The notes beneath the pieces are model-generated. The model was given only the letters and a program-made list of their open reading frames with translations. It searched no databases and had not been told where the DNA came from. The translations under genes were made by a program, and so were the position numbers. DNA of 63,341 nucleotides, the filler included, from Stramenopiles sp. TOSAG23-3 (Eukaryota), in assembly GCA_900128585.1 (NCBI GenBank). It is 11 parts of 11 records of this genome, joined end to end, with 100 filler letters (N's around TTAATTAATTAA, not from the genome) between each part and the next. Parts side by side here need not be neighbours in the genome. Positions count along the whole stretch, not along the records: positions 54,316 to 60,971 come from LT643276.1; 10 more parts are not named here. One strand, written 5' to 3'. Shown in pieces: positions 1-63,341 of this stretch; position 1 is the first letter of the stretch; every line of letters begins with the position of its first letter.

Positions 1-797
1 GTGTCCTGTCCTTATTTAAACAAGATAAATATAAACGTTATTTACTATTTACTAACATAAAAACGAACAATGTGAATTTACGTAGCAAACAATTTAATAA
101 TTCTAATAAAAAATAAAAGCCTTTTCTAATACATTAATGTAAATATACAAAGGAAACTATAATATCAAGACAGCATCCCTTTCCTTTCACAACCATTCAA
201 TCGCCCTCTATTTTCTCTTCTTCGTCTATGCTATGCTATGCTTTACAAATCATAACACGGTATTAGTACCTAGTAATAATAACCTCAATAGTACATCCAA
301 TAGCATGGGGAACCATGCGCTAACATCATGGCCAATCACCATTTCAATGCTATCTGTATATTAAACCCTAATATTAACATACATAGAATACAATACTATT
401 TCCCTGTATAAAGTTTATACTACTCTCCTTGCTCATTCCTTGATCGTTCATTAAATATTTTAACATACCCATAGGGAGGAAGAAGAGGATTAACATTTTT
501 TAGAATTAGATTTTTAATAATAATTTATTATTTAATATAGAAACACAATGGAAGAAGAAGCAGAAGTGGAACAAAAAAAAAAATAATAATATTATTATAT
601 TATTAAAAAGAAAATATTGTATCGAACGCAGTTGCGCCCGAGTGTCGTCCGAGTGCGGGGTTAACGTACGTTCGAAGGAATCTGATCGGGACAATTGGGA
701 GAGTGCACAAATACAGCAATCTTGTCAACTGATCACAGTTTAATTTTTGTCTTCAAGATATTATTCTATTTTCTCTCTATAAACCAAACGAAACACC

Positions 798-1355
798 ATG
801 GGTATTGATATTGTAGCAGGTGGTCGCAACACCAAGAAAACGCGTTCCGCGCCAGCGAGCGACAACGTATACCAGAAATTGTTGGTGAAGCTATACCGTT
901 TCCTTTCCCGCCGCACAGACTCTAAGTTCAACGGCATTGTTTTGAAACGTTTGTTTATGAGCAGCAACAACAGACCCCCAATGGGACTTGGCCGTGTAGT
1001 ACGTTACATGAAGGGAAAGGAAGGAAAGATTGCAGTTATTGTTGGAAAAATTACCGACGATGCTCGCCTTTTGAAAGTACCAAAGTTGACCGTATGCGCC
1101 CTTACCTTCACCGAAGGTGCCCGCGCCCGCATCCTTAAAGCCGGCGGCGAATGCCTGACCTTTGATCAACTTGCCCTCAGAGAGCCAAAAGGATGCAACA
1201 CTGTGCTTTTGCGTGGCCGATTAAAGGCACGCAAGGCCTACTCCTACTTCGGTATGGGAAAGAAAGGTGCCCACAAGCGCCCACTCGTACGCTCCAAGGG
1301 CCGAAACTTCGAGAAAGCCCGTGGACGTCGTCGTTCCCGTGGGTTCAAGATGTAA
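798..1355 (+). CDS. RPL18: 60S ribosomal protein L18 (eL18)
   Basis: 185 aa; MGID start, [18 protein letters not shown] and C-terminal [18 protein letters not shown] are characteristic of eL18; no introns. Confidence 0.97.
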
Positions 1356-1687
1356 ATGGTTTCTATGTAGTGCACTTGAAGCGTGTTATATCTTATTTAG
1401 TAAATTACACACATTTTAAAGTAAAAAAGAGTTCGAGTACATGCATCCGATGTAAAACATCACACAAATCTTTCCTTTTCACACACCACCTCCCTTTTTC
1501 TCTTCCCGGGGAATGAACAAAGAATTTAATGCTAATCCCTGCTCTGTGCTCTCCCTCAGTCATTACAGTCTTGTTAATGTATGTATACATAGGAATAAAT
1601 GATGCAGACAATACAGAACACGGGAACAAAAGTACATATTATATTTACATGAAGTGCTGGACTTCTTCAAGCCCCAGCACCCCGCAC

Positions 1688-4216
1688 TCAGCACCTCTCA
1701 AAAATCTTGTACAAGTTCTCCAAAGCGGCCACTTGCAACATCGTCCCGTCGGTGGCGAACTCTCGCCGGGGGGAAAAACGGCTCCGGCAGGTGGGCAGCA
1801 GTTGGTGCTGAACGAACCACCGCAAAGTGCCTTTCTCGTTGGCATGCGCGGCCACGTTGCCCGCGTCGTGAAAGGGCAGCAGGCTGAAGTACCACCCGAG
1901 GCATTGCGCAATGTCCTCGAAGCAAGGCTGCTCGTTCGAAAAATCGACTTTCGTCGCGAGGCGAAGAACGAAGCCGGGCAAGCCCTCTGCCGATGGAGTG
2001 TACCCTGGCAAAAGGTCTGGAAGCCCCGCCAGGCACCCGTCGTCGTTAATGTCGATGGAAAAATAATCTTTCAGCATACTCCGTCGCATCGGCTCCATCA
2101 AACAGTCGAACGCTTTCTTGAGGCGTTCGTCCGTCTCGCTCGATTCCTCCTGCGTCGAGGCGACCATGACCTGTTTCCCGAGCCCGATCCCTATGCCTAA
2201 CAAATTTTTCAACTTTGGGCGATTCGGGACCTCGAGCACGTAGAAGTTTCCAAAGTTCAGGATGGCCGTCTGGTAGAACAGCTCGTCCGCGAGTAGCGAA
2301 TGGTTGAACATGAACATCTTGGTTTGGTACTGCAACAGCGAATAGTCGTCGTCGATGACCCCGACGAAAACGTGCTTGCGCAGCACGGCGACCAGGCCAG
2401 GGTGGCAGTCTAGCTTGATGTCCTCGCGGATGTTCTGTACACTGGTCAGCTCCGCGGGGTCGTCTTCTCCCCCCGGCCGGGCGTACGGGCGCGGGTATTT
2501 GACACGCTGCCGACCGCTCGCACTCTCGCCGCCCCCCTTTCCCGCAGCGCCATTGCGCTCTGCCATCGCCAAGATCCCGGGCGCTGCGGTGATCCTGCTG
2601 TTCGAGGGGGCACGGGTCGGGTCCACCGACCCTTTCTTCACGTTCGTCATTTTGTCACGAGTAAAGAAGGGCTCCAGGCGACCCGCGGGGTTCGAGGCGT
2701 CCGTGCGGTCCAACCGACGAGGGTCGTACGGGGCCGACTTCTTCTTTGGTTTTGCACTGGAAAAGGACACGATCGTTCGGCCAGACCTGTCGACAGAGAG
2801 CTGCAGCTCTTGCTTCGCCTTCTTCTTTGCAGGCTCGGCCGCCGCGCTCTTCCGGGCAAACGCGGACAGGGAGACTTCGAACTGGGACCGACTCTCCGGT
2901 TGGTCCTGGCCGGCTACGGCCGGCTCCGTGTACCCTCCCTTCCGCTTCGATGATGGGGTGTTCGCGTCTTTCGAAGCCACAGAGGACACCATCGCAGACG
3001 AGGATGCGGGCGGCGCTAGGCCATGCATGGGGGCGTGGGTCAACGGCGTGGCGTGAAACACCCTCGACTGGTTCCCGCCGGCCAGCTTCTTGCGGAGTGC
3101 GACGCAGACGTCGCCGACGATCTCGTCAGACCGGCTAAAAATAACCTCCTTCTTCGTCGGGTGCACGTTTACGTCTACTTCCCGGGGCGGAAGCTCCAAG
3201 GATAGGTACACGAACGGTTTCCCGTGCCGGGGCAAGTACTCCGAGTAGACTGCGTTCACGGCGCGCTTCAACGGCCCGTGCTCGACCAATCGATGGTTGA
3301 TGAAGAGTATAAAATTCCCACTCTTGGTGCTCCAGTTTGCGTTCGACACGTACCCCTTTGCCGAAAACACGTATTGTTCGCTCCCTTCCCCAGCGCCCAC
3401 CTCACCTTCCACCGTCTCCTTCGCGCTCGTTGCAAACGACAGTAGCTCTCTCGCCACTTTACTCCCAAATATTGCGCGAATGTTGTCCAGCGACGATGCC
3501 CTCGCGTTCGTGTGCACGTCCGACACGGACTTGCCCTGGGCTTTGCACGAGAACCCCACCCCCGCATCGCCGTAATGCACGGCGTACTTGCTGACCACGT
3601 TCAGGATCTGCCGGTACTCCTCATTGCTGGACTTTAGGGTTCGCAATCGGGTCGGAACGTTGTAAAACAAGTCTTGCACCATGATAGTGGTCCCTTTGAC
3701 CCCCGCACAAGCCTGAGGCCCCGCCCCCCCACCGCCCTTGGCCAGCGGGCGACTGTCTTGGTACTCCACGCGGTACGCACAGTCCGAGTCTTGGGTTTTT
3801 GTAATTATGGTGACCCGCGCCACCATGCTAATGCTGGCGAGGGCTTCTCCGCGGAACCCGTAGGTCGATACCGTCTCCAAATCCTCGAACGACGAGATCT
3901 TACTGGTGGTATGCCGTTCGCAGACGATTCCAAGGTCTTCCTTCCTGATCCCCTTCCCATTGTCCGTAACCTGAAGCAGCTTGACACCGCCACTCTTGCA
4001 AGTGACACTAATGCTGGTCGCCCCCGCGTCCACACTGTTCTCTAACATTTCTTTCAGCGCAGAAGAGGGGTGATGTACAATTTCCCCCGCAGCAATCCGA
4101 TCCACGACCTCCTTTGACAAACGTCGTATCGGAGCCGCCGACTTTAGGATTGCAGAAGCCGACGGCAGCGGTGCTACCTGCGGAGTTGCCTCCTCGGTTT
4201 CAGACGAAGAGGGCAT
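1688..4216 (-). CDS. MLH1: DNA mismatch repair protein MLH1
   Basis: GHKL ATPase motifs (IAAGE, KEMLENSVDAG, DNGKGI, YGFRGEAL), DVNVHPTKKEV and C-terminal LYKIFERC; first ATG at 4216. Confidence 0.96.
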   Translation of the reverse strand: MPSSSETEEATPQVAPLPSASAILKSAAPIRRLSKEVVDRIAAGEIVHHPSSALKEMLENSVDAGATSISVTCKSGGVKLLQVTDNGKGIRKEDLGIVCERHTTSKISSFEDLETVSTYGFRGEALASISMVARVTIITKTQDSDCAYRVEYQDSRPLAKGGGGAGPQACAGVKGTTIMVQDLFYNVPTRLRTLKSSNEEYRQILNVVSKYAVHYGDAGVGFSCKAQGKSVSDVHTNARASSLDNIRAIFGSKVARELLSFATSAKETVEGEVGAGEGSEQYVFSAKGYVSNANWSTKSGNFILFINHRLVEHGPLKRAVNAVYSEYLPRHGKPFVYLSLELPPREVDVNVHPTKKEVIFSRSDEIVGDVCVALRKKLAGGNQSRVFHATPLTHAPMHGLAPPASSSAMVSSVASKDANTPSSKRKGGYTEPAVAGQDQPESRSQFEVSLSAFARKSAAAEPAKKKAKQELQLSVDRSGRTIVSFSSAKPKKKSAPYDPRRLDRTDASNPAGRLEPFFTRDKMTNVKKGSVDPTRAPSNSRITAAPGILAMAERNGAAGKGGGESASGRQRVKYPRPYARPGGEDDPAELTSVQNIREDIKLDCHPGLVAVLRKHVFVGVIDDDYSLLQYQTKMFMFNHSLLADELFYQTAILNFGNFYVLEVPNRPKLKNLLGIGIGLGKQVMVASTQEESSETDERLKKAFDCLMEPMRRSMLKDYFSIDINDDGCLAGLPDLLPGYTPSAEGLPGFVLRLATKVDFSNEQPCFEDIAQCLGWYFSLLPFHDAGNVAAHANEKGTLRWFVQHQLLPTCRSRFSPRREFATDGTMLQVAALENLYKIFERC

Positions 4217-4876
4217 AATCGCACACGGTCTAATAACGGATCTTCTGTCGTGTGATGGCTTGTCGCTGAAACTTACTAACAAATCTACAATCGACTAAAA
4301 TATAACAATCTTCTTAATTTAAATAAAGTAATGAGAACAAGGGAAACGTTCCTTGTCGGAGTGAGATACATTATATTGATTTTTAAATGAAATTAAAAAT
4401 GTGTAATAAAAGAGAGTAGAAGAAAGAATTTTTTATAATAATTCAATTTTATTTTTTCAACTAATTATTAACAGCTGATTAGCTTGACGACTTGACTAAT
4501 AATTATACAGTTCGTACCGTAGTTGTTCTCAAAACAGCTCTACTATTAGACTATAGTGTGATTATGCGCACTTTACTTAATTTTTATTTATTATTATTTT
4601 ATTTTCAAATTAAAATATTTTATAACACTGTAGAAGCAGCAGCTGTATAATAAATATTATTTGAGGAATATAATTAATAAAAAAATAATAAATACATTTC
4701 GTCTGTAAACTATGATGGGTACAGGTATTAAGTATTATTTCCAATTATAGTACACAAGAAGTACTACGAATAAAACCTAAATTATCTTAAATTCAGTAGG
4801 AATAATCAAAAACAAAATTTGTACGAAGTATTCGAGCATTTTTCATATTTTACAAATGATCGAATGAAACGGTTCT

Positions 4877-6376
4877 TTAGCAAGGGACGGCCGTCTTCTT
4901 CGACTTCTTTTTGACCCTGCTAACACTTTTGTCGCGATGACCAACGCTTTGACGGATGTTCCCCGTTTTCACATTACTACTACCCGGGGAGGACGAGGAG
5001 GCGGAAGAAGAGGGAGAGAAGAGGGACGAAAGAGAATTCAATATTGAATTGCCCCACCCAGGCTGCGCCACGGTCCTGCTGCTCGCCGCGCTGCTGCTTG
5101 GGACCGTTCCTTTCCCACCAAACTGGGATGCAAATTCTTCGTGCCGTTGAAGCTCTTCGTAAGTGACGCTGCGTTTCGACTTCTTCAAGGCCTCCTCAAA
5201 ATCACTTCGGGAAATCGTCGGGTTCGCTATTTTCTCTGGATCAATCGCCCAGACGTTCATTTTTGTTCCGCGAGGGTCCCAGCTGGAGCATGGGACCAAG
5301 CCGCCCCCCGCACTCCTAAAGTATTCACTGCTTAAAATTTTGCGTACAGGCACCATGAGCGCCTCTTGTACCACCAAACTAATGTCTGCCCCAGAGTACC
5401 CGCCCAGCCGATCGGCAACGCGCACGATGTCGTTCTCTGTCAAAGAGGAGGGTTCGTTCTCGATTCCATGCTTGATCATTTCCACCCTCGCAGCGGCGTC
5501 GGGCAACGGAACGAGTATCCTTTTCTCAAACCGCCTGCGCAGGGCGGAGTCAATCTCCCACGGGGTGTTTGTAGCCCCGACAAGTACAACACCCGTGTTA
5601 TCCGTCCCGACGCCGTCCAGCTGCCGCATCAGCTCTGTTTTCACACGGCGGCTGGACTCCGTCTCCTTGCCCCCAACCGTGCCTGCCCTGTTCCGACCGA
5701 TCGAATCCACCTCGTCGACAAAAATAACGCACGGGGCCTGCGCCCTTGCTTCCTCGAACAAGCGCTTTATCGCCTTTTCGCTCTCTCCTTGATACTTCCC
5801 AAAAATATCGCTCGCCGATACAGACACGAAGCTGCTATTTGACTCGTTCGCCAACGCTTTCGCAAGCACCGTTTTGCCGGTCCCTGGTGGACCGTAGAGG
5901 AGGATCCCTTTGAACGGTTTTCGTGCGTGGGTAAAGACTTGCGGCTGCGTCACCGGCAGTATAACGCTCTCGTACAGTGCCATCTTGGCATAGCCGCAGC
6001 CCTTCACATCCGTAAACATTAAACCATCTGCCCCCCCAAGTGACTGTTTCCTACCAGCAGGCCCATCGTTTCTGGTCGAACGCTTGCCAAGGACGGCCTT
6101 GGACGCTATGTCCGTCCTATTCTTGGCCGTCGCCGCCAAGACTTTTACCCTGTCGGCGCGCTCCAAATATTTCTTACAGGACATGTACTTTTCGTTTCGC
6201 CTCAGAACGTTTCGGTCCCTCTGGTACCCAGCAACAATATACTCCGCCGTCCTTATGTAACGTCGGAGCGCCCTTTCAAACTGCCGGTTCTCGTCATGGG
6301 TTATCGCGAGTTCTAGTTCAATCGTAGATTTTTTGTAAAACGCATCAGCGACGTCCCCCCCAAGTCGGCGCGCCAT
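4877..6376 (-). CDS. VPS4-like AAA ATPase (MIT + AAA + Vps4_C), divergent, with Ser-rich/basic tail
   Basis: N-terminal MIT-like helices, Walker A GPPGTGKT, Walker B FVDE, ATNTPWEIDSALRRRFEKRI, beta-domain PCS..DP. Confidence 0.85.
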   Translation of the reverse strand: MARRLGGDVADAFYKKSTIELELAITHDENRQFERALRRYIRTAEYIVAGYQRDRNVLRRNEKYMSCKKYLERADRVKVLAATAKNRTDIASKAVLGKRSTRNDGPAGRKQSLGGADGLMFTDVKGCGYAKMALYESVILPVTQPQVFTHARKPFKGILLYGPPGTGKTVLAKALANESNSSFVSVSASDIFGKYQGESEKAIKRLFEEARAQAPCVIFVDEVDSIGRNRAGTVGGKETESSRRVKTELMRQLDGVGTDNTGVVLVGATNTPWEIDSALRRRFEKRILVPLPDAAARVEMIKHGIENEPSSLTENDIVRVADRLGGYSGADISLVVQEALMVPVRKILSSEYFRSAGGGLVPCSSWDPRGTKMNVWAIDPEKIANPTISRSDFEEALKKSKRSVTYEELQRHEEFASQFGGKGTVPSSSAASSRTVAQPGWGNSILNSLSSLFSPSSSASSSSPGSSNVKTGNIRQSVGHRDKSVSRVKKKSKKTAVPC

Positions 6377-6636
6377 GCACTAAAACCTCTTTCTGTAGAT
6401 TCCTGCACCCAACCCACGAATCGTTTTGGACCGTACCTTTAAATAAGTTCAATAAACGGTAAATTGATCCTTTCCTTTCTAAAAGGTGAAAATTTCGATC
6501 TGCATTTTGTACATAAATGTACAACAACTCTTCTTTCTTCTCCATTGGCAAAGCAATTCAGATTACAATTGATGATGTGATGAAGAAGAATTAAATAATA
6601 TAATAATAATTTTATTATTTTTTAGTAGTAGTGTTT

Positions 6637-6716
6637 CTCTTCTTCTTCTTCTTCTTCTTCTTCTTCTTCTTCTTCTTCTTCTTCTTCTTCTTTCTTCTTC
6701 TTCTTCTTCTTCTTCT
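6637..6716. repeat. (CTT)n microsatellite at contig end
   Basis: Direct reading. Confidence 0.9.
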
Positions 6717-6816
6717 NNNNNNNNNNNNNNNNNNNNNNNNNNNNNNNNNNNNNNNNNNNNTTAATTAATTAANNNNNNNNNNNNNNNNNNNNNNNNNNNN
6801 NNNNNNNNNNNNNNNN
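6717..6816. other. Artificial contig linker N44-TTAATTAATTAA-N44 (recurs at 13523, 20329, 27126, 33908, 40689, 47458, 54216, 60972, 62157)
   Basis: Identical 100-nt spacer with stops in all six frames; flanking contigs decrease in length (6706, 6706, 6697, 6682, 6681, 6669, 6658, 6656). Confidence 0.98.
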
Positions 6817-7485
6817 AGAGCCCAATCACTACGAGCTGTTACTTCTTTAGTGTTCGAGAAAGCCTTAAGCCAAAATAATAACTAGAAAAATAAGTATAGA
6901 TTTTTGCGCTTTCGTTGTTAATCTATATGAGTTTAAATGTTACGTGTGTACTTTTGCATTATTTCTTCACTTTCCACCACACGATTAGCTTTCATTGCAA
7001 AAGTATAAAGAAAGTACTTTTTCCGAGTGTACCTAGATTCTTTGTATGTGTGTTCTTTGTCTGCCTGCGCGTAGTAATATGTTCTTTATATTTTTATTTA
7101 TTTTTATTTTAATATAAATAATAAATTATATCCAATTACCATCTTCTACTACAGAATAATAATATAAATAATTCATATTTCTTCCCTCTTTTTTATTAAA
7201 ATAATAAAATAATAATTAACAAAATTGTTGAGATACGGTATAAAGGAATAATTATTCTCTTTAAGGAATATAGAAAAAATATCCTATTTCTTATTTCATT
7301 CTACTTCTTATATAATAATAATACAATGGAATATAAAATACACACTAAACTATGTATAATAAATATCCTAAAATATATAAAAAGTAACGAAGTGATCTCT
7401 TCTTAACTCATATATTAAAATAAATAACAGAGTTAATATACATAGAAATAGTATTAAGAGGAAATCGAAGAGAAATACATCCAAC

Positions 7486-7652
7486 GGTCTGGTCTGGTCT
7501 GGTCTGGTCTGGTCTGTTCTGGTCTGTTGGTCTGTTCTGTTCTGGTCCCTTTTCCTTTTCCTTTTCCTTTTCCTTTTCCTTTTCCTTTTCCTTTTCCTTT
7601 TCCTTTTCCTTTTCCTTTTCCTTTTCTTTCCTTTTCCTTTTCCTTTTCCTTT
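7486..7652. repeat. (GGTCT)n followed by (CTTTTC)n microsatellites
   Basis: Direct reading. Confidence 0.9.
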
Positions 7653-8531
7653 TGATAAATCTAATCACTATTCCTGAAAATCCATACTTATCTTTATGTT
7701 ATTAGTATACGTATATAGGAGTAGTAATAGATAAAATAATTTAAATATTAAGACTACTATTATATTATAGTTAAAATAGGCAAGATGAATAGGTATAATG
7801 TATAATATTTAATTATACTTAAAAACAACTACGAACGAAATCTTCCAATTTTTAAAGTCCCTCCTCCTCCTCCTATTTATTCTACCTGCGTAGTTACTGC
7901 TGCCTGCTGAATAAATGAAAGATAAATAAAGAACAAGAAAGAAGCTAGAGAAGAGAAGAGAATAATAGAAAGAAGAAGAAGAAATAATAATTATAATTTA
8001 TATATTTCAAATTCAATAATAAAATAATAATAATAAAATACTATAATAATGTCCATAAAGAATAGAAAAAAGAAGAAGAAAGAAGAAGAAAGAAAGAAAG
8101 AAGAAAGAAAGAAGAAGGAATTTAGTTATTATGATTAGTCTAATAATACGTCGTGTGTCGTGTATGATTAATTATAAATACTAGTAAAAGTAGATTTGAC
8201 AAGAAGAAGATGACTTTCAATTATTGATCACTTCATCAGAGATACCGAAAGGAAGGGTATTTATAATTCAACACTGAGAATGAAAACATTTTGAAAGAGG
8301 GTACAGAGTGTATTTACATAATGTTTTAAATAATAGTTGGAGATAGAGAGGAGATAGAACGAAAAGAAGAGGGTTTTTTTTATTTCAACCACTTACTCCG
8401 TTGTATTTGAGTCACTTACTTTACTCACGCACAGCCGAACCGAACGAACGGACGATTTGAAACTTTGCCAGTGTATGAGTTGTATCAATAATCGGTCTTC
8501 TACAACAGTACCGCCACAGTCGAAACGCAGC

Positions 8532-10032
8532 ATGTCTAGCAAAACAGTACGTTATCCCCCCCTCCCCCTTTCCCTCTCGACCGTCGCTAACTTTCCGTCC
8601 CTTCTTTTAGATGATCATACGAGTCCGTGGGCCCACGGGAATGTGGAGAATCTCTGGCCTTACGGGAAAGAGTTCCGTCAAGGACATACAGACCCAAATA
8701 GAAGCGAACCACGGGGTTGCCACCAAGGACCAATCCCTGTTTATGGACCCAGGGAACGCGAAGAAGATGAACCCGGGCGACCGCCTTTCAAAGCTCAAAC
8801 TGAAGCACGGGGACATCGTGTACCTGAAGTTCGTGTCGGAGGCGGCCAGCACGTCCGTGCTCGCAAAGGCCGCCCCCACCGCCCGCAAAGCCATTGCGGA
8901 GGACGGGAGCATTGTGGTCAAGGCCGAAACGGTGTCGGAGAAGAACGCGGTCCGCCCCGGGCTGGGGTCCCTTCGAAGCAGAAAGCTCCACTGGACCATG
9001 GACGAGCTGATGCAGCTGGAGTCGAACTACACTTTCAGGATCAAACGCCAGACCAAGGCGGTCTGCAACGGGGTCTCGATGGACATGGCCTCTGCGGGGG
9101 ACTTTCAAATGTTCTGCCAGCAGCAGCAGTTCCAAGTCTACCGTGGGGCATGGATGTACGGAAAGTACGTCAAGATGCTCCCGGACTCCAAGTTGAAGGA
9201 GGAGGACGCCAAAGCGGCGTACGACTCGAGGGGTAGGAAGCTGAAGGTCAAGGCGAAGCGGGTGCAGGAGGGGGAGAACGAGGAGACCCAGGTGCGCGTG
9301 GAGTGTTTGTACGAGCCGCCTCAGCAAGGGACCGCCGACAACCTGACGCTCCTGGAAGACCCGAACGAGGACTATGTCGAGAGCACGGCCAAGATGCTAG
9401 GGCTGGAGCGCGTCGGGTTTATTTTTTCCCACCCTAAGCGCAAGGCGGAGGGGAAGTTTCACTTTCAGTCGAACGAGGTCCTTCTGGCCGCCGAGAACCA
9501 GCTGTTGGCCGGCGACGAGAAGATGGAGAGCCCGTTCGTGACGGTCAAGGTCTTCCGGGACGACGACGGCAACGTGGCCTTTGAAGGGTACCAAATGTCG
9601 AAGCAGTGCCTGGAGATGGTGGCAGAGGGGGCCATAACCCACGACCCGCGGGAAGTCCGGGGATGCCTGGTCAGCGATGCGTTTAGCGCCCTGGTCGAAG
9701 CGAAAGAAGTGGACATGGTCGACAATGATTTTTTCCTTTGTAACGTTCCGATAATGCAGCATAGTTCCAACTTGAAGGTCGGGTTGACGCAGGCGAATCG
9801 GCCCACGGGCCACCAGTGGATGAACCAGCCGAGCAGCGTCCTGTCGACGTACCTGCGCGGCAAGCAGAGCGTGGACACAATCTCCCGCTTTTCAGACTTT
9901 CAGGTCTTGCTCATGCTTGGAAAAGTGCTGGACAAGTCGTCCACCCTGTCGGTGTGCGCGAGCATCGTCGACCGCTCCATCCCGCTCGAGGAGGGGCATA
10001 AAGTGATTTTAGATAGTTTGTCGGGTATGTAA
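8532..10032 (+). CDS. NPL4: NPL4 (Cdc48/p97 cofactor); exon 8532-8546, intron 8547-8610, exon 8611-10032
   Basis: UBL N-terminus (MIIRVRGPTGMWRI, KLKHGDIVYL), YEPPQQG and LGLERVGFIFSH of the MPN-like NPL4 domain; phase-0 intron GTACGT...GCTAAC...TTTTAG. Confidence 0.9.
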
Positions 10033-10538
10033 AGAAGCCGGGGCGAGACGGTCGCACCCTCCAGGCGTGTACGAAAGGGAAGGACCAGCAAATCCAAAGA
10101 AGGCGCGGGTCTCAAGCTCTATATTATGCAGTTAAGTGCGGTCTAATATTCGAAGTATAATAAAAAAAACAAAATATAATAATATTTTACTTAAATAACA
10201 GCCAATTTTCTTGTTTTTATACACAACAAGAAAAATTGGCTGTTTTATTTAAAGTTTAATGTATCATACTGCGAACTGAATATTTACTTTGTAAAAAAAA
10301 TATTTATTGTGTTTCAGATTCTTAGCTTTTATTTCAGTTCGCAGTACATTAATGTCTTAAAACATCCTATATATTAATTAGTTTTTTTTTTTAATTTTAA
10401 TTACTTTTTAAAACATCAGCCAATTTTCTTGTTTTTAATGCTTTACGAAGGGGTGGCGTAACCTTTTCACGAATTGTTAAGGCCCTACAGCACGCAAACG
10501 TTCGCCCGTGCAGTCCGGTATATAAACTCCTTCTCCAA

Positions 10539-11381
10539 CTAGTCGCTGACTCCATTCCCGTTCAGCAACGGTTTTAGGATAATCAGAAACCCAACTAACA
10601 CTCCGATAAACGTCCCAAAATTTACCAAGTCTTGGTGGTCTAGCTTCCCCACGGGCACTGGGACGAGGACGGGGCGTCCTGGCTTGAACGATAGGGGTGT
10701 CCACTGGCCCTGCCCTTTGGACTGCCCCTTGGTCCCTTCGCAAGCAATGTATACCTTCAGCGGGGGGTAAATCGGCGCGTCCGAGTACCCGTCCGCATCT
10801 TCGTCCCTTGACGGAGACTGGTAGCGCACGTGCACGGGAAAGCGAAAAGAGGCACGGATCGACCCAACCCCACCACCGGCAGCATCGGACACCAAGCTGA
10901 CGTGGTCTCGGTGCGTCTTGATCCCGAGCCTGTGCTCCGCCGACACTTCCGCCGGCTTTTCTACGTCAATGAAATGTTCGAAAGAGAAATACGTCACCCC
11001 GCCAAATGGTTCGTGCATCGTAAGTTCGTCTAAATCATAGTACACGTCCTTGGAAATTCGTTCAACCATCATAACCTCACACCGGGATATGCCCTTTGCT
11101 TCGACGCCGTCCTGAAGCTTAGCGTTTACGGAGGTCACCGCTGTCCGGTGGAAACCAAGTCCTTCGACGGTCCTTTCGACCGTCACGTCGGACCATTTCA
11201 GCCCACCTACTGCTCGAAACGACGGGGGAAAGCTCGATTCAAACGATTCCTCTTGAACACCCAACGACGGAGGAGGATTGCGGTCCCCCCTTCTTTCCGG
11301 TTCTGGAAGAGAAAGGCCACACGTGCTACCAAACAAAGCCAGCAATAGCAGAGCCGACGGCAGCGGTATAGAAAAAGCCAT
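10539..11381 (-). CDS. PIGX: GPI mannosyltransferase I subunit PIG-X/PBN1-like
   Basis: Signal peptide, GLGFHR, IDVEKPA, PVHVRYQSP, VPVG and one C-terminal TM helix. Confidence 0.8.
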   Translation of the reverse strand: MAFSIPLPSALLLLALFGSTCGLSLPEPERRGDRNPPPSLGVQEESFESSFPPSFRAVGGLKWSDVTVERTVEGLGFHRTAVTSVNAKLQDGVEAKGISRCEVMMVERISKDVYYDLDELTMHEPFGGVTYFSFEHFIDVEKPAEVSAEHRLGIKTHRDHVSLVSDAAGGGVGSIRASFRFPVHVRYQSPSRDEDADGYSDAPIYPPLKVYIACEGTKGQSKGQGQWTPLSFKPGRPVLVPVPVGKLDHQDLVNFGTFIGVLVGFLIILKPLLNGNGVSD

Positions 11382-12170
11382 GTGCACCCTTCGTTTCTAA
11401 GATTGGTCCGTACAACAAACGTGAACTTTGCCCCTCAAATTCGATTACAAAGAGGAGCGAGGGACTAATTTTTTGTGGGAGTCTATCGTTTGTATATGCT
11501 ACTTTCAATGGAATGGGGTTGAAGAACCCGTTGTAGATTTATATAAATAAAGAGTAAAGTTGCAGAGTGAAATATAACTTTGGAGAGTTGAAATTGAAAA
11601 CAAACTTTGATATATTTCATCATTATTATTATTAGTCGTCGTCTAAACTATTCTTTATTATTTTTGTTGTTGTTGTTGTTGTTTTTGAGGAGCCTCTTCT
11701 TCTTCTTTCTTTCTTTCTTTCTTCTTAATTCAATATAAATTACTTCTGCCTCTCTCTCTCTTCTTCTTCTCTTCTCTATACATTCTGCTGTGCTTTTTAT
11801 TATATTATAATACAATCAGATGATGAATAATACATTATTATTACGTCTACGTATTCATCTGATTGATGGATATGATGCTCTGATGATTTGTTTGTTGTTG
11901 TTGTTGTTGTTGTGAAGAAGAATGGATTAATTATTATTTATTATCTTTCTTCTGAAAGAATTTTAAGATAGGAGTACGAGTATTGCGAAGGTTGTTGTGC
12001 TAAACTATACTCGCTGGGTTTATTAGTTATATATATAGCTTAATGTTTAAAATCGATTCAGGTTTTGTCAATTTCAAAGAAGGGAATGCTGTTATCAAGG
12101 TGTGCGTACCCTTGCTTATAATTCTTGAAATTATTACCGTACGTGCCATTCATTTCTCCCTCTCCCTTTC

Positions 12171-13148
12171 TCAAGCAAAAAACTGACTGTTGACCCGTGC
12201 GAGCCCCCTGGCCTTGAAGAAATCGCCCCGTTTGTCCGCCTTCTTCACGCCCTTGGCAGAAAAGAAGCTTTTGATATTGGCCTGGTTGGCATCCGCTTCC
12301 TCGTCATCGGGTTCATCCCAATCGATATTGACGCCCCTCTCTTTGCAAATCTTGCGCACCGTGGACCAGCTGTGTCGGACGAACGTGGTGTAACCAAACA
12401 CCTTGTCGAAGTACTTCTGTAGCCAATCTTTCGTCTTCGGGTCGCCGGGGTACCCAGACCCAACGTCTGGCTGTTTCTCCTCCGCAAGCTTTTTGTCCCC
12501 GTCCTTGTAGACCCACCCGCTGACTTGTTCGTCCCTCAAGACTTTTGCACATATACTGGCCGCAGAGACTACTTTGAAAAGGCTGTCCGCCTTTTTTCGA
12601 ACTGTAAACTGTATCTTGTTCCGGAACCGGTTGGTCAGCTTTCGTTCGTAGTGCACGGGGTCCCCGACGGTGTCGACGTAGACGTGTTGCACGTTTACCC
12701 CTTGGCGCACGACCCGTTCCACCATCGCAATGGCGCACTCGTGGGATATTTGGTTCAGGCTAATCGGCGACTGTTTCATCATCATCGCGGAGATCGCCGT
12801 GGCCGGAATGTCAACGACTATCCAGCCGATGCGGTGGGAATTCTTTTTGATGCCCTCGAACATGTTTTCGCGCGCCTCCGCGGTCAGTTTTTTTGAGTCA
12901 TCGTATCCAAGCTTCGTTATCTCCTCGTCGTCCTCAACGCGCCAGTACGCACACCCGTAGGTCATCGACCCGAGGACAGGGCCACGCCCCGCCTCATCAA
13001 TGCCCAGCATTACAGCAGGCCCATCTTCCGCAATATCGCTCACGATGCGGAGGTCGTCCCCAGTCGCAGCTTTTTTTGGCGGACGGCACGTCTCTGGCAC
13101 GTCCGTGACTCTCCAGTCGTAATCACACAATAACTTTCGTTTTGGCAT
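12171..13148 (-). CDS. RNASEH2A: Ribonuclease H2 catalytic subunit A
   Basis: GIDEAGRGPVLG, DDSKKL, VYVDTVG, KKAD..SAASICAKV, GSGYPGDPKT; ATG at 13148. Confidence 0.95.
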   Translation of the reverse strand: MPKRKLLCDYDWRVTDVPETCRPPKKAATGDDLRIVSDIAEDGPAVMLGIDEAGRGPVLGSMTYGCAYWRVEDDEEITKLGYDDSKKLTAEARENMFEGIKKNSHRIGWIVVDIPATAISAMMMKQSPISLNQISHECAIAMVERVVRQGVNVQHVYVDTVGDPVHYERKLTNRFRNKIQFTVRKKADSLFKVVSAASICAKVLRDEQVSGWVYKDGDKKLAEEKQPDVGSGYPGDPKTKDWLQKYFDKVFGYTTFVRHSWSTVRKICKERGVNIDWDEPDDEEADANQANIKSFFSAKGVKKADKRGDFFKARGLARVNSQFFA

Positions 13149-13622
13149 TCTCAACAGCAATTCACAAAGCAATCAATAAAACCTTTCAACAAGTATTCGG
13201 TTCTTTTGTATAAATAAATACGAAACTACCTTTTGAATATCAAACAGACAAACGATTATTCGTTAATACAATATTGCAGTGAAAATGAAAAGTTTCCTTC
13301 TTGCTTGTTCTTTATTTTCACATTTTATCATAATATTATTGAGTTTTGTTTTTTTTGTTGTTGTGTTTTGAAATTGGAGAAATTTGTATAATTAATACGT
13401 ATTATTATATGAATAACAGGTATTAAAATACATAGTACTATTATTATACGAGGAGGAGGAGGGGAGGTTGCCGCGTAAAAATAAAAAATAAAAAAAATAA
13501 TAAAATCCCAGTGTTATTATTANNNNNNNNNNNNNNNNNNNNNNNNNNNNNNNNNNNNNNNNNNNNTTAATTAATTAANNNNNNNNNNNNNNNNNNNNNN
13601 NNNNNNNNNNNNNNNNNNNNNN

Positions 13623-13907
13623 CCCAGAACGGAACAGCGACTGCCGACCGACAATGCGCTGCTTGTGTATCCAGCTACAACAACAAGACAAACCAGCACA
13701 GCTGTAACGCGTGGACGGACTGTTCAGCTGGTGAAAAGGTAACCCAGAACGTAACAGCGACTGCCGACCGACAATGCGCTGCTTGTGTATCCAGCTACAA
13801 CAACAAGACAAACCAGCACAGCTGTAACGCATGGACGAACTGTTCGGCTGGTGAAACGGTTACCCAGAACGGAACAGCGACTGCCGACCGACAATGCGCT
13901 GCTTGTG
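13623..13907 (+). repeat. 120-nt near-perfect coding tandem repeat (about 2.4 copies)
   Basis: CCCAGAAC..ACAGCGACTGCCGACCGACAATGCGCTGCTTGTG recurs at 13623, 13743 and 13863. Confidence 0.9.
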
Positions 13908-14590
13908 GAACTGGAACCTTTACCTCAGGAAGTAACCACGCTGCATCCTGCTCGAAGTGGCGCAACTGTACCGAGGGGAGCTACGTATCCACAAATGCGA
14001 CGACCGTGAACGACAGAGCATGCAGCCCGTGCGGAGCATCCCAATTCTCTTCCCACGCAAACTCTTACGCCTGCAGGGCAATGACAATCTGCGCACCGGG
14101 GTCGTTTATCTCGCAGGCGGGAACGACGGACGGCGATCGTCTCTGCAGCCCTTGCAATACCGGCACATTCGCGAATGCATCGAACCAAAGCCATTGCTGG
14201 AACTGGACGTCATGCGCGAATGGCATTCTTGCCAACGGCAGTGCAATTTCGGACAGAGTTTGCGACGTAGCACCAGGAACGACGACTAGCGCGCCAACAA
14301 CCACTGCAAGCCCAACGACGACAACCGCCGCCAGCAGCAGCGCCATATCCAACACGAGTGCGCCAACAACCACGGCAAGCCCATCGACGACAACCGCCGC
14401 CAGTAGCAGCACCGTATCCATCACGAGTGCGCCAACAACCACGGCAAGCACATCGACGACGACCGCCGCCAGCAGCAGCGCCATATCCACCGTGGAGGAC
14501 GAGTTGGACGCCGCCGGAAGAACCATCCCGGCGGGTGGGTTTTCGTTGTTGAAATTGCTGACCTTGCTTGTGGCAGTGTTTTGTGTTTAA
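13623..14590 (+). CDS. 5'-truncated surface protein: TNFR-like Cys-rich repeats, Thr/Ser stalk, hydrophobic C-terminus (GPI signal or TM)
   Basis: Frame is open from the contig edge: repeats of QNGTATADRQCAAC...C..WT.C, then SAPTTTAS repeats and the tail LLKLLTLLVAVFCV. Confidence 0.75.
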
Positions 14591-14746
14591 ATTAAAGTAA
14601 TAATATGTACTCTTAAAAAATAATTTTCTACTCTCGTGTATCACAGTTATTAGGGTTGGATTTGAAGTTAGTATTTGATTTAAAATGAGAGTCTTCTTAA
14701 AACATACTATATATTTTGTTTTTTTCACAGTTAAAATAAACGGCGA

Positions 14747-14910
14747 TTACTTGACAGGCAACGAGTACATGGGCATAATGACGACATCGTCGAAGGGCTC
14801 AACGCCGTCCTCGTCCTTGTCCGCCTGTGCCATGATCGTCTCCGCCTACCGCATGACTGACCTCCTTGTCGCTGGACGCCATGTGAACATGTGTGGTTCG
14901 CCTTGAGGAT
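14747..14910 (-). pseudogene. Degraded EF-hand (calcineurin B-like) fragment
   Basis: GC-rich island; pieces in different frames read ILKANH / MASSDKEV / *AETIMAQADKDEDGV.FDD, with frameshifts and an in-frame TAG. Confidence 0.5.
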
Positions 14911-15693
14911 CTTTTGATCAGCTCACCTAATTTTTTATCCAATCCAATATCATACCCTGATAATAACACTACTATTAAGAAGCTTCGTGTCGCGGATTTC
15001 AAACAACGCCTATGCTGTGTGATGTATGTATTAAATTTGTATTTTTATAAACTTAAAAAAAAGGGATGAATGCTATGCTGTGTTTATATTAATATGAAGA
15101 TGGAAATGAAATAGAAGAAGAAGAAAAAGTAATAATAAAAATGCTTTTTTTTTTTTAATTTATTTTTATTATTATTATTTGAAAAAGAGGAAATGTGTTT
15201 TTTTATTTTGGTAATGCTGTGATATGTAACTGTTGTTCTAATTTTTCTTCTAAAAATTGAAAGAAGAAAAAAAAAAGAAAAAAGGAGAGAGAAACACCGC
15301 CACTGACCACCACACACACGCATACATACTACTCTACAAAATTCATGGAAGGAAATCTAAAATCACCATTGACAGAAGACAAGAGCGAAATTCAAAGATC
15401 GAAACAGATGAGGTAAGCAACCAATATAAATATGCAATTGATTTTTATGTTTTGAATCGTTTCATTACACTTCTTACCATTTGGTTTGCGTTACAAACAA
15501 ACAAACGAACGAACGAACGACAACGCCCGGCTAACTTTTACTACCCCACCCACCGCCACGGGAAGAACACGCACGCAACGGTCAAAAAAAAGACCAACGT
15601 AGGGCCAGACCTTCCCCAAGTCAAGGACTGACTCTCTCGGCACTTGTTCACGCGTGAAATAGCATCACGCACAACCACTTATCCGCCCCAACA

Positions 15694-16554
15694 ATGTCCA
15701 CACTAGCAGTCGGAACGGACGCTTCGGACAACGACGACGTCCCATTGGACGAGGTGCTGGACTACCCGAGCGACAACGGGACCGATAGCGACAGCGACGG
15801 GGAACACGTGACCGAGTATGGGAAAGCGGAGTACTGGGACGAACGGTATACCAATTTCAGCCCCTTCGACTGGCTCTTTGAGTACACCCATTTCAAGGAT
15901 GCCGGGTTTTCAAAGTTCTTTCGAAAGTCTGACCGATTCATCATGCTTGGGTGCGGCAGCGCGATGTTTTCGACGGAAATGTACGACGACGGGTACGAGC
16001 ACATTGCCAACGTGGACCTGTCCTCCGTCGTGATCCAGGACGAGCGAGAGAAGAACGCGGGCCGGGAGAACATGACGTACGAAGTGATGGACGTCCAAGA
16101 GCTGCGGTATGAGGACGAAACCTTTGACGTTGCAATCGACAAAAGCACGATGGACTGCATATTTTGCTGCAGCAACAGCGTCACGATGATCTCGAACATG
16201 ATGCACGAAGCCTGGCGCGTCCTCAAGCCTGGCGGGCTTTTCATGACCTTCAGCCTTCACGACCCGGAAAAGGTCCTCCCTTACATGGGCGTGGACGAGA
16301 ACGGGCTGGATTTCAACTGGGTCAGCGTGAAATGCATGAAAATTCCAAACCCAGGGTGGACCAAAGGTAGTGATAAGAGCAAGACCCACCTGATCGTCTC
16401 GGCGGTCAAGCCGGCGACACCAGGGATTGGGCCGACCAATAGTTCGAACACGATGGTGGAACAGCAGCAACCCATTGTCCTATCGGAGGAGGAAGGGGGA
16501 GAAGAGGAAACAACCGCTCCTCCTCCTGTCACTCAACAGAAAAGTGTCAAGTAA
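15694..16554 (+). CDS. EEF1AKMT4/METTL13-like class I SAM methyltransferase (possible upstream exon 15345-15412, intron 15413-15662)
   Basis: YGKAEYWDERY, FDW, LGCG, NVDLS, FDVAIDKSTMD, RVLKPGG; upstream AG|GTAAGC donor and CTGAC...TAG acceptor would join in frame. Confidence 0.85.
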   Translation: MSTLAVGTDASDNDDVPLDEVLDYPSDNGTDSDSDGEHVTEYGKAEYWDERYTNFSPFDWLFEYTHFKDAGFSKFFRKSDRFIMLGCGSAMFSTEMYDDGYEHIANVDLSSVVIQDEREKNAGRENMTYEVMDVQELRYEDETFDVAIDKSTMDCIFCCSNSVTMISNMMHEAWRVLKPGGLFMTFSLHDPEKVLPYMGVDENGLDFNWVSVKCMKIPNPGWTKGSDKSKTHLIVSAVKPATPGIGPTNSSNTMVEQQQPIVLSEEEGGEEETTAPPPVTQQKSVK

Positions 16555-17343
16555 GCTTCGAGACCTCAGCGGCGCTTGTGCGGTGTCTTTTAATTAATAA
16601 GAAAAACTCCTGGGCGTGTACGGGCGTTCAAAAAGCTAAGATTCACAACAACACGACGAAGTTCGTAGTTTTTAGCCGAGAACTTAAAAAGAAACAATTG
16701 GCTGTTTTTCTCGAACTTATATTTAAAAATTCACGATTAGAGCTGATTGCACACACTCCTTCTTTGAGACAAATATTTTTATAACAACAACGTTTTTAAC
16801 AACAACAAAATATTATTACAGGAGTAAGTCTTAAGAGTCTTAAATGGAAACATCCTCAACATTTTAATTTTAAAATCAAAAAATTGGGGGTGTTGTAGTT
16901 AGACTTAATAAAATATTATTAGAACGAAAAATTTGGCTTTTTATTTAAGTATTTTTTATAAAATGTAAAAACGAGAAAATTGACTGTTATTTAAGTACTT
17001 AGCTTAAAATTAATTAATGTGTCAACATTGCGAACTCTGATATCTACTAAACATTCGAGGTTCACATTCCTTCATGTATGATACTGCGAACTTATACTAA
17101 AATTTAAAATAAAATTATAAAATATAAACTGAGACAAAATCATTTTTCAGGTTTTCTTTTAAAAAAATTTAAGTTCTTAGTGAGTGTACTGGGACAAAAT
17201 TTCTGTCGTCGCACACACCATCTACACAAAGGGGTAGCTAATGATCCCGCCGCCCGTCTCTCGAACAAAACGGAGGGGGGGGGGTGGGAGGGGCACAAAG
17301 GAGCTATCTTCGAGTACAACTACAATAGGCTTGCAATCGCACC

Positions 17344-18159
17344 TTACAACTCTCCCTCTCCAACTTGGTACGGTGTCCCTGCGGACTCTGCAGTCGGGTA
17401 CGCACTGTCAAAGGTTGACGCGCCGCCTTGGCCCTTGACATCGTCGTAGGATGCCTGGCGGTGCTTGCACGTGATGAGCAGGAAGGTCATCCCAAACCCC
17501 TCCTTTACGAGCGCGAAAAACTTCATCCAGAATCCCCGGTGTGGAAGGACCTCAAGCCCTTTCTTTTCGAGCTTGAACGCGTTCCAGGCCATGGAAATCA
17601 ACAAGTAGGCCCCCATCACGACGCAAAAGATGATCAAGAACACCGATCCGAACCCGCCGCTTGCGCACCCTTTGTTGCACGCCAGGCAGGTCGCGACCTC
17701 ATACGTGTAATCGCACCCAGTGTTCTGCACGGTGAACTTGGTGTCCTTCAGGTCACCCTTCATCTGCGACTCGTCGCAGGAAAAGACCAAGTTCAGCTTT
17801 CGCGGTTCTCCCATTGGGCAGTCCGCTCCGGATCCCAAGGCGGTCATTGTCGCGGTTTGCTTCCCCGTGTCTTCCGTCCATTCCACGCCCGAATCGTCCA
17901 CCCCAAGGATGTAGCAACGGTCCGGCGGGCTGGTCTGGGCGGCCATTCCTTTGAGCACTCCATCCGGGTCGTCCGGGCACTCTTGCGACGACGTCCCGCA
18001 CGTACGCAACGTGTACGTGTAGTCCTTCGTCTTTGAATCCAGCTCAAACGCCATCAGGGGGGAGAAATTGTACTTTCCGCCTTTCTTTCCACACTCCGTG
18101 GCCGCAGTACACAATTGCGCTGTGAAAACGCACGCCAACAATACTTTGCTGAAAGTCAT
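17344..18159 (-). CDS. Mannose-6-phosphate receptor/ATG27-like type I membrane protein
   Basis: Signal peptide, Cys-patterned MRH domain, GFGSVFLIIF TM helix, GLEVLPHRGFW, tyrosine-containing cytosolic tail. Confidence 0.8.
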   Translation of the reverse strand: MTFSKVLLACVFTAQLCTAATECGKKGGKYNFSPLMAFELDSKTKDYTYTLRTCGTSSQECPDDPDGVLKGMAAQTSPPDRCYILGVDDSGVEWTEDTGKQTATMTALGSGADCPMGEPRKLNLVFSCDESQMKGDLKDTKFTVQNTGCDYTYEVATCLACNKGCASGGFGSVFLIIFCVVMGAYLLISMAWNAFKLEKKGLEVLPHRGFWMKFFALVKEGFGMTFLLITCKHRQASYDDVKGQGGASTFDSAYPTAESAGTPYQVGEGEL

Positions 18160-18696
18160 CGCAGTATACTTTTATAGTATAGATACTTGATAGAGGTGTG
18201 AGTATTGTTGTGGAAAGAATGAACGAACGAACGAAAGAAAGAAAGAAAAAGAGTAAACAAAACACGTCGTTAAAAAAAGAGAACAGAAAGAACAAGTAAC
18301 TAAATCTCAATTGTTCGTTAAATTACCATTTGTTCCTTTCTTTTCGTTTTTGTTTTGTTTTGTTTTATTTTTGTTTGTGTATACTTTCATATTCTCAATT
18401 CTCAATTGATTAATAATTCAATTCAATTCAATTCTTTCTTTCGTCCGTCCCTCCCTCCCTCCTCCTTTCCTCTCCTCCGCCCGCGATGTTTTGTTCATTG
18501 GCTAAAATCTAAAAATTACTTTTTGTAGAAGATTTGTTATATATTATAATATATTACTGAGATGAGATCTAAATCTATTATGTGTGTGTGTGTGTTGTAA
18601 GCAAATTGAATTTGAATGAATGTTGATTTGTGATTTATTCCTTCCTTCTTCTCTATTTTTATTAATTATCAAATCATTGTTTATATATATTTCTGT

Positions 18697-20328
18697 TCAC
18701 TCTTTTTTAACAGCCAATTTGTGTTGTTTTTGTTGATGGTTGTTGTCCGTTGTTGGTGTTCCCTGTTTGTACAATCGTTGGTTGAGATCGTTTGTACGTT
18801 TGGACAAGGCTTCGTGCAAACGTTCAATGGTATGTAAATCGGCGTAAGTAAGGTCGTGTGTTCCGCCCCCCCCGGTCTGCCCCCGGTTTGGTTCCGCTTG
18901 AAGCATGTCCTCCAAAAGGTAAATGGCATGGTAGTACAGGTTTTGAGCTTGCCGGAGTGGGGGGTCCCCAGGGTGTCCATCATGGGCGGTGGCCGGGTCC
19001 ACCTGGACGGTCTCGGACAACTGTTCCAGGGCCCGCGCTCGGCGGCCCATCGCTACGGCAGAGTGGTACATTGCGTTCTCCTCCCGTTGGACACGGATTG
19101 TCTTCAGCATGCCCCGGGAGTCGGCGGCCTTCATGGCAAAGTGGGCCTGTGCCCGGCACGCGTCCGATTTCTCGACGATGTCCTTCAGGCTGGTTTTCAT
19201 CGCTTCCTTCGCGGCGTCCGAGGTCCCGACGCAGTCCAGCGCGGACGTCACCAACCGCAAGGCGCGCGCGTACAAGGCGAGGGAGCACGCGAGCGCCGAC
19301 GCGACAGTCTCGGTGCCGTTTCCAAGCCCCGCGGGACGGCCCCACGACCCGTTTACGGACACTTGGTTGTGGAGCCGCGCCATGCGGCTGTCTGCAAGGT
19401 GCGTGACGGCGAGGCCCCGGTGCCACAGGCTTTCCCAGAACTGGCCGCTCACGAACGCCCCGGAGGATGCCGACGCCGTGCCCCCCCCGTGGCCCGAGTG
19501 CGCGCTGTTCGCGCTGCTCTCGTTCCCCTTGCTGCTGCTCCCGTTCGTCGACGACGACCGGCCGAGGACCACCACGAACTCCTCGCTTTCGTGCAGCCCC
19601 GCCACCCCCCCACCCCGCCGCCCGTCCGCCGGTTCCTGGTACTGCTTCCCGCTGACGAACTGCATGTGCTGCTGCGACGCCGTCGGGGGCTCCCGCCTCC
19701 CCCGGGACCCGCCACCGCTCGCGCCCGCCCGCGCCGCCCCCGCCGCCCGCTCCGTCCCTGGAATCTGGACCGCGAGGCCTTTCTGAAGCGGGCTGACTTT
19801 CGACGCCGAGGCCCGCAGGGTGTCCGTGGGTACGACCGTCTTCAAAAACGGGGCGCTCAAAAAGGCTTGAAAGGACATTCGCTCCGTTGGTTTCACTTTC
19901 AGCAGGCCCTCCAGGAGGTCTTTCGCCGGCTGCCCGATGACGATCCCGTCCGGGTACCGAATGGTTTTCGTCTCGATGTTTGCGATCAACGACCGGCGCC
20001 CGGTCCCCGTGAACGGCGGGCGCTTCGTCAGCATCTCAAACATGATCGCCCCGACGCTCCACAGGTCGGCGTTTGCCCCGTACTTTTGCAGCCGCAGAAT
20101 CTCTGGGGCCATGTACAACGGGGACCCGCACGTCGTCTCGGCCATTGTGGCCTCTTCCAAGTGCCGGGCAAACCCGAAATCGGCGATCTTCAGCGTGGGA
20201 AGGAACCGGCGGGGGCCCGTCACGCCGTTCTTCAAGAGCAAGTTCTGCGGCTTCAAGTCCCGGTGTATAAACTGTTTGCTCCACATAAAGTCCAACCCCC
20301 GCGCCAAATCGTTCATAAACACCCTCGC
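18697..20328 (-). CDS. ATG1: ATG1/ULK Ser/Thr kinase (5'-truncated)
   Basis: HRDLKPQNLLL, LKIADFGFAR, AETTCGSPLYMAPE, ADLWSVG; helical MIT-like C-terminus. Confidence 0.85.
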   Translation of the reverse strand, partial: ARVFMNDLARGLDFMWSKQFIHRDLKPQNLLLKNGVTGPRRFLPTLKIADFGFARHLEEATMAETTCGSPLYMAPEILRLQKYGANADLWSVGAIMFEMLTKRPPFTGTGRRSLIANIETKTIRYPDGIVIGQPAKDLLEGLLKVKPTERMSFQAFLSAPFLKTVVPTDTLRASASKVSPLQKGLAVQIPGTERAAGAARAGASGGGSRGRREPPTASQQHMQFVSGKQYQEPADGRRGGGVAGLHESEEFVVVLGRSSSTNGSSSKGNESSANSAHSGHGGGTASASSGAFVSGQFWESLWHRGLAVTHLADSRMARLHNQVSVNGSWGRPAGLGNGTETVASALACSLALYARALRLVTSALDCVGTSDAAKEAMKTSLKDIVEKSDACRAQAHFAMKAADSRGMLKTIRVQREENAMYHSAVAMGRRARALEQLSETVQVDPATAHDGHPGDPPLRQAQNLYYHAIYLLEDMLQAEPNRGQTGGGGTHDLTYADLHTIERLHEALSKRTNDLNQRLYKQGTPTTDNNHQQKQHKLAVKKE

Positions 20329-20428
20329 NNNNNNNNNNNNNNNNNNNNNNNNNNNNNNNNNNNNNNNNNNNNTTAATTAATTAANNNNNNNNNNNNNNNN
20401 NNNNNNNNNNNNNNNNNNNNNNNNNNNN

Positions 20429-21914
20429 CACCTGCTCCAGATATGCCATTTTGGTTTACTTTCACAAGTGCCCACCCGCCCCCGTGTTTACTGTTCAGGC
20501 AGTAGACGTTGGTGACGCCACTTTCGGGCAAATTGATATTATAGTTACCGTCTTGTAAATTGGTGCGGGTTGTGTCATGGCAGGATTTAAATATCATGCC
20601 CTCTTTGCCACAAGTGAAGAAAGTAGGGGCTTCGCCTCGGGGTGAAGCACTGTGTGGGTACATAGCGTCTTTGCCCGACAAGCCTGAACACGAACTATAT
20701 GTCTTTGCACACTTCCCCTTCACACACATCTCCTCCTGCTCGCAGCTGTTTTCACATTTTCCACAATGTTTATCGCTTGTTTGAAAATCTCTACACAATC
20801 CGCGACAAACTGCCGTGCCAACAATTGAGCATTCTGGTTCGAGGAGCGAAGTGCCGTCAGGGATTTCCGGGGTTTGGACTGCCCCCGACCCGGTGGCACC
20901 GGTTGCCCCCGTCGGTCCACGTGGGCCTGCTTCCCCTGGCTCTCCGTCTTTCCCCGGGTCGCCCTTTTCTCCATCGTTTCCGATAGCACCTTTTTCTCCA
21001 TCTCCGCCTTGTCTTCCAGGCTTGCCTACTCGTCCTGGGGTTCCTGGCGCACCTGGTCTTCCAACTTTACCAACCTCCCCCTTTTCGCCTCGGGGCGCAC
21101 GGAATTCCACCCAATTTTTAGTGTCCTTATCAGGGGACTTGGATGCCGTAAAATCATTTTCAGCGATAAACATTGAATCTCCTCCAAAAGTTTTGTAGAA
21201 AACGTAATCTCCTTTTTTATATTTGTAGGAAATTTTAAATGGCCGTAAGTTCAGACCAACGCCATCAGCGCCTGCCTGCCCCCTTTCTCCTTTGTCCCCG
21301 TCCTTGCCGTCTATACCTCTCGCTCCATCTCTTCCATCCTTGCCCGGAATCCCATCGCGGCCTTGCCCATCTCGGCCTGGCTTTCCATTTTTTCCGTCAC
21401 GACCGTGCCCGTCTCTTCCTGGCTTTCCGTCGTGGCCGTCCCTGCCAGCTGCACCAGTCGGCCCGGGCGGTCCTCGTTCATGGACAACGGTGTCCATTCT
21501 TTTTTTCAGTTTGTCCAAATCCCGTTGCTGTTTACCTAAATCGGTTTGGTGCTCTTCCAAGGAGCCCCCTTGTGCGGTGTTTTCTTTAACCAGAGCAGTC
21601 ACTTTCTCCGTGGCTTCATCTAACTCGGCAGCTTGTTTCTTGAGGGTAGCGTCGCGTACACTGTCCATTTTCTTAATTTTTTCCAGTGTTTCTTTTGCAG
21701 CGGTCAACTCATCACTCTGTTCCTTCAAAGCAGCTTCTTGGGCGGCGCCTTTTTCCTTCAAATCCGACACCTGTGTGGCTGTCTTTTGTTTCGCCTGGAG
21801 CGACGACTGAAGCCCTGCTGGGTTTCCCGATCCAGAGACTGCACGCGAGTGCAGTTGTTCGTTGCCCGAAACAAGAGTTGCAAAGAGCAACAAAGCAACG
21901 ATCAAATATTTCAT
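20429..21914 (-). CDS. Secreted collagen-like protein: coiled coil, Gly-X-Y repeats, Cys-rich module, fibrinogen C-like domain (3'-truncated)
   Basis: Signal peptide MKYLIVALLLFATLVSG, two G-X-Y tracts, C....SDKHCGKCENSC, DGNYNI...VYC....GGGWAL. Confidence 0.8.
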
Positions 21915-22650
21915 GGCTGAACTTAATTGTGCTCCTTCGTAAAGCCCGTAGTTTGTTCCCTTGTGTTTGGAACTTTTAAAAAAACGCGGCAGGGAGCAAT
22001 TGTTCAAGGGGTTCAAGTCTGTCGATTTAACTATGGGTCCCCATTACCGACTTACAAAGAAAGAATAAATACCTTGGTATAAAGACTTAAATACTAGTCG
22101 TCTAATTATAAGTATAATAATAACAATTTACTTTTCTTCGTTGTTCCTGCTGTTTCTTGCGATAATTATAAAGGCCATCGTGCAGCAAAATGAAGAAGCA
22201 GTCAGCTGTGACTTATTACATTAGTCGTCTATTAAAGCTAATTACCAGGTACCGGTACGTACCTGGTACGGTAGCTTATACGAGGTAGACAATAGCTGCA
22301 ACCCCCCCCCCCCCCCCCCCCCCCCCCNNNNNNNNNNNNNNNNNNNNNNNNNAGAGGACAATATAGACCATTCCATTTTCATTCACTTCTTCTTTTTCAC
22401 CCCACTCGATTTTTCAATGCCTTGTTTTTTTATCCATTTAGTTTTTTAATATTAGACTAGACTACGAGGATATATATAAAAAATAAATAAATTATATAGT
22501 ACTAGTATGTTTTAAGACTCTCATTTGAAATCAATTACTATTTCAAATCCAACCCTAGTCCTATCTTGATGTTTTAATTTGATTACATTATAAATATCAA
22601 ATCATTTGTATAAAAAACAAATTATATAGTATCATTTGTATTAGGGATGA

Positions 22651-23538
22651 CTAAAGTGTCGCGTTCTTGATAAACGAGAGCTCATAGGATGAGCGAACGT
22701 GAAACCCGTTGAATTGAATGAAAATGGAATGGTCTATATTGTCCTCTCTATGCCACATGTCGTAACCTTTGTGGTATAATTTTTCCAACGTTTTCTTCAC
22801 CTTTGAAGGCGATGCCAAATGCTCGTCCAAATGCACCTCGATGCAAATTTGTAGAACGTTAATATTGTTGAAGTCTTCGTCCACCATCTTTTCTAGCATG
22901 TCCCATTCGTTCCCTTCTATATCTATTTTCAAAATATCTATCTTTCTATCGCTCAATTGGCTCCCAATAGTGCCCAAGGTTTTCAAATCAACCCTCTCCC
23001 CGTAGAATTCTTGTCGATGGTCATGACCGGCGAGGCCAATGCTGTGGAACTGCACCATCGGGGGCACAGCTTTCATCTTAATATACCCACGCGCAGAGGG
23101 GGGATATTTTAAGAGCATGAATGGGTCAAATGAGTGCACTTTACAGCCCAAAATCGACATCGCCTTGTCAAATGAAAAGTCAAAATTTATGCCAAAGCTA
23201 TAAACAACGCAATCGCCTGGTTTCCCAAGAGGCATGTGGTCCAAGCAAATATACTTTCCTCCGTCGCCTACACGACCGACCCGGGCAAACGATTGACACG
23301 CGTACGGATACTCAGGAAAACCGATTTCTTTAGCTACCTCTTCTGGAATAGGAGGTAACAAAGAACCCACACTTTTTCCCAACGCACCAGCGACCCGCCT
23401 CGTCACATCTAGTGGCACCACCCTATTCTTAAACAGCGCGGCAGGGTTTAGCACCTGGAAAATGTTACGAGTAACCATTACCACCACCACCATTATCACC
23501 AGGTGGAGAACACAGCGAGATCGACGACCACATCTCAT
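22651..23538 (-). CDS. METTL24-like (Methyltransf_22/FkbM) membrane-anchored methyltransferase
   Basis: GDGGKYIC, CVVYSFGI..DFSFD, CKVHSFDP, IDILKIDIEGNEW, QICIEVH, YELSF. Confidence 0.85.
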   Translation of the reverse strand: MRCGRRSRCVLHLVIMVVVVMVTRNIFQVLNPAALFKNRVVPLDVTRRVAGALGKSVGSLLPPIPEEVAKEIGFPEYPYACQSFARVGRVGDGGKYICLDHMPLGKPGDCVVYSFGINFDFSFDKAMSILGCKVHSFDPFMLLKYPPSARGYIKMKAVPPMVQFHSIGLAGHDHRQEFYGERVDLKTLGTIGSQLSDRKIDILKIDIEGNEWDMLEKMVDEDFNNINVLQICIEVHLDEHLASPSKVKKTLEKLYHKGYDMWHREDNIDHSIFIQFNGFHVRSSYELSFIKNATL

Positions 23539-24127
23539 GGGTTTTAAATAAATTCACCAACCATGAATCCAGAGGCTGCTTGAAAGTGAATGTCTGTTCA
23601 ATCTTTTTAAAATGAAAGAAAAAGAAATATTCTGCTAACTTTATATGTTTTAGGATATTTATATATGTGTGACATCGTTAGTAGAGATGAGTGATTGAAA
23701 TGTGATCGCCAAAATCCCCGTATAATTATTAATAAATATACTATAGTAAATTATAAGGGGGGTTATTTATTTAATTATTTATTCTTTCGTAGTACGTAGT
23801 ACGACCACCACCAATTTAGAGTTAGATGATTAGGGTATATAATTTTTGAAGGCAGGGTCAATAATAGGAATAAAGTATCGGGCGTAACGGTATTTTTTCA
23901 AAGAAGTTGGGCTTCTCATCAAAATCTAGTCTATGAAGTGAATACCGTTGAATAATTCTGATAAAAATATAGTTAAAAATGATTGTTACAGTAAAGAAAA
24001 GAGTTCGTTATTTTAAAGTTATAAACAAGAAAAGAGCAATATTAGAAAGAAAAGTTTATCTTTACTAAAGACCTCAGAAGGTTACTGCCTCTATGGAAAT
24101 TGTTTTTGCCGTGAAGTTAATACAATA

Positions 24128-24946
24128 ATGCAAGTCTCACAACAATATGTAGTCCAACAACCGGGAGTCCAACAAGTCCAGATGGTCCAACAACAGCCGC
24201 AGCAGATTATGGTCCAACAGCAGCCCCAGCAGATTATGGTCCAACAACAGCCCCAGCAGGTTCTGATCCAACAACAACCAATGATGGTCCAACAACAACC
24301 CCAGACAATAATTGTTCAACAACAAGTCCCCCAGACATTAATTCTCACTCAACAGCAGACGTATTTTGGTGATCGTAAGGCGAAACAGAAAGGTAAGACA
24401 GCCCTGGCAAACCCATCACAAATTAAACTCCATTATAATGCTGAGCTCAAAGACATTGGGTGCTGCACAAAATGTTATCTCTTTTGTTGTTGCGGGCGTG
24501 GGTTCGACGCCAAGCGCTCTTACCTATACATTCGGGAAAACTCTATTGAGAAGAACATTGCACATGGACCAGTTTGCTGTATTTCCTGCTGTAAGATCTG
24601 CGCCCCACCTTCAGATTTTGTAACCGTTCAATACTTCGACAGGCCGCCTTGGGTGGGTAAAAACCAATGCTGTTGCTGCTGCAAATCACAACCAAAATTG
24701 GAAGTCACAAAACCGGGATGCGTGGCTTGCTTTGTACCTTTAACGTGTTGTACGCGGGAAGAAGTCATCTTTATGCCCTATGAAAAGATCCCGTGTTGTG
24801 GCTCCAACCGCATTGGTTGGTGCGAAAATTGCTGTGGGTGTTGTGGACAACGAACTGGCAACCCAATTGATTATAAAACTTTCGAACCTCAGCCGAAAAA
24901 TGCAGCTAATTTCGTTGCTGTAGCCCAGCAAGTCATGGTCCGTTAA
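24128..24946 (+). CDS. Hypothetical protein with Gln-rich repeats and a very Cys-rich domain
   Basis: 272-aa ATG ORF; QQQPQQIMV 27-nt repeats; many CC/CCC clusters. Confidence 0.7.
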   Translation: MQVSQQYVVQQPGVQQVQMVQQQPQQIMVQQQPQQIMVQQQPQQVLIQQQPMMVQQQPQTIIVQQQVPQTLILTQQQTYFGDRKAKQKGKTALANPSQIKLHYNAELKDIGCCTKCYLFCCCGRGFDAKRSYLYIRENSIEKNIAHGPVCCISCCKICAPPSDFVTVQYFDRPPWVGKNQCCCCCKSQPKLEVTKPGCVACFVPLTCCTREEVIFMPYEKIPCCGSNRIGWCENCCGCCGQRTGNPIDYKTFEPQPKNAANFVAVAQQVMVR

Positions 24947-25830
24947 AGAAACTCCGACGCCTCTTTTAAATCCTTGAGAGACGATATCCTCGTAGGGTTA
25001 AAAACCAAATATTAATAATACGATATGGATATGGCATACTTTTTAACGTATATGATAATAAGAAATATTTTTTATTACAAAAACGTATATATTTTGTAAA
25101 ATGTCTCCCTAAAAAGTCAATTTGTCAGGTAACCATGCATTTTAAAGACCTTTTTTGACAGGTTATTAAAGCGCTCTTTCAAAACAAAAAAACAAGAAAA
25201 TTGGCTGTTATTTAAGTAATTATACCGCAATATTTCCTATAAAAATTCATACTTAAATTTTAAAGAATACCAAATTATAAGTAGTTTTATAAAAAAATAC
25301 AAATACACATATGCTACCTATATAGGCTTACATCTTAGACTATATATAACTACAGAATACTTTGTATTCAAAACTATTTATATACAATACGAGGTAATAG
25401 TAATCCATGTGGAATAAATTGGAGAATTATTTTCCAAAAAAATCCAAAATAAACACGCCATCGCCACCACGCCAATTTATTTTTATTAAACCACCATGGC
25501 GGTCCCTTTAGACTTTATATAGTGTCTAGTGGTCGTCCGGTATCCGGTAGTTAGTCGTCTATTAAAAATAATAATTCTTCTTGTGAAATATATAATGAGA
25601 ATGAGAATGAATGAATGATATGATGATTGTCTTTGAATTTTTTAATGTCTACTAGTTAATGTCTACCAAATAAATAAATATTTAAAACAGCTTTGGTCTT
25701 TTTTGAATAGAAAGTTGAAGCGAAGGATTCTTGCTTGCAACGAACTCGACTCTATAGGAAACGAACTTTCAATATATACCGATCGATTGTTATACATAGT
25801 AAAGGCAAAAGGCAAGGAAGGAGGCAAAAA

Positions 25831-27081
25831 ATGGATACGGCTTCTGGGACAGAAGGAGTGGTGTTCGAGGCTGTGACGTCATTGGAGGGGAAAGTGTTGG
25901 GGGAAATTTTGGGTGGTATCAAACCTCGGATCAAGGAGAAGCACAACAGCCCAGATATCATATCGGAGGCTGTAAAGCCAGAAGTAGCGTTTGAAGTATT
26001 CGCGGGAAAACGGTACTGGGGCCGGAAGAGCGATGACTGCTCCGACAACATTGCCAGCTTGCAGCAGCAAATCTCGGAGCGCGTACTGTCGCAGCAGAGA
26101 ACGGCCGCTTCTGGATTTTCCCGGGTAGAGACCCCCATGGAAAAATACCAGAGGTTGCGGGCGGAACTGACAGAATTCGGTAATGACATCCGAGCTTTAG
26201 ATGCGGTCAGGGAGAACGGAAACGGGTCCGAGGTGGGAAAACCACTAATCGATCCAGTCCTGCCGAAGGTAAGGGAAGGGGTCACGGAGCTGCTGAAACA
26301 ACTTGCAGTGCTAGAAGGGAATCCAAGCCTGGGACCTCTTCTCCTTTCGAATAGTGATTTGGCAATTCTGTCAATAAAAGCCCAAGAGGATTTAAGTGCA
26401 AAGGTCGCTGATACCATTAAATCGATAGGAATCAAGGGAAAACCCGAGTCGAAAGAGACGCCACAGGACAATAGTAGTGCAGAAATCAAAGCTACCGTGC
26501 ATAACATGACCTTGGAGTCCAGGATAGCCCGCCTTGAGGCAGTCTTGGGACAAGCGGCCTCGGCGAGCTCCACTTTGCAAAACCCCCTACAAAAGAGTGG
26601 CAATGGCAACACGAATTTATTTGCCGCCGTAGATGCCTTGGAAGAGAAGCTTCGAATGCTGGAACCTGGGCGTTTAGATGCTATCCACCGCCGAGCAAAA
26701 ATATTATCCTCTGAGCTGGACGCAATTGGGAAGAAAATGAAACGGTATGGGTCAGGTATGAAGACTGGTGGCACAGACCAAGAGAAGGGGAAAATTTTAT
26801 CAATGTACGATAAAATGATGAAATGGGACGATGTGTGTGAGGAATTGCCATTGGTTATAGACCGGCTCAGGTCGGTCAGTGCAATCCATAAGCAGGCTGT
26901 CGAATTTGACGAGCGCATTAGCAGAATGGAATCCATCCAGGAAACTCTCAGCAATGATTTGAAAGTGGACGAACAAGTCGTTAAGAATTTAGAGGCCTCT
27001 CTTGTTGAGAATGCAGAACTAATGGGGAAAAACATGGCACTTTTGGATGGACGCTTCCAGGAGTTGGCAAAGCAATTTTGA
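25831..27081 (+). CDS. DCTN2: Dynactin subunit 2 (dynamitin/p50)
   Basis: ETPMEKYQRLRAEL, LESRIARLEAVLG, KILSMYD..KWD....LPLVIDRL...IHKQA; coiled coil. Confidence 0.85.
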   Translation: MDTASGTEGVVFEAVTSLEGKVLGEILGGIKPRIKEKHNSPDIISEAVKPEVAFEVFAGKRYWGRKSDDCSDNIASLQQQISERVLSQQRTAASGFSRVETPMEKYQRLRAELTEFGNDIRALDAVRENGNGSEVGKPLIDPVLPKVREGVTELLKQLAVLEGNPSLGPLLLSNSDLAILSIKAQEDLSAKVADTIKSIGIKGKPESKETPQDNSSAEIKATVHNMTLESRIARLEAVLGQAASASSTLQNPLQKSGNGNTNLFAAVDALEEKLRMLEPGRLDAIHRRAKILSSELDAIGKKMKRYGSGMKTGGTDQEKGKILSMYDKMMKWDDVCEELPLVIDRLRSVSAIHKQAVEFDERISRMESIQETLSNDLKVDEQVVKNLEASLVENAELMGKNMALLDGRFQELAKQF

Positions 27082-27225
27082 CCATCCTTTCGAAAGAAAA
27101 GTTTCGAAAGAAAAGTACATTGATTNNNNNNNNNNNNNNNNNNNNNNNNNNNNNNNNNNNNNNNNNNNNTTAATTAATTAANNNNNNNNNNNNNNNNNNN
27201 NNNNNNNNNNNNNNNNNNNNNNNNN

Positions 27226-27414
27226 GAAGAAGAAGAAGAAGAAGAAGAAGAAGAAGAAAGAAGAAGAAAGAAGAAGAAAGAAGAAGAAGAAGAAAGAAGA
27301 AGAAGAAGAAAGAAGAAGAGCAAGAGAAAAGAAGAACGAAAGAAGAAGAAGAAGAAAGAAGAAGAAGAAGAAAGAAGAAGAAGAAGAAAGAAGAAGAAGA
27401 AGAAGAGGAGAGGA
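27226..27414. repeat. (GAA)n low-complexity tract
   Basis: Direct reading; similar tracts at 47558-47630 and (TTTC)n at 61072-61148. Confidence 0.9.
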
Positions 27415-27706
27415 GTAACGAATAATTAATAATAATATTATAATTAAATAAAAAAAATAAAAAATACAAAAATAATAAAAAAAGAAATAATAATAAAATG
27501 GAGGAGGATTTTTTCGGTATAATAGAGTATAAAATGTTTATAATATATAGATTGATAAAAAAAATTTAAATGGCAAATGTATATCCTATTTAATTCATCC
27601 AGGAACCAATCAAATGTTTTTAAAAAAAGAAACAGGCACGTAGATATATTAGGTCAACGTGAAACCTGGTACGAATTCAGAACGGTCTTCTCGAAAGTGC
27701 ATTGAA

Positions 27707-30097
27707 ATGGATTTAATATCTTCGCCGAAAACCCGGGCAGAATTGCCGGTAACTTTTGCATGGCTTGCCGATACAGCCATTGCAAAGGCAAATAAACTTC
27801 AAGAGAAGGTCGGGCGCCTCCGGGTTATCAATGACTTGGTTTCAGAGGCAGAAAAAAAGGCAGGAAGCCCGCAAATTCGTCCTGGGGCAAACAACGTAGA
27901 GAAGAGGTTTGTAAGGGACGGCTTCGACGACTACGAGTACAACGAATCTCAAATATCAACTGAATGTTTGACACTGCAGTCGAAGACCTCTTCGCTGCAG
28001 CACAAGGTGATGAAAACAAAGTTTCAGATGCAAAGTTTAAACAGCCACATTCAACAGGCTGAAAAGCGCATTAAACATTTCGAACATCTTAGTGATGAAA
28101 ATTTTTCTCGGTCAGAGGAAGGGAGCGCAAAAATAAAGGAGGTGTCTAGTTTGATCCTGGGTGAGAGCAAAAGACATGAAGATTTGAAAAAACAAATTTT
28201 TGCAATACAAACTGAAATTAGAAAATGTAGATGGAGAAAGGCTTTTGTGCGCACAAAAATGGAAATGTATGAACGTCGTGCTGGAGATGAACAGAAAGCG
28301 ATGGAAGACACCGTTGGCGAGTGCGAGGAAGTTTACTCGAGCCACGCTGACGAAATCGCACTGTGCGAGACTAAAGAGCGCACCGTTAAGAACGTGCTGG
28401 GCACACTTGCCCAAAATAAGAAAAGGAAGACTGTGTTGCAGAATAAAATCAGCGTTTCTAGAAAAGAATATGATTTATTGTTGAAGGAAGTTTCAAGCAT
28501 AAAGCGAAAAGAACAAGGACTGCAAATGTCTTTGACGTCAACAAAGAAGGGTTTAACTGCAGTTCACAACAGCAATTCTCACTCTGATACCAAACACAGC
28601 CTCAAAATCAAAAGCTTGCAGAGCGATTTGGATGAGTTTATAAAAACAATTAAGTCTGCAGAGAGTGAGACTGCTAAAAGAGAACATGAACTTTTAGCCC
28701 TTAACGAGATGTCTGAAGAATCCCGTGAAAAATGTCTGAGCTTTGAGCGAATGGCAGATGGCTTAGTACAAGACATAGAATCCCTGAAAGAAGTGAATCT
28801 TGGACTATTAGAAAGAAGAGAAAGCTTAGAAAGTGCAATAATGCGAGGCAAAACATCTGAAACTGAAACTTGCGAAATTGAAGATAGAAACACGGCCAAA
28901 GCCCAGGCTCTTAATGAAAACTGCAAAGCTGCTATCAGTGCTATAAACCTCGAGCGAGGCCGTGTGCACGAGTTGATGACTGAAGCCAAACATTCGAAGA
29001 AGGAAATGACGCGCCTTTTAGCATCTGAAAAGCGAGCGATTCAAAAGCGGGAAGAGATACTAGCAAACGTCCGTAAGCTTGATGACCAAATTAGAAAGCA
29101 AGTCACCCTCTACGCCTCAGAGCAAAATTCTATTGCTCTAGAACCTTTTTCTGCTTCATCTTCACAGCCGTCTCTGGAAGATAAACTTGAAACAGCAAAA
29201 ATATCTGTCGAAGAGCTCAAAGTCAACTTAAAGAGGGCAATTGAAAATAAAGCAGCGCTTGAAAATTCTAGAATGGAGTCTACTGATTTATTACAGAAAC
29301 AAATCCAACGAAATAAACAAAATGTATCGAAAAAAGAACTTGCATCCAGGAACCACAAAGAATTGATTGCGACCACTCAGAGGCTTAACGACGAAATATC
29401 AAAATTAACCAAAAATTTATCCTTGTCTAAAGTCAGTTTGAAAAACTTTAAAAGCGATGCAGACAAAAGGAAGTCGGCGTCGAGCAGCGTGGGCGATGAT
29501 GACGCAGAATCAAATAAGTACAGATTAGAAACAGAAAGATTGAACGAAGTCAGTGGCAATAACAAGCATGAATCCAACTTGGTCCGTGGTTTTGCGCTGG
29601 AGCAAGCCAAGCAGATTTGTTACACCTCCATAAAGCTTTCGAAACTATCTCATGCTGCGATTGATGCGATGATTGATTGCAGCAAGATGGTACGATATCC
29701 TGCAAACGCAACTATTATACAGCAAGGAGAATTTGGCAGAAAAGTTTTCATTATTGCAGCTGGAGAAGTAGCATTGGCCCGGAAAGAACGTGACGGATCG
29801 GAACATTTATTGGTTACCCGCGTAGCCGGTGAATACTTTGGGGAGTTCTGTTTATTTAATGCTGACATTCCGAGAACGGCGTCCGCGGTGACAAAGCAAC
29901 CGAGTCTCTTAATTGTAATGGACAAATTGGAATATGAAAAATTGAACAAATTGTTTCATGAAACATTCGAAGGAGTGTTTTTGGTGCCTACCAGTGTTAA
30001 TCAGCGGTCACGATCAAGAGCATCAACTAGATCCGCGTTTTCACCTCGGCACAGTCGAAAGTATTCGAGAGTTACCAAGGCTCCAAGCATAGGATGA
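27707..30097 (+). CDS. Long coiled-coil protein with C-terminal cyclic-nucleotide-binding domain
   Basis: About 600 aa of heptad-rich sequence, then IIQQGE.G..VFIIAAGEV...GEYFGE....PRTASA. Confidence 0.8.
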   Translation: MDLISSPKTRAELPVTFAWLADTAIAKANKLQEKVGRLRVINDLVSEAEKKAGSPQIRPGANNVEKRFVRDGFDDYEYNESQISTECLTLQSKTSSLQHKVMKTKFQMQSLNSHIQQAEKRIKHFEHLSDENFSRSEEGSAKIKEVSSLILGESKRHEDLKKQIFAIQTEIRKCRWRKAFVRTKMEMYERRAGDEQKAMEDTVGECEEVYSSHADEIALCETKERTVKNVLGTLAQNKKRKTVLQNKISVSRKEYDLLLKEVSSIKRKEQGLQMSLTSTKKGLTAVHNSNSHSDTKHSLKIKSLQSDLDEFIKTIKSAESETAKREHELLALNEMSEESREKCLSFERMADGLVQDIESLKEVNLGLLERRESLESAIMRGKTSETETCEIEDRNTAKAQALNENCKAAISAINLERGRVHELMTEAKHSKKEMTRLLASEKRAIQKREEILANVRKLDDQIRKQVTLYASEQNSIALEPFSASSSQPSLEDKLETAKISVEELKVNLKRAIENKAALENSRMESTDLLQKQIQRNKQNVSKKELASRNHKELIATTQRLNDEISKLTKNLSLSKVSLKNFKSDADKRKSASSSVGDDDAESNKYRLETERLNEVSGNNKHESNLVRGFALEQAKQICYTSIKLSKLSHAAIDAMIDCSKMVRYPANATIIQQGEFGRKVFIIAAGEVALARKERDGSEHLLVTRVAGEYFGEFCLFNADIPRTASAVTKQPSLLIVMDKLEYEKLNKLFHETFEGVFLVPTSVNQRSRSRASTRSAFSPRHSRKYSRVTKAPSIG

Positions 30098-30454
30098 AAA
30101 ATGATTACTCTTACTAGTAATTCTTAAGAATCTTTTAAATGTTTTTAAAAAAACAAATTTATATAAGATAGTATCCATATGCATGTTTTTAAAAACAAAT
30201 TATAAAAAAAAACTATCAAAAATAAAAAAAACTATATCAAAAATAAAAAAAAACTAATGATAGAACCAAGTTAGAACTAATGATATAGTATGTTTTAAGA
30301 CTCTCAAGATTATCCCAATTGTAGATAAAAACAAATTATATAGTATGCATGTTTTTAAAAACAAACAATGTTTTTAATATTCTGCATTCAGTTAAAATTA
30401 TATACTTCGTAAGCTTACGGGACGAATTTCTAGTGCTGCATTGAACCAATGATA

Positions 30455-30901
30455 TTACTCTATCTCCCCTTCTGCTTTCGTTGATGTGTACTCCGGTGGG
30501 TTCTGCGGGGAAAACTCTAACGGCATGCCAAATTTTGTTTTCTTGACATTTTGCCAGGACTCTTTGGGGTTCTTTCTCGCCGGTACAGGCACACCTACGT
30601 CTTGTAACGATGGCCGAAGCAATCGCCAACTCTGCCTAACAGATTTAGGAATGTAATACTCTGAGTCTTTGTCCATATCGCTTCGATAGTATGGCGATGA
30701 TCTACTTTCCCATGTTTCAGGGATTTTCGGGTGAGCGTGGGACATGTATGTTACGTCCACAGCACTTCCACTTCCACTTCCGGAACCAGGCGGGGCACTG
30801 TTCTCACCCGATTCCTGAGAAAGGAGTCTCAAACGCCGAGCATGACCCCATATCACCATACCAAGTAATACAAAGGCCGTCAAGAAATTGAACCCATGCA
30901 T
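30455..30901 (-). CDS. Small putative secreted hypothetical protein
   Basis: 148 aa; hydrophobic N-terminus followed by RRLR; coding-like composition. Confidence 0.55.
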   Translation of the reverse strand: MHGFNFLTAFVLLGMVIWGHARRLRLLSQESGENSAPPGSGSGSGSAVDVTYMSHAHPKIPETWESRSSPYYRSDMDKDSEYYIPKSVRQSWRLLRPSLQDVGVPVPARKNPKESWQNVKKTKFGMPLEFSPQNPPEYTSTKAEGEIE

Positions 30902-31430
30902 GTTTTAATCTATCAATTTATGAATTATTGTTTGTGCCTAATTTTTTGCACACCGGTTTCAGAGTGGTAAAGGTATACCGGTCCGCTGCGATACAATATT
31001 GATTCTACTGTAAGAATCAGGGGAAATATATATTTGGCCCTAATGCAAACGACCTATTTTCACAAATTGATTTCGACACGTACGTGATCGTACATAAGAT
31101 TTGATCATACCTACACCTCGAATACATTTTATTGTCAGTTTCATAATCGCATTTGTCACAAGAAAAAAGTAAAAATTATTAAAAAGACTGACTGACACAA
31201 CAATTAATATGACTCAATAATAAAATATATAATCTCCCTCCCTCCTCCTCCCTCCTCTTCCTCCCCCCCCCCCCCCCCCCTATATATAGGATTATTATTA
31301 GTATCCTAATATTAGTACTTAAAATTATTCCTAATCTACGTATATTTGTATTCGCATACTCTTGGTAGGTACTACCGATCGTCATGACATCCGTACAGTA
31401 CGAGCATTTTTAAGATTTAGACTTTTCGAT

Positions 31431-32607
31431 TCATGCCTTGTCTGTTGGGTTTACCCCCGCCATCGAGAGCCCATTTTCGGGCAATCTTTCCATGCTGACA
31501 TCCCCGCGGTGCCCGTTGCGGCGCAAGTAACGAACAAACACTTCTCCGTAAATATAACCCCAGATGACAGTGAGATAAGCACCCATCCAGTATGCAGTTT
31601 CAGGGGCGATACCAAACCCTGTCAATACGGCCGGCAAGAACCGAAAGGGGATAGCTGAAAACGTTAATGTATATTGGCGTATCATGTACCTGAAAGAGAT
31701 GAGGGGGGAAGAGGAGGTGGTTAGCTTTGGGGGTGTTGTGCCGGGCCGAGGGGTGGTGGGTCGATACGTACTCCTTGTGCAAGTGCCAACGTCCATTTCT
31801 TATATGGTAAATTGCAATAGCAAGATAAATGATCCATCCAAACGCCAGCACGGTAAAGCCGATCGCGACCAGTGCTCCACTCGTTGTTTGGCTGATTAGC
31901 ATCCCGGCACCGACGGTACCAACAACAACAGATATGGCGTACAGGTAACCCATGATACGGTGGATTGTGGCGTACTTCTTGCGGAACGCTCCCCAGAACT
32001 GAAAGGGGCCTAGTGCCAGGCTGGTCACTGCACCAGCGGCATGGGTGTACAAGGCCATGGGCTTGTTTAGAAAACTGCCCAACACATGGCATGTTTTGTC
32101 TTTTTCCACGAACGGGTGTGCGGCGCCGCACTCGGTCAAATTATGAATCAGCTCAGGTTTCAAATTGTACACCTTTTCGCACACAAACTCCACACCCGCA
32201 AGCCAGCGATATGCCCATAGTACGTTCACAATGAACATGGTCCAGAAGAAACTGTTGGCAAGTGTCGTAGCGTAGGGGCCAAAGTAGTGGCTGAAAGAAG
32301 CTGGCGTCGGTGTGGTTACGGTTTTGTCCGGGGTCAGCGTGGGGTTCCACCAGTGCGCAAGGTACAAGAGAGTGCTAAACAGCAGCAGGCCCGCGTTGGC
32401 CAGCCCAGTTGGCATTGAAATTTGCACCGCAAACACGAGGCAGGCACAAAACATCCCGGCAGGGACCATCAACAAATATTTCCCAAGAGAACTGGGCACC
32501 GGCAAAGGACTGGCTTCGGAAATGCTTGCGGCATCATATGCCTTCGCTTTCCTGGCCGTGTCGCCCCATGTGTTCCTGGACTCATTCTTCATATTCTCAT
32601 TCTTCAT
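31431..32607 (-). CDS. DUF2306-like multi-pass membrane protein; intron 31690-31771
   Basis: LGPFQFW..FRKKY..IHR.MGYLY; splicing an 82-nt GTACGT...GCTAAC...TTTCAG intron gives HKE-YMIRQYTLTFSAIPFR. Confidence 0.8.
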
Positions 32608-33489
32608 ATTGAAACATGTTTTAATGACAAATGGTTGTCGAGACTATTAATAATACTAAACGTGTTGTTTTTCCAGACACAATCGCTCCCAAAATATCGT
32701 CACTCAACACACAAACCACTTCACCCTCGCCCCCCCCCCCAACCGTCAGTAGTAGTATCGACGATATTTGAAGTTGTTGGATCCAAAATAATATAATAGT
32801 AGTTGCTCATGCTGTGTGGAGTGTGGAGTATGAAGGCGGTGGTGCGATATGTACCCAACTCCGAATCACTTTAAAATAGTTTTATTTTAAATTATATAGA
32901 AGAAGCAAGAAGCAAATAAATCACAGGTGACAGCGACAGCACATTCCCCTTTTAGTTCCTGTTAATTGTTTTGATGCTGTGCTTATATTAGGGACCCTCA
33001 CTCTCTATTAGATACCTCGGTACTGTATTGGTATTACTAATAGTCAACACCATATCTAACCCTAATCCTTACCCTAAACCTAAGATAGCATAAACACAAC
33101 AGGAGCATTAATTAAAGTAAAATAGCATTGTAATAATGTTCCCATTTGTGTTCAAGTTTTTTTGTTAGAATAAGCGTAACTCTAGCTAAGCAGCTATAAG
33201 TGGAAGAAGAAGAAAAAATATGATGATGCGTTCAACACAAATTATTATTATTTGCATCATATTTTTTTTAAATAAAATATAAGCTACACATTTAAATAAA
33301 TAGAAGATAGATTTTTTTAAGTCCTGCACAATGCAAGATTGCAAAGAAAAGTTCGATCAACGTCTCTAGAGCGAAGTAGATGCATGATGACATTACGGTT
33401 TGCGTTAAACTATGATAAAAGGTCGAGTTTCAGATCCCACTTCACTTCTTTACGATACTTAGTTTTAGTTGCGTCGGAAAAACGACAAT

Positions 33490-33907
33490 ATGGCAGACCA
33501 CGGGGGTGCGCCACAGTCTGGTGGCGAAGTAAATGCGAAAATCAGGCAATTAACATCGCCAGACATGGTAACGTTTCTCCGTCTAGAACCAAATGTGGAT
33601 TCGGTGAATGACCAAAATAAGCCGGGGCTAAAGCCAGATGATCAAGTTAAGAAGGAAGATTCTGATGAGAACGGAACCCAAGGTCAACCAAATTTAAAGC
33701 CCTCGGGATGGAGAACGAGCAAACAATCTCCCCCGGATATTAGTGATGTGACATCGTGGGGTCTGCGAACTATCCTTGGGCCATTTAAGCAAAACGAACG
33801 AATCATTGATTCATATGGAGATATGTCCGAAGAGCCGATAGACCGACGAACGCACGAATCATCCTACCAGGTCCCGTTACCGATATATAACTTGGGAAAA
33901 CTTGGCT
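33490..33907 (+). CDS. Hypothetical protein, 3'-truncated
   Basis: ATG ORF open to the contig end; no recognisable motif. Confidence 0.45.
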
Positions 33908-34946
33908 NNNNNNNNNNNNNNNNNNNNNNNNNNNNNNNNNNNNNNNNNNNNTTAATTAATTAANNNNNNNNNNNNNNNNNNNNNNNNNNNNNNNNNNNNN
34001 NNNNNNNATTTTAGATATTTAGATAGGTGAACAATTTAAACTCAATACAATATTAATATAAACTAGACTATACATTTATTAGTTTAGTTTATCATAGTCT
34101 AGCTATATTTATATTCAATATAGGTAGGGGTGAGGGGTGAGGGGTGAGGGGAGGTCGAGTAAAGGTATTGTCCAATATATAGTGGATATAGCCTCTCTCT
34201 TTCTTTCTTTTCTTGTCGATAAAATCTACACAGCTTAAATATAACTCTATCCAAGTGATTCCATTTTTTAAGTTATTATTATTGCTTTAAAATATAGGTA
34301 TTATTATTATATTACCTTACACAGCATCTTCTAAATATTCTAACTCCAAACAACCATCGCTCAATTTTTTTTTTTAATTATTTTTTTATTTTATTTCATC
34401 ATTTTGGAATAGTATTATAATAATAGGTACACAGCAAATAGATTAACTCCAATTTTTTTATTTCTTCTTCATATTTTATTATTATTATTCATCAACTCGA
34501 GCGTTTTGTTTTATTTATTGTTTAATGTTGTGTACCTGTATTAATCTGAATACCATACCCTTTTTTCTTTCTTTCTTCTTTTTTTTTTTTTTTGGATATT
34601 ATTATTATTTACCAACTTGGTACAGGTACACAGCATTGTTGTCATCTATTGTAGATTTTTTAATTTTAACTATTTAGCTATTACACTAAAGTCGTCTCTT
34701 TTTGTTGTCCTATTACGTTATATTTTTGAAGAAGTGTGGATGGATGGCATTGAACTGCAAGTGAGTATGATTTTGATCCCAGGGATGTTTCTTACAATAT
34801 AGAAAGATATGGAAGAGAAATTGTATTTGTTCTGCTCTGATCCTCATGAGCACAATCATTTAACGGAAACGTAACAAAACGCATTAAAACGAACGATTCG
34901 ATTTATTTCAACCTTTTACTATATACATTACTTTTGAACCATAATC

Positions 34947-36482
34947 ATGAGTTTCACGGAAAATCCAGATTTTGACTTCAACCGGTTTGCAAACAACCGG
35001 AACTACACGGACACGTCTCTGACGACCCTCTTGAAGATTACCATTGAGCGCTGCAACGGCTTGAAAGACGTTGACTTTATGGGGAAAAGCGATCCGTACT
35101 GCATTCTTGAAGGCTTCAACGGCCATTCCATCCCAGGCCCGAACTGGGAGTCGGCCTCGGGAAGGGCCAAAGGACGGGTCATTGACGACAACCTAGACCC
35201 AGAGTTCAACGAAGACTACTACTTCCTTGTGGACGACGACGTCACCCGCTGCAAGCTGATTGTCAAAGACGACGGAGTGGTCGACACGAAAATCGGAAGC
35301 CAGATGCTTGACCTGTCCACGGGCGTCGAGGGCGGCGGCACCATCAACCTCGTCCCCCAAGGCACGTGCACCTTCACCTTCCGCCGCGCCCCCTTGTACA
35401 AGGCCCTGACCATGAAAGAAACCTCCACGGACAACTGGGTCGACACCGCCAAGCACCCTACGCGAATGCAGCAGGTGATCTGCATCTGTCCCCTCGCAGC
35501 CAAAGACTTGGCCGACGAAAAGCAGCAGTACTACTGCAAAATATCAGATTTTCGAAATGCCAGTGGCAACCCCATGGCGGTAGACGGGGGCACGAAGCAC
35601 TCCGGCGACGCCCGGGGGACGTTTTCCAAGACCGAGGTCTACGAGAGCAGCGACGGCATTGCGGAATGGGACGAGTCCTTCGTCTTTCTTGCGCCAGCAA
35701 AGGACCGCGAAGGGCCGCAGAGCTGCATGGTGTCTGTGTACGACAAAGACATGATCGGCTCGGACGACGTCATTGGCCAAGCCCGGCTAAGTTTCGACGA
35801 TAGAAACAACTTCATCGACATCACCATGGAGCCCAAAGGGGTCCTCAAGCTCCAATACGCCACCGTCGACATCGACGTCGGCATCACGTACGACGCCGGG
35901 GAAGAGCGGGCCGCGATCGAGGCCGCGCTGGCGGCGAAGGCAGAGGCGGCGCGCCAAGAGGCCGAAGCCGAGGCGGCGCGAGTCGAGGCCGCCCTCAAGG
36001 CCGAGGCAGAACGCCGGGCCGCAGAGTTTGCCGCCGCGGAAGCGAAAAGGAAGGCGGAGGAGGAAGCCAAGCGTCTGGAGGAGGAACGGATCGCAGCGGA
36101 AGAAGCCGCTGCCGCGGAACAAAAGCGGCTGGAAGAACTTGCGGCGGCCGAGGCCGCGGCGGAAGAGGCCGAGCGTCTGCGTGCAGAGGCGGAAGCCAAG
36201 CGAAAAGCGGCAGAAGAAGAAAATGCCAGACGTCTGGCCGAGGCGGAAGAAAAGAGAAAGGCAGCCGAAGCCGAGACCGCGCGCTTGCAGAAAGAGGCAG
36301 AGGAGAAGGCGGAGGCGGAAAGAAAGGCGAAAGAGGCCGAATTCAATGCCCAGCGGGAGGCTGAAAAGGCCCGCGAAGCGGCGGCGGCGGCGGCCCGTGC
36401 GGCCTCGCAAAAGGCGGCTGAAGCGGCCGCGGCCGCAAAGGCTGCCATGGCGTCGGTACGAATCCCTAAGTTTGGGTGGTAA
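34947..36482 (+). CDS. Tandem C2-domain protein with Ala/Glu/Lys/Arg-rich helical tail
   Basis: LKDVDFMGKSDPYC, DNLDPEFNE, WDESF, VSVYDKDMIGSDDVIG; long EAE/RKA tail. Confidence 0.85.
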   Translation: MSFTENPDFDFNRFANNRNYTDTSLTTLLKITIERCNGLKDVDFMGKSDPYCILEGFNGHSIPGPNWESASGRAKGRVIDDNLDPEFNEDYYFLVDDDVTRCKLIVKDDGVVDTKIGSQMLDLSTGVEGGGTINLVPQGTCTFTFRRAPLYKALTMKETSTDNWVDTAKHPTRMQQVICICPLAAKDLADEKQQYYCKISDFRNASGNPMAVDGGTKHSGDARGTFSKTEVYESSDGIAEWDESFVFLAPAKDREGPQSCMVSVYDKDMIGSDDVIGQARLSFDDRNNFIDITMEPKGVLKLQYATVDIDVGITYDAGEERAAIEAALAAKAEAARQEAEAEAARVEAALKAEAERRAAEFAAAEAKRKAEEEAKRLEEERIAAEEAAAAEQKRLEELAAAEAAAEEAERLRAEAEAKRKAAEEENARRLAEAEEKRKAAEAETARLQKEAEEKAEAERKAKEAEFNAQREAEKAREAAAAAARAASQKAAEAAAAAKAAMASVRIPKFGW

Positions 36483-36857
36483 GTTGCCGCGCAACGAATA
36501 TAACCATATTGGTAGCGTATGTTCACGAAGGAGACTTTCAGCATTTTGCAAGCGTTCACCCGGTGGCATGCGGCATAAAAAAAACAAGTTAAATATTAAT
36601 TTAGTACTAAAAGTACAACACGTTGTAAATATTTCTCGTTAAAAGTAGAAACAAAAAATTGGCTGTTATTTAAGTAGCTAAAGATTTTCGTCTTCATATA
36701 CTATTAGGGTATGAGGAAGCTAAATTTAATTACTTAAATAACAGCCAATTTTCTTGTTTTTATACTGTGAACTTATCCCTGCTCCTGAGATTTTACTAAA
36801 AACAAATATACCCCTGTCACTAGTCTTGACTATCATTCTCATGCGAAACTAAAAATA

Positions 36858-36935
36858 AAATTAAAAAATCAAGATAGGATTAGGATTGGATTTGAAGTAG
36901 TAATTGATTTAAAATGAGAGTCTTAAAACATACAC
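36858..36935 (+). repeat. Dispersed non-coding module B (...CAAGATAGGATTAGGATTGGATTTGAAGTAGTAATTGATTTAAAATGAGAGTCTTAAAACATAC)
   Basis: Copies at 14651-14712, 22503-22580(rc), partial at 30286-30306(rc). Confidence 0.85.
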
Positions 36936-37125
36936 TATATTAAATTTGTTTTTCATTCTCATGCGCTCTATTTTAAAAGAAAAAAAAACAAAGTACTATG
37001 TAACATCTAAAAACAAAAAATTGGCTGTTATAACCTTTTAAAGAATTAAAACAAAATAATACGCGCATGTTATTTAAACACGAAATAATGACATTTTCGG
37101 TAATTTTATTAAACAGTATGGTCCT

Positions 37126-37911
37126 TCACTTCTCGTCAATGTAGTCGGCCTTCACTTTTCGGCCCAAGTGCCATGCAGAGCTCCCGAACAGGGCAATATT
37201 CACCGAGCACAACAAGTAATTCACGGGGGTCACCAGCATTGCATACCTCGAGAAGAAAAATCCAGTCAGCGTGAGGGCAGTGTACTGGGTTAAACTAACT
37301 TTGTCTGTTGGACGGTCAAGGTCTAAAAATGATGCGCCTGATATCAACCATTTCGACATTGGGGCCCAGAAATGTACAGTAAACGGCCCTGCCGCCGCAG
37401 CGGAAGCCGTGCTCAACGGCCCCAAGTTTGCGCCTACAACGGCCGACTGGAGGGTCGGCCCAGCCAAGATCAGCGCTGCGACGGAAGCGCCAAAGGCGGC
37501 CGCCTTTGTGCCAAACTCTTTCACTTCCTCCTCTAGCCCGCTCTCAATCTTGTGCTCCAGCGCTCGCCTCATTTGGTTCGTTTGGGCGAGGACGTTCGAC
37601 ACGTGGCACGCGCACAGGGCCACGTTGCGCGGCTGGACCACCCAGGCCCAGCGGGCGAAAAGGGAGGAGTAGACGAGCATGACGCTCGTCATGTTCATGG
37701 AAATGATTTCAGGGCCGGCCACCGAGGCGTCCCAGATGGCAGCCCCGGTCATACCCCACCCTGCAATGGCCCCGGCCCCGCCCCAAAACTCTGCCGACGT
37801 CCACCACGTCTTTTTCGCCGCGGTGCCTTCGGACGACGAAGACGAAAGGGGCTTTCGTTGACCAACTCGAAGGCCCTGCTTTGCCAACCTCGACGTAAAA
37901 CGGGAAAACAT
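37126..37911 (-). CDS. Mitochondrial pyruvate carrier, single-chain MPC1-MPC2 fusion with presequence
   Basis: MPC1-like half (EFWG..GW, PEIIS, VQPRN..LCACH) and MPC2-like half (AGPFTVHFWAPMSKW, RPTDKVS, SRY, PVNYLLCSVN); Arg/Ser-rich N-terminus. Confidence 0.88.
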   Translation of the reverse strand: MFSRFTSRLAKQGLRVGQRKPLSSSSSEGTAAKKTWWTSAEFWGGAGAIAGWGMTGAAIWDASVAGPEIISMNMTSVMLVYSSLFARWAWVVQPRNVALCACHVSNVLAQTNQMRRALEHKIESGLEEEVKEFGTKAAAFGASVAALILAGPTLQSAVVGANLGPLSTASAAAAGPFTVHFWAPMSKWLISGASFLDLDRPTDKVSLTQYTALTLTGFFFSRYAMLVTPVNYLLCSVNIALFGSSAWHLGRKVKADYIDEK

Positions 37912-39525
37912 GTTGTTCGAAGAGAATGTGTGTGCGATTAAATTTTCCGCCTTTTAGGTAATTAAAGTCGCGCTTTCTTTCTTTCTATTCATCTGCGTTT
38001 AACGTAACGTTTGTTCAAAAACAAAACTGATGTCATTGTAGACGACTAACGAGATAATAATAGTCGTCTATTATCAAATGAATGAACCTTTGATGGATAT
38101 CGAATGAGTTAAAAAACACGACGATGGGAGGAGGAAGAAGAAGAATTGGTGGAAGAGATCAAGAGATGCAGGCATATTGCAGGCATGCAGGATGATAATG
38201 TGGTAATAATGGCTTCGATGACATAACGGTATTTCTATATTAGTATTATTCAATTTATGTCGTCGCGTCATTATTTTGAGAAATAAGGCGTCATGTCATC
38301 CATCATGCATGATGCCATCATCTCATCTTATAATTTTGGGCTGGAGAGAGAGACTTTAGTCTAATAAATAAGTTATTATTTATTAAGGATATGTATTTTA
38401 TAGGATAATAACGAAATGAAACCCTTTCATTAGACTATGATAAAGCCTATCTGTGTCTGTAGTAATGGATTTAGATGAAATCATATTTTATTCATTTTAA
38501 TAATAATTAAATAGAATAAATTATGCCTCTTTTATATACACAGAGCATAAATAATCATATATACCTATATCCTTAATTGATGAATCAAAATCCAATAAAA
38601 AAATTAAAAAAATGGGCAATTCTTCTTAATTTTATTTATTAAAATAGTCGTCTCCTCGCGTAGACCATTTTATTACCTAGACCTAGACTAGTTTATTCTG
38701 GTTGTGTTTACTTTTATTACCTTTTTGTTAGACGACTATTTTATTTGGGTTTTTATAGTTTTGGTTTTCGTTTCGTTTTATTTATTTTGTTTTTATTAAG
38801 GTTTATAGTCTAGTAGTTCTTCAGTTTATTTTGTGGCAGGCTCCTCCTCACTCCTCATTCCTCTTTCCTCACTCCTCTCCCCCATCCTCATCCTTCTCAG
38901 TTTTCTTCAACTTTTGACGGGTTTTTACGATAAATTATCGGATTTCCTCCGGTTTGTTTTTTCCTCTTCCGCATTTTTGAGTCGTAATTAAGGTTTAATA
39001 AATAATTTTGTCACTTTTTCGATACTATGAATATCTATAATTATTATCAATTTTAGTGAAAAATAAATTATTAATTCCCTATGATGAATAAATAGACAAA
39101 CCTTAATGGTGACATTTCGCATTTTCTTCTGTCCTACTACAAAACCAAAAAGGAGAATTTTGGTGGTCGTGTTTGTTTTTTAGAATACAAATTAACTACT
39201 AAGTAATAAATATTTTACATTCAAATTTTCTGAGGAGATTTTCATTTTTTAACGTTTACGGTAAACAGGAAAAGAATGAACACAGCATACAACGACCACA
39301 AAAAAAAAAAAAAGAATGCGCTCGTCACCACCACGTGACACTTTCAAATTGACTACGGTAATACATCCCCTAAAGGAATGTTGTATGATCCACATCAATG
39401 AAAAAGAGTTGAATGTCGGTGCCATCTTGCTGTCAGTACAAAATTATACCCACCAGGAGAAAGACGATCGAGAGTTTTACAACAACCCAAAGCAACGTAC
39501 CCAACCAACCACGTAACAACCACCA

Positions 39526-40688
39526 ATGGCGGACGAACCAGAGACCAGCGAACGGTCGGCTGTGCAGCCACTGGAAGTGGACGCGAGTGCCGTTGTGGAG
39601 AAGAAGGCACCCGTGCAGCTTGTGAAGGAGGACGTGGCCCTTACGAATTCACCAGGAGTTAAAGAATGTGGCAACATCGGGAAAGCCTTGGTGGCGCGCC
39701 CCTGCATTATATTTTGGGCAGGCATCGTCCTCATACTCGTGCTCACAATGGTAGCGACGCCGAACATGGTAATTTCTGAGAACGTCGGCCCAAGCTACGA
39801 CTTCACCCCTAATGACAACCCTGCCGTCATGGCCTTCGACGCTATAAGCGCTGCGGACAAATCGCTCGACTCCCTCTCCGGCGCCGACAAGCCCAAGGAA
39901 AGGAGCGCCCCCGATCTGAATTTTGGGTTCATGCAGTACCTGTACCAAGGCGAAAAGGAAGGCGAGGAGGTGTTCACCGTGGACAACGTCCAAAAAATTT
40001 GCAACTACGAGTCTCAGATTTTTAACCATGATGGCTACAAAGACTTCTGCATCCTCAACTACCCCACGGGCTGTGAAAACACGACTTGCGCCTCGTGTGC
40101 CGCACCAGCGCTGAGCATCGCGCACTTGTTCTATGGTGCGGACATATACGACAGTGCCTGCACCACCGCGGTGTGCACCGCCAAGGCGAATCTCGCCGCA
40201 TATTATATGAGCTACAGCCATAGCGATGGCAACACGTACAAGGTCTCTTCGATGGCAAGTGTCACTCGAAACGCGTTCAACTTCTCAAAATGCGACAAGC
40301 TGAGTGCCTGGAAAGTGAAGGCGACCCGAGAATGGCTGTACACAGAGGCGAAGAAATCCTCCATCGTGCTCCCAATCCCGAACGCCCCGCCCCTGACCGG
40401 GTCCCAACTGTACGGGTTTTATCTCGAGAAAGATTCGCTGACCCTCTCCCCGCCCAGAACCTCCAAGTCTCGCAGTTTCATTCAGCTTGGCTCTCCCCCG
40501 AAAGGGTTTAAGGATTCGAACGACGACGCGAAAGGGCAGATGGAACACTTTTGGAAATTTTGGTTGCCGGTCCAGGAGTACTTGTTCAAAAAGTTCGACG
40601 CGAAAACCACGTTCTTTAAAAGCCCGTACCGCCAGCTGGATACTACGGACGGAGATCTGAACGTGAAGTGGCTCGGGCTGTTGTTTTT
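39526..40688 (+). CDS. Dispatched/Patched-family (RND) membrane protein, N-terminal part
   Basis: TM1 after RPC, then FTVDNVQKIC.YE..I...GYKDFC typical of the first Dispatched ectodomain; truncated. Confidence 0.6.
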
Positions 40689-40867
40689 NNNNNNNNNNNN
40701 NNNNNNNNNNNNNNNNNNNNNNNNNNNNNNNNTTAATTAATTAANNNNNNNNNNNNNNNNNNNNNNNNNNNNNNNNNNNNNNNNNNNNATCTCATAGATA
40801 AGACAATCTTTCGGTGCCTTACAACGCCCACCTACTTCACGCTGATTTCCGTTTTTCATCCAGCAGA

Positions 40868-41353
40868 GTCTTTGCATCCTTCAACGACTTTGTCTGCGAC
40901 ACCGGCAGAGCGGGAGAGCTTCTTTACAGGGGAAGATTGTGGACCCCAGGGCAACGAGGCCCCCGTTCCTGTAGTCAAGGAGCAAAGGGTCGGCTTTTTC
41001 TTCTTTTCCTTTAAAAAATTAGAAATTGGCTTCGAGTTTTCCGAAACTCCCTCGTCTTCCTCTTTCTCGCCACCGCAGGTTTTTTCTGAGTGCTTCTCTT
41101 TTTGCCAAAATATGCACTTGGCGGATAAGTCAACCTTGTACAGCCGGAAAAAAGTGGTATTCGTTAACTCCATCAAAATTGAATTTAACTGGTCATCATT
41201 TGCCGTTTCAACGGTTTCTACGTTGCAATTCGCATCCCCAACTGTCCCCGAAGGCAAATCTTCAAACCGATGAAAATCGGCCTGAAAAACGTTACTGTCC
41301 GCGACTACGCATGCAAAGCAGCAGAAAAGCTGCAGCGCCCCCCTCGCAAACAT
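40868..41353 (-). CDS. ERO1: ER oxidoreductin ERO1, N-terminal fragment (broken at an inverted junction)
   Basis: Signal peptide, G.V.DA.CNVETV, FFRLYKVDL...C.FW....C. Confidence 0.8.
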
Positions 41354-41875
41354 TCTTCAAGGCTCTTTTGTTAGTTGTTGAGAACAATGAAAAAAAGCCG
41401 TTAGTCGAGTAAACCATGCACAAAAAGAAGATGAATCTTACCGTGGACAATAAATTGCTCAAAATAACTCATTTATGCAAACGTATGGGAATTTATTATT
41501 ACTCTTCTAATTTAGTACCACATATTCAAAAAAAGAGAAGCCCGCCGCCGAGGAGGACCGACGGAGGAGCGGGAGGGGATGATTCTGTTGTTTTTTTTTC
41601 TGTTTTCTGAAAAAAAAAGGAAGAATTAATCATAATATTAATATAAACACAGCATACGAATTCTCTATTCAAGAAAGCATCGTTTGAGGTCGACTACAGG
41701 TTGATACCGGTAGTTGGTGTCCACGTGGCACTTGAATAAAATCGTAGGGAATGCTGTGTGTATATTAAACAATACTGTGTGTATTTGTCCCTCTTCTTTC
41801 CACTTTTTCCGAGTCGTTGTGTTACTTTCTCTCACAATCAATCATATGTGATGCAAGTGCGGTGTCTTTTTTTAT

Positions 41876-44800
41876 TCATCCCGGTAGTGATGACAAAGCC
41901 TTTTGTGCAATGGAGTAGCACAAATATTCAGGGATACCAGCCCACTTCAAACCTTCATATACCTGCTCCGGAGAACCTCTTACGCAGCACCTTGCCAAAA
42001 CTTCATGAACAGCCGTCGTTGCTTTATGCCCCTTTTCACGCAGCTTGGACAGTACGCGCAACGCTTGCCTCCAAAGACTGCTCCTTTTCTTAGGGTCGAC
42101 CCGCGATTCCGAAATAGCGATTCCATCCATGACCAATAAATAAGGGGTGACACTTTTTTCGCACATGCCAAGATGTTCCATTTCTTCCAACGTAGCAAAC
42201 GCTATTTCGTGAGGGTATGGGTGTTCGGGGCTCTTTTTAAGGCAGATCAATACTTGGGTGTATGCTTGACGGTCTCGAGGCAACTTCAACTCTGCCATGT
42301 ATGCATGGCATTTCAGCGCGACTTGCCACGAGCCTAGGTTGCAGCACTGGGCCAACAACCGTTTGTATTCACCGCTGAGGGAATCTTCATCTTCCCGGGT
42401 ACGGAGCATGGAGCCTAGCTGCCTGCACCGTTCCAACAGTTTCCCCTCGGCAGTTATTGCGTGCGTGTTCGAGTCAACGGCAGAGCCCGCGCCGACCGTA
42501 CCGGGCTGTGAAAAGGGCGGAGACAACGGCTGGAGCTGAATTTTGTTTCGAAGACTAGGGAGGGCGGGCGGTGATGCCGCCGCGCTGCTCTCCTCGTCCT
42601 CATTCTGCGAGTATTTTGTTTTAAGAAGGGAAATTGAAAGCTCATTTTCTTTGTTAAGCGCTGCAAGGCGTGTTTTAAGTTCATGGATCCGTTTCGTCGC
42701 TCGTTTCGCCTTTCTTCTGGCCGCCCTGAACTCGGCCACAAGGCTGCGAAAGTCTCGGGATCGCTTAGTTTCGAATTGTTCTCCCTCTTTCAAGACAGTG
42801 TACAGCTCAGATCGCAGCTGGTTGGCACTTAAACGATTAATATTTGAAGACAATGCCTTCAGCCCGACCGCAATTTGATTGTCACCGTGTACCTCGACCA
42901 AGGCAAACACGGTAGCTTCTATGTGCAGCTGCAAGCGTGCTCTCCACATGGTGAGGGGTTGGTGACCATGTTGCTTCAGGTCGTTGATTGCGGCAGCAAT
43001 TTTTTGCAACCAACGAGGGGTGCTGCTGGCAATTCTTCTCCTAGAGCGATCCAACAGCGACATTGCAGTAGTCTGAGCATTCTCTAATGTTGCCAAGTTT
43101 TTCAAATACGTCTCAGTGTCCCTTTCGCGCGCTGCTCGGTAAGCTGCATAGTCGTCTTCTTTCTGGATCTGCCGACGAATAGATTCGATTGCCTGCATAG
43201 AGTTTTTCAAAGCGTGGCGTTCGACGCGTTTCACAGTCGCCTTCATATCATCCGTTGCCAGTTGTACCCTGTGAGCAATGACAGCATTGTAATAGGTTAC
43301 CGGGCGAATATTTGCTTTAAGGTACAATCCTTTCACCGTAAGGTCTAACGCCTTCGTCACGCTCTCGATCTTCCCCAGCCACATTTTCCCCTTTCCTACT
43401 TCCCAATTCGCATCTCGTCGTACCATTGGTAACGGTATAAAGGAAGCGCCTATTTGGACCCAACGAACAAGGGGCAAAATCCCGATGGAGAACAAGTAAA
43501 GCCTAGTAATATGCATTCGCCACAAGGATTGCAATTTAGTAGCGCCAAGATGCCACCGACGAACTTTAGCCTGGGCTATAAAACGTCGGGCAACACATTG
43601 GACATAAATCACAACCCCTTCCATTCGCTTGTACCGTATTTCCAGGACACGACGCCGGGCTATGAAACCGCGCCAAATGCGTTGAATCAGACAGGTTGCT
43701 TTGAACCGTAATATAGTCTCTAGATCTTTTCCGACTCGAACTGCGTAACCTCGCCAAGTTGCTTCAATCAAAATAGCACTCGTCCGCCATTTTCTGTACC
43801 GATTTCTTTTCAACATCATGCGCATGCGAGCTTGAATGCCCCTTGAAGCCCGGAAAAATTTGTCCCACAACCGGATGACATGACCTCGAACTAAACCTTG
43901 CATCTTTACAATAGCACGGTCCTGCACTTCGAACAGATTTTTCCAGCTTTCTGGATCCCATGCCAATAAGCAAGCCCGGGTCTTGATGTGGTAACAATTC
44001 CGTTTGTACGCGGCAAGCATTGAAGTATACGCAGAATACTTTTCGTTCATGTGAAAGTACATCTTGCCCAAGTGGTACAATATCTCAGCTGGCCAATCGT
44101 CTTGGTGATCATAGCACCGCAAGCACTCTGCAAATGCAAGGGCAGCGAAAACGGTATCCCCCTTTTCCATACACTTTAGGCCAAGACTGTTCCAGACATC
44201 ATTGTCGTTCCCGAATTGATCACTGGACGAATACTCGTATCTCCTCTTTCGCACGCGAATGCATTCAGCACGCCGCCGAAAGAAAGCAAATTCAATACCC
44301 GCTTTTGCGGCAGCTGAGTCGTGGTTCACAGATCTCTGCAGAAGTGAGGTCAGCAATGCAACGTCTACCTCGTCGTACGGAGCGTGTGGGTTTTCTAGGA
44401 TGCTGTGCAAGTATTCAATGGGTAAATTCTGATGACGATCGTCCACGGGACCCCGTCTATTGACACAAAAAAGGCTTTGGGCACCTATAAATACAACCTC
44501 ACCCAGTTTTTCGTAATGGGGAAAATAATCTATAATGTTTGACACGATGGAAATGACACCGTCATAAGACCCGGATAGAAATAGCAGCGCGAGAGACTCG
44601 TGTAGCATACGTGCATTTCTGCCACCGCCGTTGACTGTGCTTTCATTTCCTGATTTTGTCGAAGCTCGGATCGCTTTGTTCAAGAACAAATGGGCCTTCT
44701 GCAAATGCTTTCCTTCCGTTGAACTTGGAACAACATCAGAGAAACGATTCCGTGCGAGCTTCATGTGCGTTTCCCCAAGGTGTGTGTATATTTTTTGAGT

Positions 44801-45172
44801 TTTGACCCCCAGCTTCACAGCCCGCCCAAAATGTTTCAAAGCGTTTGCCTCATCTCCCAGGCCTAAACATCGCTCTCCGACTAATATGTGTAAAATAGCG
44901 TCATCAGGGTTTTCATTGGCATGGACTTCTAGTTGTGTCCTGACGGAAGCATTCATCGACAATCTTTGTCTTGTCAGCGGGTTTGGAGAATTTGGAGCGG
45001 ACCCAGAGCTGGCTGAAGAAGTCTCTTCGTCATCCTCATCCTCATCACTGTAACAAAAGCTGTACTTTCGTCGTTTGTACTTTCGAAGGTCTTTGTCTCT
45101 ATATTTCGGGCTATGGGTGGTCGGACTCGGTGGGGGCGTGACTTGGGAATACACGGGACGTAAATGAGCCAT
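41876..45172 (-). CDS. TPR + IQ-motif + coiled-coil + PPR-like repeat protein
   Basis: TPR-like helices, several IQ motifs (IQRIWRGFIARRR, LQSLWR), C-terminal PPR-like repeats (PRDRQAYTQVLICL). Confidence 0.75.
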   Translation of the reverse strand: MAHLRPVYSQVTPPPSPTTHSPKYRDKDLRKYKRRKYSFCYSDEDEDDEETSSASSGSAPNSPNPLTRQRLSMNASVRTQLEVHANENPDDAILHILVGERCLGLGDEANALKHFGRAVKLGVKTQKIYTHLGETHMKLARNRFSDVVPSSTEGKHLQKAHLFLNKAIRASTKSGNESTVNGGGRNARMLHESLALLFLSGSYDGVISIVSNIIDYFPHYEKLGEVVFIGAQSLFCVNRRGPVDDRHQNLPIEYLHSILENPHAPYDEVDVALLTSLLQRSVNHDSAAAKAGIEFAFFRRRAECIRVRKRRYEYSSSDQFGNDNDVWNSLGLKCMEKGDTVFAALAFAECLRCYDHQDDWPAEILYHLGKMYFHMNEKYSAYTSMLAAYKRNCYHIKTRACLLAWDPESWKNLFEVQDRAIVKMQGLVRGHVIRLWDKFFRASRGIQARMRMMLKRNRYRKWRTSAILIEATWRGYAVRVGKDLETILRFKATCLIQRIWRGFIARRRVLEIRYKRMEGVVIYVQCVARRFIAQAKVRRWHLGATKLQSLWRMHITRLYLFSIGILPLVRWVQIGASFIPLPMVRRDANWEVGKGKMWLGKIESVTKALDLTVKGLYLKANIRPVTYYNAVIAHRVQLATDDMKATVKRVERHALKNSMQAIESIRRQIQKEDDYAAYRAARERDTETYLKNLATLENAQTTAMSLLDRSRRRIASSTPRWLQKIAAAINDLKQHGHQPLTMWRARLQLHIEATVFALVEVHGDNQIAVGLKALSSNINRLSANQLRSELYTVLKEGEQFETKRSRDFRSLVAEFRAARRKAKRATKRIHELKTRLAALNKENELSISLLKTKYSQNEDEESSAAASPPALPSLRNKIQLQPLSPPFSQPGTVGAGSAVDSNTHAITAEGKLLERCRQLGSMLRTREDEDSLSGEYKRLLAQCCNLGSWQVALKCHAYMAELKLPRDRQAYTQVLICLKKSPEHPYPHEIAFATLEEMEHLGMCEKSVTPYLLVMDGIAISESRVDPKKRSSLWRQALRVLSKLREKGHKATTAVHEVLARCCVRGSPEQVYEGLKWAGIPEYLCYSIAQKALSSLPG

Positions 45173-46225
45173 GGTTTAATGCTACCTACTTTGAGCCCGA
45201 GACAAAATAAAGTTTTTGGTATGTTTGATGGTGAAAAACCGGGCACGAAAAAGCACGAATGTTATCTAATGAAATGCTTGAATACATTGTAATTGCATTA
45301 CTATCATATCACAAATGATCTCTCCCACTTTTTTTCCCCCTCTTCCCCACTGGTACAGGCATAAATACCTAACCAATTATAGCAAATACCCGGGGTACCA
45401 TCACCATCATATCATCATCACATTTTTATCATTTTTGTTGTTGTTGATGAATTAAAAACAAAATAAACAATTAAATTTATAAGTATCTGTTACTTAATGA
45501 CTTAAGGGCAAAAATAGAATCCAAGAAATAAAATGCCAAAAATAACGATAACATGAGAAGAGTACTAAATAGCTCGTAACATTGGTATAGCATCTCAAGT
45601 ATTAAACAGAATCTACGCATTTTAAATTGTAGCTAATTATTATTTATTATTTATTTTATTATAAAAAAATGATTAATTTTGGAAATCTGCCATTTTATTC
45701 ATTTTGTATTCTAATATGTTTTGATAGGGATATATTTAATACATAGGCATATCTCATTGGTGGTCATATTTCCAAAAAAATAATTGTAAAATGATGATTT
45801 ATTGATGCGACATTTTTTTTAATTTTGGATCCATTCATCGAATAAAAGGGAACCTGCCCTATGATATGCCTATGTGTTAAATGTTATGGTGTGCTTATGT
45901 CATAGTTCCATTACAGCTACATATCATTACTTAAAGATTCAGCACATTTTAGTCTAATAAAGAAAAAAGTCTTTTTCTTCTTTTCTTTATTTTTCTTTTT
46001 TTTCCCACTATTATTTATATGTATATTTATCAAGAAAAGAAAGAAAACTCATCACAGTTCAATCAATGCAATTTCTACGAACAGATGAGGGACGGATACA
46101 GTACATGAAATGCGGAAAACAAGAGATTACCCTAACTCGCCATCAGAAAAGCATAAGAACATTTCAGAAAAGATAGGCACTTTTGTCCTTGGTATTCTGC
46201 TCAGTGAACATTTATTTACGACACC

Positions 46226-47457
46226 ATGATTGCAAAGTGGTTTGTGCTTGCTGTGGCGACCGTGGCGTTAGCCTCCCTTTCGTGTAGCACTGCCGCCGGT
46301 GGCACGACTTGCGCCGGCATGGAAATGCTTGTAGGGCAGTCTTCGGCAAACTTTCACGAGGAAGTTCAACTTTGCGCACCGTATATTGTATCCAAGTGTT
46401 GTGGGGAAGAGGGTGGATGTTCACCTGGAGATGGTTTTGACGAGTGTTACCGTGAGTGCGGTACCTCTCTCTTGGCTGCCGGCGACGAAGTACTCTTGAA
46501 GTGCTCGAAGGCAAAACGCTCCCTGTTCCTCAGAAGACGCCTCCGAAGAAGAAAAAGACGAAGGTCTAAAAGAAAAGTCTCTAAAAGAGGACGGGGTAAG
46601 ACCCGAAGAAAGAGCCGCGGGAAAACACGCCGGAGCCGAAGAAGGACGCGGCCAAGAAAGAAGAAGGTGTCTACACAAAGACGAAGGTCTAAAAGAAAAG
46701 TCTCTAAAAGAGGACGGGGTAAGACCCGAAGAAAGAGCCGCGGGAAAACACGCCAAAGCCGAAGAAAGACGCGGCCAAGAAAGAAGAAGGTGTCTAAACG
46801 AAGACGAAGTAAGACCCGAAAAACTGGACGCCGGAAAAATCGAAGAAAGAGGAGGTCTGACCGCGGGCCGGTTGCCAAAAAAAAACGCAGAAGAAAACGG
46901 CGCGGTACCGATAAAAAAGGACGAGATGGTCGCAGACGGCGAAGAAAAGGAGGCAATCGTGACAACGACGACGACAACGATCGTAGACGTAAAAAACGCC
47001 GCGGTAAGGACGACGACAACGATCGCAGACGAAAAAAACGCCGCGGTAACGACGACGACGACGACGACAACGATCGTCGACGAAAAAAACGCCGAGGACA
47101 CGACGACGACGACGACGAGTACGAGAACGAAGGCTCTGGCGACGAAGGCTCTGGCGACGAAGGCTATGGCGACGAAGGCTATGGCGACGAAGGCCATGGC
47201 GACGAAGGCCATGGCGACGAAGGCACCCCTTTCGATTCTGACGTAAGCGTCAACCGAGGAGATACTCACCCTGGAACCGGGTCGTCTATTCTCGCATTGG
47301 CGAGAAGAAAAGTTGAAGAACTAAATGAGTTTGAAGATTTTGTTTGCAAAACCATTGGAACGATGCCAAAGAGCGAATTCTGCTGGATGAAAAACGGAAA
47401 TCAGCGTGAAGTAGGTGGGCGTTGTAAGGCACCGAAAGATTGTCTTATCTATGAGAT
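46226..47457 (+). CDS. Secreted protein with Cys-rich N-domain, Arg/Lys-rich region and acidic GDEG repeats (3'-truncated)
   Basis: Signal peptide; internal ~123-nt duplication (about 46556-46800); 15-nt GGCGACGAAGGC(TCT/TAT/CAT) repeats. Confidence 0.7.
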
Positions 47458-47924
47458 NNNNNNNNNNNNNNNNNNNNNNNNNNNNNNNNNNNNNNNNNNN
47501 NTTAATTAATTAANNNNNNNNNNNNNNNNNNNNNNNNNNNNNNNNNNNNNNNNNNNNAGAAGAAGAAGAAGAAGAAGAAGAAGAAAAAAAAGAAGAAGAA
47601 GAAGAAAGAAGAAAGAAGAAGAGAAGAAGGAAAAAAAAAAGCCAACAACGACGCAGCAAGAAAAGAGAATCTTCTTCACTACTACTACTACTGACAATGT
47701 GCACTTTTCCAGAAGGCATTGTGTTAGATACATCATACGGGATTTATCAATCAACTGTGTCTTTTTTTCTCGCTTTTAACGGTTGGTTTGTGTATAGTCA
47801 ATCTTCATCAAGTATCCGCCCGAGCAGAAAGGGCAACGAAAGCGGCTGTGTGTTCTTAGAAGTATTGAACGAACGCGATCGTCCAAGAAAAAGAACACAC
47901 GGGCAAAAAAAATCAAAACAAGAT

Positions 47925-49888
47925 ATGTATCAGTTTGAATGTTTGTATAGTAAGAAATGGTACCCTTGCACGGTCGATAAGATTGAAACAACGTACGATA
48001 CGAGCAGGGATTTAGCGATGCGGTATGTCTGCAGTGGTCCGGACGAAGGGTCTACTACTTGGTGGGATGTAATTCCAAGACAAAGGCTTCGAATAAAGAA
48101 GGGTAGCGACGCAGAATTCCCTAGACCAAAGAAGCGGAAGAGAAGACGAGACACTTTAACTTCGTATTTCAAAGGCAAAGAACGCAAAGTAGAGCCCAAG
48201 GAACCCTCGTCGGCTGTGCCTTCTTCTCCTTGCATACCCAACGATGCGCCCATTTTAGTTGTAAAAAAAACATACATTTCCAAGCTGCTAAGCGGTACAA
48301 AAACCATGGAGATCCGAGGGAGCCATTCGGAAAAATCACGGGGTACACATGTGTACCTCTCACAGTCAGGAACGGGCGCCATCCAGGGGAGAGTGACGTT
48401 CCAAGGTTCAGCTCTCATCAACGCTAAGGAATGGAAAGCAAGCTTTTCTAAACATCAAGTAGATTTGCCAGCTCTGCCGTACAAACGGACGCATGGGTGG
48501 ACATTTTCGGATCACGTGCGGTTCGATCAGCCCGTGCCGTACGTTGTCCTACGCGGTTCTGTCTGCTGGCGCAAGTTTCAGCCTCTCGTTGCTCAGAAGA
48601 AAAACAGCCCTGACGGTACGAACAACTGGAACAAGCGGAAACACGCCGGCCAGCAGAATTCACGTCCGAAGAGAACGAAGTCGTCGTCTACAGCAGTGCG
48701 AAAGAAGAATAGTGTTGAAACCGATGAGCCAACAAAGGAAAACATAGAAAAACTGAACGAATTGTGCGCTGTACACCGTGTTGCAACCGCTCAATGCGCA
48801 TGGAACGATGTTCGCCAGAAACGTTTGAACAAGTGGTACGCGGCCATTCGCGAGCTCTCTGGGGACTTTCTCCCTATTTTGCGTTCGCAATTGAGGAGAA
48901 ATGCGGAAGCTTTTCCTGTCTGGACAAAGAACTGGACAGAGGAAGCAATTGAAAAGCTTGATGGTGGGCTCAAAAAATTTAACTTGAAGGGCAAGTCGCA
49001 AAGGTCCGAAAACGATTGGGAACGAATCGCATCCTTCGTCTCCGAGGTGACACGCGAGCCAGTGGGTACAACCGAAGTCCAGGCAAAGCGGATGGAGCGA
49101 AAGGAGCGGCGAAAGAAGGACAACGACGCGGTAGGTGCGTTTGTTGCAGAGGCGTTCTCTGCTGTAAAGGCCAACCATGACCTGCTCCCGGCCATTGGGT
49201 TTCACTTCTTCAAAGACATCGTAGCGAACGAGTCGGACGAATTAAAACTGGTACAAAATTGTGCCCCAGTCGGGGAGAACGGAAGGCTTGGGGAGGGAGG
49301 GTGGGCAAACACCCAAGGGGGGCAGAATCGGGAAGTTTACACATGTGGTATTGTGCTGAAGGATCGAGAATCGCTCATTCCCTTCCAAAGCCAATCCCTT
49401 TGCCGAAAACGAGTTCAACCCTCTTCAACAAGAATATCCGGCCAAAGCTGAAAACGCTGGGCTTCTCCGCAGAGGACACGGAGATGGACTTTTTGTACAC
49501 AAATCGGTACAAAAGCGAGAAACACAGTTTCATACGCTTTCACCATGACCACCTTACTCTAATGGGACGGGTTATTGTCGGGGTCAGCCTCAAGGCCGAC
49601 GCGACGCTGAGCCTTGTGCGAACTTGCAACAAAAAAAGCAATTGCCCCGGGAATGACAAAGATGGAAAGATCGAGATTAAACTTCCCCGTCGAAGCATGT
49701 ATGTGATGAGCGGCTTATCGCGCTACGCTCTGAAGCACGGGGTCATCGATGCTTCGCACAATGGGGACCGTGTGTCGTTGACGTTTCGGAAGTGCGTCAG
49801 GCTGGAAAAGAACCGAAAACAATGGGAGGAGAAACCGCCCCCTACAAATAAAAAATTGCACTTCCCCATTGGGTACAAGAATTCTTAA
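47925..49888 (+). CDS. Tudor-like + ASCH + Myb/SANT-like + AlkB-family 2OG-Fe(II) dioxygenase; frameshift near 49350-49390
   Basis: KWYPCTV, GTKTMEIR (ASCH GxKxxExR), WTEE...WERIA; second frame has NRY, FHHD, LPRRSMYVMSG.SRY..KHGV, RVSLTFR. Confidence 0.75.
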
Positions 49889-49942
49889 TGAAGAATGATA
49901 ATTGCGAGTGTGTATTACATTTACTTCTCGTGACAAATTACC

Positions 49943-50002
49943 TTTTCAGTTCGCAGTACATTAATTTTAATTACTTAAATAACAGCCAATTTTCTTGTTT
50001 TT
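49943..50002 (+). repeat. Dispersed non-coding module A (TTTCAGTTCGCAGTACATTAATTTTAATTACTTAAATAACAGCCAATTTTCTTGTTTT)
   Basis: Full or partial copies at 10187, 10225(rc), 10333, 10391, 16967(rc), 25187(rc), 36649(rc), 36725, 37009(rc), 54071. Confidence 0.85.
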
Positions 50003-50155
50003 AAGTGTATGCTACTGAAATTAGTTTTTTGTTTTTACTACTATACACGCACACACCTTTTGAACTTTTGAGTCAACACCCATATGACAGTAAATGGTTT
50101 AAGAATTCTTACTTTCCTTAACTCTTACGGTACGTGCGCGCACGCGGGTAAAAAT

Positions 50156-51634
50156 TTAGTGCTCCACAATTTTTAGAGAGCCAGACACTACCACATTGTT
50201 CAGCACCGAGCCAGGGGGAATGTCTACTCTGCTGCCTTCATTGGCAACGATAATCACAGTCCCTTTCAACACCACCCCCTCTCCGAAATACACGTCACCC
50301 GAGACGGTAAGATGGACCAGTTCAAGGATATCCGGGGGACCATACTCAAAATGCATACAATACGCATCTACCGATTTCAACTCTGGGCCGAACTTGACCA
50401 ACGGCACCGTGGTGGTTTCTCGAGCATCGTTCATGACCAAACTTCCATGCTTTATGCCGTAGAGGTTTGACTGTGCCAAAAACAAGTCGGATGTCATCTT
50501 CACCGGATTGAACCTTGACCGTGGGACTTCAACGGCAATGGCTGACGGAAAATGCTTTATGACTGCTCCAGCGGCCGTCTCCAGCTGCAAAACCCTCTGC
50601 CCCTTCATCATGACCTTTTTATTTACAATAACATCGCTTTGAAAGGCACCCGGAGCTATCAGTCGTTGAATACTTCTCAAGTTGACCCATAGGTTGTTTG
50701 TGTTGAAGTGCTCAAACTTTTTGAGCGACAAAAAGTCTGATAAATTCTTCTTTTCTATTTCTGCGACCTCCAGCAGGCGGAACGTGCCATCGTACTCTAC
50801 CAACGTCCCCCCCTTTACGTCAGCTCGCGTTTTCCGGGTCACTTCCATGCAAAACTCATTGTCTAGCTTCATTATATGGTACAAAATGTTTAAATCTACT
50901 GTTGCGCACAGGTTATCCACGTTGGAAATAAAGATATATTCTTTCCCTTGGTTGATCAAATTCTCCAACACCCCAGACTGGTACAGTGCAGCGTAGATAT
51001 CTCCATGGCCTCCAGGATTCCAAAGCTCTTTTTGGTCGTTTTGAAACGTTTGCTGCGGCAGCGGCTGCAGTGTTGCCTGGTCAATTCTGGGGTAGCAGCT
51101 CTGCTTGAAAGTAATTATCCGGATATTATGCGAGCTGTACTTTCGGATGTATGCCTCCGTCTCGTCGTGGGTGTTGAAAGAGTTCATTAATATGAGCGGC
51201 ACGTCAGTCCCAAACCTTATGTTCAGCGATTCAACTTGACGGACTGCCAAATCGAGAAACGTGTTTTCGTTTTTCACCTCGATTGTACTTTTCGGCCCAC
51301 GGCACCCCATGGATGTCCCCAGCCCCCCGTTTAGTTTCACGACGCATATCTTGTCAAGCAGCAAGTGGACCAGCTCCGAGTCGTCCGGGACGGCCTCCAA
51401 GTCGTTAAATTTAAGTATCTTTGACGCCGGAAGAGGCCGAACTTTTGACCAATTGATGGGGGGGCTCGACTGAAACCTAGATACCTGCCTTAGAAATCTG
51501 TCGCGATCCTTGGCGTCCATAATGTTCTTGGTTTTCAGTGAGGTGATAAGGTTGTCCACCAGGCTGGACTTTCGGTACACATTATGGTCGGAATTGTTTC
51601 GGTGAAAGGACGGGGTTTTGGTCGGGGCACTCAT
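50156..51634 (-). CDS. UGP1: UTP-glucose-1-phosphate uridylyltransferase
   Basis: KLNGGLGTSMGCRGPKS, LMNSFNT, GHGD, SNVDNL, KGGTL, FNTNNLW, LETAAG. Confidence 0.95.
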   Translation of the reverse strand: MSAPTKTPSFHRNNSDHNVYRKSSLVDNLITSLKTKNIMDAKDRDRFLRQVSRFQSSPPINWSKVRPLPASKILKFNDLEAVPDDSELVHLLLDKICVVKLNGGLGTSMGCRGPKSTIEVKNENTFLDLAVRQVESLNIRFGTDVPLILMNSFNTHDETEAYIRKYSSHNIRIITFKQSCYPRIDQATLQPLPQQTFQNDQKELWNPGGHGDIYAALYQSGVLENLINQGKEYIFISNVDNLCATVDLNILYHIMKLDNEFCMEVTRKTRADVKGGTLVEYDGTFRLLEVAEIEKKNLSDFLSLKKFEHFNTNNLWVNLRSIQRLIAPGAFQSDVIVNKKVMMKGQRVLQLETAAGAVIKHFPSAIAVEVPRSRFNPVKMTSDLFLAQSNLYGIKHGSLVMNDARETTTVPLVKFGPELKSVDAYCMHFEYGPPDILELVHLTVSGDVYFGEGVVLKGTVIIVANEGSRVDIPPGSVLNNVVVSGSLKIVEH

Positions 51635-52399
51635 ACTTAGGGACCAGGTATAGAATATTGAAATGTACCTTTATTGCGTTCAATGAATGGTATAAACTAA
51701 ATTCCTCGGCAAACTCATAAACATTCTTTTTCGTTTGAACTTACTTATACTGCATTCGTTCGCATTTATAAAAAAACAAACAAGCGATGATAGCAATCTA
51801 TAGTAGTAGAATAAAAGAAAAAAAAGAAATAATAACAACAAACCAATAATAAACCAAACCTCCACACCACCACACTTTTCTTTTTTTTTTCTTGCTTTTT
51901 TCTTCTTCCCAATAATAAATTTTTTCTTCTTCTTCTTTTTTTTTTCTTTCTAAAAAAAACTTTTTTTCGTAAATTGAGGATATGTGTATTATTATATACC
52001 TGGTATTCCTTAACGAACGTACAATATCAGAAAGATTACAAAAAAAATAAGGTACTACGGTACCAGGTTCGTACCGATTACCGTACCGGTGTCACCCGTT
52101 CTTCCGTACCGTACCGGGTAGTAGCCACCGTAGTAAAAAAAGATGATTTGGTGGTAGGGGGGAGGTGTGTGTGGATGGTGGATCGATGGAGAGAGAGATA
52201 AATGTTAATAAAATACGATCCAGATGATAAATACCGGAGGTCTTCCGGAGTTTTCTTTTCTTCTCTTTTAGTTGTCACTATCAAACAAATCGTGTGGCAG
52301 GGCCTGAGTTTTTGTTTACATTAAGCAAAGGCATTCAATAACGCGCAAAACATAAACAGAACAACAAACTTCTTACCAGACCCGTGCGGTACAGGCAAC

Positions 52400-53932
52400 A
52401 TGTCGGAAAGTTTGCTAGTGGAGCAGCTTTCAAGGAACACTCAGTTTTTTGGGGACAAGGGTCAAAATTTGATACAGAATTCGTTCGTTATAGTGGTTGG
52501 CCTCGGCGGGGTTGGATCACATGTGGCGCACATGCTTGCTCGAGCAGGGGTTCGTCGTTTGCGGTTGATTGACTTCGACAACGTAACGTTATCCTCCCTA
52601 AACAGGCACGCTGTGGCGACACGGGCCGACGTCGGCACCCCGAAGGTGCAAGCTTGCAAGCGCCATTTTGAGGAGATTATACCAAAGGAATACTGCACCA
52701 TTGAAGCGGTTAACTCCATGTTTACGGGCGAAGCCGCCGACCAGCTGCTGTCAGGAGACCCCGATTTTGTGGTAGACGCAATCGACGACACAAACACGAA
52801 AAGCGACCTCATAAAAGCCTGCAAGGACGCCGGGGTCAAGTTCATCGTCTCGATGGGGGCAGGCGCAAAATCCGACCCAACCCGCATCCATATCTCTGAC
52901 ATATCGGACGCCTTGGCCGACCCATTGGCGGTCAAAGTGCGCTCCTTGCTGAAAGCTAGGGGGGTGGAGATGGCAAAGCACACATCCATACACGACGCGC
53001 TTAAAAATGGCGTCCCGTGCGTGTACTCATCGGAAAAGTCAACGCGAAAACTGCTTGATCTGACGCCCGAGCAGAAAGCTCGGGGTGCTGGAGAGTTTGG
53101 CGCCGTTGACAATTTTCGTGTTCGAATAATGCCCGTTCTTGGTACCGTTCCAGCCGCCTTCGGGATGACGATGGCATCTTATGTCCTTTGTCAGCTGGCA
53201 AAACAGCCGTTTCTCCCTTCTGCAATGAGCCCGGTAACAAAGAACGTGGCACATTCGCATTTGCAACGGCACAAGAAACGAGAGGTGGCCGAATTCAATT
53301 CGCGGAATTGCAAAATCGACGAAAAGGAGTGTGGATTTTTGATCGGTGAAGTGTGGAGGCAGAAATGTGCGTACTCGGGGGCTCGGTTGGGTCATATCAA
53401 CCCTGTGAAAGTACGGATTGGGGTTGTTAATCAGAACAAAACGTGTGATGTGGAGTATTTGGATGGTACCGGTAAAAGGAAACGTGGCGTCCCTTTCTCG
53501 CAACTGCTCGACGGGAACAAGTGTGTTGGGGACAAGGTTAAGGTCGGTGACCATGTTCTTGCAGTTTGCAAAGGCACAAGGTTTACCATAACCCGATGGG
53601 ACCGTTCGAAACCACCAACGTTAAGCAACCTGTTGTTTTTGACCGAAGAGATGGCAACCATGCACGAACAAGAAACCAAACTTACGGGCTCTACACCTCG
53701 AATGGATCATGGGGAAGGACAGAGCATGGTCCATGACACGAGGACTTTGGCATGGATCAGTAGGACTCTAGAAACTCTTGTACTGGACGAAAATGCGAAC
53801 TCCGCGCAGAATCCCGTTTCCAGTAGCGGTGGGCTTGAAAGTTCTGCGTCCAATCTTATCTCGTTTGGATTGTTTGGTGCCGGAGTACTGGTAGGAATGT
53901 TCGCCGGATCTATGTTAGCAAAATCCCGTTGA
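52400..53932 (+). CDS. tRNA threonylcarbamoyladenosine dehydratase (TcdA/TCD1, ThiF family) with C-terminal TM
   Basis: VGLGGVGSH, IDFDNVTLSSLNRHA, VVDAID, GAGAKSDPTR, DPLA, VYSSEK, FRVRIMPVLG. Confidence 0.9.
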   Translation: MSESLLVEQLSRNTQFFGDKGQNLIQNSFVIVVGLGGVGSHVAHMLARAGVRRLRLIDFDNVTLSSLNRHAVATRADVGTPKVQACKRHFEEIIPKEYCTIEAVNSMFTGEAADQLLSGDPDFVVDAIDDTNTKSDLIKACKDAGVKFIVSMGAGAKSDPTRIHISDISDALADPLAVKVRSLLKARGVEMAKHTSIHDALKNGVPCVYSSEKSTRKLLDLTPEQKARGAGEFGAVDNFRVRIMPVLGTVPAAFGMTMASYVLCQLAKQPFLPSAMSPVTKNVAHSHLQRHKKREVAEFNSRNCKIDEKECGFLIGEVWRQKCAYSGARLGHINPVKVRIGVVNQNKTCDVEYLDGTGKRKRGVPFSQLLDGNKCVGDKVKVGDHVLAVCKGTRFTITRWDRSKPPTLSNLLFLTEEMATMHEQETKLTGSTPRMDHGEGQSMVHDTRTLAWISRTLETLVLDENANSAQNPVSSSGGLESSASNLISFGLFGAGVLVGMFAGSMLAKSR

Positions 53933-54315
53933 CCGCGTATAAAAACTAGTCATGAAAACAAAATTTCAAGAGGTAGTCATACAAGTTTTTAACAATCAGA
54001 TAAAAGTGCAAATTTATTCTCGTTAAAGATATCTCTTTAACTCCTTTGATGAAAAACAAATTATATCAAAAGTACATTAATTTTAATTACTTCATTAACA
54101 GCCAATTTTCTTGTTTTTTGTTGTTAGTAGTTATGATAACATATGTTACGAAGAAGTTCTTCTGGTAATATATACTACCGGTACCGCAACAACAGTCAAG
54201 CGCAGGCAAAAAGGTNNNNNNNNNNNNNNNNNNNNNNNNNNNNNNNNNNNNNNNNNNNNTTAATTAATTAANNNNNNNNNNNNNNNNNNNNNNNNNNNNN
54301 NNNNNNNNNNNNNNN

Positions 54316-54394
54316 GAGTCTTTAAGAGTAAGTACGTTTCTTTAGCGTAAGATTATATCTGACAAGCTACCTTATTCTATTCTAGTTTTCTACA
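54316..54394 (+). repeat. 3' end of 5' LTR
   Basis: Ends ...CTACA (inverse of TGTAG), followed by T-TGG. Confidence 0.75.
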
Positions 54395-54395
54395 T

Positions 54396-54408
54396 TGGGG
54401 TCCACACC
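54396..54408 (+). promoter_or_regulatory. Putative primer-binding site TGGGGTCCACACC
   Basis: TGG one base after the LTR end; cognate tRNA not identified. Confidence 0.5.
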
Positions 54409-54447
54409 AAAACAACAACAACAACAACAACAACAACGACGACGACG

Positions 54448-55827
54448 ATGAGCTCAACCAGTCAACCAACCGCGACACCGGTAAACCCACCACGTCAACT
54501 GCTTACACCTAACGGTCCAGGAAACACACAGGGCCAGACAAATGTGCCTAAGGTGGATAACTTCGACAAGAACATCCAAACCAGGCAACGGAATTTGCAC
54601 ACAGTACTGACCGAGTACAATGATAATCTGGATTCATACCAGTTTGTCACAGAGCTGATCACACACTGTCGGAACAGTGGCCTCGATCAACACAAGGGCC
54701 TAATAATATCGGCGATTATGAAAAAATGTCCAATTGGGACGCGTATGGGAAAACATGTGCGCGCTAGTCTCAAAGACACTGAACATGACCTAAAATCATC
54801 GCAGACGAATACGGGAGTGGCACCAGCCACGACGCTGTCATGGAATGATAACCAAGTGGCGGCAGTATACCTGAAGAATCTGTATGCCAGCCTACGAGAG
54901 GTGGCAGAAGAAGACAAAGAAACGCTGGCTGATTTAAAACAGAGATGGCGGGCATTGAAGATGATCGAAGCCGAGTCTATCTATGAATACTTTCGGCGAG
55001 CAGAGGAACTCAATATGCTTCTGCGAGAGAAAGCAGTCCGCTATGAGCCACAGGATGTGGCTGGGGATATACTGGAAGGCCTACGGCAGCGGTGCGATGC
55101 GGCCGACCCCATGTTCTACACAACACTGGCACTGACAGACTACGCAGCGCCGACGAATCTCTTAGCAAACGCAAAAAAGATACACAGGAGCATGCCAAAG
55201 GCATTTGCAGAAAAGATTCCACTGCGGGCATCCGATCGCATTGCCGCAGAGGAGAAAGTCAGATTCTCCAACGCTGAGAGGGAGGGCTCAGTGCAACAAG
55301 GGGCTGGCCCCCCAGAGGACGTCACATCAGATTCGGTGCGGGCAGCGACATCGCCTCCACCAGGAGCAGGAGAGGACATCACGTTCCGGGCAGAGGATTT
55401 TTTGAAACCATGCCACCAATGCGTCAAAAATGGTAGACCTGCGGACCGACACTCATGGGCATTCTGCCGAGACAATCCCCGAAACATTCACTCCCTGTCC
55501 GGTGGGGGACCGAAGAGGGACAGGTCTGGTAACGACGAGACGTCGAAGGGATGGAAGCGGCAGAATACGGGAAACCGCGATAAGAAAGACGTTAAATGCT
55601 ACAATTGTAATGGTATGGGGCACTTTGCTCGTGACTGCCCGGAAAAGAAGAAAACTCCAGCCCGAGCTGCGCTGTTACAGGAACTACGAGAGGAGTTGCG
55701 AGCGACAGAAGCCCGAAAGACGGAGGAGAGAAAGACACGACAGGCGGAGATGGCGGAGGTGTTTCGGGTGTGCATGCAACAGAGTGCAAACGCACCAACT
55801 CCGTCGTCGCCAGCACGAGGCTGGTGA
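54448..55827 (+). CDS. gag: Gag
   Basis: Capsid-like ESIYEYFRRAEEL; zinc knuckle CYNCNGMGHFARDC and a second CHQC..H..C. Confidence 0.88.
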   Translation: MSSTSQPTATPVNPPRQLLTPNGPGNTQGQTNVPKVDNFDKNIQTRQRNLHTVLTEYNDNLDSYQFVTELITHCRNSGLDQHKGLIISAIMKKCPIGTRMGKHVRASLKDTEHDLKSSQTNTGVAPATTLSWNDNQVAAVYLKNLYASLREVAEEDKETLADLKQRWRALKMIEAESIYEYFRRAEELNMLLREKAVRYEPQDVAGDILEGLRQRCDAADPMFYTTLALTDYAAPTNLLANAKKIHRSMPKAFAEKIPLRASDRIAAEEKVRFSNAEREGSVQQGAGPPEDVTSDSVRAATSPPPGAGEDITFRAEDFLKPCHQCVKNGRPADRHSWAFCRDNPRNIHSLSGGGPKRDRSGNDETSKGWKRQNTGNRDKKDVKCYNCNGMGHFARDCPEKKKTPARAALLQELREELRATEARKTEERKTRQAEMAEVFRVCMQQSANAPTPSSPARGW

Positions 55828-58800
55828 CATAAGGTCATTGACATTCGGAGGCTGAGGGAGCTCGTTTGTCGTGAACCGTACTTGGAGCAGGGCAACGTAC
55901 TCGTCCTTGCGGATACAGGAGCAACATCAACATGCGTTTCAATGTTGGCAATTGAACAAGGAAAGATACGCGTGCTTCGCTACATCAAGGTGAAAGTGAA
56001 TGTAAGAATGGCGGATTCCAGTTATGTAAGGGTAAAAAAAGCAGCAGTGTTTGTTCTACGAGATAGCAATAACCGAGAGGTGACAGTCACAGGACTGTGC
56101 CTACCGGAGATGCCCGGCTGTGACGTACTGCTGGGAATGGACGTAATGGGAGACGCCAGACGAGCGACGTTTGACTTTTATGGGATGAAACTGCTACTCG
56201 ACACTGAGGGTGGCACCATTAGCTTCAAGTTAAAGTCTAAAAGAAAAACATGCAAGGAAATTAGACTCGCCAAGGATCTCATGCTGAGAAAAGGAATCAA
56301 TCATGTGTCACAGGAAGAGCTGGGGGTATTTCTGAGTAACTGCATAGTAGAAGAAATGGGCAGGACACCAGCCAAGATACACAGGCAATACTTTGATATT
56401 CAGAGTAATGAGGACGTGATTATTGAGTGCAGGAGAGCACAGGTAATCCCACGGGGCACAACGATTGGCCACGTGGAACAGATCACGCAGCAGGAGAGGG
56501 CACTTCGCTTTTCACCAGGAGACATGGTCAACGAGGCAGCGGCCGCGCTTCGTGAAGACGAACCACATGAGGAAGAACCAAGCGAGGCCGAGGGGCCACA
56601 GGAGCCACATGACGAAGAGCCGCATGCGGATGGGGAAGATTTTGATTACCCGACAGGCCCGCTTAAGCCAACCACGGAAGCACGACAGGCCAGTCCGACA
56701 TGGGAAAATTTACTAGGACGAGACCCTAGCAATGATCCGGGATACGAAGAAGGGGGTCCGGAGAGATATGCGGAACTCTGGGAAGAATTGGCAATAGAAT
56801 TAAAACAGGTGTTTAAGAAGAAATTCACGACAGCGCAACAGAGAAAGGCTAGGGAAATTATAGAACGGTACAGTCACGTCTGGAAGACGACGGTCACGCC
56901 AGTACCCAGGGAGGTTGCAGAACACAAGATAGACACGGGCGACAATCCGCCGGTCTTTACAAGACAGTATCCGCTCAATCCGTGGCAGAAAGAAGGGGTC
57001 AGAAAGATGGTGAAGGATTTACTTGTGCAAGGACTAATACAAGAGTCCACATCAGAGTACTGTAGCCCACTATTAGTAGTCCCGAAGCCGGATGGCACGC
57101 CACGGGTATGCTTCGATGCAAGGAAGCTTAACGCGATCACAAAAAAAGATCGATACCCTGTCCCTAATGTTCAGGAGTGCTTAGGCAGGATGAATGGCTG
57201 CGGAATTTTCTCATCGGGGGACGCACTCTCAGGGTTTTGGCAGATTCTGCTCCGAATCGAAGATAGGATGAAAACGGCTTTTCAAACTGATCAGGGTTTA
57301 TTCGAGTGGGTAGTACTTCCATTTGGATTATGCAACGCGCCGCCCACATTTTGCAGAGCAATGGATCATATACTGGGGGACTTGAGAACACTATTCGTGA
57401 TATTATATGTAGATGACTGGCTCATTGCCACAAAAATGGGCGAAGATATGATTGACCTCCATCTCAAACAACTGGAGGCCCTGTTAGCAAAACTTTCAAT
57501 AGCTGGGATGTCCCTGAAAGCGACTAAGACACATTTATTTGCAACGAAGGTTAAGTTCTTGGGACATATAGTTTCAGAAAAAGGCAGAGAACCAGATCCT
57601 AGCACAGTCAAGGTCATAAGAGAGGCAAAACCACCGACCACGAAAGCAGCAATAAAAAGTTGGGTGGGATCGGTCGGGTACTATCGACATTTTGTACCAC
57701 GCTTAGCAGAAAAACTAAAACCGATCAATGCCTTGACACGAGACAAGGTACAATTTGGCCCAAAGTCAGCACAACATCTGTGGACAGGAACACACCAAGC
57801 GCTGTTCGAAGAAATAAAACAAGCGCTGACGTCGAAACCTATTCTGGCACACCCAGATTTTTCAAAGCCGTTTGAGATACATACGGATGGCAGTGTCAGT
57901 GGGCTAGGGGCGACGCTAGTACAGTATGACAATGCAAATAGAGAGAGGGTAATTGAATACGCATCCAGGGGCTTAACGGACGTCGAATCCCGTTACGAAA
58001 CAAGAGAACTCGAGTGCCTAGCTCTCTTGTTTGCAATACGCAAGTTCCATAGATATTTGGGACAACATTTTGTAGCTGTGGTGGATCACAAAAACCTACT
58101 TAATTTACAATCGTATGTCAAACATAACAGAAGATTACAAAGGTGGGCAATCGAGTTGAGTCAATACGACATACAAATGAAACACAAAAAAGGGTCAGAA
58201 CACGTGATTGCAGATTTATGTTCAAGACTCCCGGAGTTTAACGGAAAGAGGACGCAGGCTACGCCTGCGCCCACCCTCATCAGGAGGGCGGAACAAACAA
58301 GGCCACTGACGGAAATGGAGCAAATTGAAGAGAGTATAGCACTATGCGAGTTAGATGGTCCAGCGATACCAGAATGGGAAGTACCATATATGTCGATTAG
58401 ATTAGTATCAACAACAACAGCAGAGGAAGAAGGAGACGAAAATGCAGAGACACAGGCGCAGCAGACGAAGACCACGATAAAATTTTCCAATCCAGTTGTA
58501 ACAATTGACGAAATTAGAAAAGCACAACAAGAAGACATAGCGTGGAACAGAATAAGAATGGATATAAGGGATAAAACGAATTTGTGCAAGCATGCATATC
58601 TATACAAGCTGGACGAGCGTGACCTATTGGTCTTTAACGGAACATTCGTATATAAAGTGGCACGCGAACGGGAAAATCAAGAGTATCGTATTATAGTACC
58701 CAAGAGCGTTCGGAAAAGACTGATATGGAACTTCCATCATCCAATCGAAACAGGACATACAGGATACATGAACGTATACGAAGCGATTAGTTCGAGGTTT

Positions 58801-60477
58801 TGCTGGCCGGGGATGTTCAGTGATATCAAACGGGAAATCGAGAGCTGCTCACAATGCAGAAAAGCGAAACTAACGAGGAGTTCACGACTGGACAGAATCA
58901 AAACAATATTAACACAATTGCCATTCGAGATTCTATTCGTCGACCACGTAGAAATCCCAGCAAAGAATGTAGGGAATTACACACACGTACTGACAATGAT
59001 GGACGGATTTTCCAGATTCCTAGTGGCAGAAGCAGTGAGGGGCACTACAGCGAAAATAACATGCCAGGTAGTGTGGGATAGAATAGTATGTGGTCTAGGT
59101 AGGATACCGGCGGTGATAGTATGTGACAATGGCTTTGATAGCGACGAATGGAAGGCATTCTGCAGAGACATGGGGGCAAAACCTAGAGTAACGGCACCAT
59201 ACAATCCAAGGGCAAATAGGGTCGAGAGAACACACCGATTCCTCAAAGCGCTAATGCGCATTGCAGCCGAAAATATGGGACAAGCAATTTGGCCACAGTT
59301 AGTACAGACGGCAGTAAGGGCATACAACAGCCAGCGAGGCAAGAAGGGACTATCACCATTCGAAATCCTGTTTGGATTCCAACCAGATTTCCCTATCGAA
59401 AACATATTATTCAGGGTAAAAAGATGGGGGAAATTGTGGGATGAAAACAAATACTTTAGCGAGCTAGTACACCAGTTAAGAAATAACCACAGAAAAGCAA
59501 AGATATTAGACAGGAAAATAGCAGACGAGCGAATATACCAAGAAATCAGAAATCCGAAACGGTTCAGCCCAGCACTACAAAAAGGAGATTTAGTGCTGTG
59601 GCGGCAATCGCGATCAGGCTCGCGGAAACAAGGAACAGCAACAAAACTATTTTATCAGTGTACGGGACCACATAAAATTCTAGAAAAGAAAGAAGAGCAC
59701 GACCTGTACGCAATAGAATTGGGAAACTCAGGAATACGAAAGGCTTGGATTCCGGGAGAACACCTGGCAAGAGTGCCAGCACGACTAGAAAACTCAGCAA
59801 CCAAACCCCGGAACACAAACTGGATGATTGACGAAGACAATCGAGTAATAGGAGAACACAATGTGGGAGATATAGTGGCCTTGAAATTCAAGAAACGAAA
59901 AGAACGAGAGGCAAACATGAACGTCACAGTTGGAGAGATTATACAGATTAACAACGACACGGAAAAAGCACCAGTATTAATACATTTATACGGGCCATAC
60001 CCACGGAAAAACTTAGCAGTAGCTGCACACAAGGCATCGTGGAGTCCATTAATTAGAACGGACGAGGGAGAACAATTGGCAAAAGACATTGCGTCATCAC
60101 GACGGTCGTGGAGGGGCCGACGGGTAACCATAGGAGTGCAGTTCGACGACCTCATGCCAATTCCACCTCTGGAACTGCGACAAGGAAAAATTTCAGAAGA
60201 AGGAAAGAACCAGATTAAAAAGTACATTCGAGAGGCTAAAGACAGCAGACACAGAGGCAGACAAGTAGACACAGTGAGAGCCGTGAGAACTAGCGTCTGC
60301 GGAACGGAACAGATCAATAAACAGCAGATGGAGACATGGGGCCAATATCTAGCGAGAGAAATAAGAGAAGGTTTCATCAGACATGCAGTCGTATACGACA
60401 ATGAACAGTATCTTCAACAATCATACGAGTATGTAGGACAGGGGTTCGTCATACCAACGTCAGAGAATAAAAATTAA
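55828..60477 (+). CDS. pol: Pol polyprotein (PR, RT, RNase H, integrase, C-terminal extension), in frame with gag
   Basis: LADTGA, LPFGL, YVDD, HTDGS...ELE...DH...ADLCSR, HHCC, D-D-E, GPH. Confidence 0.95.
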   Translation, partial: HKVIDIRRLRELVCREPYLEQGNVLVLADTGATSTCVSMLAIEQGKIRVLRYIKVKVNVRMADSSYVRVKKAAVFVLRDSNNREVTVTGLCLPEMPGCDVLLGMDVMGDARRATFDFYGMKLLLDTEGGTISFKLKSKRKTCKEIRLAKDLMLRKGINHVSQEELGVFLSNCIVEEMGRTPAKIHRQYFDIQSNEDVIIECRRAQVIPRGTTIGHVEQITQQERALRFSPGDMVNEAAAALREDEPHEEEPSEAEGPQEPHDEEPHADGEDFDYPTGPLKPTTEARQASPTWENLLGRDPSNDPGYEEGGPERYAELWEELAIELKQVFKKKFTTAQQRKAREIIERYSHVWKTTVTPVPREVAEHKIDTGDNPPVFTRQYPLNPWQKEGVRKMVKDLLVQGLIQESTSEYCSPLLVVPKPDGTPRVCFDARKLNAITKKDRYPVPNVQECLGRMNGCGIFSSGDALSGFWQILLRIEDRMKTAFQTDQGLFEWVVLPFGLCNAPPTFCRAMDHILGDLRTLFVILYVDDWLIATKMGEDMIDLHLKQLEALLAKLSIAGMSLKATKTHLFATKVKFLGHIVSEKGREPDPSTVKVIREAKPPTTKAAIKSWVGSVGYYRHFVPRLAEKLKPINALTRDKVQFGPKSAQHLWTGTHQALFEEIKQALTSKPILAHPDFSKPFEIHTDGSVSGLGATLVQYDNANRERVIEYASRGLTDVESRYETRELECLALLFAIRKFHRYLGQHFVAVVDHKNLLNLQSYVKHNRRLQRWAIELSQYDIQMKHKKGSEHVIADLCSRLPEFNGKRTQATPAPTLIRRAEQTRPLTEMEQIEESIALCELDGPAIPEWEVPYMSIRLVSTTTAEEEGDENAETQAQQTKTTIKFSNPVVTIDEIRKAQQEDIAWNRIRMDIRDKTNLCKHAYLYKLDERDLLVFNGTFVYKVARERENQEYRIIVPKSVRKRLIWNFHHPIETGHTGYMNVYEAISSRFCWPGMFSDIKREIESCSQCRKAKLTRSSRLDRIKTILTQLPFEILFVDHVEIPAKNVGNYTHVLTMMDGFSRFLVAEAVRGTTAKITCQVVWDRIVCGLGRIPAVIVCDNGFDSDEWKAFCRDMGAKPRVTAPYNPRANRVERTHRFLKALMRIAAENMGQAIWPQLVQTAVRAYNSQRGKKGLSPFEILFGFQPDFPIENILFRVKRWGKLWDENKYFSELVHQLRNNHRKAKILDRKIADERIYQEIRNPKRFSPALQKGDLVLWRQSRSGSRKQGTATKLFYQCTGPHKILEKKEEHDLYAIELGNSGIRKAWIPGEHLARVPARLENSATKPRNTNWMIDEDNRVIGEHNVGDIVALKFKKRKEREANMNVTVGEIIQINNDTEKAPVLIHLYGPYPRKNLAVAAHKASWSPLIRTDEGEQLAKDIASSRRSWRGRRVTIGVQFDDLMPIPPLELRQGKISEEGKNQIKKYIREAKDSRHRGRQVDTVRAVRTSVCGTEQINKQQMETWGQYLAREIREGFIRHAVVYDNEQYLQQSYEYVGQGFVIPTSENKN

Positions 60478-60869
60478 GTAGCATAGTAGCAGTGAGAATG
60501 AAGTATCAAGCAAGTAGCAAGTATCAGTATCAGAAAGAGTAGCATATCACAAAAGGCAAAAACAAATAAGGTGAGAAGGAAGCTAGAGGAGGTTCAACAG
60601 GAGTGTTTTAGTGAGTAGTTGTGACAAGCGCAGAGTCTCACACTACTAATCGCAAGATTAGTGTTCGTAAATGAATTTCACTCCTGAGTTGAACAAAACT
60701 AGCGAAAGTTGAATTAGGCATACATTGCCTTTTAGAGTTACAGTAAGGGTAAAGAAGAGAAAAATTTAAGTTTCAAAGAAAAATTTAAGTTTCAAGCGAT
60801 GGGGTTAGTGATAGGGCAATGTGGCCGTTGGCTAAAGATAGGGTTAATGATAGGGCAATGGCTGTTGGC

Positions 60870-60892
60870 AAAAGAAGAAAGGTGAGATGGAA
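60870..60892 (+). promoter_or_regulatory. Polypurine tract
   Basis: AAAAGAAGAAAGGTGAGATGGAA immediately before TGTAG. Confidence 0.75.
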
Positions 60893-60971
60893 TGTAGTAT
60901 AGCAAAAATACTTTAAGGAAATATCAGCGGAAGGAAGATGATACAGTTAGAATTGAATGGCTGTGATTGAT
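60893..60971 (+). repeat. 5' end of 3' LTR
   Basis: Starts TGTAG after the PPT. Confidence 0.75.
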
Positions 60972-61073
60972 NNNNNNNNNNNNNNNNNNNNNNNNNNNNN
61001 NNNNNNNNNNNNNNNTTAATTAATTAANNNNNNNNNNNNNNNNNNNNNNNNNNNNNNNNNNNNNNNNNNNNTT

Positions 61074-61113
<40 letters not shown>

Positions 61114-61693
61114 TCGACTCTTTCTTTCTTTCTTTCTTTCTTTCTTTCGATTTTTAGATTTAAATTTATTAGATTTAGATTTTTAGATTTTGTCATTTAA
61201 ATTATAGGGGATAAGTTCCTATTCTTTTACTATATATAACTATGTACTCTTCTATTTATTAAATCCTCGTTTTTTTTTTTTTGTGGCTCTCCTTTCCTTT
61301 CGTGTGGTCCTCCTATAGTATTTTCCTATTTGTTGGTAGTAGTTATAGTTATAGTTATAAATACCATTTGGGATGAAATATGTGCGAAGAAGAAGAAATA
61401 ATAATATCAACAGAGCAGGCAGATGGGAATGAGAGGTCAATTCTTGGTGGTGGTGGTGGTGGTGGTGGATTATTACTATATAATAATGACAAGAAAAGAA
61501 AAAAGGTTTTGCGGACTTTATTACATTGTACATATAGTAAAGAAAAGGAGTGGTGGATTATATCACGGTTGAAATGTTTTTAATGCTGCAATTAGTAAGA
61601 ATTAAAGAAAGGGAGTTAGACGTTGCTTAGAATTTTATTGCAGTGAGTGCATTGTTCTACTTTGGATTGGGTTGCATATTCCTTCTGGACCAC

Positions 61694-62156
61694 ATGCCGA
61701 AGCGAAAGAGCAGCAAAGCCGGTGCCAAGGCAGCGGGGGGGGCGAAAAAGGCAAAGAAGGCCTCGAAGAAGACGGACAAAAAGGCCCCATCGTTGTCCCC
61801 TCTTGACCAAGCCATACTTGGTACGAAACATATTACCCCATCGTCGTTCAATGGGGTGGAAGGAAGCTCCCTCTTGCCGTCCTTGATCGGCCTGCTTCTC
61901 TTCCCGCTGGAAGAAAGTGAGCTCAGCGAGGAGCACGAAAAGAGCATTATTCGCGCAGTGGGTATCTTGCGCAAAGTGTTTTTAAAGTATTCGGAGCAAG
62001 GGGATATTCCGATCGTTGGCTCCACGGGGGAAATCGCCGCGAAAGGAATTAACGAGACCGCGTCACGAAAGAAATTCAAAGCATATTTAAAGGAGCAGGT
62101 GAAAGGGTTCAACAGTGTACTGGTCGAGTGGCTCTCCCTGCCGAAAAGTCAGGTGC
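61694..62156 (+). CDS. Lys-rich nuclear protein, possibly NOC4-like N-terminus (truncated)
   Basis: Basic N-terminus, then helical FKAYLKEQV..F...L resembling NOC4; weak. Confidence 0.45.
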
Positions 62157-62258
62157 NNNNNNNNNNNNNNNNNNNNNNNNNNNNNNNNNNNNNNNNNNNN
62201 TTAATTAATTAANNNNNNNNNNNNNNNNNNNNNNNNNNNNNNNNNNNNNNNNNNNNTA

Positions 62259-63341
62259 AGGGCCAATACACAATATAAGTATGTACTCTTTGGAAAAAAT
62301 AAAATTGGGGTGTCTGTCAGCAGCGATGAATACATAGTAGAAACAGGTGACCCTGAGCCACCATCGTTCGTGCATAACTTAACCAATTTCTCTCTGGGGA
62401 GGACAAAACTCGGAGTGGCATGGAAATACCCAATGTTTGATGGTGGGAGCGATATTACACACTTCCAATTGGTTCTTCGAACCCCTCATGGCGTAACCAC
62501 CAATAACTCAATGTCTCTAGATGGGTCAGCACAAATGGCAAGCGCTCAGCCAACCATGGGGCAAGTTGGCGATATGTACACATGGATCGTGGGATCTCTC
62601 GAGGGGGGCACCAAGTACATTGTCGGCATCGCTGCATGCAATAAAGCATCGTGTGGGGACGAAGAAGTTTCAGGGAAACCATTTTCGATTACCACTCTTG
62701 CTCCATGTCTACCAGGAGAATATATGAAGGATTTAATTGGTGAAGTATGTAAATTGTGCGAGCCTGGATTTTACACCACTCACCAAAACACGGAATTATC
62801 ATGCAAACGATGCGGTCGTGGAACGTATCAATCGGGGGTTGGACAAGCGTCATGTGCACAGTGTGCGGCGGGAAAAAGTACAAATGGTAATGATGGGCAA
62901 CCAATGTGTGATTCGTGCGCCGCAGGTAGATTTTCGAGTGTGACAGGATCCTCGGACTGTGCCGATTGCGATGTTGGGCAGTATTCCGATTTCCGAGAAT
63001 TGGGAAAATCATGCACCGAGTGTCCAGAAAATACGTACAACAATAAAGTTGCTGCAGAAGATAGTAAAAAATGTCTTCAGTGTCCCCGGAATATGAAAAC
63101 TTACATAGAGGGGCGATCAAGAAAGTCCGAATGCTTGTGTATTAGCTCTTTTTACGCAGATGAAAAGCAAGGTGATGCCGACAAAGATCCATGGATCCCA
63201 TGCTTAAAATGCCCGAAGGGTGGCATTTGCCTATCGGATAGGCATGGGCACATTATGGATGCCGATGAAGGGTTTTGGACTCCACCAAACGGCACCACGA
63301 CGCACCCCGAAGATCGGTTCTACAAATGCCATTTGGACGGC
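62259..63341 (+). CDS. Internal fragment of a large surface protein with FN3 domains and CxxC (GCC2/GCC3, ephrin-receptor-like) repeats
   Basis: Frame open throughout: VAWKYPMFDGGSDITHF (FN3), then C.PGEY, C..G.Y/F repeats; missing from the ORF track because it runs off both ends. Confidence 0.8.

Follow-up and report, generated by a model that had tools for sequence, protein, structure and literature searches.

How does a retrotransposon produce Pol when a single UGA stands between gag and pol in an otherwise open reading frame? This question is raised by an element in the window, by which we mean the whole 63,341-nucleotide stretch of DNA from Stramenopiles sp. TOSAG23-3 that was analyzed here. 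The window comprises 11 contigs with linkers of N44-TTAATTAATTAA-N44 between them. The element in the LT643276.1 part is best explained as a Ty3/Gypsy LTR retrotransposon that is full-length, was recently active, and belongs to a marine unicellular eukaryote.

The element occupies its own contig (54316-60971, 6656 nt), whose termini correspond to either end of one collapsed LTR of 262 nt. All of the features described below are on the plus strand. The last 79 nt of the 5′ LTR, with the terminus ...CTACA, are located at 54316..54394, and the first 79 nt of the 3′ LTR, opening with TGTAG..., are located at 60893..60971; TGTAG and CTACA are thus inverted repeats of each other at the two LTR termini. 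An independent assembly of the source run contains a higher-depth 262-nt record (Logan record 1 of run X1) that connects the contig ends and thereby places the LTR on both flanks of the internal region. This record consists of 60893-60971, 104 further letters that are known as a length only, and 54316-54394. The assembly graph branches at 54394/54395 and 60892/60893, and the record links back to 54316. The X1 depths (157.7 for the internal region, 23 for the flanks, and 590 for the LTR) were not counted as evidence because depth is no measure of copy number. One base past the LTR end, direct reading of the sequence revealed a putative PBS-like segment, TGGGGTCCACACC (54396..54408); no tRNA gene was found within the window. 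A purine-rich stretch of 23 nt, AAAAGAAGAAAGGTGAGATGGAA (60870..60892), adjoins the 3′ LTR boundary and is the probable polypurine tract.

The gag ORF (54448..55827) consists of 459 codons plus TGA. Its product shares 33% identity with the gag of a related metagenome locus, L001 (E 2e-94), and 40% with P0151, the gag protein of a further lineage. A CCHC zinc knuckle within the nucleocapsid part of gag was detected at 55597..55638 (Pfam zf-CCHC, E 3.7e-08). The pol ORF (55828..60477) consists of 1549 codons and terminates with TAA at 60475-60477. Its protease motif, DTGA (55912..55923), is located 29 codons past the stop, and Pfam supports it weakly (gag-asp_proteas, E 6.5e-4, short of the curated cutoff). 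Farther downstream are the reverse transcriptase domain (57079..57573; RVT_1, E 4.3e-29, pol residues 418-582), the RNase H domain (57781..58167; RT_RNaseH_2 and RT_RNaseH, E ~1e-30, residues 652-780), and the integrase with its H2C2 zinc domain and catalytic core (58696..59208; Integrase_H2C2, E 2.4e-14, and rve, E 5.8e-14, residues 957-1127). The Pfam domain order, PR(weak)-RT-RNaseH-IN, is that of Ty3/Gypsy (Metaviridae). A chromodomain, which marks the chromovirus branch, was not found among Pfam families at E ≤ 0.01 in the 1549-residue pol, and Pfam matches nothing in the approximately 420 residues beyond the integrase core.

ORFs 54346..55827 and 55828..60477, each taken from stop to stop, share one frame, which confirms the description in an earlier note on this DNA of a gag that ends in TGG TGA and a pol that continues in frame to 60477. 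The junction reads GGC TGG TGA CAT AAG, with C at position +4. The TGA at 55825..55827, the proposed readthrough site, is the sole internal stop among the 2010 codons of gag-pol. The 28 codons between it and DTGA contain no Met; therefore, as previously claimed, no AUG precedes the protease. The database protein P0001 begins at an internal GTG 16 codons past the UGA, a case in which gene calling has split or truncated pol at such a junction and which is a point for annotation.

Relatives of the element were collected from metagenome contigs. Twenty-two loci were matched, and eleven (L011 and L013-L022) were left out because their matches started in the RT, were 28-35% identical, or lay on short contigs. 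In six of the 11 loci examined, a single in-frame TGA separates gag and pol of the same frame. These six loci represent three further lineages in a tree built with the "quick" mode of IQ-TREE (L001, L002/L003, and L004/L005/L012), and their pol sequences are 37-64% identical to that of this element. The junction stop is therefore TGA in four of four DNA lineages, which are kin and do not represent four independent events, and the pol terminators vary among TAA, TAG, and TGA. The junctions read TGG GGT TGA CAA in L001, TGA AAT GTT in L002/L003, and ATG TGA AAC or AAT in L004/L005/L012; UGA-C is common to this element and L001, and the other two lineages have UGA-A. Thus, the in-frame TGA recurs among the relatives examined, whereas UGA-C extends only to L001 and the hairpin around the stop, described below, is not conserved. 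None of the six TGA-bearing loci has a usable Met ahead of D[TS]GA; L001 has a Met 6 residues before the D. The distance from the stop to D[TS]GA is 27-31 codons in three lineages, and L001 differs from this element by approximately 48 codons in the distance from the stop to PR. On the gag side, the stop lies 20-22 residues past a conserved helix motif in this element, L001, and P0151, with gag identities of 33-42%. P0151 stops one codon earlier than this gag, and the end of the gag ORF varies by no more than 1-2 residues across three lineages. The remaining five loci (L006 and L007-L010) form a derived clade in which gag-pol is open or fused across the junction without a stop.

Among database proteins, P0001 and P0003 are 64% and 42% identical to this element, and the others listed are 29-39% identical. 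The N-terminus of P0003 lies 33 residues ahead of DTGA and begins with V, which is uninterpretable. P0152 was considered as a stop-less relative and rejected, being an internally deleted copy in which gag up to 55761 is joined to 57186 in another frame. Residues 300-800 of gag-pol, a span over the junction in which X replaced the stop, returned no match when searched against proteins, and an acidic low-complexity stretch probably crowded the candidates. Viral contigs yielded nothing when searched with pol alone and a single locus (L023, 25% identical, outside the 11 junction loci) when searched with the alignment; genome contigs yielded no relatives. We assign the element to a separate Ty3/Gypsy clade that has not been described before and is represented solely by marine metagenome contigs.

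Contigs of runs X3, X4, and X5 were placed on the element at 80% likeness. Among the pieces listed, beside which there are 42 more, 12 of 19 from X3 and 10 of 15 from X5 are at least 99% alike to the element, and runs containing its sequence come from nine studies, including the source study, with no RNA run among those listed. No listed piece of the three runs extends over 55825; the coverage of X4 halts at 55586 and restarts at 55873, and the only piece of X5 in this region is a joint from 55672 to 60020. Between this element and the metagenome variants listed, pol carries 22 synonymous and 7 non-synonymous substitutions. The corresponding numbers are 36 and 13 for L002 and L003, and 107 and 55 for L004 and L005, both of which have an intact TGA despite changes in the neighboring codons. 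The pol sequence 3′ of the stop is under purifying selection. The element looks young and active by these measures, in agreement with the earlier description of an otherwise intact, probably young copy.

A dead copy, in which a single gag-pol ORF was struck by one private nonsense mutation, is an extremely unlikely origin of the UGA. The derived clade with its open or fused frame would fit such an event, as would the fact that 55825 is not covered by any independent metagenome contig listed. However, TGA is present at the same boundary in relatives with 37-64% identity in pol, the gag ends nearly coincide in three lineages, the remaining 2009 codons are intact, and many pieces are nearly identical to the element. 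A gag search for longer proteins fused to gag relatives also found none, which is weak evidence. The relatives, including the gag end of P0151, have thus largely refuted this reading, and their sequences indicate that the UGA is a retained feature. That UGA is a sense codon in the host, so that gag-pol is simply one ORF, is scarcely conceivable. UGA is reassigned in some protists. However, in each lineage exactly one UGA occurs among approximately 2000 codons, and it lies where gag meets pol; in host genes, UGA functions as a normal stop. It terminates six of the 11 host ORFs checked (seven of 11 over all those tabulated, one of them without a family match), as well as 11 of 21 ORFs at least 300 aa long; in Mlh1 and dynamitin, which end with TGA, the Pfam matches run to the ORF end. 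The absence of internal TGA from the 11 host ORFs tests nothing because each was defined as the span between two stops of genetic code table 1. Other long pairs of ORFs interrupted by TGA were not found within real genes. Selenocysteine insertion at the UGA was considered and set aside.

The stop and its +4 C are located in the 3′ arm of a hairpin at 55806..55828, GTCGCCAGC-ACGAG-GCTGGTGAC, which has 9 bp including one G-U and a 5-nt loop, in line with the earlier note. This hairpin is the only one of its quality in the 6656-nt contig. In 100 dinucleotide shuffles, hairpins of equal quality occurred 0.56 times per contig on average (maximum 4); therefore, one such hairpin per contig is unremarkable, and only its location on the stop is notable. 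The pairing probability of the UGA is 0.999, within the top 0.9% of 1981 element codons, and the segment from −30 to +33 has a z of −2.08, with 7 of 200 shuffles equally good. Downstream, an imperfect stem-loop (55833..55877) begins 5 nt past the stop in the MFE fold of +3..+103. It is a candidate 3′ element without statistical support (z −0.91 for +3..+63, 31 of 200 shuffles equally good). The second stem proposed earlier, GCAGGG..CCTTGC, is present at 55887-55910 in the same MFE fold, but the stability of the +3..+103 segment is unexceptional (z −1.36, with 20 of 200 shuffles equally good). A search of 55700-56000 against Rfam gave nothing; its only hit, mir-598 at E 0.33, fell well short of the gathering score. 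In the relatives, the pairing probability of the stop is 0.31 in L001 (73% of codons are as paired), 0.98 in L002 (8%), and 0.85 in L004 (21%); the stop of L001, the closest relative, is thus unpaired by prediction. L002 and L003 have a stem of approximately 18 bp that starts 1-2 nt past the TGA (z −2.86 and −2.09). No structure around the stop is common to this element and the three related DNA lineages, and the hairpin at 55806-55828, strong in this element, has no counterpart in them.

The earlier note regarded this hairpin as a candidate recoding signal and named editing of the paired A; the hairpin might also act through hopping from a take-off hairpin or through a pseudoknot between the ACGAG loop and CUCGU (55861 and 55900). 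Its exact position on the stop as the sole 9-bp stem of the contig, the extreme pairing probability, the stability of the −30 to +33 segment, and the occurrence of CTCGT twice within 80 nt downstream would suit such a role. We nevertheless consider it very unlikely, because the structure is not conserved and because, from ribosome footprint geometry, a stem with the stop in its 3′ arm should already be melted once the stop occupies the A site. Moreover, hopping lacks an in-frame UGG landing codon, and a pseudoknot with all five loop bases paired would leave no connecting loop. A-to-I enzymes of the ADAR type are not known outside animals, which counts against editing. The hairpin around the stop is therefore probably not the stimulator of readthrough. 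It is also conceivable, if unlikely, that the stop is selected and pol is made without readthrough, by non-AUG initiation on a transcript from an internal promoter, by termination-reinitiation, or by a splice that removes the stop. The lack of a conserved stimulatory structure in the folding and Rfam analyses and the UGA-A of two lineages are compatible with this mode of expression. However, pol keeps the frame of gag in four of four lineages despite the difference of approximately 48 codons between L001 and this element, a constraint expected only if ribosomes come in from gag. The lack of an AUG and, in three lineages, the position of the stop at the start of the protease fold leave no room for a separate pol start. 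The authors who studied Tca2 of Candida albicans, a Ty1/copia element with a one-frame gag-UGA-pol, also conclude that the gag-pol RNA is the template from which pol is translated (PMC2194720). They report that the Tca2 junction alone gave no readthrough in S. cerevisiae and that the junction holds an internal promoter (PMC2194720). An in-frame stop is therefore no guarantee of simple readthrough, and Tca2, although it belongs to another superfamily, warns that the mechanism may be non-canonical.

We consider programmed UGA readthrough yielding Gag-Pol to be, with good probability, the best reading of the junction, because the UGA is retained in relatives and the element looks young and active. 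The proposal of the earlier note is supported in this respect by the three further lineages: a stop common to relatives is, as in known elements, probably bypassed by design. Most ribosomes would stop at the UGA (55825) and release Gag, and a small fraction would decode it with a near-cognate tRNA and go on in frame to produce the Gag-Pol polyprotein. The fraction that bypasses the UGA would set the Gag:Pol ratio. The leaky UGA-C context may contribute; however, context alone cannot be the shared signal because the two lineages with UGA-A have no classic leaky context.

Some observations count against readthrough. There is no significant or conserved 3′ structure, UGA-C also terminates ordinary host genes (dynamitin and ThiF), and the derived clade has no stop.

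In Skipper of Dictyostelium, the stop lies ahead of a separate ORF for the protease, with pol in a different frame. Skipper is cited (Leng et al. 1998) among retrotransposons with an in-frame stop in bioRxiv 10.1101/2022.12.06.519325. The precedent was understated in the earlier note, since gag-TGA-pol is documented in Gypsy elements. In Tj1 of the fission yeast Schizosaccharomyces japonicus, which is Ty3/Gypsy and has no pol AUG, removal of the TGA abolishes transposition (PMC4600332). TGA is followed by C in all of Tosmo1-3, Tcry1, and Tj1, and readthrough has been proposed for Tosmo and Tcry (bioRxiv 10.1101/2022.12.06.519325). Like this element, these members of the Tf1/sushi lineage have one frame with a single TGA. 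However, their context is described there as strictly conserved GAA TGA CT, in contrast to TGG TGA CA here and TGA AA in related lineages, and the function of the Tj1 stop was demonstrated by transposition, whereas the present element is known from sequence alone. The gammaretrovirus MuLV also has one in-frame stop before pol; its gag-UAG-pol is read through to give Gag-Pol at a low Pol:Gag ratio, with a pseudoknot 3′ of the stop (PMC5009743). It differs from this element, which has UGA, no significant 3′ structure, and no Rfam match. The spacer between the stop and the pseudoknot of MuLV is approximately 8 nt.

It is a long shot that, in this marine clade, RNA structures that differ between lineages and have an unconventional geometry tune the gag-UGA-pol stop, namely a hairpin sequestering the stop here and the approximately 18-bp stem abutting it in L002/L003. 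Readthrough of UGA with an extended 3′ stem-loop, of the alphavirus or coltivirus type, was reportedly described by Firth et al. in 2011; the stem of L002/L003 is similar to it, and no comparable stem is present in the element of the window. If such tuning occurred, the stop-embedding hairpin would work in a manner undescribed for readthrough, perhaps by controlling which genomic RNAs are translated beyond gag, or by halting ribosomes in a queue in which a trailing one changes the course of termination. A single clade that has switched repeatedly between fused and UGA-split gag-pol would then be a natural experiment on the setting of the Gag:Pol ratio.

The element does not reveal a new recoding mechanism. 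Read as above, it would add a Ty3/Gypsy clade of marine unicellular eukaryotes to the known range of the gag-UGA-pol strategy, so far gammaretroviruses, Dictyostelium, and a few Ty3/Gypsy and copia elements of fungi. The clade, which holds both UGA-split and fused gag-pol, may provide comparative material on how and why retroelements switch their control of Gag:Pol.

The Ty3/Gypsy element lies alone on its own 6656-nt contig (54316–60971). The window consists of 11 separate contigs, nine of 6656–6716 nt and two of 1085 nt, joined by linkers of the form N44-TTAATTAATTAA-N44 (6717–6816, 13523–13622, 20329–20428, 27126–27225, 33908–34007, 40689–40788, 47458–47557, 54216–54315, 60972–61071, and 62157–62256); therefore, the genes adjoining the element are not its genomic neighbors. 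By ORF reading on the plus strand, gag extends from ATG 54448 to TGA 55825–55827, and pol continues in the gag frame from 55828 to TAA 60475–60477. Gag has a CCHC knuckle, and the Pfam domains of pol (a weak retropepsin match, RVT_1, RNase H, Integrase_H2C2, and rve) follow the Ty3/Gypsy order. A chromodomain was not found in pol with Pfam. Approximately 420 residues past the integrase core (59209–60474) have no Pfam match, and the columns invariant among the element and two related database proteins, P0001 and P0003, extend to about pol residue 1329. A (CAA)n/(CGA)n microsatellite occupies the 5′ leader up to the gag ATG (54409–54447), where the read mapping was cut. Every sequence statement of the earlier note is correct, including the +4 C, the 9-bp hairpin at 55806–55828, and the lack of any Met among the 28 codons separating the stop from the protease motif DTGA at 55912.

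The element is otherwise intact, as the earlier note had inferred: it is complete with an LTR, which the contig only collapses, and has a single internal stop in 2010 codons. A 262-nt record in an independent assembly of the source run links 60893–60971, 104 further letters, and 54316–54394, and other contigs branch exactly at 60892/60893 and 54394/54395. The LTR starts with TGTAG and ends with CTACA. A 23-nt purine tract precedes it, and a PBS-like sequence starting with TGG follows one base past its end. At either end, the contig extends 79 nt into the LTR, versus 30 nt in the other assembly, as would be expected from two k-mer sizes at the same repeat boundaries. Another contig carries perfect 79-nt terminal inverted repeats (40789–40867 and 47379–47457); because 79 nt is also the reach into the LTR, they probably arose from an assembler k-mer overlap into a repeated sequence rather than marking the end of a transposon. 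No further copy of the element was found within the window by blastn and tblastn. Internally deleted derivatives of its family are present in other samples. In the database protein P0152, gag is joined to the RT out of frame (55761/57186), with the stop and the protease lost, and a joint in sequencing run X5 (55672/60020) represents a derivative skipping 4347 nt.

A HMMER search with pol residues 1–1200 against 1.84 billion representatives gave, among the matches listed, only P0001 (64%) and P0003 (42%) as close relatives, the remaining proteins being 29–39% identical. An alignment of these two with the element's pol retrieved 22 metagenome loci, 11 of which (L001–L010 and L012) had a match reaching the protease or lying in a long ORF and were used to study the junction; in the other 11, the match started in the RT at 28–35% identity or was short. 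In six of the 11 loci, gag ends in TGA and is followed directly by in-frame pol with no other internal stop. The stop context is TGG GGT TGA CAA GCC in L001 (pol identity 60–64%; gag 33%, E 2e-94), TGA AAT GTT in L002 and L003 (37–38%), and ATG TGA followed by AAC or AAT in L004, L005, and L012 (39–40%). The junction is open in the other five (L006 and L007–L010), although the L007 contig carries just 54 codons upstream of it. The stop precedes D[TS]GA by 27–31 codons in three lineages and by 77 codons in L001. The stop lies downstream of a conserved gag motif, at a distance of 21 residues in the element, 22 residues in L001, and 20 residues in P0151, a 467-aa gag protein of a further lineage (40% identical) whose last residue, in a gapless alignment, falls one codon before the end of the element's gag. 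The contig of L001 (1–5467), the closest relative, is a circular permutation that runs from the end of the integrase through the LTR region, gag, and the TGA to pol, by the same LTR-collapse artifact as in the window.

A private nonsense mutation is rejected by the junction TGA of these six loci, which belong to three further lineages; among the metagenome pieces listed, no independent contig covers the UGA at 55825. Among the six loci with the junction TGA, C follows it only in L001. The pol of the element is in use. Among 38 in-ORF substitutions listed against metagenome contigs (36 more are outside the list), pol accounts for 22 synonymous and 7 non-synonymous changes and gag for 4 and 5, respectively. 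Between L002 and L003 there are 64 nucleotide differences, and the changes in pol are 36 synonymous and 13 non-synonymous; between L004 and L005 there are 272 (pol, 107 and 55, respectively). The TGA is unchanged in both pairs despite changed adjoining codons.

The host uses UGA as a normal stop, which excludes codon reassignment. TGA terminates 11 of the 21 ORFs of 300 aa or more and 6 of 11 host ORFs checked (7 of 11 counting one ORF without a family match); an internal in-frame TGA is absent from the 11 by construction, as they were delimited from stop to stop. Mlh1 and dynamitin end in TGA, with domain matches extending to the ORF end. UGA-C also ends dynamitin and ThiF; therefore, this context alone is not exceptional. 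Long unbroken ORFs are common among the host genes, such as the 867-aa Mlh1 (1688–4294). Host ORFs at 13571–14590 (plus strand) and 20373–22043 (minus strand) carry TNFR cysteine-rich repeats and collagen triple-helix repeats, a domain set that hints at a relative of animals.

The earlier note had proposed programmed readthrough via the hairpin, or editing of its paired A. The comparative evidence favors readthrough, but not the hairpin as its signal, and editing is not supported. The hairpin on the stop is real, yet it is not common to the related lineages. It appears in the MFE and centroid folds, and the contig contains no other 9-bp stem (0.56 per contig expected from shuffles). The stop has a pairing probability of 0.999, with 0.9% of 1981 codons at least as paired; the corresponding values are 0.98 and 8% in L002 and 0.85 and 21% in L004, whereas in L001 a weak stem of 6 bp has the stop in its loop (0.31 and 73%). 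Because the stop is within the 3′ arm, the stem would be open once the stop occupies the A site and, by standard ribosome geometry, could not act like known 3′ stimulators. No significant structure was found downstream (+3 to +63, z −0.91; +3 to +103, z −1.36; a 161-nt stretch, z −1.49), and Rfam gave no match for the junction region. A better candidate stimulator than any structure in the element is the stem of about 18 bp that starts 1–2 nt past the gag TGA (TGA-A) in L002 (2925–3010; z −2.86) and L003 (4792–4877; z −2.09); the L003 stem has gained one mismatch.

The sequence comparison supports readthrough at the gag-UGA-pol junction, by which ribosomes would enter pol from gag and produce Gag-Pol. 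Such entry is suggested by the constant in-frame arrangement, kept across a 48-codon length change past the L001 stop, by the lack of a start codon, and by TGA being the only stop used at the junction. In a quick maximum-likelihood tree of 20 rows, with P0001 in place of L001 (the contig ends interrupt the pol of L001), all these elements group together in a single, fully supported clade. Within it, the fused gag-pol forms make up a derived subclade whose sister group is L002–L005; the tree fits a junction stop that is ancestral or gained twice.

The proposed strategy resembles those already known in other elements. Stop-codon readthrough giving Gag-Pol is described as documented for Tj1 (PMC4600332) and as classic for MuLV (PMC5009743), and it was inferred for Tosmo1-3 and Tcry1, with the common context GAA TGA CT (bioRxiv 10.1101/2022.12.06.519325). 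The Tca2 junction alone gave no readthrough in S. cerevisiae in the account of PMC2194720, a caution for the present reading. The relevant passages of a Salpingoeca rosetta transposon survey report LTR elements with only frameshift or same-frame arrangements and none with readthrough (PMC6875170), and no passage of a Capsaspora survey matched by term. A narrow literature search found no description of the clade. P0001 begins in the database at an internal GTG, 16 codons past the TGA, an example of the truncation of such pol ORFs by gene callers.
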